IMG/VR virus record: IMGVR_UViG_3300020042_002196
Location: 1-34,585 of that record
From: a virus
Taxonomy: Duplodnaviria > Caudoviricetes
Reading direction: 5' to 3' (one strand)
Length of the DNA stretch: 34,585 bases
Below the pieces are notes generated by a model. The model worked only from the letters and a program-made list of their open reading frames with translations. It made no database searches and was not told the origin of the DNA. Positions 1-34,585 of the stretch are shown here, piece by piece. The position numbers were made by a program, and so were the translations under genes. Within the stretch, counting starts at the first letter, position 1, and each line of letters opens with the position of its first letter.

Positions 1-1
1 A

Positions 2-1015
2 GCTAACGGTGTAGGAAATAGTTTTCACAGACTCTGGAAGGGAGCAGTAGATGGTTCTAATGAATATATCCCTATCTTTGTTCCTTGGTTTCTTATGTCT
101 GAGTATAGGCGTAAGGCTCTTCCTAGCTTTGAAAGAACGGATGAAGAAGAAGTTCTTGTTACCCGATTTAAGCTGGATGATGATCAATTGTATTGGAGAA
201 GGCTTAAAATTGCGGAAGGTGGATTAGATAAATTTAGACAGGAGTATCCTGCTACACCCGAAGAAGCATTTATTGTTTCAGGGTCTAATGTATTTAATAT
301 AGAGAAACTTTCAGCTTTAGTTCCTCAACCTATTCTAGCTCAAAGAGAATTTAACTTTGAGAGTCAGATGATGGAAGATGTAAGGAATGGTTCTATAGAG
401 ATCTTTAAGTATCCTACCTTTGAGGATGCCTTTGCGATAGGTGCTGACGTAAGTCTAGGGGTAGGTAAAGATCATTCAGCTGCTATTGTTATAAATAAGA
501 ATAGAGAAGTATGCGCTGTATACAGGAACAATTATATTGACCCTTCTCAGTTTGGGGATTTATTGTTTTACCTTGGAAGGTACTATAATAACGCTCTCTT
601 AGCCGTAGAGTCAAACTCTATGGGAGTAGCTACCCTAAACAGGCTCACTCAGATGGGTTACGTCAACATGTACTTCCAAACAAAGATGGCTAACGTCTCT
701 AAGGAAGAGGGGACGAGAATTGGGTGGAGAACAACAACGTCCTCTAAGCCAGCCGTTATTGGATTTTTAAAGAATGCCATTGAACAAGAAGAGATATGGA
801 TACCCTCAAGGATAGTCATAGGAGAGCTAATGAACTATATAGCAGATGACGCAGGGCGTACTAATGCTATTGTAGGTCATAATGATGATACGGTTATTGC
901 TTTAGCTATAGCCTTAGAGGTCATAAGGACTCATGGAGATAGACTAACAACAACTAACGTTCCCTTTACACAGAAGATAGGGAACTTTCAACAATTAGAC
1001 ACCACATGGATTTAA
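2..1015 (+). CDS. terL: Terminase large subunit, 5'-truncated (end of ATPase domain plus RNase H-like nuclease domain)
   Basis: The frame is open from base 2 (ANGVGNSFHRLW..., tail of the (E)STANG coupling motif), so the Met at 95 is internal. Motifs FRQEYP..PEEAF, IGADVSLGVGKDHS, LAVESN and GHNDDTVIALAIA are present. It lies upstream of the portal. Confidence 0.95.
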   Translation, partial: ANGVGNSFHRLWKGAVDGSNEYIPIFVPWFLMSEYRRKALPSFERTDEEEVLVTRFKLDDDQLYWRRLKIAEGGLDKFRQEYPATPEEAFIVSGSNVFNIEKLSALVPQPILAQREFNFESQMMEDVRNGSIEIFKYPTFEDAFAIGADVSLGVGKDHSAAIVINKNREVCAVYRNNYIDPSQFGDLLFYLGRYYNNALLAVESNSMGVATLNRLTQMGYVNMYFQTKMANVSKEEGTRIGWRTTTSSKPAVIGFLKNAIEQEEIWIPSRIVIGELMNYIADDAGRTNAIVGHNDDTVIALAIALEVIRTHGDRLTTTNVPFTQKIGNFQQLDTTWI

Positions 1016-1033
1016 CAAATAAAAGGAATCAAC

Positions 1034-1777
1034 ATGGCACAAATTAGACTCGGTTCAACTTATAAGAGTGAGCCTTACAATTTTTCAGCATTAGCATCAA
1101 CAGGCGTACCTGTTGTTATCCCCTCAAGTGGCACTATTGCAACAGCAGGTACTGTTACTTTAACTACAGCTCTCCCAACAACTTATGCTGGTGGTGCTTG
1201 GATGTACTTCCCATCTACTGCCTTTTCTAGCAGTGTTGCTGGTGTTTACTGGGTAGTAATGAGTTCAACAACTGCTGGTACTGTGTATCAGACCAACTCT
1301 ATTCCTGCTTCACCTTTTGAAGCAAATATCCCTACTGAGACATTAGTTGCAGTAGTAGGTAGCAATGCAAGTTACACTCAAACTACTGCCTCTGACCTAG
1401 TACTTTTACGTACTACAGTTCCAGGTGGACTAATGGGTTCATCAGGCGAAGTGCATTATACTTTATTGTGTGTTACTAATGCAACAGCTAACAGCAAGCC
1501 AGTTAAAGTTACTTATGGTGGAACAGCTATTCATACTGCAAGTTTATCTAGTAACGTTTCAACTATTATTGATAAAGAAATTACTAATCGTGGCGTAACT
1601 AATCGTCAGATTGCTAATCCTTTAGCTGCTTTAGGCCATGGATCATCTGCTGACGCATCATTATATTTGAGTATTGATACTAACAGTGACTTTGATATTA
1701 CTGTTACTGGCCAAATAAATACTGCTACTGACTTTATTGTCTTAGAGTATTCACACATTATTGCTATTGAAGGTTAA
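1034..1777 (+). CDS. Hypothetical Ser/Thr-rich beta-type protein, possible virion accessory/decoration protein (247 aa)
   Basis: AAGGA SD upstream and core-like codon usage. S/T/A/G-rich, charge-poor composition like virion surface proteins. Function is inferred. Confidence 0.7.
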   Translation: MAQIRLGSTYKSEPYNFSALASTGVPVVIPSSGTIATAGTVTLTTALPTTYAGGAWMYFPSTAFSSSVAGVYWVVMSSTTAGTVYQTNSIPASPFEANIPTETLVAVVGSNASYTQTTASDLVLLRTTVPGGLMGSSGEVHYTLLCVTNATANSKPVKVTYGGTAIHTASLSSNVSTIIDKEITNRGVTNRQIANPLAALGHGSSADASLYLSIDTNSDFDITVTGQINTATDFIVLEYSHIIAIEG

Positions 1778-1779
1778 AC

Positions 1780-1932
1780 ATGGCTAAGCAAGGATTGTAC
1801 GCTAATATCCATGCTAAGAAAGAGCGCATTAAAAAAGGTTCTGGTGAGAAGATGAGAAAACCAGGAACCAAAGGCGCTCCTTCTAGTACAGCTTTTAAAG
1901 ACTCCGCTAAGACAGCTAAAAAAGGTAAATAA
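1780..1932 (+). CDS. Small, very basic hypothetical protein (50 aa, MAKQGLYANIHAKKERIKKGSGEKMRKPG...KKGK); not in the ORF track
   Basis: Translated by hand. It fills the gap between neighbours (ATG 1780, TAA 1930-1932, next ATG 1933) and resembles a small Lys-rich family I recall from aquatic phages. Confidence 0.8.
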   Translation: MAKQGLYANIHAKKERIKKGSGEKMRKPGTKGAPSSTAFKDSAKTAKKGK

Positions 1933-2193
1933 ATGGAAAAAGATTCCAGACTAAAGAGGGCTGGGGTGTCTGGTTTTAATAAGCCTAAAAGAACCCCAGA
2001 CCACGCTACTAAGAGTCATATTGTTGTAGCTAAGAGTGGAGACACTGTTAAGACTATCCGCTTTGGCGCTCAAGGCGCTGTAGGTAGCCCTGACGGGTCA
2101 AAAAGAAATGAAGCCTTCAAAGCAAGGCACGCCTCTAATATAGCCAAGGGACCTTTATCTGCGGCATATTGGGCTAACAAAGTTAAATGGTAA
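1933..2193 (+). CDS. Small basic conserved phage protein (86 aa)
   Basis: AAGGT SD. Motifs KTIRFGAQG, FKARH and SAAYWANKVKW are typical of a widespread phage family of unknown function. Confidence 0.85.
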   Translation: MEKDSRLKRAGVSGFNKPKRTPDHATKSHIVVAKSGDTVKTIRFGAQGAVGSPDGSKRNEAFKARHASNIAKGPLSAAYWANKVKW

Positions 2194-2199
2194 ACATAT

Positions 2200-2355
2200 A
2201 TGGCAATAGATTTAAGATTAACGGCAGAAGAAAAGAAACAGATGGGTTCTTTTGTCAAACCAACACCACAAGGTAAACTCATTAACCAAAAAGAAAAGGT
2301 TAAAGAGTTTCAGGATAACGTGAACTTGGCTATTCGTAGTCAACAACAAAAATAA
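2200..2355 (+). CDS. Small hypothetical protein (51 aa, MAIDLRLTAEEKKQMGSFVKP...); not in the ORF track
   Basis: Hand translation from ATG 2200 to TAA 2353-2355, 6 nt after the preceding stop. SD is weak. Confidence 0.65.
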   Translation: MAIDLRLTAEEKKQMGSFVKPTPQGKLINQKEKVKEFQDNVNLAIRSQQQK

Positions 2356-2358
2356 TAA

Positions 2359-2474
2359 TATCCCTTGTGTCCTCACCGTTGGCTACTCATGGCAGGGATG
2401 ATAGTAGTAGCACTTATAATAGGTCATTGTAGACCTTTTGATTGATTGAATGTACAACCCAAGAAAGGTTTACA
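2359..2474 (+). promoter_or_regulatory. Structured non-coding leader of the portal gene (possible pseudoknot, hairpin and SD-sequestering hairpin)
   Basis: TATCCCT 2359-2365 pairs with AGGGATG 2394-2400, crossed by GCTACT 2382-2387 with AGTAGC 2406-2411. Hairpin AGGTC-attgta-GACCT at 2421-2436. Hairpin TGTA(c)AACC-caagaaa-GGTTTACA at 2451-2474 overlaps the SD. TATAAT at 2415-2420. Confidence 0.4.
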
Positions 2475-4742
2475 ATGAGCGATAAACAACCTATCCCGCG
2501 TTTTCAGCCTGATAGATATAAAGAACCTGTAGACGATAATGAATTAATAGCCATGATTGAGCAGGGTGTTACTAACTCTGTAGGCGACTTTTTGAATAGT
2601 AGCGACCTTGCTCGTGAACGCCAGAAGGCTACTTACGAATATGGTATGATGCCTTTGTTTCATTTAGTGCCACAAGGTGTTTCTCAGATTGTCTCATCAG
2701 ACACTGTAGAAGCCATTGAGGGCTACACAGCTATTTTAGCTGAACTAATGTTTAACAATAATAAGATAGCTCGATTCATACCCGCTGGATCTTCTCCTAA
2801 AGACTTTCATGAGGCAAAAGTAGCCTCAGACCTAGTTAACTATGCTATATTTAAACAAAATAATGGCTGGGAACTCTTAAATACATGGGTAAAGTCTGCT
2901 CTTCTTTGGAAGAATAGTATTGTTAGATGGGAATTTATTGAGGACTTTGATTATTCTTTTGAAGAGTATGATGAGATTGAACAAGCTAACTTAGATATTA
3001 TGTTAGCTGACGAAGATGTTGAAGTGTTAGGTGAGCTTATTTATAAGCAAGAACTAGACACTGATGAACAAGGCAATTCTTTTTACAAGACTATATATGA
3101 GAATGTACGTCTACGTAGGAAGCATAACAAGACTCGTATTAACATCAAGAATGTACATCCAGAATGTTTCCGTATTACAAGGGACGCACATACCCTAGAT
3201 GATGCTGCATTTGTAGGTATTCAGATTGATATGACTCGATCTGAGATTAGAAAGTTTTATCCTGATATAGCAGAGACTATTGATTGGGATTCTATTGGAG
3301 ATGGTTCTTATGATTGGGCAACCAAGTATACAGAAGAACAATCTGCTCGAAAACGTCTTGTTGGTGAAGAGTACTGGCTAGGTGGAAACTCGCGGGAATT
3401 ATTCCCGTCAGAAGCTAATAGACAGATTACGGTTATTGAATGTTGGTTGCGTGTTGATCGTGATGGTGATGGTATAGCTGAATTAAAACACTTTATTATT
3501 GCTGGCTCTACTATTTTGCATGAAGAAGATTGTGATTGTGTACCTTTAGCAACTCTTTGTCCTTTTGAAGTACCACACGAATTCTTTGGTTTGTCAGTTG
3601 CTGATATGATTCGTCCATCTACATTAGCTACTACAGCTATTCTACGTGGCTTTGTTGAAAACGTATATCTTACAAATTACTCACCTAAACTAGCTGACCC
3701 TAATGTAGTAGATTTTAGTGCTCTTCAAAATATGAAGCCTAAACAAATCATTGCTACTAATGGTTCGCCAATGAATGCTGTGTCTGCGTTAACTCCTGAC
3801 ACTATTAGCACAGGTACAGTACCTTTACTTCAAATATTGCAAGCTCACAAAGAGCAAGCAACAGGATTGTCTAAAGCAGCTCAAGGTTTAAATGATACTC
3901 TATATGTATCAGGTAACAGTGAAGAGAAAATGAGCAGAGCTATGTCTGCAGCTCAAATACGTATTCAATACATGGCACGTAGGTTTGCTGAGACAGGGTT
4001 TAAGCGTTTAACTGAGGGCGTTTACAAGACTCTTCGTGATAAAATGCGTGGTAAAGCTATGCATTACTATGATCAAAATGATTTCTTTAAATCTATTGAT
4101 CCAGGAACTTTACCCTCAAATCTTATATTGTATATTGACGTTGATGTTGGTGAAAACTCAAATCAAAACATTGTTAAGAAGATGGCCTTGGTTGGACAAC
4201 AATTAATTCCTGCTTTACAATCTGCAGGAGCAGGTGGAGCAGTTAGCCCTGAAGCAGCAGTACGTATTGCATGTAAAACTATTGAGGCTTTAGACTTAGA
4301 CCCATTAGATTTTCTTGTTGACTATACTGATCCTCAGTTTAAAGAGAAAGCATTGGCTGATCGTCAGGCACAAAATCAAGCTCAAGAGAAACAAAAACAA
4401 ATGGAAGAACAAGCTAAAATGCTTGATCTAGGCCAACGTCAAGCAACCTTAGACCTTACTAATGTACAGGCTAAGAATTCATTACAAGATAATACAAAAC
4501 AACTTATGGTTGCTCTTGATAAATCATATCAAGAGTGGGGTAAAATTTATATTCAAGCCGCCAAAGAAGGTGTAACACCTCCTCCGCAGCCAGACATTAA
4601 ACAACTCTTGTCATTAGCTAAAGGCTTTATAAATGGTGATGCTTATGGAGATGCTTCTCGCCCACAAGGTGGAGCGCCTATGCCACAAGTAAATGGACCT
4701 GCCGCTGAGATGATGGGTGAAACACCTCAACAACCAATTTAA
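2475..4742 (+). CDS. Portal protein, P22/SU10-like (~755 aa)
   Basis: Size and position. Motifs SQIVSSD, RFIPAG..D...A..ASDLVNY, ECWLRVDRDGDGIAEL and PHEFFGLSVAD, plus a Gln-rich C-terminal coiled-coil barrel. Start moved from TTG 2442 to ATG 2475, which has a GAAAGG SD. Confidence 0.93.
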   Translation: MSDKQPIPRFQPDRYKEPVDDNELIAMIEQGVTNSVGDFLNSSDLARERQKATYEYGMMPLFHLVPQGVSQIVSSDTVEAIEGYTAILAELMFNNNKIARFIPAGSSPKDFHEAKVASDLVNYAIFKQNNGWELLNTWVKSALLWKNSIVRWEFIEDFDYSFEEYDEIEQANLDIMLADEDVEVLGELIYKQELDTDEQGNSFYKTIYENVRLRRKHNKTRINIKNVHPECFRITRDAHTLDDAAFVGIQIDMTRSEIRKFYPDIAETIDWDSIGDGSYDWATKYTEEQSARKRLVGEEYWLGGNSRELFPSEANRQITVIECWLRVDRDGDGIAELKHFIIAGSTILHEEDCDCVPLATLCPFEVPHEFFGLSVADMIRPSTLATTAILRGFVENVYLTNYSPKLADPNVVDFSALQNMKPKQIIATNGSPMNAVSALTPDTISTGTVPLLQILQAHKEQATGLSKAAQGLNDTLYVSGNSEEKMSRAMSAAQIRIQYMARRFAETGFKRLTEGVYKTLRDKMRGKAMHYYDQNDFFKSIDPGTLPSNLILYIDVDVGENSNQNIVKKMALVGQQLIPALQSAGAGGAVSPEAAVRIACKTIEALDLDPLDFLVDYTDPQFKEKALADRQAQNQAQEKQKQMEEQAKMLDLGQRQATLDLTNVQAKNSLQDNTKQLMVALDKSYQEWGKIYIQAAKEGVTPPPQPDIKQLLSLAKGFINGDAYGDASRPQGGAPMPQVNGPAAEMMGETPQQPI

Positions 4743-4749
4743 TCAACAT

Positions 4750-4777
4750 GAGCTTACTCTTAGGAGTAAGTTCCTTT
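4750..4777 (+). terminator. Intergenic stem-loop after the portal (weak terminator or processing site)
   Basis: GAGCTTACTC-ttag-GAGTAAGTTC is a 10-bp stem with one G-U pair, followed only by CTTT. Confidence 0.45.
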
Positions 4778-4791
4778 AATACACAAAAAAT

Positions 4792-5154
4792 ATGGACAAA
4801 TACAAAGAAGGCTTTCAGAAGAGAGTAAAGCCAACAATGAACTATGATACTGGAGAATACAAGGTAGAACCATTTAGGGATGCTCAAATAGCCCTAACGA
4901 AAAGCCAATTCACAGTACGTGAACGAGAACAATTCTTTAACGATGCTTATTCAGAGATTCTTGCTGATCTCTTTACTACTTGGTTAAAGACAGAACCTCA
5001 TTGTTCTAAAGAACGTGAGTTCCTATATCATACAGCTATGGCATTAGGAAGCGTTAAAGAGAAGCTAGTAGGTATCGAACAATACGGTGCTAACATGCAA
5101 TTTATCAATAAACAAAAAGAGTCCCAAGACGAGGGCAATGAAACAAATGAGTAA
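4792..5154 (+). CDS. Hypothetical helical protein between portal and scaffold (120 aa)
   Basis: Core-like codon usage. W.KTEP...REFLY motif and position are typical of the small post-portal gene in this architecture. Confidence 0.8.
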   Translation: MDKYKEGFQKRVKPTMNYDTGEYKVEPFRDAQIALTKSQFTVREREQFFNDAYSEILADLFTTWLKTEPHCSKEREFLYHTAMALGSVKEKLVGIEQYGANMQFINKQKESQDEGNETNE

Positions 5155-5401
5155 CTACGATAAAGCACAGGAAGTACTAACTCGATCACGAGAAGAAGTA
5201 TTAAAAGAACTTGTACGAGCAGGTGAAAGTGGAGGAACAGGATTAGCACAACGCTATGCACCTATCCTTGCTAATTTACAAAATGCTATTGAAGCAATTG
5301 ATCGTATAAAGACCAGTGAAGGGAAAACTAATGAAGTACCTTTTGCTGAAAAAATGAAAGCTGCTAAAGCAGCTAAAAAAGCCGCTACATTAGCGGTTTA
5401 A
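5147..5401 (+). CDS. Hypothetical protein with basic Ala/Lys C-terminus (~84 aa)
   Basis: Likely start is ATG 5147, overlapping the previous stop (ATGAGTAA) with GAGGG upstream. ATG 5138 is an alternative. The track start at 5087 is unlikely. Confidence 0.75.
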   Translation: MSNYDKAQEVLTRSREEVLKELVRAGESGGTGLAQRYAPILANLQNAIEAIDRIKTSEGKTNEVPFAEKMKAAKAAKKAATLAV

Positions 5402-5425
5402 ACGGACACAAAGGAAATATAATAT

Positions 5426-6568
5426 ATGGATTTACCACAACTCTCTACCAACACCCCTGCTTCACAAGTAAGCAGTGCGAGTTTTGATGACGGAAGTGTA
5501 AGTGCAGATTTGGAAGTCAATAGTCTTGATAACATTTTAAGGAACAGCCCAGCAGCTAAACTGCTTGGATTACCCGAAGAATCTTTACCAACAGAAGACA
5601 ACAGCGTCCCAAATCCAGATGAATCATCGGCAGAAGAAGAACAAGCCCCAGAGAACGATGATGATTCTGAAACTGACCTAGATGAAGAAGAAGATTCAAA
5701 AGAATCTAAAGAAGGAAATACTGATGAGGATGATACGTCTACCCAAAAAGCAGAGCTACCAACTGAAGAAGATATTGATTGGGAATATCAAGTACCTGTA
5801 ACCGTTGACGGTAAAACAGAGTACGTGTCCCTAGAAGAAATCCGAAAGGGTTATTCTACTGATAAACATCTATCTCAAAAAGGGCGTGAACTAGGCGAAC
5901 TAAAGAAACAAATCGAACAAGAACGCACTGAGAAGCTACAAGAGATAGTTACGTTAAGCGCAGTAATTAACCAAGAGTTAACTGACGTTGAAGCTAGATT
6001 ATCTACTGAGTATCACAAAATTAAAGCTGACATTGATAATGCCAGACAAGAAGGTGACACTTATACAGCTCGAGAACTAAAAGAAAAACTAGAAGAGACT
6101 CAAGAACAATATTGGTCAACACGTAACAAACGTGAGGCTAATGTATCTAAGATCTCTGAACAATTAAAAGCACAACAAACGGAACAGCAACAAGTGTTAC
6201 TGAAAGCGTATGAGGATAACATCACAAGTGTTATACCTGATTACTCAGAAAAAGTTGCTAAATCAATCCGTGATTTTGCTATTAAAGAAGGTTTACCTGA
6301 AGACATATTAGACGTTATTTATGACACTAATATTGTTAAGTTTATCGATGACTACCGTAGGCTCAAGAATGCTAAAGATACTGGTGAAGTAAAGCGTAAG
6401 GCAGCTCCTAAAGTGAAGTCAGTCCCCTCTAAGAAGGGTGTACCTCAATCACAAAAAGAACGTCAAGACACAAACAATAACCGTACTAAAGTATTATCTG
6501 GACAAGGATCCGATCAGGATCAACTAGATTTTTTAAAACGAATTTCTTCAGTAAGCAAAAAACTTTAA
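5426..6568 (+). CDS. Capsid scaffolding protein (380 aa)
   Basis: Acidic disordered N-terminus, VTVDGKTEYVSLEEIRKGY motif, long coiled coil and basic C-terminus, directly upstream of the capsid gene. Confidence 0.9.
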   Translation: MDLPQLSTNTPASQVSSASFDDGSVSADLEVNSLDNILRNSPAAKLLGLPEESLPTEDNSVPNPDESSAEEEQAPENDDDSETDLDEEEDSKESKEGNTDEDDTSTQKAELPTEEDIDWEYQVPVTVDGKTEYVSLEEIRKGYSTDKHLSQKGRELGELKKQIEQERTEKLQEIVTLSAVINQELTDVEARLSTEYHKIKADIDNARQEGDTYTARELKEKLEETQEQYWSTRNKREANVSKISEQLKAQQTEQQQVLLKAYEDNITSVIPDYSEKVAKSIRDFAIKEGLPEDILDVIYDTNIVKFIDDYRRLKNAKDTGEVKRKAAPKVKSVPSKKGVPQSQKERQDTNNNRTKVLSGQGSDQDQLDFLKRISSVSKKL

Positions 6569-6596
6569 TTCCAAATCTTACTAAAAGGAAAACAAA

Positions 6597-7709
6597 ATGG
6601 CTGGTAATTCATTTGCAACAGGTGGCCCTAAGGCTGCCGCACGTAGCTCTGCCGCTACAGGTAATGCTGTCAACGTTGGCGAGCGCGAAGACTTAGCTAA
6701 CTTCATTTCAATGATCTCTCGTGACGAAACACCTTTCATGTCGTCTATCGGCAAGACAAAGGCTACGGCTGTGTTTCACGAGTGGCAAACAGACGAACTT
6801 TCTGCCCCTGCTTCTGGAGCAGTTGCTGAAGGTGTGTCTTATTCTACACAAAACTCTGGACAAGCTGCGGAACCTTTCCGTACTCGTTTAGGTAATTACA
6901 CTCAAATTAACAGTAAAACAGTTACAGTTACTGGCACTAAACGTGCTGTTGACCAAGCTGGTGTTGCTGATGAGTATGCGTATCAGCTTAAAAAGCGTGG
7001 TACTGAACTTCGTCGTGACGTTGAGTTTGACTTAGTTGGTTGGAAGTCAAGCAATGGCTCAGGTACTCGTACCTTTGGTGGTTATACCTCATGGGTTAAC
7101 TTTACTGCTGCTACTACTACTCCTGCTACAGCATTAAACGTTTTAACTACATCTGGCGAATACACTGCTCCTACTAATCCAGGTGGTGGTATTTGTGGTA
7201 CATTTACTACTGTTACATCTGCTGACAAGAACTCTTTGTCTTTGTCACACATTGACACAGTTATGCAAGCTATTTATGAGAATGGTGGTAAAGCTACTAA
7301 ACTCATGGTGTCTCCTGCTAATCGTCGTGTGTTTTCTGCTAAGGCTCAGTCCGCTGGTTCAAGCACAAGCAATGCTGGTGATGGTAACGTACGTCGCAAC
7401 GTTGACGCTGACGGTAAACTCCGTCAGTCAGTTGAGATCTACATGTCTGACTTTGGTGACATTATGGTTTGCCCTAACTATGTGATGGGTATTGCTAATA
7501 CTTCTGTTTCTGGTTTGGACAATGCCGCTAACTTTACAGCGTTTGTTTATGATCCAATGTGGTTCAGCTACGCTAGCTTGCGTCCTCTGCAAGAAGTTGA
7601 CCTTGGCCAGCTTGGTGATTCTATCATTGGTCAAATGGTTGAAGAGGGTACACTTGAATGCCGTAATCCAAAGGGTTGCGGTATGATCTTCGGTTTATCT
7701 GGTGCTTAA
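6597..7709 (+). CDS. Major capsid protein (HK97 fold, DUF5309/SU10-like; 370 aa)
   Basis: Motifs GEREDLANFISMISRDETPFMS, HEWQTDEL, RLGNYTQI, AYQLKKRGTELRRDVE and EGTLECRNPK. Strong SD, high-expression codon bias, followed by a terminator. Confidence 0.95.
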   Translation: MAGNSFATGGPKAAARSSAATGNAVNVGEREDLANFISMISRDETPFMSSIGKTKATAVFHEWQTDELSAPASGAVAEGVSYSTQNSGQAAEPFRTRLGNYTQINSKTVTVTGTKRAVDQAGVADEYAYQLKKRGTELRRDVEFDLVGWKSSNGSGTRTFGGYTSWVNFTAATTTPATALNVLTTSGEYTAPTNPGGGICGTFTTVTSADKNSLSLSHIDTVMQAIYENGGKATKLMVSPANRRVFSAKAQSAGSSTSNAGDGNVRRNVDADGKLRQSVEIYMSDFGDIMVCPNYVMGIANTSVSGLDNAANFTAFVYDPMWFSYASLRPLQEVDLGQLGDSIIGQMVEEGTLECRNPKGCGMIFGLSGA

Positions 7710-7729
7710 TAGCATTTAATTAACCTAAT

Positions 7730-7764
7730 AAAAGGGATGGGAGCAATCCTGTCCCTTTTTATTT
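7730..7764 (+). terminator. Rho-independent terminator after the major capsid gene
   Basis: AAAAGGGATGGGA-GCAA-TCCTGTCCCTTTTT: GC-rich stem with two G-U pairs, GNRA tetraloop and U-tract. Confidence 0.9.
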
Positions 7765-7776
7765 AAAAGGAAAAAA

Positions 7777-8064
7777 ATGGACTTTTTAAGAATTACAGCA
7801 ACTGACGGTACTCGTCAATATATTCCTGGTGAATATGTTGTTAATTTAGCAACTACAGCTGATGGTTCAGATACTGCTTCTGACTATAGTTCGGCTAAAG
7901 TAACTCGTGGACGTATTAGTCAAATCAAATATTATGATGGTGCTAATACTACAGCTGGGGCTATAGTAGTAACATCAGTAAGCGCATACGCATCAGGTGG
8001 TACTTTGTATGAATATGGTTGTCTCACTAATGATGGCGCATTTTCAGTATACTTACGAAATTAA
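7777..8064 (+). CDS. Hypothetical protein, possible capsid accessory (95 aa)
   Basis: AAGGA SD, beta-rich composition and position after the capsid gene. Confidence 0.7.
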   Translation: MDFLRITATDGTRQYIPGEYVVNLATTADGSDTASDYSSAKVTRGRISQIKYYDGANTTAGAIVVTSVSAYASGGTLYEYGCLTNDGAFSVYLRN

Positions 8065-8076
8065 TTAAGAGGACAC

Positions 8077-8400
8077 ATGGGCTTTTTATCACAAGAAGGA
8101 AACAAAAATAGTTTCCAAGTTAAGACTGACAAAAAAGATTTTCAATTAGAACAGAATGTAGATGCATATAAAGATTATGCGTCACAGCAACGTGAGCTTG
8201 ATTCAATTGCCTCTAATGGCAGATCATATCGCTCATATGCTATTATACCTGATATTGTTGCTATTGATATCTTAACTAAATACAATTTAGACGTGCATTC
8301 ACCTGAATTTATGAGTGATCCACTTAATCTAAGAAAATTAAAACAAGTTATTGATACAGATTATCCATTACTAAAAACAAGTAACATCCGAGCCTTATAA
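8077..8400 (+). CDS. Conserved hypothetical head-completion-region protein (107 aa)
   Basis: GAGGA SD. YAIIPDIVAIDI...YPLLKT motif. Lies between capsid and adaptor. Confidence 0.75.
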   Translation: MGFLSQEGNKNSFQVKTDKKDFQLEQNVDAYKDYASQQRELDSIASNGRSYRSYAIIPDIVAIDILTKYNLDVHSPEFMSDPLNLRKLKQVIDTDYPLLKTSNIRAL

Positions 8401-8412
8401 GGAGAAATAAAT

Positions 8413-9294
8413 ATGGCAACACCTCTTTTTGACGCTATCGTAGCTAAGGTAAGAGACTGGTCTAATAAACCTGAAGTACAAACTATTCCCGACAGCGTCA
8501 TTTATGATTGCCTATCTTATTCTGCTGACGAATGTTATCGACAATTAAGAATTCCTCCTTTAGAAACTACAGTAACTTATACAGTTACCTCAGATGATAA
8601 TGCGGGAGAAAATAATTTAGGCTTACAATTTGGTACTGCTTTTACTTCTTTTTATATGCCTGAAGATTTAACTGAGTTTATCTTTTTAAGAAGTATTGCT
8701 GAAGAAGGTATAAGTACAATAGTATTTAATGAAATTACTGATAAACGAACTTTCTTTGATCCTTACGGAGAGAAATACTCAAGATACAATTGGATGTGGA
8801 TGGACAATAAAATATTTGTTCACCCACAATTAGCTGTAGGAGATGAACTACAAATACATTACTATCGTAGACTTCCAGCACTAGACGCCCTCTATAGCGT
8901 AATACCTGTTAACTATACTATTGGTTTGTCTGATGCTAATCAACCATATCTTACATTAGTAGCTTCTGCTGGAACTAATTTATTCTTTTCTACTGCGGCA
9001 GGTGTAACAAAATGTTTTGCTACTTCTGCAGAAGCTGCAGCTTATAACGCAACAGTTACAACTAAAATGTATACTGGAAATGAAGTATCTAATTGGTTAA
9101 GAGATAATAATGAACGTTTAGTATTATGGGGTGCTCTTAAAGAATTAGGTGCATACCTCTTTGATCAAACAATGGAACAACGCTATGAAAAGCGTTTTGT
9201 TGAAACAATAGTTTCACTTAATAAAGAAGAAAAATGGCGTAGAGCTTCAGGTGGTAACGTCCAAATTAACGTTAATACAAGTGGTTTGATCTAA
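8413..9294 (+). CDS. Head-tail adaptor / tail tubular protein A-like (SU10 adaptor-like; 293 aa)
   Basis: N-terminal helices (VRDWSN...YRQLRIP), FYMPEDL, YYRRLPAL and SNWL...VLWGALKE...YL match the adaptor pattern. Position agrees. Confidence 0.75.
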   Translation: MATPLFDAIVAKVRDWSNKPEVQTIPDSVIYDCLSYSADECYRQLRIPPLETTVTYTVTSDDNAGENNLGLQFGTAFTSFYMPEDLTEFIFLRSIAEEGISTIVFNEITDKRTFFDPYGEKYSRYNWMWMDNKIFVHPQLAVGDELQIHYYRRLPALDALYSVIPVNYTIGLSDANQPYLTLVASAGTNLFFSTAAGVTKCFATSAEAAAYNATVTTKMYTGNEVSNWLRDNNERLVLWGALKELGAYLFDQTMEQRYEKRFVETIVSLNKEEKWRRASGGNVQINVNTSGLI

Positions 9295-9303
9295 GGAGAC
9301 AAC

Positions 9304-11490
9304 ATGGCATACACACAAACCCCAGGAGCAACTGGGAGTCTTGCATCTGGAGGTGAATACGATAATGTAGATACTGCTGGTTCGGTAAGTTATTCTAATC
9401 TTTCTGCTGGATCTGCAGCTGCTTCAGCTCTTAGTGCTGCGGCTGCTTTAGCTTCTCAAACTGCTGCTGCCGCAAGTGCCACAAGTGCTTCTAATAGTGC
9501 TACAAGTGCTACTGCCAGTGCTTCAACTGCAACTACCCAAGCATCTAATGCTTCTACATCAGCAACTAACGCGGCAACAAGTGCTAGCAGCGCATCAGCA
9601 TCTGCAGCTACTGCAACTACGCAAGCATCTAATGCTTCTGCTAGTGCGTCAGCGGCATCAACCTCTGCAACTAATGCGGCATCAAGTGCATCAGCAGCAT
9701 CAACATCTGCGTCTAATGCTTCTTCAAGTGCTTCAGCGGCTTCTAGCTCAGCAACGTCTGCAAGTAACTCTGCTACAACAGCAACTACACAAGCAACTAG
9801 TGCAACTAATAGCGCAACAGCGGCAGGAACTTCTGCTACAAATGCGGCTAACAGTGCTACTTCTGCTAACACGTCTGCTACTAATGCTTCTGCAAGTGCA
9901 TCAGCTGCAAGCACATCTGCCTCAGCTGCTTCTACAAGTGAAACTAATGCGGCTACATCTGCTTCAACTGCAACAACTCAAGCGGGTATAGCTACTACAC
10001 AAGCTACAAATGCGTCTACTTCAGCCTCGTCTGCTAGTGCATCTGCATCTACCGCAACAACTCAAGCATCTAATGCTTCTACAAGCGCATCTAATGCAGC
10101 TACTAGTGCAACAAATGCAGCTAATAGCGCAACACTAGCGGCTAGTTATACACCAAGTCAAACAGGTAATTCTGGTAAGTTTTTAACTACTAACGGTACA
10201 GCAACCTCTTGGGCAAGTATAGTTGGAGCTTTAAGCTATCAAGGTAGTTGGAATGCATCAACTAACTCACCAACACTCACTTCTAGTGTAGGTTCTAATG
10301 GATACTATTATGTAGTCTCTGTGTCAGGTTCAACTAACTTAGATGGCATTACTGATTGGGTAATTGGTGACTGGGTAATATTTAACGGTGCAACTTGGCA
10401 AAAGATTGACCAGACTAACTTAGTTACATCAGTAGCTGGTCGTACAGGTGCTATCACTTTAGCTAATACTGATATTAGCGGCCTTGGTACAATGTCTACT
10501 CAAGCAGCTAGCAGTGTAGCTATTACTGGTGGTTCAATTACAGGCATAACTGACTTAGCCGTAACTGATGGTGGTACAGGAGCTTCTACAGCTCAAGGCG
10601 CTATTAATACATTAGCTGGAGCTGTTACGAGTGGAAGCTACTTAAGAGGCAACGGCACTAATGTGGTAATGAATACCATACAAACAGCTGATGTACCAAC
10701 ACTTAACCAAAATACAACTGGTAGTGCTGCAACATTAACAACGGGTCGTACTGTTGGGATTACTGGTGATATAACTTACACAAGCCCTTCTTTTGATGGT
10801 TCGGCTAACGTAACTGCAGCTAGTACTTTAGCAACAGTAAATACTAACGTAGGTTCTTTTACTAATGCAAACGTTACAGTTAACGCTAAAGGTTTAGTTA
10901 CAGCTGCTTCTAATGGAACTAGTGCAGTAACTTCTGTTACTGGAACTTCTCCAGTAGTTTCTAGTGGTGGTACAACTCCAGCAATTAGTTTAGCTACAGA
11001 CTATGGTGACACATTAAACCCATACGCTTCTAAAACAGCTAACTATATTCTTGCGGCACCTAATGGAGCATCAGGAGCACCTACGTTTAGAGCTATAGTT
11101 GCAGCAGATATACCAACATTAAATCAAAACACAACGGGTACTGCCGCAAACATTACAGGATCTAGTAATAGTACATTAACTACATTAAGCTCTTTAAGTT
11201 TGCCATATGGCCAATTGTCTGGTACTGTTCCTACATGGAATCAAAATACTACAGGCACAGCCGCTAACGTAACTGGTATTGTAGCAATTGCTAATGGTGG
11301 GACTAATGGAACAACTACTCCTACAGCTGGAGCCGTTGCTTATGGAACTGGAACTGCTTATAGTTTTACCAGCGCAGGTACCTCAGGTCAAGTATTAACT
11401 TCTGATGGCTCATCTATCCCCACTTGGACAACTATAGCAGCAAGTGATCCAGCAGGTACAGCTGTTGCAATGGCAATTGCCCTCGGTTAA
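9304..11490 (+). CDS. Long tail fibre with Ser/Ala/Thr coiled-coil shaft (728 aa)
   Basis: About 250 aa of TATTQASNASTSA-type repeats, then QTGNSGKFLTTNG, a YQGSWNAS...GDWVIFNG..WQKID domain, VTSVAGRTG, three PT(L/W)NQNTTG repeats and a C-terminal AVAMAIALG. Confidence 0.88.
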   Translation: MAYTQTPGATGSLASGGEYDNVDTAGSVSYSNLSAGSAAASALSAAAALASQTAAAASATSASNSATSATASASTATTQASNASTSATNAATSASSASASAATATTQASNASASASAASTSATNAASSASAASTSASNASSSASAASSSATSASNSATTATTQATSATNSATAAGTSATNAANSATSANTSATNASASASAASTSASAASTSETNAATSASTATTQAGIATTQATNASTSASSASASASTATTQASNASTSASNAATSATNAANSATLAASYTPSQTGNSGKFLTTNGTATSWASIVGALSYQGSWNASTNSPTLTSSVGSNGYYYVVSVSGSTNLDGITDWVIGDWVIFNGATWQKIDQTNLVTSVAGRTGAITLANTDISGLGTMSTQAASSVAITGGSITGITDLAVTDGGTGASTAQGAINTLAGAVTSGSYLRGNGTNVVMNTIQTADVPTLNQNTTGSAATLTTGRTVGITGDITYTSPSFDGSANVTAASTLATVNTNVGSFTNANVTVNAKGLVTAASNGTSAVTSVTGTSPVVSSGGTTPAISLATDYGDTLNPYASKTANYILAAPNGASGAPTFRAIVAADIPTLNQNTTGTAANITGSSNSTLTTLSSLSLPYGQLSGTVPTWNQNTTGTAANVTGIVAIANGGTNGTTTPTAGAVAYGTGTAYSFTSAGTSGQVLTSDGSSIPTWTTIAASDPAGTAVAMAIALG
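9410..10145 (+). repeat. Low-complexity degenerate coding repeat (Ala/Ser/Thr)
   Basis: Recurrent ac(t/a)caagcatctaatgcttct-like units. Explains the overlapping spurious ORFs. Confidence 0.9.
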
Positions 11491-11503
11491 ATAAGGAAAA
11501 TAA

Positions 11504-11830
11504 ATGGCAAATACATTTACATCATACGCCAACAAGTCAGTAGGTACCTCAGCGGCATCTGTACTAACTGTGGGGGCATCAACACAAACAACGGTTATTG
11601 GCCTGTCATGCGCCAATATTATTTCTTCTCCTGTAACAGTAGATGCTTACTTTACACGTTCTGCTGTAGACTACTACATTGTTAAAAATGCCACAGTACC
11701 TGTAGGAGGTACATTGGTAGCAGTAGGTGGAGATCAAAAATTAGTATTGATTACAGGTGACGTTTTAAAAGTAGTATCTTCAGCTGCTTCATCGATTGAT
11801 GTAGTAGCCAGTGTATTGAATATAACCTAA
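11504..11830 (+). CDS. Small beta-sandwich fibre-associated protein, putative branching adaptor (108 aa)
   Basis: AAGGA SD, alternating beta-strand pattern (VPVGGTLV...KLVL..GDVLKV), directly after the fibre ending AMAIALG. Role is inferred. Confidence 0.7.
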   Translation: MANTFTSYANKSVGTSAASVLTVGASTQTTVIGLSCANIISSPVTVDAYFTRSAVDYYIVKNATVPVGGTLVAVGGDQKLVLITGDVLKVVSSAASSIDVVASVLNIT

Positions 11831-11840
11831 GGAGATTATA

Positions 11841-12935
11841 ATGTCTTATTTAGGAAATACTTTTGATAGTCAATCTTTTGTTTCTCAAACAGATTACTTC
11901 AGTGGTAATGCTTCAACTACTGCTTTCACATTATCCAGAACTGTAGCATCATCTACCCAGATTCAGGTGACTATTGAGAATGTACCACAGAATCCTAGTT
12001 CAGCGTACACTGTATCAGGAAACACTATTACGTTTACCAGTGCGCCTCCTACAGGTACCAACAATATATACGTCTATTATTTGTCTACACTTGTAAGTAA
12101 CGTTCCTTTGTATGTTGCTGGTTCAACTGGTCAAATACAATACAACAATGCTGGTACATTAGCTGCTTCGTCTAATCTTTCTTTTGATGGAAGTACACTT
12201 GCAGTTACTGGCCCAACCACCATCTTAAAAAATGGCGGCACAGGAGCTACTGCTGGTTTAATGCTTAATGGGGGTGGAGCATCTACAACTTTTAACATAG
12301 ACTTTGGAACTCCAGTTAGCAATAGACTCTGGATGCGGCAAGCATACTCTGATGGTGCGGGTACTATAAAGTTTCAGTATTCGTCTGACGGCACAATGGC
12401 ATCACCTATTGATGTTCTTACCGTAAATTGGGGCACGGGCATTGCTGTAACTGGACTTACTGACATTTCTGCGGCAACATCAGGACAGATTAAATTCCCC
12501 GCAACTCAAAACGCATCATCTAATGCAAACACGCTAGATGATTATGAGGAGGGGACTTGGACACCTGCAATGACGCAAAGCGGAGCAACATTTACTTATA
12601 GCTACCAAACTGGTCGATACACAAAAATAGGGAATGTTGTAACAATTATTGCAACATTAGGTTGGAGTGCTAAATCTGGTGGATCGGGCAATGTAGGATA
12701 TTCTGGATTGCCTTTTCCATCATTAAATGTTTCGGGTACATATCAGATGATTACCTGCGGAGAGTTTTCGGGATTTACTTTGCCTACTGGAGCTACCACA
12801 CTGGACGGAGAAATTTTAACCAACGCAACAACAGGCACATTCTATGGGTCTGGAAGCGCCGTTTCTCCAGCGGCTATAACAACTCTTGCTAGTGCTGGGC
12901 TACTTTTCTTGCAATGTACATATCTTTCAAATTAA
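11841..12935 (+). CDS. Fibre/receptor-binding protein 1 (364 aa)
   Basis: MSYLGN start, FSGNAST.AFT...APPTGTNNI domain, GQIQYNNAG linker and a C-terminal LDDYEEGTWTP...YTKIGNVV...GLPF head domain. Confidence 0.85.
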   Translation: MSYLGNTFDSQSFVSQTDYFSGNASTTAFTLSRTVASSTQIQVTIENVPQNPSSAYTVSGNTITFTSAPPTGTNNIYVYYLSTLVSNVPLYVAGSTGQIQYNNAGTLAASSNLSFDGSTLAVTGPTTILKNGGTGATAGLMLNGGGASTTFNIDFGTPVSNRLWMRQAYSDGAGTIKFQYSSDGTMASPIDVLTVNWGTGIAVTGLTDISAATSGQIKFPATQNASSNANTLDDYEEGTWTPAMTQSGATFTYSYQTGRYTKIGNVVTIIATLGWSAKSGGSGNVGYSGLPFPSLNVSGTYQMITCGEFSGFTLPTGATTLDGEILTNATTGTFYGSGSAVSPAAITTLASAGLLFLQCTYLSN

Positions 12936-12982
12936 CCCATAGTCAAACCAGAATAGTTTGATCAGACATAAAGGAACACATC

Positions 12983-13237
12983 ATGTCAATCACCAAATCA
13001 ACCATTGTTGACCAAATCACCGTGACCGAGAACGGCATTGTTCTATACCGTGAAGCCACTCGCATCATGGAAGACGGCAATCAACTCAGCGAAACCTATC
13101 ACCGTTCAAGTCTCACGCCGGGACAAGACTTGACGGGCGTACCCGCCAATGTCGTTGCAATCTGCAATGTGGCTTGGACTGCTGAAGTCATTGCGGCTTA
13201 TCAAACACAATTAGCTGAACAATCAACTCAACCTTAA
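12983..13237 (+). CDS. Putative fibre partner/assembly chaperone (84 aa)
   Basis: AAGGA SD. DQITVTENG..LYREAT...YHR...W motif, which I recall following DDYEEG-type fibres. Shares the C-rich codon usage of the RBP1 tip. Confidence 0.75.
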   Translation: MSITKSTIVDQITVTENGIVLYREATRIMEDGNQLSETYHRSSLTPGQDLTGVPANVVAICNVAWTAEVIAAYQTQLAEQSTQP

Positions 13238-13247
13238 TTAATTAAAT

Positions 13248-13385
13248 ATGGAATCGTTTACTTTATCAACCAACCTAATCAACGCCATTATGCAATATAT
13301 GGGTTCACAACCCTATGTGCAGGTAAGTCAATTAATCTCTGCTATTCAAAAAGAAATTCAAGATCAACAGAAGCCAAGTGAATAA
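13248..13385 (+). CDS. Small helical hypothetical protein (45 aa, MESFTLSTNLINAIMQYMGSQPYVQVSQLI...); not in the ORF track
   Basis: Hand translation; fills the gap. The L...PY..V..LI pattern is seen in small phage fibre-region proteins. Confidence 0.7.
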   Translation: MESFTLSTNLINAIMQYMGSQPYVQVSQLISAIQKEIQDQQKPSE

Positions 13386-13400
13386 CTACTAGGACATCCC

Positions 13401-13589
13401 ATGTTTACAAGTATCTTAAAATCAAAAACAGTGTGGTATGCTATATTGTTAGCAATTCTATCTGTGTTACAGGGTAGTTTAAATATTTTTAATTTAACAC
13501 CTTTATTTCAAATGTATGTAGGCATGGGCATTTCCGTTGGTATTGTCATCCTAAGAGTATTAACCACACAACCTTTATTGGAGAAATAA
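13401..13589 (+). CDS. Small two-TM membrane protein, holin-like (62 aa)
   Basis: KSKTVW followed by two hydrophobic segments and RVLTTQP. AGGA SD. TAATG overlap with the next gene. Confidence 0.7.
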   Translation: MFTSILKSKTVWYAILLAILSVLQGSLNIFNLTPLFQMYVGMGISVGIVILRVLTTQPLLEK

Positions 13590-15139
13590 TGCCTATCAGC
13601 ACAATATCATCAAATAGTTTAACTCCTTCAAGCGACATCTCAATCAATGGGGTATCTGTAGGGCTTGGAGCAGGTAATATAGCTACTAACACTGCTGTAG
13701 GAACAAGCACTTTAGCGGTAAATACTACAGGTAGTCAAAACGTTGCTGTAGGGTATCAAGCAGGTTATAGCAATACTACTGCTATCCGTAATACTGCTGT
13801 GGGGAATCAGGCACTTATAGCTAACACCGCCAGCTACAACACCGCAACTGGCTTTCGTTCTTTATATACAAATACTACAGGAAGCCAAAACACGGGTCAT
13901 GGTGTTTGGTCTTTGAATTTAAACACAACAGGTTCAAACAATACCGCAATCGGTATGTACGCAATGAATGGAAGTACGACTGGTTCAAACAATACCGCTG
14001 TTGGTCTTTCTGCGCTAGAAAGCAACACCACAGCAGGAAACAACACTGCTGTAGGTTATCAGGCGGGGTATAGCAATACGACCACTATAGGCATTACAGC
14101 AATTGGAACGGAGTCGCTGTATTCAAACACAACAGGCTATAACACTGCTGTAGGGTATAGGGCTTTATACACCAATACGACTGGCTCAGACAATGCGGCC
14201 TTTGGTGGAAGTGGCACTGTAGCCGCCGCATTGCGTTTTAACACCACAGGCTCATACAACACAGCCGTGGGTACTGGATCGCTCCAAGCCAACACCGTAG
14301 GCACAAACAACACTGCTGTAGGTTATCAGGCGGGCTACACAAATTCTACTTCTTCATACAACGTATTTATTGGTCAACGTGCTGGTTATACATTTAACTA
14401 CCCAGATAATACTTTTAACACTTTTGTTGGCGCACAAAGTGGATATTCCGCAACAACAGGAAGTGGAAACACATTTATAGGCGCTAGCGCTTCGGGGTAT
14501 GGTGCTGGCTACTCTATAACTACAGGTGCTAAAAACACCATCCTTGGCGGCTACACAGGCAACACAGCCTCCTTAGACATTCGCACAGCAAGCAACTATG
14601 TTGTACTATCTGATGGGGATGGGAGGATAGTATTTGTCGGCAATGGCTCCGCAACTAATAACAGATTTGTTCAATTCGATGGAACTTATTTTTTACCCGC
14701 CACTGATAATGTTATAGCGTTAGGAGCGCCATCATATAGATGGAGCGTTGTTTATGCTGCAACTGGGACAATTAATATATCAGATGCCAACGCAAAGCAA
14801 GACATTGCAAACCTTGATGATGCCGAAAAGCGTGTGGCAGTTGCAATCAAAGCACTCATCAAAAAATACCGATTCAAAGATGCCGTGGCTGAAAAAGGTG
14901 ATGTCGCCCGGATTCACATTGGCGCTATTGCTCAAGAAGTGCAAGCCGCTTTTGTTGCGGAGGGATTAGACGCTACTCGTTATGCGCTGTTCTGTTCTGA
15001 TACTTGGTATGAAGTTGACGGTAAAGCCAAAGGAAAAGACCTTGTGCAGTACACCGCAGAAACCGAGGGCGCAGTTGAAGTAACACGACTTGGCTTGCGC
15101 TACGATGAACTTTTGGCATTTGTAATTGCCGCAATGTAA
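13589..15139 (+). CDS. Fibre/RBP 2 with NTAVG beta-roll repeats and a C-terminal peptidase S74-type intramolecular chaperone (516 aa)
   Basis: More than 12 N(T)A(V/I)G repeats of ~17-18 aa (YadA-head-like). SDANAK...HIGAIAQEV...LRYDELL chaperone motifs. Confidence 0.88.
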   Translation: MPISTISSNSLTPSSDISINGVSVGLGAGNIATNTAVGTSTLAVNTTGSQNVAVGYQAGYSNTTAIRNTAVGNQALIANTASYNTATGFRSLYTNTTGSQNTGHGVWSLNLNTTGSNNTAIGMYAMNGSTTGSNNTAVGLSALESNTTAGNNTAVGYQAGYSNTTTIGITAIGTESLYSNTTGYNTAVGYRALYTNTTGSDNAAFGGSGTVAAALRFNTTGSYNTAVGTGSLQANTVGTNNTAVGYQAGYTNSTSSYNVFIGQRAGYTFNYPDNTFNTFVGAQSGYSATTGSGNTFIGASASGYGAGYSITTGAKNTILGGYTGNTASLDIRTASNYVVLSDGDGRIVFVGNGSATNNRFVQFDGTYFLPATDNVIALGAPSYRWSVVYAATGTINISDANAKQDIANLDDAEKRVAVAIKALIKKYRFKDAVAEKGDVARIHIGAIAQEVQAAFVAEGLDATRYALFCSDTWYEVDGKAKGKDLVQYTAETEGAVEVTRLGLRYDELLAFVIAAM

Positions 15140-15150
15140 GGAGCATAAAC

Positions 15151-15363
15151 ATGAATGAAATCACCGCAGAACAAATCGCCCAGCACTACAGTGCCGCAAT
15201 GGACTCAGTAAACCTCATCAATGCTGACAAGCCAGAAATGATGAGTGATGCTGATTGGGCAGATTGCTTGACCCGCAACAAAGAACATTTAAAAATTATG
15301 TTAACAAAAGACTTCTGGACAACTGAAGACTTAACACCGCTACAACAAGCGGCAGGAGACTAA
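15151..15363 (+). CDS. Small helical partner of RBP2 (70 aa)
   Basis: AAGGAG SD. IAQHYSAAMDSVNLI...RNKEHLKIM...W motif. Same codon style as the RBP2 tip. Confidence 0.75.
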   Translation: MNEITAEQIAQHYSAAMDSVNLINADKPEMMSDADWADCLTRNKEHLKIMLTKDFWTTEDLTPLQQAAGD

Positions 15364-15365
15364 CA

Positions 15366-17033
15366 ATGTCATATGTAGGTAATACACCACAATATGCTGC
15401 TTTCATTACTGATACTTTTAACGGTAATAACAGTACAGTAGCATTCACAATGTCAGTAGCCCCGGCTAACACAGCCTCTATTATTGTTGCAGTAACAGGT
15501 GTCCTTCAAGACCCCTCTACCTACTCAGTAAACGGTCTCACATTAACATTCTCCCAAGCACCTCCTACTGGTACAGGCAATATATCAGTACGTTACTTGG
15601 GTATTCCTGCTTCAGGTATCACTAACACAGCATATAGAACTATTACTGAGTTTACAGCTACATCAGGACAAACTACATTTGCAACCCCATCATACACTGT
15701 TGGTTATATTAATGTATATATCAACGGTGTAAGGATGGCATCGAGTGACTTTACGGCTACATCAGGAACTACTGTAGTTATGGCATCGCCAACTTTTTTA
15801 AATGACATTGTTGTTACAGAAAGCTTTTATGTAAGCTCTGTACTTAATGCGTTGTCTACTAATGGGGGTGTAATCAATGGTAGTTTAACTACTGCTGGTA
15901 CTGCAACGTTTAATAGCACTGTTACTCATTCAGCTGGTACCGCTAATGGTGTGGCTTATTTAAACGGCAGTAAGGCGCTGACCACGGGCAGTGCGTTGGT
16001 GTTTGATGGTAGCAATTTGGGATTGGGTGTTACGCCTAGTGCTTGGAGTATTGGCACGGCAATACAAGTAAAACGAGCGTCTTTCTACACATACGATAAT
16101 AGCGGCGTTGAAATAAGTCAAAACGCAGCAGTTATTAGCGGCGCATGGCAACGCATCGGCGCTGATTTTGCGACCAAATATGCTCAAGATACTGGAAAGC
16201 ATTATTGGTTTACAGCGCCAAGTAGCACCGCTGGCAGTGCTATTACTTGGACTCAAGCAATGACCCTTGATGCAAGCGGTAACTTGGGGTTGGGCACTAC
16301 TGCCCCGCAAAACAAACTACAAGTAAAAACAACAGTAAGGCCGCAGCTTTCTGTAAGTTATGACGGAACTACAGGTTTGTATCTTGAAGATTCAACTGCG
16401 TCTGTAGGTAAAAGTTGGAAAATTGCTACTTCTACGGCGGTGGCAAGCGCATTAGAGTTTTATCAATCAACTGCAACAAGCGGCGTTCCTGTTTGGGCGG
16501 CAACTGCGGCAATGACCCTTGATGCAAGCGGTAACTTGCTGGTGGGGACTACGACTAAAAATAACGATGGAAAAATATCAATTTCTGCAAGTTCAGCTTT
16601 AAATCAAGGCATGACCATCAGAGAAACAAGCACAACAAACGACATATATTACATACTATTTCAAAACTCAACTGGCGGTACTGCTGGAAGAATTGAGCAC
16701 ACAGGGGCAACTACTGTTAATTACACATCCGGTTCTGATGTACGTCTAAAAACAAACATTGTTGATGCTGGTTCTGCAAAAGAAAAAATTGAATCCATTA
16801 AAATTCGTGAGTTTGATTGGATAACTGGGGAGCATCAAAAATTTGGTGTTATTGCTCAAGAATTAATTGAAGTTGCACCAGAAGCTGTTTGTGCAGCAAG
16901 AACAGAAAATGATTATTGGGGCGTTGATTATTCAAAACTTGTTCCATCACTCATTAAGTATGTCCAAGAACAACAAGCCCTCATCACCCAATTACAAACC
17001 GATGTAGCCGCACTTAAAGGAGTACAAACATGA
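15366..17033 (+). CDS. Fibre/RBP 3 with two N-terminal beta domains and a C-terminal peptidase S74 chaperone (555 aa)
   Basis: MSYVGN start, FNGNNSTVAFT domain, FTATSGQTTF...YINGV domain, AMTLDASGNL twice, and SDVRLKTNI...GVIAQEL...VDYSKL plus coiled coil. Confidence 0.9.
   Translation: MSYVGNTPQYAAFITDTFNGNNSTVAFTMSVAPANTASIIVAVTGVLQDPSTYSVNGLTLTFSQAPPTGTGNISVRYLGIPASGITNTAYRTITEFTATSGQTTFATPSYTVGYINVYINGVRMASSDFTATSGTTVVMASPTFLNDIVVTESFYVSSVLNALSTNGGVINGSLTTAGTATFNSTVTHSAGTANGVAYLNGSKALTTGSALVFDGSNLGLGVTPSAWSIGTAIQVKRASFYTYDNSGVEISQNAAVISGAWQRIGADFATKYAQDTGKHYWFTAPSSTAGSAITWTQAMTLDASGNLGLGTTAPQNKLQVKTTVRPQLSVSYDGTTGLYLEDSTASVGKSWKIATSTAVASALEFYQSTATSGVPVWAATAAMTLDASGNLLVGTTTKNNDGKISISASSALNQGMTIRETSTTNDIYYILFQNSTGGTAGRIEHTGATTVNYTSGSDVRLKTNIVDAGSAKEKIESIKIREFDWITGEHQKFGVIAQELIEVAPEAVCAARTENDYWGVDYSKLVPSLIKYVQEQQALITQLQTDVAALKGVQT
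16257..16538 (+). repeat. Exact 30-bp direct repeat pair GCAATGACCCTTGATGCAAGCGGTAACTTG (16257-16286, 16509-16538)
   Basis: Read directly from the sequence. The offset is 252 bp (84 codons, in frame). Confidence 0.95.
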
Positions 17034-18112
17034 GTAACGCAAAATCATTATCAGAGTTAGGTGGATCGTATGGCACTGGAGGAATGTCTAGTTTTAAGAA
17101 TCGTATTATTAATGGTGATATGAGGATTGATCAGCGTAATGCTGGGGCGAGTGTTACTGGAAACGATGGAGTATATACACTGGACAGAACTTTTGTCATT
17201 GGAACTCAATCTTCAAAATTTACAGTGCAGCAAAATGCTGGGTCTGTTACGCCCCCTAATGGGTTCAGAAACTACTTAGGGGTCACTTCATCTTCTGCTT
17301 ATTCATTGCTGTCGAGTGATTACTTTACACTGTGCCAGCGTATTGAAGGATTTAACACAGCAGACATGATGTTTGGCACTGCCACTGCCGCAACATTTAC
17401 GTTGTCTTTTTGGGTTAGGTCTTCACTCACTGGAACATTTGGCGGCCTATTAGCAAACCATCCAGCAGACCGTTGCTATTTGTATTCATACACCATCAAT
17501 GCCGCTAATACTTGGGAAAAGAAAACAATTACAGTAGCAGGCGATACAACAGGAACTTGGGCAACCAATAACACCCGTGGTTTGCAGGTTATGTTTTGTC
17601 TTGGTGCAGGATCAAGTTATGTTGGCGCTACTGGCTCATGGAGTTCCACATACGCTCTTGGCCCAACAGGTCAAACAAATGTCCTTGGCACATCTGGAGC
17701 CACCTTCTACATCACAGGCGTACAGCTAGAAAAAGGCGCAACAGCAACATCGTTTGACTACCGCCCGTATGGGACTGAGGTGTTTTTGTGTCAGCGGTAC
17801 TTTGCAAAGATAAATGCTTCTACAACATACACGGGGTTTGGATCAGGGTTATTTGCTAGTACCGGCTCCGCACAAATATTTTTAAAATATCCAACAACAA
17901 TGCGGTCAGCACCAACAATAAGTCAAAGTAACTGCGCTTTAAATACCACAGATGCTGCTTTTACCGTTACAAGTTTAAGTGGAACAAATGCAGGAACAGA
18001 TACTGCACTACAGTCATTTAGTATTGCGTCAGGTGGTACTCAATATAGGGCAGTTGTGTTGACCGCAAATAATAATACAGCGGCATATGTTGATTTTTCT
18101 TCGGAGTTATAA
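17030..18112 (+). CDS. Fibre/RBP 4, carbohydrate-binding-like jelly-roll domain plus variable C-terminus (360 aa)
   Basis: FKNRIING...DQRNAGASVT, TLSFWVRSS, ITGVQLEKG..AT.FDYR.YG.E..LCQRY and MRSAPT. ATGA overlap with the previous gene. Confidence 0.85.
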   Translation: MSNAKSLSELGGSYGTGGMSSFKNRIINGDMRIDQRNAGASVTGNDGVYTLDRTFVIGTQSSKFTVQQNAGSVTPPNGFRNYLGVTSSSAYSLLSSDYFTLCQRIEGFNTADMMFGTATAATFTLSFWVRSSLTGTFGGLLANHPADRCYLYSYTINAANTWEKKTITVAGDTTGTWATNNTRGLQVMFCLGAGSSYVGATGSWSSTYALGPTGQTNVLGTSGATFYITGVQLEKGATATSFDYRPYGTEVFLCQRYFAKINASTTYTGFGSGLFASTGSAQIFLKYPTTMRSAPTISQSNCALNTTDAAFTVTSLSGTNAGTDTALQSFSIASGGTQYRAVVLTANNNTAAYVDFSSEL

Positions 18113-18280
18113 ATGTATCAAAAACATCAAAACAATGCTTTAATGGGTGAAGCAAAATCGGTTAGGCGTTTGTCTGACGGTGCATCTATCCCATTTGACC
18201 CCGACAACACAGACTACCAAGCATATCTGAAATGGCTGGAAGATGGTAACACCCCATTACCAGCAGATGAAGGAGCATAA
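18113..18280 (+). CDS. Small fibre chaperone-like protein (55 aa, ...IPFDPDNTDYQAYLKWLEDGNTPLPADEGA); not in the ORF track
   Basis: Hand translation with a GGAG SD upstream. Clear paralogue of 19386..19568. Confidence 0.9.
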   Translation: MYQKHQNNALMGEAKSVRRLSDGASIPFDPDNTDYQAYLKWLEDGNTPLPADEGA

Positions 18281-18282
18281 AC

Positions 18283-19374
18283 ATGGCACTTACACAAGTT
18301 GATTCTGGACTATTAAATAGTTCAGCACAATATACTGGATTTAAGAACCGCATCATCAATGGTGCGATGGTTATAGACCAGAGGAATGCGGGGGCGAGTG
18401 TGACCCAAAACGATCAAGGACTTTATACGCTTGATAGATGGTCTGCATATGGAACTGTTAATTCTAAATTTACAATTCAACAAAATGGTGGGTCAGTAAC
18501 TCGACCTGCAGGTTTTAAAAATTACCTGGGGTGTACATCGACCTCTGCGTACACTGTAACCGCAACTGACCTTAATATAATTCAGCAAGATATTGAAGGA
18601 TATAACATTGCCGATTTAGGATGGGGAACTGCTGATGCTAAGACTGTAACTCTTTCATTTTGGGTTCGTAGTTCTTTAACTGGAACATTTGGCGGCTCTA
18701 TTACTGGTGGTAACACTAGAAACTATCCTTGGTCTTACACCATATCTTCCGCAAATACTTGGGAATTTAAAACAATAATTATTGCTGGCGATACATCTGG
18801 AACTTGGGGTTCTACTAACGGAACTGGAATTATTGTAAATTGGAGTCTAGGTACTGGTTCAAGCTATAGCAACACTAGTGGCTCATGGACAGCATCTGCT
18901 TCATATTCTGTTCCAAGCGCAGTCAGCGTAGTCGGCACAAACGGAGCCACCTTCTACATCACAGGTGTTCAGTTGGAAAAAGGCTCAACAGCAACATCGT
19001 TTGACTACCGTGACTATGGGCGTGAGTTGACTTTGTGTGAAAGGTATTGTCTTCAATTCACCTCAACAACATATGGAAATCCATTAGGTGGTATAGGGAT
19101 TTTCTTAAATGGTTCTACAAGTTCGCTTTTTGGTGGACGGTTTCGTATGAGAAGCAATCCAACAGCAACGTACACTGGCGCTGGGCCTTATATGGCTGAT
19201 GCAAATGGTAGCTTAAGTACTGTGTCATCTGTATCAGTAGTTGCAACAGGAGCAAACAATTTTGTTGAATGGCAATTTAATTTTCCAGTAATGGGTGGTG
19301 GTGCGTATGGAGGTAAATCTTGTTATTTCATATCCAACGTAGGCAGTTACCTTCGTCTTGATGCAGAATTATAA
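18283..19374 (+). CDS. Fibre/RBP 5, paralogue of RBP4 (363 aa)
   Basis: Same motif series as RBP4, with a different N-terminal peptide (MALTQVDSGLL) and a divergent C-terminal ~105 aa. Confidence 0.85.
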   Translation: MALTQVDSGLLNSSAQYTGFKNRIINGAMVIDQRNAGASVTQNDQGLYTLDRWSAYGTVNSKFTIQQNGGSVTRPAGFKNYLGCTSTSAYTVTATDLNIIQQDIEGYNIADLGWGTADAKTVTLSFWVRSSLTGTFGGSITGGNTRNYPWSYTISSANTWEFKTIIIAGDTSGTWGSTNGTGIIVNWSLGTGSSYSNTSGSWTASASYSVPSAVSVVGTNGATFYITGVQLEKGSTATSFDYRDYGRELTLCERYCLQFTSTTYGNPLGGIGIFLNGSTSSLFGGRFRMRSNPTATYTGAGPYMADANGSLSTVSSVSVVATGANNFVEWQFNFPVMGGGAYGGKSCYFISNVGSYLRLDAEL

Positions 19375-19385
19375 GGAATTTAACT

Positions 19386-19568
19386 ATGTATAAAAAATTT
19401 GCTGATAAAAATAGTATAGTAACTGGACTTCCGGAACCAGTTAATGGAATAATACGAATTATTGATAATGCAGGAATTCCCTTTGACCCCGCTAACACCG
19501 ACTACCAAGCATATCTGAAATGGCTGTCCGAGGGCAACACGCCTGAACCAGCAGATGAAGGAGCATAA
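19386..19568 (+). CDS. Small fibre chaperone-like protein (60 aa)
   Basis: AAGGA SD. IPFDPANTDYQAYLKWL.EGNTP motif. Paralogue of 18113..18280. Confidence 0.88.
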   Translation: MYKKFADKNSIVTGLPEPVNGIIRIIDNAGIPFDPANTDYQAYLKWLSEGNTPEPADEGA

Positions 19569-19750
19569 TGGATGATCAAATCTCGGTGACAGCTGCAAAG
19601 CTAATGTCCCATGAACAAATATGCGCAGAACGTTACTTATCAATAGAAAAGCGTATGACTAAAATGGAATACTTACTTTATGGTGTTATGCTATGTGTTC
19701 TCCTTGGCCCCGGTCAAGCAGCAGAATTCTTTAAACGACTATTTTTATAA
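19568..19750 (+). CDS. Small single-TM protein, lysis-cassette associated (60 aa)
   Basis: HEQICAERY coiled-coil segment followed by a hydrophobic helix. TAATG coupling. Next to the holin-like gene. Confidence 0.75.
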   Translation: MDDQISVTAAKLMSHEQICAERYLSIEKRMTKMEYLLYGVMLCVLLGPGQAAEFFKRLFL

Positions 19751-19756
19751 TACAAT

Positions 19757-20254
19757 ATGGACTGGTTAAAAACAATTGCACCAACTATTGCCTCAGCCTT
19801 AGGTGGCCCCTTAGCGGGTCTTGCTGTAGAAGCTATCTCTAAGGCCGTAGGTATTGACCCCAAAGACGTAAATGAAACACTGTCTCAGGGAAAACTTTCA
19901 TCTGAACAAATAGCAAAAATCAAATTAGCTGAAATTGAAATGGCTTCTCGTGCGCAGGAATTGGGGTTAGACTTTGAAAAGCTGGCAGTAGACGATCGTA
20001 AGTCTGCCAGAGATATGCAAAAATCTACTGCCTCTGTTGTTCCTCCTACATTAGCCTTTGTAGTTACTGTAGGGTTCTTTGGTATTCTGTTTGGTCTGAT
20101 GACCAATCAAATGGCTTCATCAGAACCTCTTCTAATTATGCTTGGTAGTCTTGCAACTGCTTGGACAGGCATTATAGCATTTTACTTTGGGTCTTCCTCT
20201 GGATCACAGAACAAGGATGAGTTACTCTATAACTCTACCCCACATTCAAAATAG
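19757..20254 (+). CDS. Holin-like protein, GTA 3TM-holin type (165 aa)
   Basis: APTIASALGGPLAG N-terminus, DDRKSARDM, two C-terminal TM helices and FYFGSSSGS..K. Confidence 0.75.
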   Translation: MDWLKTIAPTIASALGGPLAGLAVEAISKAVGIDPKDVNETLSQGKLSSEQIAKIKLAEIEMASRAQELGLDFEKLAVDDRKSARDMQKSTASVVPPTLAFVVTVGFFGILFGLMTNQMASSEPLLIMLGSLATAWTGIIAFYFGSSSGSQNKDELLYNSTPHSK

Positions 20255-20286
20255 ATGACCCCTAATAGAGAATTTAAAGGAAAAAT

Positions 20287-21828
20287 ATGGCAACACCTAT
20301 AGAACAATTTGGAAGAGGAGGTCTGAATACCGACATGCCTCCAACATCCTTACCAATGAACACCTTTACAGATGTTCTTAATGTGCGTTTTGATGATGAA
20401 GCCATACAAGCAACTACTGGAGAAACCACATCTAGGGTCGTAGGTATGGCCCCTGATTATGGTATTCATTGGAGACGACCTGATCAAGGATATAATATCT
20501 TTGCCAGAAATGGAACCATTGTAAGAGTAGATTCTGCTGGTAGTCAATCGACTATGTTTTCCAGTGGTGATGCTCTATACAATAACAGTGATTGGCAGGG
20601 AACTACCTTTAATGGTGGATACGCTATTATCCTTAATAATGGATTTACAACTCCCTTGTATTGTTTGTATGGTAGTGTTACTGCGGGTTCTACTTTTCAG
20701 CCATTACCTAACTGGAACTATGTAGCAGGGTTAACCGTAACAGCTAAAGTAATTAGGTCTCTTAATTACTCTCTAGTTGCGGCTAACCTTACATTAAACC
20801 AAGCTGGTACCATAACTTATGCACCAAGTACAATAAGAATTTCTGTTCAGGCTGCAACAGGTAATGTACCTAGTGTATGGCAACCTGGACTAACAACAGA
20901 CACTGCTGATGAATTCGATTTATCCTCAACCTCACCCATATTAGACATGGCTGAGTTAAGAGGTAATATGTTTATTTATTCATCAGACTCAATTAATATG
21001 TTAACCATTGGGGCAGCAACAAGAATCTCTCCTTACTCAAATTCTTATGGAATTTTAAATACAGACTGTGTTATTGAGGTTGATGGTAAACACTTTGTTG
21101 TTGACCGTAATGACATCTACACCCATAACGGCTCAGGCGCTATCGAGTCAATTGCAGACTTTCGGGTAAGAAAATATTTCTTTAATAACCTTAATAAAGA
21201 TCAAACTAATAAAGTTCATTTAGTAAAGAATGCTTATTATAAAGAGATCTGGATTAACTATCCTAAAGGTGCGTCTACAGTATGTAATGAAGCTTTAGTG
21301 TTTAATTATAAAAATAATACATGGTCTAAGAGAACGTTACCTTCAGTAACTTACTCGTTTACAGGCCCATCAAACAACTCTAATGCTTTTCAGTATGCCA
21401 ATCAAGTTGTTTATATGTGTACTAACACCTCACAAACATTAGTAACTAATGATGGTTATTTAATGTGGAATGGTTCGGCACTAGCTGCATATACTTCATA
21501 CCTTGAAAAGAAAAAATTAAATACAGGTGATCTTGCAGGAAGTACTCTTGTTGATTCTATGTATTTTCTATTTGATAAAGTTCCTAATGACGATGTTATT
21601 ACTATCAGAGTAGTCGGGCAAAACAATTATTTAGAAGATAAAGACTTATCCGTAGATAATCCTGATCTAAAAGATACTTTTACTTTCTTACCTAGTAATG
21701 CCAAAGCACAAGGTTATAAGATTGATCCTAGGGTTAACGGTCGTATTTTAAACTACAGAGTTATAGCAACAGATTATTGGCGGCTAGCTAATGTACAAAC
21801 AAGTGCAAGACCAGCAGACAGGAGATAA
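20287..21828 (+). CDS. Tail nozzle / stabilisation protein (P22 gp10 / tubular protein B-like beta-propeller; 513 aa)
   Basis: GGLNTD.PP..LP...F....NVRF start, repeated beta-blade pattern and EIWINYP...ALVFNY.NNTWS. Upstream of the ejection genes. Confidence 0.8.
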   Translation: MATPIEQFGRGGLNTDMPPTSLPMNTFTDVLNVRFDDEAIQATTGETTSRVVGMAPDYGIHWRRPDQGYNIFARNGTIVRVDSAGSQSTMFSSGDALYNNSDWQGTTFNGGYAIILNNGFTTPLYCLYGSVTAGSTFQPLPNWNYVAGLTVTAKVIRSLNYSLVAANLTLNQAGTITYAPSTIRISVQAATGNVPSVWQPGLTTDTADEFDLSSTSPILDMAELRGNMFIYSSDSINMLTIGAATRISPYSNSYGILNTDCVIEVDGKHFVVDRNDIYTHNGSGAIESIADFRVRKYFFNNLNKDQTNKVHLVKNAYYKEIWINYPKGASTVCNEALVFNYKNNTWSKRTLPSVTYSFTGPSNNSNAFQYANQVVYMCTNTSQTLVTNDGYLMWNGSALAAYTSYLEKKKLNTGDLAGSTLVDSMYFLFDKVPNDDVITIRVVGQNNYLEDKDLSVDNPDLKDTFTFLPSNAKAQGYKIDPRVNGRILNYRVIATDYWRLANVQTSARPADRR

Positions 21829-21830
21829 AC

Positions 21831-23633
21831 ATGAATTTACCACCATCAACTGGTATACCTGAGTTAGACACTTACCTATACAATTTATATTTAAATATTG
21901 TAGATTCTTCTAATTCACAAGGATATTCTTCAGACCCTAATACAGGCATTATTACAGATTCAGATGGTAACCTGGTAGGATACTTATATCAATATCTGCA
22001 TATCAAATATGCAATTGACAATACTGGCACAGGTATGTCTGATACCCCTACAGGTCAATACTATTATGGTTTAAACAATAGTACATCCTCAACTGAATCA
22101 ACTAATCCAGCAGACTATACTTGGTATCTAGTAAATTATGGTATTGGTTTTGGTACAACTTTGTTTTTGTATTATCAGATTCTTGGTGGTAGACGTATTA
22201 AATGGGATGTTAACACTGCCCCTATTGACTATCGTTGGTTACTTGCCCCATCACTAGCACTCGATTTAGATATTCTTGTACCACCTCAAACAATAAGTAG
22301 TTCTGAATTATTAGATGCTGCTGTTACAGAACTTAAAATAGCAGCCTCAGCTGTGTCTGCCTCTAAACTTAATGTAGCAGCAATTAGTAACGTAACAGGT
22401 AATTTAGTAACCAATTCAGTTGGTCCAACCCAAATACAACTTGCAGCAGTAACTGCGGGAAAGCTTAGTGTAGCTGCTATTGAATCTGCAACAGGTAATT
22501 TAGTAGCTAACTCAGTAGGTACTACTCAAATATCTGATAATGCAATTACAAGTGCAAAAGTAACTGCCAATGCAATTGTTGCAGGAAAGATTGCAGCTAA
22601 TGCTGTGACAGCAACTGAGATTGCGGCTAATTCGATAACTGCTGATAAGATAACTACTAATGCAGTTACTGCGGATAAAATTTTAGCTAATGCAGTTACT
22701 TCTGAAAAGATAACAGCTAATGCAATTACAGCGAGTAAAATTGATGCTAATGCGGTTACTGCTGTAAAGATAGAAGCAGGAGCTGTTACTTCTGATAAGA
22801 TTTTTGCAGGAGCTGTTACTTCAGATAAAATAACAGTAGGCACTTTATCTGCTATTAATGCAAATATGGGTACTATTACTGCTGGAGATTTATCTATCGG
22901 TAGTAGTCCTACTATTTCTGGCACCACTATGACTGGCACTGGCAGTCATTTATATTCTAATGGTAATTTTGCATTTGGTAATTCAACCACCAACATGGTG
23001 TTTAATGGAACTAATGTATTTTTAAATGGATTTGTTAGTGGATCTAATTCACAATTTGTATTCCAAATTATAAAATCATATTTTGATAAATTATATAATT
23101 TTAATGTAAGCAAACCAACATACATAGTATATGGGACATCGGGAGATACTTATTTTATAATAAATGACACCAATGTTGTATCATTTGGTATGCAATATCA
23201 ATTTGGATTAATGCCTGTAACGGGCGCAGTCGAAATGGTTGCCGGAACAAATTATCAAATTAGTGTTGTTGGTACAACAAACTTTACCGCATATGGGGCG
23301 GCATCAAATACAGTCGGAACATTTTTTACTGCAACCAGTGCTGGAACTGGAACAGGCCAAGTTTACGATTACAGCACATTATTAATGGCAGTAAATAGAG
23401 ATTGGAGAACGCCTTGTTCTTTAAGTAATGGATATAGAAATGCAAGTATGAGCACATCATTTACCGATACACGATATCTATCACCGCGAACGTATGGATA
23501 TGACATTGTTCTCAGATATATAAGTTTATCATATATAAATTCGAGCGGAACTTTTATTTCTCCTGCACCGGGTTATTTAGAAAACCTAAATTTGCAGGGG
23601 GCCATAAATTTTTCGTATGCGGCAAATATTTAA
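21831..23633 (+). CDS. Tail needle/fibre with decapeptide (ANAVTADKI) repeats (600 aa)
   Basis: YLHIKYA...STNPADYTW module, about 10 tandem 10-aa repeats, LSAINANMGTITAG motif and a compositionally distinct C-terminus. Confidence 0.75.
   Translation: MNLPPSTGIPELDTYLYNLYLNIVDSSNSQGYSSDPNTGIITDSDGNLVGYLYQYLHIKYAIDNTGTGMSDTPTGQYYYGLNNSTSSTESTNPADYTWYLVNYGIGFGTTLFLYYQILGGRRIKWDVNTAPIDYRWLLAPSLALDLDILVPPQTISSSELLDAAVTELKIAASAVSASKLNVAAISNVTGNLVTNSVGPTQIQLAAVTAGKLSVAAIESATGNLVANSVGTTQISDNAITSAKVTANAIVAGKIAANAVTATEIAANSITADKITTNAVTADKILANAVTSEKITANAITASKIDANAVTAVKIEAGAVTSDKIFAGAVTSDKITVGTLSAINANMGTITAGDLSIGSSPTISGTTMTGTGSHLYSNGNFAFGNSTTNMVFNGTNVFLNGFVSGSNSQFVFQIIKSYFDKLYNFNVSKPTYIVYGTSGDTYFIINDTNVVSFGMQYQFGLMPVTGAVEMVAGTNYQISVVGTTNFTAYGAASNTVGTFFTATSAGTGTGQVYDYSTLLMAVNRDWRTPCSLSNGYRNASMSTSFTDTRYLSPRTYGYDIVLRYISLSYINSSGTFISPAPGYLENLNLQGAINFSYAANI
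22535..22840 (+). repeat. 30-nt period coding repeat (10-aa unit)
   Basis: gctaatgc(a/g/t)gt..act..gataa(g/a)at units. GCAGGAGCTGTTACTTC repeats exactly at 30-nt spacing (22776, 22806). Confidence 0.9.
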
Positions 23634-23658
23634 CAAGGAAAATAACTAGGAGACAAAC

Positions 23659-24348
23659 ATGGATCCTATAACAGCCTTTGCAATGGCCCAAGCTGCAATA
23701 GCAGGTGTACGTAAATGCGTAGACCTCTATAAAGAAGCTAAGGCTGTTGCCGCAGACGTAACTGAAATTACTGTAGAGGTTGGTACTCATATTGGTAAGT
23801 TCTTTGAGGCACAAGAACACGTTGTAACTGCTGCTAAAGAAGCCAAAGAAAAACCAGCAAAGAATAAATCAGTTAATTCAATTGCTTTTGAAAATGTTAT
23901 TCGTATAAGACAACTTCAACAGGCAGAAAAAGAATTAAGAGAATTCTTAATCTATCAAACACCTGGGTTAGGTTCTATATGGACTGACTTTGAAAAAGAA
24001 AGAGCAAGACTTAATAATGAACGTGAAATACAAGAAGCTCTTGACAAAAAAAATTTTAAAGCTAATAGAGACAAGTTATTAAGAGAACGAGAAAGAATCA
24101 TATATATATGTTCATTATGGGCTTCTGGAATTATAGTTGCAATTGTTATTACTGTTCTGATGTATGGCATTCATCTCAGCTATCAAGAAAAGAAAAAACT
24201 TAATTTTCAAAATAGTGAGTTTCATAGGAAATACGAGTCAGATGAAAAAGCTATTGAGTGTTGGAAAGAATATAAACTAACAGGCTTCTTACCTAGATAT
24301 TGCATTGCAATAGAAAGAGAAAAAGGATGGAACAAATCAAACAATTAG
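23659..24348 (+). CDS. Helical/coiled-coil protein with one TM segment (229 aa)
   Basis: GGAG SD, MDPIT amphipathic N-terminus, charged coiled coil and TM segment IIYICSLWASGIIVAIVITVLMYGI. Confidence 0.8.
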   Translation: MDPITAFAMAQAAIAGVRKCVDLYKEAKAVAADVTEITVEVGTHIGKFFEAQEHVVTAAKEAKEKPAKNKSVNSIAFENVIRIRQLQQAEKELREFLIYQTPGLGSIWTDFEKERARLNNEREIQEALDKKNFKANRDKLLRERERIIYICSLWASGIIVAIVITVLMYGIHLSYQEKKKLNFQNSEFHRKYESDEKAIECWKEYKLTGFLPRYCIAIEREKGWNKSNN

Positions 24349-24358
24349 GGGAAATATC

Positions 24359-24571
24359 ATGGGCGTAATGCAAACAATAAGTGATGCAATAAATCCACAA
24401 AGTCAAAATACATCTGCACCATCTCCCTTAATGGGAACAATGGGGGCATCAACTACTCCACAAACATCTGTTCAACAAACTAACTCAAGCTATATGCCTC
24501 CTTCCTTTTATCAGAATCAACCTATAGTTCAACCAACTACTGAACAACCAACCGCCTCCCGAGGTAAGTAA
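24359..24571 (+). CDS. Small disordered Gln/Pro/Thr-rich protein ending RGK (70 aa), possible internal virion protein
   Basis: AGGGG SD. Abuts the next start codon. Confidence 0.7.
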   Translation: MGVMQTISDAINPQSQNTSAPSPLMGTMGASTTPQTSVQQTNSSYMPPSFYQNQPIVQPTTEQPTASRGK

Positions 24572-25000
24572 ATGAAAATAGTATTGCTAGAAACAAATAT
24601 TGTAATTAAACATTGGCCTACATTGTCAGCTCTGCTTGATAAAGTAATTTTGCACGGTCAAGGTGAATCAACTACTGAGGATTATCTTCGTAAGATACTC
24701 AACAAAGAAGTTCAATGTTGGGCTGTAGTTGATGGCGAAGAAAATGAAATTGTTGGGGCGGGTTTAACTCAAGTACTTTATTACGCACAACATACAACAT
24801 TACATATTATTGCGTTTTCTGGTGATAACTTTGAACATCAATCACAAGTGTTTCACACTGTAGAGGAACATGCTAAGAGCCTTAAATGCAAGGCTATCGA
24901 ACAATGGGGAAGACCAGGATGGGGTAAATTGTTACCTAAATATGTACCTGGATTCAAACAAACATACGTAGTCATGCGGAAGGATTTGCAATATGAGTAA
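24572..25000 (+). CDS. GNAT-fold acyltransferase-like protein (positional analogue of P22 gp14 / T7 gp13; 142 aa)
   Basis: W....L, QCWAV, LHIIAFSG, EEHAKSLKC..I...GRPGW.K....GF pattern, directly before the ejection genes. Confidence 0.7.
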   Translation: MKIVLLETNIVIKHWPTLSALLDKVILHGQGESTTEDYLRKILNKEVQCWAVVDGEENEIVGAGLTQVLYYAQHTTLHIIAFSGDNFEHQSQVFHTVEEHAKSLKCKAIEQWGRPGWGKLLPKYVPGFKQTYVVMRKDLQYE

Positions 25001-25688
25001 ATGGAAAGTAAGATCAATAGAAAAACGTTATGGTGGTGGTGGTAGCGGTCCAGCTCCTGCTCCTGTTACCACAAGTAATATTGATCCCGAATTTAAACCG
25101 GGGCTATTAGCAGCACAAGCAGCAGCTAAAAAAGAATATGAGTCAGGTAATTTAGGCCGTGTTGCTGGAGCCAGCGGCTTACAAGAAGAAGCTTATAGAG
25201 GTGGTATTGGTAGATTAAGAGAATCTACTGACCTTAATAACGCTTCTTTGATGGAGCAACGTGGTAGACTAACCGAGATGGCTAACACTGGTGGTTCAAA
25301 AGAACTACAAGATGCTCTTAAGTTAGATGTAGGTATGGGTGGTGCCAAACTTGGTGCCGACTATGGTGCTTCAGGTACATTGGGTTCATACCGACATAAT
25401 TTAGCTTCGGCAACTGCTGAAGACGCAACTAAAGCTAAGTTTGCTCAGAATGTTATTTCAAATAAAGCTGCCGCTGATGCGGCTCTTACAGGAAATATCT
25501 CAGGTACATCTGCTAATGCAACTAATCTTCTTAAGAACCTCCAGTCTACTGGTGGTGAACAGCGTACTATTGCTCAACAATTGGCTGACAAAGATTACCA
25601 AGCATTATCTAGATATGCTTCAACTGTATACGGCAATCCCGCAAGACAACAAACTGTAGTACCAGCAGCAAGTGGTGGAGGTAAATAA
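24993..25688 (+). CDS. Putative internal virion/ejection protein, P22 gp7-like position (231 aa)
   Basis: Basic leader then YGGGGSG, IDPEFKP, A/G/Q-rich helices, G.EQR...QQ..D motif and C-terminal GGGK. Confidence 0.7.
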   Translation: MSKWKVRSIEKRYGGGGSGPAPAPVTTSNIDPEFKPGLLAAQAAAKKEYESGNLGRVAGASGLQEEAYRGGIGRLRESTDLNNASLMEQRGRLTEMANTGGSKELQDALKLDVGMGGAKLGADYGASGTLGSYRHNLASATAEDATKAKFAQNVISNKAAADAALTGNISGTSANATNLLKNLQSTGGEQRTIAQQLADKDYQALSRYASTVYGNPARQQTVVPAASGGGK

Positions 25689-26248
25689 TGGATAAAGATC
25701 CTTGGAATTGGGCTGAACAATTTAATCAGCAAAATCAACAACCACAACAATCAGCGCCTCTGGCCGCAAGTATTAAACCAAGTCAAGATCAGGGTAGTAT
25801 TCAGGTACAAGCAGATAATAGACGACCTGACCCTAATATGCAGATCATTAAAGGATATGGTATTACTAAGGGGCTTGATGCTGGTGTTGGTGCTGGTATG
25901 GATGCCTACAAAGGTTCCCAAGTAGCAGATAAGATGGCTATGGCAGATGCCTCTGCTGGTTTAACTGCCCCATTAGCCGCCCCTGCTGTAGCTCCCGTAG
26001 CTGCTGGTATGGCTGAAGCAGCTGGTGCAATGGAAGGTGGTGCTGCTTTAGGTAGTGCTTTAGGTAGCGCTGGTACTGCCGCCGCCGCTGGTGGAACAGC
26101 CGCTGCTGCTGCCCCTGCTGCTCTTGCTGTTGGCGAAGGTGCCGCATTAGGTGCTGGAGCCGCTGAAGCAGGAACATTAGCCGCAATGGGGCCAGTAGGT
26201 TGGGGTGTGGGTGCTCTACTAGTAGCTAAACATATGAAATGGATTTAA
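25688..26248 (+). CDS. Putative ejection protein with Ala/Gly-rich hydrophobic C-terminus (186 aa)
   Basis: TAATG coupling. Long Ala/Gly tract ending MGPVGWGVGALL, resembling a glycine zipper. Confidence 0.7.
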   Translation: MDKDPWNWAEQFNQQNQQPQQSAPLAASIKPSQDQGSIQVQADNRRPDPNMQIIKGYGITKGLDAGVGAGMDAYKGSQVADKMAMADASAGLTAPLAAPAVAPVAAGMAEAAGAMEGGAALGSALGSAGTAAAAGGTAAAAAPAALAVGEGAALGAGAAEAGTLAAMGPVGWGVGALLVAKHMKWI

Positions 26249-26249
26249 T

Positions 26250-28748
26250 ATGGGGCCATTATCTGGAAAACAACACAGGGAATATCTCAAATTAGTTGAA
26301 CAAGAAAAACGAGAATCAGCTAAAATGGAAAGAGAAGAATCCCGTAAACAAGAGCTTCATGAAATAAAGAAGATGGAAGCCGCCTCAAAAGCTAATCAAT
26401 CTTTAGGTCATAAAGAACAAGTACACAAATACAAAATGGGAGAACTTAAAGTACCTCCCTTAGGTCAAGGCAATATCCCAACACCTAATCCTCTGGCTGA
26501 CACAGGTATGTTTAGCAGAGGACAACACCTGTTACCTTTCCAAGCAGAAGACAGGGCAAAGGCTCGTAAGGCATCTGCAAAGAAAGACACTGATACAGTG
26601 CCAGCTATGCTTACTCCCGGTGAGGCAGTTATCCCTGAGCCAGCCGCACAGAACCCTAAGAATAAACCTTTAATTAAGAAGATGGTTCAAGAGGGCAGAA
26701 AAGCAAACAATATGCTTAAATTCCGTTTTGAAGATGGTACAGGTAACGTACCCCCGATGAATCAAATGGTTATGGATAACACTGATATGAGGGATGGCAC
26801 CGTATCTATTGTTAAGTCAGATGCTATTGGTACTCATCCTGATGTTCCCAGTTCTTCATTTAGTCATGGTACTACCTTTAGTAGGGGTAGTTCAGAGAGC
26901 TATCATTATGATGATGGTGTTGTTAATGTACCTCGATTAGATAACGAACTCGCCAATTATCAACCTGAACCTTCAGGATCAGAAAATGTACCTCCAGTAG
27001 TACAAGCACCTGTAACAGCAGCAGCATTACCTACTCCTTTAAATAACCCACTTGCACCCGTTATTCCTGTTCCTGTAGGCACAGTATCTTCTGTAGGTGA
27101 TGAGGCCCAAAACGTAAGTAACATTTCTGTTCCTGTATCAGTACCTGCCCCAGGCGCAACTGTTGTAGCACCTCCTCCAGGTATTCCAGCACCTGTAAAT
27201 CCTAATGAAACATTACCTGTTACCAAAGCAGATGACGCTGTATTAAATAGATTCAGAGATGTACCCCCAACTGTTGTGTCAGAAACCAGACCCCCAATTG
27301 ATGTTGCTGAACGAATGAAGTTCTGGACAGATCAACTTAAGTCATCTCAAGATGACGTAGGCAAAGCAATGCTAGGTAAGAGCGATGAAGATGCTATTAA
27401 GTCTGTTAAAGATGTATTTACCTTTAAAGGATTTAAATCTTTGTTAGGTTTAAATGATCAAGAACTAGCACGTTTAGCACTTAGCACAGTAGCAGGGCAA
27501 GCTATGGGTTATGATTTATCTCGTTCATTAGCCTATGGTGGTAGACAAGCTTTTGAATCTTCATTACGTAGACAAGCTCAAGAATCTCAAGATAACAGAG
27601 CAGACAAAAGAACTAAACTTTCTGAAGAACAAGGCAATAAACGCTTTGCTATTCAGATGACTTCTAATGACCTACAAGCTGAAAGAGCTGACAAAGCTGC
27701 TAAACTAGCTCAAGAAAAAGTAGATCTTGCTAATCGTAAACTTGATGCAAGAGAAACTCTTGACAGGATGAATCAGGCATGGAGAGAAAACGTAGAAAAC
27801 AGAAGATATGAAGAAAGATTATCTGCTGAAGGTAGAGCTGAGTTCCGTCAAGACAACAATAGATTTGAGGATGCACTTGCCAAAGACTTTGGGCCTAATG
27901 CTAAGGCTGTACGAGATAGAGCTATTAGTATAGTAGCTGAGGCTAAGACCCCTCAAGAAAGAAGTGCTGCTCTTCAGAAAGCAACTATTTTTCTTAACTC
28001 TAATGTGTATTTCCATCGTGCGTCTTCAGGTGGCGGTACTAAAGAAAGAGATTACAAAGACTATGTTAATGAAAGCGGTAATGTTATTTCCCTTCATACC
28101 AACAAAGATGGTAATCTAGTAGATGAAAACAATAATAGGTTTTCTAGAAACAAAGTTAAATCTTTGGCAGCAGCTAGGTTTGAAGAGCAAGATGTTGTTA
28201 GTAAAGTTAATGCTTTAATTCCAGCTAACACTAAAGATATTAATAATCAGGTTGTTAATCCTACATACTTATCTTCAAATATTAATAGACTGTTTTCGGG
28301 TATGCCGGGGTTATCTGGTAACCAGAAAGCTACTATTCTTGAGGCATCTATGCCACAAATCCTACAACAAAAACAATTTGATAGCGCAACTTTAAATCAA
28401 GTTTTAAGAGCAAACGTTGTTAAAGAACTTGCGCCAGCTGACTCTAAATTGTGGGAAATGCCTGACAAAGAGGTTATGAGTGCTAAGAGTGCAGTTAACT
28501 TTACAAAAGCAATAGATAACATAAAAGCTAGATCTGCCTCTGATGGTAGAGAGCCAATGACAGATCAACAAGCATATTCTGCACTTAGTAGTATGTACAA
28601 AGATTTAGATAAATCAGGGGTTACAACTGCTATGGAAAAAGCAGGAGTTAGAACACCTGGGTCTAGCCTATTTATGGATTGGGCTTATGATTATACTAAC
28701 AACAATGGTAATAAGTATAAAAACTATATGCCAAAACCAAAACAATAA
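26250..28748 (+). CDS. Large putative internal virion/ejection protein (832 aa)
   Basis: DTVPAMLTPGEAVIP motif, Pro-rich linker and coiled coils. Position in the ejection cluster. Confidence 0.75.
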   Translation: MGPLSGKQHREYLKLVEQEKRESAKMEREESRKQELHEIKKMEAASKANQSLGHKEQVHKYKMGELKVPPLGQGNIPTPNPLADTGMFSRGQHLLPFQAEDRAKARKASAKKDTDTVPAMLTPGEAVIPEPAAQNPKNKPLIKKMVQEGRKANNMLKFRFEDGTGNVPPMNQMVMDNTDMRDGTVSIVKSDAIGTHPDVPSSSFSHGTTFSRGSSESYHYDDGVVNVPRLDNELANYQPEPSGSENVPPVVQAPVTAAALPTPLNNPLAPVIPVPVGTVSSVGDEAQNVSNISVPVSVPAPGATVVAPPPGIPAPVNPNETLPVTKADDAVLNRFRDVPPTVVSETRPPIDVAERMKFWTDQLKSSQDDVGKAMLGKSDEDAIKSVKDVFTFKGFKSLLGLNDQELARLALSTVAGQAMGYDLSRSLAYGGRQAFESSLRRQAQESQDNRADKRTKLSEEQGNKRFAIQMTSNDLQAERADKAAKLAQEKVDLANRKLDARETLDRMNQAWRENVENRRYEERLSAEGRAEFRQDNNRFEDALAKDFGPNAKAVRDRAISIVAEAKTPQERSAALQKATIFLNSNVYFHRASSGGGTKERDYKDYVNESGNVISLHTNKDGNLVDENNNRFSRNKVKSLAAARFEEQDVVSKVNALIPANTKDINNQVVNPTYLSSNINRLFSGMPGLSGNQKATILEASMPQILQQKQFDSATLNQVLRANVVKELAPADSKLWEMPDKEVMSAKSAVNFTKAIDNIKARSASDGREPMTDQQAYSALSSMYKDLDKSGVTTAMEKAGVRTPGSSLFMDWAYDYTNNNGNKYKNYMPKPKQ

Positions 28749-28763
28749 AACAATGGAGGGGTT

Positions 28764-31700
28764 ATGTTAACACTAGATGAATACATTGAGAATGCCAGAG
28801 GCCAAGGCACATCAGCCCCGACACAACCTGTCACTGTTGGGGGTAAACAAACTGATAAGCCACAAAGGTGGGTTGATCCTGACACGGTAAACATTGGAAA
28901 CCAATCGTATCGTATACAAGGTTTTAATGCACCTGAGACTTCTAAACGAGTAGAAGGTATATTTACTCCTCCACAAGAACAAGGTGCCGCAGGATTTGCT
29001 CCTAAAGCCCTTGAGCTTGGCGGTTTTACTGATATACAACCTAAAGGTAAAGATAAATACGGTCGTACACTAGCCCAAATGGTTAACCCTCAGACGGGAA
29101 AAACAGGCGGTGACTTCCTTACTACTACAGGTGTTGTAGACCCTAACCAATTTACAGATAAGCAGGTAGCACTAAAGGCATTTCAAAATCAAACGATTAT
29201 GAATGCATTTCCTGAACGTGCCAAACAAGATCCTATCTTAAATGAAGTATTAAAAGCTAAAGAAGCCAGAGATAAACAATTCGCTGATTTAGGTAGATCT
29301 CAATACGCACCCAAGATGAATGCTTTTAACGAGCAAGTATATGCTGCTTATAAAGGTAGCACAGGTAGAGCTGGTATTAACTCTGCAAGAGAAGAAATTC
29401 AACGTATTGATAGATTGTTAGCTGAAGAAGGTAAGCCTATACAGGTTCCCTCTGATGAAAACATTGGTGGATTAAACCCTGCCAGCTACGAGACCAGGTA
29501 CCCTAACCCAATACCTCCTGAAGTTAAAGCTCGATTGTTAAAAGAAAAAGAAGCAGCTCAGGTGCAATTGTTTCAAGCATCTTACCAACCTGACGTTGTT
29601 GGTGGTGTACAGTTCCGTTCTAATGACAGAACAATAATGAACCAAGCCAATGACCAATTATCAGTAACAACCTACAATGCCCTTAAAGATATGTCTAAAG
29701 GGTTTTGGGGTAACGTTGAAATGATTGGTGACAAAACAGGATGGACTGAATTAAAAGATAATGCTAAAAGGCATGTCAATGGTATTAAGATGGTTCAAAA
29801 TGAATTACCTTATACCTTGTCATCTTTTAGAGATGTTAACTATGATCAAGGATTTTGGAGAGGTGCCTCTGATACAGTAACTTACACAGGTAACTTACTG
29901 GCAGGGACATTACCCCAAATGGTTGTTATGATGGGGTCTGCAGCTGTTGCTGGGCCTGGTGCTCTTGGTTTTACGTTATCAACTATTCCGGGAGCGTTTC
30001 TTTATACTGGACAATTCTATGCTGATCAGCCTGACAGCAAAAAGAATGCATCATTAGCTGTTGCTATGGGTGTTTCTTCAGGTGCTCTTGACAGAATAGG
30101 TTTAGAATTTCTTGGTGGTAAAGCACTAAAGAATGCTAACATCTTTACTCTTGTTGGACAGAAAGAAGCAGAACAAGCAATCATTGCATCTGGTAAAGCA
30201 GCATCAAAAGCAGAGGCATCTAAGATGCTTCAAGAAGCTACTAAAGCAGAAATACTGGAGCTAACAGGTTTCAGTAAAGAGTTTGCCAAGAGACAAATAG
30301 CATCTGTTGAGGGTGGTCTTAAAGCAACTGGTAAAATAGCTGTATCAGCTGCTGGAGAAGGTACCACAGAATTATTACAACAAGAAGTAGAACAATCTGG
30401 TAAATCAGGCGAATGGAATCGTAACTATAAGTACGAAAAAGAATATGCACACGCACTTGAAGATGCCTTTACAGGTGGCGCTGTTATGGGTGGATTGTTT
30501 GCTGGTGCTGGTAGATTAAGAAGTGCTTCTCAATGGCATTCATCTTTAGATGCCAAAAGGTTATATGACAAAGCAGTGTCTGACTCACAATCATTTCAAG
30601 GTGATAACGTACAAAGAGTTATTAATAAAACTGGTGGTCATACCAGTATTATTGAATTAGCAAAACAAACAGGAGCTAACCCAAGTAATTACCCAGATAC
30701 ATCTCTGAATAGCCTACCCATAAACAAAGGTTGGTTTAATGGACTTAAACAAACACTTGCAGATCCAATGTCTTTGGTCAGGCAATTAAGCCATACTGCT
30801 ATTCCATCTATCACAGACGAGAATGGTAATTTCAAATATAATTTAGCATACTTAAAAGCTATTATGGGTAACCACGGTATTTTACCAGGTGACCATGCTG
30901 CTGGATTTGAACAAAAGAAATTAGGAGAATGGTCAGGTGGCAGCGCATTTGAATTAGCTTCACAGCTAACTTCTTTTGGTGGATTTGGCGCAAACAAACA
31001 AGTGGCTAATGATTTAGTTAAAGAAGCGTATAGTAGCTACTGGTCTCAAGGTCAGACATTACCCCCTAATAGTAGGAATAATATTGTCCTACAACAATGG
31101 AAAGATAATCTAGATATTGTCAGACAAAAAATGCTTAAGGCAACTATCGATGCCGGACTACCTGTAGACCCTTTAATTGATGACAATGCTTTATTCCAAT
31201 CTTCAAAGATTGAACCAGATAAATTAGTTGCTAACCGCCAACTTATTATTGATGAGGTAGTTAATAACGGTGCTGACAAAACAGAAGCTGCTGCTGCTGT
31301 TAAAAATCTTGGTGGTAAAAATAAAATTAAATATGAAGCAGCCAAAGATTATCTAGGTCAATTTGGTTTATTTACTAACCCTAATTTAAGTCAAATATTT
31401 AGTAGCAATGTACTAGATAGTATTGAACACCTGAAAGAACAAACGGCTGGTCGTATTATGCGATCAATATATTTAGGTGAAGGCGGTTCTGTACTAGGTA
31501 AACTATTGTTGCAAGCTAAAGATGCTGGTGAATTCAATAAGCCTGATGGTACTTTCGATGAAGATGCTTTTAAAGTAGCTGCTACTGAAGTTAAAGCTTG
31601 GTATGATATCACTACTAACAACTACAATAATATAGAAACACCTTGGTTAGCTAAGGCTCAAAATTGGTTAATAACGGGTACATTGTTGTCTTCACTAACT

Positions 31701-33053
31701 AAAGCAGCTATGTCTTCACAAGCAGAAGCTTCGTTAGCTACACTAGGGACACCTGGAGAACTACTTGGTAAACAACTTGCAACATATGGTAAAGAATATG
31801 CGGCTGAGTTTGCTACTGATTTAGCTAAAGGTGCTTCATGGGCATCATCATTAATTGGTATATCACATCTAAGATCTATACCCGATGTAAGTCTACAAGA
31901 AAAACTAGACAGATTAGTTAACAAACTAAATGCTGGTAATCTAAAACAAAAAGAAATTAATGATATACAAGAAGAAGTAGAAGGCTTACATGAAAGAATT
32001 TACAACAGAAAAATCTTTAGTAAACTAGGCTATGCCGAAACTGGCTTTGATGCAGCAAACAAGTACGACTTTGGTGGTACTGATTCTGCTGTACTAAGAA
32101 AAGTTATGGGTATCTTTGTATCTGCAATCTCTTTAAGAGCACAGACAGATGCTAACCGAATGGCAGTTCTTAGTGTTGCAGGAGATATCATGATGTCTCA
32201 ACTACAGATACTTGCTAACATTGATCCTTCTATTCGAGAACAAGGATTAGCTACTGGTAGAGGTCTATCTGTTGAACAACAACAGGCAGTTATCCAGCTA
32301 CAACAGTATGGTATGAATGTCCATGCTATGTTACCTATGATGGATACTCTAGCTCTAAGTGGAGAAGACCCTTCTAGTTTATTTAATACTGAACAGACAG
32401 ATCCTTATTGGGCTGGTGTTCAAGATAACATTTACACTGCATTAATGAACTTTGTTGATTCACGCATTGTTAATCCACAACCATTTAACACACCTAAGAT
32501 CTATAACGATCCAAGGTTTAAGATGTTAACTACTATGCAAAAGTTTATGGGTACAGCTACCGCTGTTATCCTACCAAGACTATATAAACAGTATATTCTT
32601 AATGGCAATGTATCCATGAGATACGATGGCTTTGCAACTATTGGTATGACACTCATCCCCAGTGCATTGTTAAACATGCTTAAAGACCAGCTGTCTTATG
32701 GCGAAGAAAGTCCATATGTTAAAAGTAAAGCTAAGAAGGCTCAAAGAATTTTAAATTCAACAGGATTCTTAGGTCAATTTGAAAAAGTTACTGAAGCTAT
32801 TTCACCTACTATTGATTTTAAATCAAAGTCATTCGAAGAAAGTCCCGCTGGGTGGGCAATTGATAAGGTAAAAGGTGCTTCACCTGTTGCCTCATGGGTA
32901 GCTAAACCTATTGAAGGAATACAAATGATATCAGAAGATAAAGATCTAAAGGGTACCAAGAAAATCATGAGAGCTATGCCAGTGATTGGTGCTCTACCCG
33001 CTGCAAGTAATTATGCGGCAGAAAAAATAGTTAATGCTTTTAAGGATAAATAA
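28764..33053 (+). CDS. Giant internal virion/ejection protein with an N-terminal thermonuclease (SNase)-like domain (1429 aa)
   Basis: GGAGG SD. WVDPDT..YRIQGFNAPET..DKYGRTLA motifs. Central Gly/Ala hydrophobic helices (EGTTELLQ..E, FTGGAVMGGLF) and a C-terminal helical region typical of ejection proteins. Confidence 0.8.
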   Translation: MLTLDEYIENARGQGTSAPTQPVTVGGKQTDKPQRWVDPDTVNIGNQSYRIQGFNAPETSKRVEGIFTPPQEQGAAGFAPKALELGGFTDIQPKGKDKYGRTLAQMVNPQTGKTGGDFLTTTGVVDPNQFTDKQVALKAFQNQTIMNAFPERAKQDPILNEVLKAKEARDKQFADLGRSQYAPKMNAFNEQVYAAYKGSTGRAGINSAREEIQRIDRLLAEEGKPIQVPSDENIGGLNPASYETRYPNPIPPEVKARLLKEKEAAQVQLFQASYQPDVVGGVQFRSNDRTIMNQANDQLSVTTYNALKDMSKGFWGNVEMIGDKTGWTELKDNAKRHVNGIKMVQNELPYTLSSFRDVNYDQGFWRGASDTVTYTGNLLAGTLPQMVVMMGSAAVAGPGALGFTLSTIPGAFLYTGQFYADQPDSKKNASLAVAMGVSSGALDRIGLEFLGGKALKNANIFTLVGQKEAEQAIIASGKAASKAEASKMLQEATKAEILELTGFSKEFAKRQIASVEGGLKATGKIAVSAAGEGTTELLQQEVEQSGKSGEWNRNYKYEKEYAHALEDAFTGGAVMGGLFAGAGRLRSASQWHSSLDAKRLYDKAVSDSQSFQGDNVQRVINKTGGHTSIIELAKQTGANPSNYPDTSLNSLPINKGWFNGLKQTLADPMSLVRQLSHTAIPSITDENGNFKYNLAYLKAIMGNHGILPGDHAAGFEQKKLGEWSGGSAFELASQLTSFGGFGANKQVANDLVKEAYSSYWSQGQTLPPNSRNNIVLQQWKDNLDIVRQKMLKATIDAGLPVDPLIDDNALFQSSKIEPDKLVANRQLIIDEVVNNGADKTEAAAAVKNLGGKNKIKYEAAKDYLGQFGLFTNPNLSQIFSSNVLDSIEHLKEQTAGRIMRSIYLGEGGSVLGKLLLQAKDAGEFNKPDGTFDEDAFKVAATEVKAWYDITTNNYNNIETPWLAKAQNWLITGTLLSSLTKAAMSSQAEASLATLGTPGELLGKQLATYGKEYAAEFATDLAKGASWASSLIGISHLRSIPDVSLQEKLDRLVNKLNAGNLKQKEINDIQEEVEGLHERIYNRKIFSKLGYAETGFDAANKYDFGGTDSAVLRKVMGIFVSAISLRAQTDANRMAVLSVAGDIMMSQLQILANIDPSIREQGLATGRGLSVEQQQAVIQLQQYGMNVHAMLPMMDTLALSGEDPSSLFNTEQTDPYWAGVQDNIYTALMNFVDSRIVNPQPFNTPKIYNDPRFKMLTTMQKFMGTATAVILPRLYKQYILNGNVSMRYDGFATIGMTLIPSALLNMLKDQLSYGEESPYVKSKAKKAQRILNSTGFLGQFEKVTEAISPTIDFKSKSFEESPAGWAIDKVKGASPVASWVAKPIEGIQMISEDKDLKGTKKIMRAMPVIGALPAASNYAAEKIVNAFKDK

Positions 33054-34555
33054 TGCCAGCAATAAATGTTAATACAAATGCAAGGGCGAGGGCACCCTTA
33101 AGCGCAGATCAATTAAGTGCCTTTTCACAACAGGCTTTTGGTGCTGCTCCCCAGGTAGAAATACCTGGGATGGCAGCAGTTAAAGAGGCAATGGATATCT
33201 ATAACCCCAGACCAATTCCTGTTGTTCCATTACCTGCACAAGGTATTGCTGGACCAGTAAATGTAGATAGATTATCTGCACAATCAACTCCAGAAGACTT
33301 AGCTCAAGCTACTCAATCCAGTTTAGCTGGTCGAGAAAGGTTTGAGCCTGTAACTGACGAATCAGGTATGCCTGTATTTGATGAAAATACTGGTGAGTAT
33401 GCTACCAGACCTATTACTATGGAACAGTTTGGTCAACAACAAGAAGCTGACCTATCAACCAGACCTAATATGGCCTCTGCTCTGATGACAGAAGATCCTG
33501 TAGAGGCAGGTATGGCTATTCTAGGTGCAAGATCTGAAGTGTCTCAAGCAGAGAGTATGCCTTCAGGTACCTCTCAGTTCTTTAATATGGATGAGTCTAA
33601 TATTAAATCATGGGCTGATAGTGCTGCTCCGTTTTTAAGCATAGTATCTGATTCTACTTTGTCTGATTTATTTAGTAATAGCTCTGTTATCCGTAGTAGT
33701 AAACCTTCTTACGAAGGAGTACCAGTTGGTTTAGAGATTCTAAACACTTATGATATACCTTTAGAATTAGCAAAACCTTTGTCTACTGTTCTTGGCATTG
33801 CACACGCAAGAGCTACTGAACAAACAAGAATATACAAAGATAGTGTTAAAACTGACAGCTATGAAGACAATGTTATTCTAGATAAAAACGGTCAACAGTT
33901 AGATGCACAACCTAAAGCTAACTTGGTTAACTCAACTATTGCAGCTATGTCTAATGCTTTAAATAATTTAGGTATAACTTTACCAGCAGAAGCAGTAAGA
34001 GAATTATCTGAAGCTAAAGTAGAAGCAGAAATTGCTCAAGCTAGGCATCGCCCTATGCTAGACAAAGATAACAACATAGTATATGGTTCTACAGGTGCAA
34101 TGAAAGACATTGCTTCAGGGCTATCTTATATGTCTGCCGCTTTAGCTGGTGATGAAAGACGTATCTTACCCTCTAAGGTACCACAAGTATCAGGTAGTAA
34201 CTTTCTGAAGCCAGGTTCTCAAGGAACAAAGAATTCATTACCCTTAAAAGGTACTGCATTCCCGGCAGCAGAGGCAGTCAAGGATATGTTTGGTTCTATT
34301 GGTGAAATCTTCTTACCAAAGAATATGTTATCAACAAGTAAACAACTTGATGACATCAAGGCTAATTTAGTTGATGATGAAACTGGTTTGTATTCTACAA
34401 GTGTGTTTGCAAAGAGACATAAGGTATCTCTTGCTGATTACAATACATTTAAAAGCAGGCCTAGCCCACCTAAAGACTACAATTCTAACGATCCAGAGAA
34501 GGTTAAAATCTTTAATGATATAAAGGATAAACATGCCAGAGAAGTTACTACCTGA
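33053..34555 (+). CDS. Putative internal virion protein (500 aa as read; may be the N-terminal part of a larger, interrupted protein)
   Basis: TAATG coupling and AAGGA SD. Core-like codon usage. Ends at a TGA, rare in this window, 30 nt before the window end. Confidence 0.7.
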   Translation: MPAINVNTNARARAPLSADQLSAFSQQAFGAAPQVEIPGMAAVKEAMDIYNPRPIPVVPLPAQGIAGPVNVDRLSAQSTPEDLAQATQSSLAGRERFEPVTDESGMPVFDENTGEYATRPITMEQFGQQQEADLSTRPNMASALMTEDPVEAGMAILGARSEVSQAESMPSGTSQFFNMDESNIKSWADSAAPFLSIVSDSTLSDLFSNSSVIRSSKPSYEGVPVGLEILNTYDIPLELAKPLSTVLGIAHARATEQTRIYKDSVKTDSYEDNVILDKNGQQLDAQPKANLVNSTIAAMSNALNNLGITLPAEAVRELSEAKVEAEIAQARHRPMLDKDNNIVYGSTGAMKDIASGLSYMSAALAGDERRILPSKVPQVSGSNFLKPGSQGTKNSLPLKGTAFPAAEAVKDMFGSIGEIFLPKNMLSTSKQLDDIKANLVDDETGLYSTSVFAKRHKVSLADYNTFKSRPSPPKDYNSNDPEKVKIFNDIKDKHAREVTT

Positions 34556-34585
34556 TACTTGTGGTACCTTAGAGGGTAAGATACG
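34533..34585 (+). CDS. Possible next gene, 3'-truncated (MPEKLLPDTCGTLEGKI...)
   Basis: AAGGA 5 nt before ATG 34533. It is the only plus frame open from the TGA to the end and overlaps the previous ORF by 23 nt. Confidence 0.3.
   Translation, partial: MPEKLLPDTCGTLEGKI

Follow-up and report, generated by a model that had tools for sequence, protein, structure and literature searches.

Introduction

According to the accessible parts of the sources cited here, a trimeric receptor-binding protein (RBP) can carry XD domains in tandem close to its N-terminus, where they act as platforms on which more trimers dock, with distinct faces of the XD domains receiving distinct partners (PMC8825819, PMC10253068); RaK2 gp528 has five predicted XD domains. 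In the KP32, K11 and KP34 phages and in G7C, a secondary RBP without an anchor docks by a short, conserved peptide at its N-terminus on a T4gp10-like domain; the adaptor gp37 of K1-5, K1E and SP6 binds two tailspikes by N-terminal peptides of 7 and 11 residues (PMC6872550). Removing either the branching domain or the peptide abolishes RBP incorporation in Klebsiella phages (PMC13352976). For phiKp24, the length of N-termini and the presence of T4gp10-like folds have been used to model primary, secondary and tertiary fibres (bioRxiv 2022.03.15.484430).

Here we analyse a window of 34,585 nucleotides, a contig typed as an SU10-like podophage, in which a stalk fibre gene is followed by genes for a 108-aa hub and five RBPs (RBP1 to RBP5). 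A first-pass annotation had read them as a branched fibre and had taken short-peptide docking to be undescribed. The combination of a branching domain with an N-terminal peptide is in fact known from the available text of two sources (PMC6872550; PMC13352976), and the principle is already proven in Klebsiella phages. We document gene order, the linkage of stalk tag and hub, the XD-like fold of two domains, A and B, and the co-occurrence of peptide class with domain. On our reading, the stalk, hub and five tips probably form a three-tier branched receptor-binding fibre joined through short terminal peptides.

Results

The open reading frames (ORFs) of the stalk, hub and five RBPs, all on the plus strand, lie at the positions given in the first-pass annotation. 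A purine-rich Shine-Dalgarno-like stretch precedes the start of the fibre, hub and all five RBP genes, which supports the N-termini. The 728-aa stalk (9304..11490) is by composition Ala/Ser/Thr-rich in its N-terminal half, continues as a Gly/Thr-rich shaft and ends in a hydrophobic tag of ~12 aa (...AVAMAIALG-stop; 11452..11490). Its gene comes after the SU10 adaptor gene and has PHROG tail-fibre matches (best 'tail' family E 2.6e-9); it is presumably the virion-anchored chain, with the tag as the putative hub-binding element. The window's stalk is without an A or B domain; the relatives L080 and CRP-9 have A or B inside the stalk.

Behind the hub gene (11504..11830), RBP1 (364 aa; 11841..12935) consists of a hub-type peptide, MSYLGN, domain A of a first sub-type (aa 16-83; 11886..12089) and a tip, and its aa 1-101 match the tail fibre family PHROG 18673. 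RBP3 (555 aa; 15366..17033) begins with the hub-type peptide MSYVGN, followed by domain A of a second sub-type (aa 14-80; 15405..15605), domain B (aa 90-156; 15633..15833), a shaft and an S74 chaperone. The A and B domains thus lie N-terminally, behind a peptide of 13-15 aa. As proposed earlier, domain A is common to both proteins, with 52% identity over residues 1-81; beyond these residues BLAST finds weak pieces (E 0.057 or worse). Domain B was likewise correctly placed, and Pfam DUF4183 matches aa 85-140 of RBP3 (E 2e-7).

The other three RBPs have the N-termini quoted in the first-pass annotation. RBP2 (516 aa; 13589..15139) carries an a-type peptide, MPISTI, a repeat shaft and an S74 chaperone (Pfam Peptidase_S74 at aa 398-459), and matches tailspikes in the PDB (best E 1.5e-14). 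Judging from this intramolecular chaperone, RBP2 is likely a trimer, and RBP3 may be one on the same sequence grounds. RBP4 (360 aa; 17030..18112) has a b-type peptide, MSNAKSLS, and RBP5 (363 aa; 18283..19374) an a-type peptide, MALTQV, each in front of a phrog_4492-type tip. Their bodies share 56% identity over 291 aa, which leaves at most four families among the five tips. RBP1 and RBP4 had no match among PDB sequences, and no depolymerase beta-helix was identified here.

Small ORFs of 84, 45, 62, 70, 55 and 60 aa between the RBP genes were absent from the earlier account. The 84-aa ORF after RBP1 (12983..13237) belongs to phrog_6228, a family with no assigned function; it is followed by ORFs of 45 and 62 aa (13248..13589), the latter hydrophobic and with no family match in Pfam or PHROG. 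A 70-aa ORF follows RBP2 (15151..15363). The 55-aa ORF after RBP4 (18113..18280) is a 58% identical paralogue of the 60-aa ORF after RBP5 (19386..19568; phrog_20370). The small ORFs after RBP1, RBP4 and RBP5 could be tip assembly factors.

Domains A and B, previously treated as unrelated, turned out to be paralogues of one fold, and both are homologous to XD2/XD3, the T4 gp10-like branching domains in CBA120 TSP4. The model of B superimposes on TSP4 (7rfv 187-250) with Z 9.3 and an rmsd of 1.4 Å over 64 aligned aa, a range that corresponds to XD2, a trimer-binding module, in the accessible text of PMC8825819. A and B together span 7rej 185-335 (Z 8.6), with an rmsd of 11.3 Å because the two domains are oriented differently. 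The best Foldseek match for A/B is CBA120 TSP4-N (E 1.9e-4). For profile searches we used the A and B profiles of iteration 2, since a third iteration merged A with B; they match 9k4a, in tandem copies and at E 2.6e-13, and three other solved phage proteins, 8i4m, 6w4q and 7rej. The match of profile A4 to 7rej aa 192-249 (E 4e-4) is weak on its own, as antibody light chains score nearly as high. On this basis both A domains are XD-like, and domain B an XD2-like, candidate sockets. The profile of a further domain, C, which is found in related loci, gave nothing significant against the PDB.

The hub is predicted by AF2 to be an all-beta, single jelly-roll beta-sandwich (pLDDT 97.6). Its family comprises 869 representatives at 50% identity. 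Searches of Pfam, PHROG and PDB sequences with the hub gave no match, and Foldseek returned nothing at E 0.001. A VIA fold search ended in a tie between jelly rolls (nucleoplasmin-like cores, KHP40 cement, HFTV1 turret) at Z 9.5-10, with a top Z of 10.0; no K1-5 gp37-like chain was among the hub fold matches listed, and the hub may yet be related to gp37. Cultured phages that carry the hub infect major aquatic bacteria (Pelagibacter, Puniceispirillum, Roseobacter, Synechococcus and Methylophilales) as well as Rhizobium and Yersinia ruckeri; the cultured carriers include HTVC203P, HTVC019P, HMO-2011 (with A, B and two C domains), CRP-9, Melnitz and S-TIM5. Bacterial and archaeal genomes scanned with the Rhizobium-phage hub gave no match.

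Tag and hub are linked in both directions. Among non-redundant hub pairs, 256/281 have the tag on the gene upstream of the hub, compared with 26/3498 for other ORFs; later loci give 107/126. In a reverse test not conditioned on the hub, a hub gene came next after 56 of the 63 tag-stop matches. The tagged upstream proteins range from 68 to 1013 aa and have highly varied N-termini, and we estimate that about 4,600 IMG/VR stretches carry one form of the tag. On the other side of the hub, the next gene encodes an MxYxG-type protein in 240/274 cases. Single-hub loci most often have exactly two hub-type peptides (60/119), and 11 of 18 two-hub loci have exactly four; two per hub being the mode, a fixed two-site layout is suggested. 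In Melnitz there are two tag-hub pairs, and the second tagged protein itself begins with a hub-type peptide. These patterns suggest that the hub could be an adaptor joining the stalk tag with MxYxG proteins.

A complex prediction for three hubs with three 34-aa stalk ends scored 0.12 against a mark of 0.32, was run without controls and speaks neither for nor against binding. In the accessible part of Table 3 of the YerA41 virion proteomics (PMC7354516), both MxYxG proteins are marked as detected, and g040 and g041, which we mapped by gene order to the tag protein and the hub, are unmarked. One record, P0117, holds a stalk-tag-hub fusion that may be a read-through artefact; it was left out of the evidence.

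Peptide class and domain co-occur across loci. With peptide patterns written after seeing the 98 discovery loci, and with an 'A3' subgroup joined to B post hoc, the b-peptide is found in 55/65 B-type loci versus 2/72 without B-type among 137 non-redundant loci, and the a-peptide in 64/101 A loci versus 1/36 without A. In the same set, loci with A only have the a-peptide in 25/52 and the b-peptide in 2/52 cases, and loci with B-type only have them in 0/16 and 13/16, which is a double dissociation. Leaving 'A3' out, B and b stand at 28/31 versus 14/67 in the discovery loci. In a blind set scored with frozen patterns, the association held for B/b (15/21 vs 0/18, p 2e-6) and C/c (8/9 vs 5/30, p 2e-4) and was weak for A/a (9/30 vs 0/9, p 0.085); B also went with the a-peptide (9/21 vs 0/18, p 0.002), which is off the diagonal. 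In the pooled 118 loci the off-diagonal pairs are flat except for a weak negative A/b link (p 0.017). Neighbouring genes travel together and can mimic co-occurrence; among independent pairs on the hub tree, B-type/b went in the same direction in 5.0 and the opposite in 0.1 of 7 (not significant, median p 0.06), C/c in 6.7 versus 0.2 of 10 (median p 0.016), and the test for A, with 3 pairs, was underpowered. The co-variation anticipated in the first-pass annotation is strong for B and for tag and hub and less clean for A.

Counts of A and of a-peptides are often not 1:1: of the 40 loci where A occurs twice, two a-peptides are present in 12, and the pattern used finds none in 15. Three loci (L421, L455, L462) have one B yet two or three b-type paralogues. 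In 57/58 cases the b gene follows the B-type gene at a distance of 1-6 ORFs. The two a-peptides of the window, described earlier as similar, belong to two sub-classes: after the first A gene, position 4 is S in 16/17 and position 6 is I in 17/17, whereas after the AB/AC gene positions 3-4 are LT in 17/17 and position 6 is V in 16/17, counts that come mostly from related freshwater loci. The tip bodies that bear a given peptide can be unrelated: the RBP4 tip family follows a b-peptide in 18 cases, an a-peptide in 24, a hub-type peptide in 11 and a c-peptide in 1, and 59 b-proteins spread over 29 tip families.

Discussion

In the assembly that we consider probable, the stalk would be anchored at the tail, with the hub capping its C-terminal tag and accepting RBP1 and RBP3 by their MxYxG N-termini. 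Every A or B domain, by homology with T4 gp10 and CBA120 TSP4, may trimerise into a platform for the N-terminal peptide of one further trimer. The likely pairings would be RBP1-A with RBP2 (MPISTI class), RBP3-B with RBP4 (MSNAKSL class) and RBP3-A with RBP5 (MALTQV class). Plug and tip being separable, recombination would swap tips behind a fixed plug of 10-15 residues. Binding between all these parts is what we infer, and the 'five specificities per fibre' put forward earlier are unproven.

It is tempting to speculate that the window is one instance of a portable, orthogonal and recursive connector grammar common to aquatic phages of unrelated tail types. In such a grammar a C-terminal tag would recruit a jelly-roll hub that takes two MxYxG proteins, the XD sub-types A1, A2 and B would each have their own peptide class, domain C would take three tips, and a tagged MxYxG protein would restart the cycle. 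We offer this tentatively and lean slightly against all of its parts holding jointly. If it is true, one could read the branching architecture in the dozen residues at either end of each gene. Were the grammar physical, it would explain the long unannotated runs of 'hypothetical' genes that follow the tail fibre in these phages, allow one to predict from sequence how many host-binding tips there are and where they sit, and show how receptor tips can be exchanged with assembly left undisturbed. It would also carry the Klebsiella paradigm beyond a single branch, to several connectors with mutual specificity, which could be used in protein assembly design.

The two-site hub is the part of the proposed fibre with the most serious competitor. 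A three-fold hub would most simply give one axial site, and 30/119 single-hub loci have only one hub-type peptide; the joints could then be real, with RBP1 and RBP3 as alternatives on different fibres, or with paralogous tips as heterotrimers. Paralogous tip triplets after one C domain (exactly three in 9/21 single-C loci), and sometimes after one B domain, fit the heterotrimer option. The virion would in that case be a mosaic, with no single fibre bearing five tips. We think this unlikely given the mode of two hub-type peptides per hub and of four per pair of hubs. It seems less likely still that the hub is no part of the virion and serves transiently, as a chaperone that helps the hydrophobic C-terminus of the stalk through assembly, the XD-peptide joints being the only ones to persist. 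A small gene that follows a fibre gene often encodes a chaperone, as for the T-even and lambda fibres, and the YerA41 hub gene, assigned by gene order, lacks a detection mark. Against this, the GenBank record of S-TIM5 annotates both its tagged protein, of 81 aa, and its hub as structural proteins of the virion, annotations taken here at face value; tagged proteins go down to 68 aa in length; the hub domain is fused in some records to the N-terminus of long tip-like proteins; and a chaperone would leave the next gene's conserved MxYxG start unexplained.

The A/B fold is also shared with T7-type fibre anchors, which counts against our reading. The model of domain A matches the T7 gp17 N-terminus (7boz; Z 6.5, rmsd 3.6 Å, 71 aa), and part of its Atlas neighbours carry PF03906; RBP1 and RBP3 themselves have no PF03906 match at E 0.01. 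Domain A might accordingly be a T7-gp17-like anchor by which RBP1 and RBP3 dock on the adaptor or nozzle and not on the hub. But T4-like myoviruses, which have baseplates, carry this same A (Melnitz), it also comes as three tandem copies and within stalks (L080), and its presence tracks a-peptide genes, which leaves this reading with very little credence. We give equally little to the idea that neighbouring genes were simply inherited together with no docking code. Many loci are related, and independent contrasts for A and B are few; nevertheless, each peptide rides on 28-60 different tip families, the links hold across podo- and myoviruses and even in CRP-9, whose B domain lies in the stalk, upstream of the hub, domain and peptide are lost jointly in sister loci (L061 vs L002/L004; L015 vs L021), and off-diagonal pairs are flat in the pooled loci bar the A/b link.

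Returning to the fibre as we propose it, the outer joints resemble known phage branching domains, and the central connector appears undescribed. Our literature search, which covered mainly openly available papers and, for the tag-hub layer, listed titles and abstract openings, found no tag-hub layer, no papers on AIALG-tagged phage tail fibres or on DUF4183 in phages, and neither several distinct peptide classes nor a third socket with about three tips in print. The accessible descriptions of phiKp24 and of phage 7-7-1 contain no similar connector, nor, for phiKp24, peptide classes.

In comparison with CBA120 TSP1-4 (Ackermannviridae) and T4 gp10, A and B match XD2/XD3 of TSP4 by profile and fold. 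The CBA120 tree is rooted in an anchor domain on the XD-bearing chain and its partners dock by head or XD domains, whereas here there are a separate tagged stalk and a free-standing hub, and 10-20 residues precede the tip body. K1-5 gp37 is, as we propose for the hub, a dedicated adaptor that takes two RBPs via short peptides; it is tail-anchored and has a T4gp10-like domain, whereas the hub is a 108-aa jelly roll without such a match and is linked to the C-terminal tag of a stalk. As in KP32 and G7C, the secondary RBPs are anchorless with a short conserved N-terminal peptide. In those phages, however, the branching domain sits on the anchor chain, and each phage group has a single branch with a single peptide type. 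Here it sits on RBP1 and RBP3, one genome holds three or more peptide classes (hub-type, b and a, the last with two sub-types), with c in relatives, and the classes recur across unrelated aquatic phages in what would be three tiers.

Gene content of the fibre block

The window is a complete contig of 34,585 nt. It encodes a terminase, an SU10-type portal, a major capsid protein and an adaptor, and on this gene content we read the phage as an SU10-like podophage. Its fibre block (9304–19568) is flanked by the adaptor gene and a gene for a 513-aa virion structural protein, the putative nozzle. All fibre, hub and receptor-binding protein (RBP) features listed in the first-pass annotation are found: a 728-aa stalk (9304–11490) ending in an AIALG tag, a 108-aa hub (11504–11830), and five tip proteins, RBP1–RBP5. 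RBP1 and RBP3 start with a hub-type peptide (MSYxGN) and carry the candidate socket domain A, with domain B also on RBP3; the N-terminal peptides, or plugs, of the others are of class a (RBP2, RBP5) or class b (RBP4). The block also contains a hydrophobic 62-aa ORF (13401–13589) without family match; it may encode a membrane protein that has nothing to do with the fibre. Following the putative nozzle gene, a separate 600-aa tail-fibre-like protein is encoded (21831–23633), with pentapeptide-like repeats and PHROG tail-fibre matches; it has no tag, plug or socket.

Linkage of the stalk tag and the hub

Used as a query, the 108-aa protein matched 80 loci in IMG/VR and 37 phage records in GenBank, and three further scans plus seven GenBank regions brought the set to 327 loci beyond the window. 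The tag pattern ends the ORF upstream of the hub in 256 of 281 non-redundant pairs; among the other ORFs, 26 of 3498 end in it. Of these 26, roughly half look like true tags on second stalks or on stalks with an inserted ORF between them and the hub; the others show a baseplate-type ending. Of the 25 hub pairs without the pattern, six show a G-variant tag, and distant second hub paralogues account for several. Loci fetched later had the upstream tag in 107/126. We also ran the reverse test, in which the hub was not a condition: a scan for the tag plus a stop codon gave 120 matches, of which 63 were usable after leaving out 56 with <400 nt downstream and 1 redundant match, and the hub gene lay directly downstream in 56 of the 63. 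The gene next after the hub has an MxYxG-type start in 240/274.

The hub is confidently modelled as a single jelly roll (pLDDT 97.6). Comparison with solved structures returned no specific relative, and in the ESM Atlas its neighbours are viral clusters without names. Variants of the arrangement were seen. Two close relatives of the window phage carry a second stalk gene with a tag, located upstream of the portal and distant from the hub (L014:1084-2415, L016:3-2042); the window has none. In L207, L211, L216, L228, L229 and L239, one giant protein (2,400–3,300 aa) follows a hub sub-family; its N-terminal peptide is a variant one, and it lacks sockets. The hub domain is fused N-terminally to long tip-like proteins in P0010, P0012, P0014, P0029, P0105, P0134 and P0147, and P0117 represents either a fusion of stalk, tag and hub or a read-through. 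Melnitz (L084:14456-18966), L257, L276 and L281 have two tag-hub pairs; the second tagged protein, with its hub-type start and its two A domains, suggests a recursive branch extender.

Fold of candidate sockets A and B

Domains A and B are homologous, B forming a supported clade across distant phages, and their profile matches solved phage proteins. The AF2 model of RBP3 1–158 (pLDDT 88.8) has CBA120 TSP4-N as its best Foldseek match, and domain B superposes on TSP4 187–250 with Z 9.3 and 1.4 Å over 64 residues. According to the part of Chao et al. available to us (PMC8825819), the branching domain XD2 lies at about 188–250 of TSP4, the T4 gp10 fold is common to XD2 and XD3, and partner binding maps onto both. 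A and B are members of the XD fold family. The fold is also seen in T7-type fibre anchors and neck proteins, and therefore does not by itself prove a branching role. An A-like domain also lies inside the fibre of cyanophage P-SCSP1u (PDB 8i4m chain e, residues 579–655); since this is the fibre's unresolved distal part, that phage, whose tail is solved, may have an unnoticed branch site.

Co-occurrence of domains and peptide classes

At least 7 kb follows the hub in 121/326 loci, or 98 after removal of near-duplicates. Domain C (~50 aa), seen in relatives and absent from the window, was added as a third socket, with its peptide class c. In the 98 loci, which were viewed before the three peptide patterns were written, the a-peptide occurs in 55/71 loci with domain A vs 1/27 without, b in 28/31 vs 14/67 for B, and c in 18/19 vs 8/79 for C; when a subgroup of A domains resembling B, from T4-like loci, was added to B post hoc, the result was 40/44 vs 2/54. 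Among 296 upstream ORFs that served as controls, the three patterns had 1, 1 and 9 matches.

With profiles and patterns frozen, 159 new loci provided a blind set of 44 sufficiently long loci, 39 of them non-redundant. The proposal that domain and peptide class co-vary across genomes held for B/b (15/21 vs 0/18) and C/c (8/9 vs 5/30) but was weak for A/a (9/30 vs 0/9, not significant). Contrary to reading the pairs as a code, off-diagonal links appeared for B/a (9/21 vs 0/18) and A/c (13/30 vs 0/9). The B/a link is resolved in the pooled 137 loci, because the a-peptide occurs in 25/52 A-only and 0/16 B-type-only loci; by these same counts, domain A looks necessary, not sufficient, for the a-peptide. 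The b-peptide occurs in 2/52 and 13/16, respectively. Independent pairs on the hub tree followed the expected direction in all three classes, with p<0.05 for C only. Some A sub-families precede other elements, including further hub-like paralogues: in L411, L429, L434 and L441, hub-like jelly-roll paralogues come after A-domain genes and are followed by sets of ~300-aa tips. The connector grammar may have more connector types.

One B-type domain accompanies one b gene in 46/61 cases, one C two or three c genes in 15/21, and one hub two hub-type genes in 60/119. Plugs and tips vary independently: the 423 plug-bearing proteins fall into 125 tip families, the largest with three or four plug classes. 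This is directly visible within the window, where RBP4 and RBP5 have a common body and different plugs. Its A-then-AB layout recurs in 16 other loci, with stalks of 68–805 aa.

Domain C is C-terminal and precedes about three tip genes whose N-termini form a class of their own (L002, L004, L014, L016, L061, L076, L150, L276, L281 and HMO-2011, L083:12338-17599). It is found either behind A or B in a fusion or as a free 67–72-aa protein whose plug is of the hub type or the a type, and has no PDB match. Do its tips occupy three sites, or form a heterotrimer? In L418, L421, L455 and L462, where the hub-type peptide differs and has no aromatic residue, as many as three paralogous b-type proteins of 200 aa come after one B domain, possibly a heterotrimer.

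Proposed assembly and comparison with known systems

The fibre system is real, widespread and largely as first proposed, with physical docking predicted. The stalk tag would bind the hub, and the hub would hold RBP1 and RBP3; RBP1-A would then receive RBP2, RBP3-B would receive RBP4, and RBP3-A would receive RBP5. For the last tier, our best reading draws on homology to tested systems and co-occurrence; for the first two, its entire basis is gene linkage. The branched tree is partly supported, by the tag-hub linkage, the B/b pairing and the XD fold, with the A/a link weak in the blind set. In YerA41 virion proteomics (PMC7354516, Table 3), g040 and g041, to which we assign the tagged protein and hub from gene order, are unmarked and the following fibre genes are marked. 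This is weakly unfavourable to the tag-hub tiers; a 104-aa protein is easily missed in proteomics. The S-TIM5 record, by label only, annotates the hub as a virion structural protein.

The first-pass annotation knew of no earlier description of a short-peptide docking code, but the available text of PMC6872550 describes a secondary RBP that docks on a T4gp10-like domain through a short conserved peptide, and that of PMC13352976 reports a test of such docking. In our literature search, neither the tag-hub connector nor the coexistence of several peptide classes nor the C-domain triplets turned up in print, and the available portions of PMC10575957, PMC12796354 and PMC9023294 contain nothing on a tag-hub connector. 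The system is not a KP32/G7C-type member, because its anchor chain lacks a branching domain. It would work like the peptide/T4gp10-like docking systems and the multi-tier trees modelled, in the accounts available to us, for RaK2 and phiKp24.
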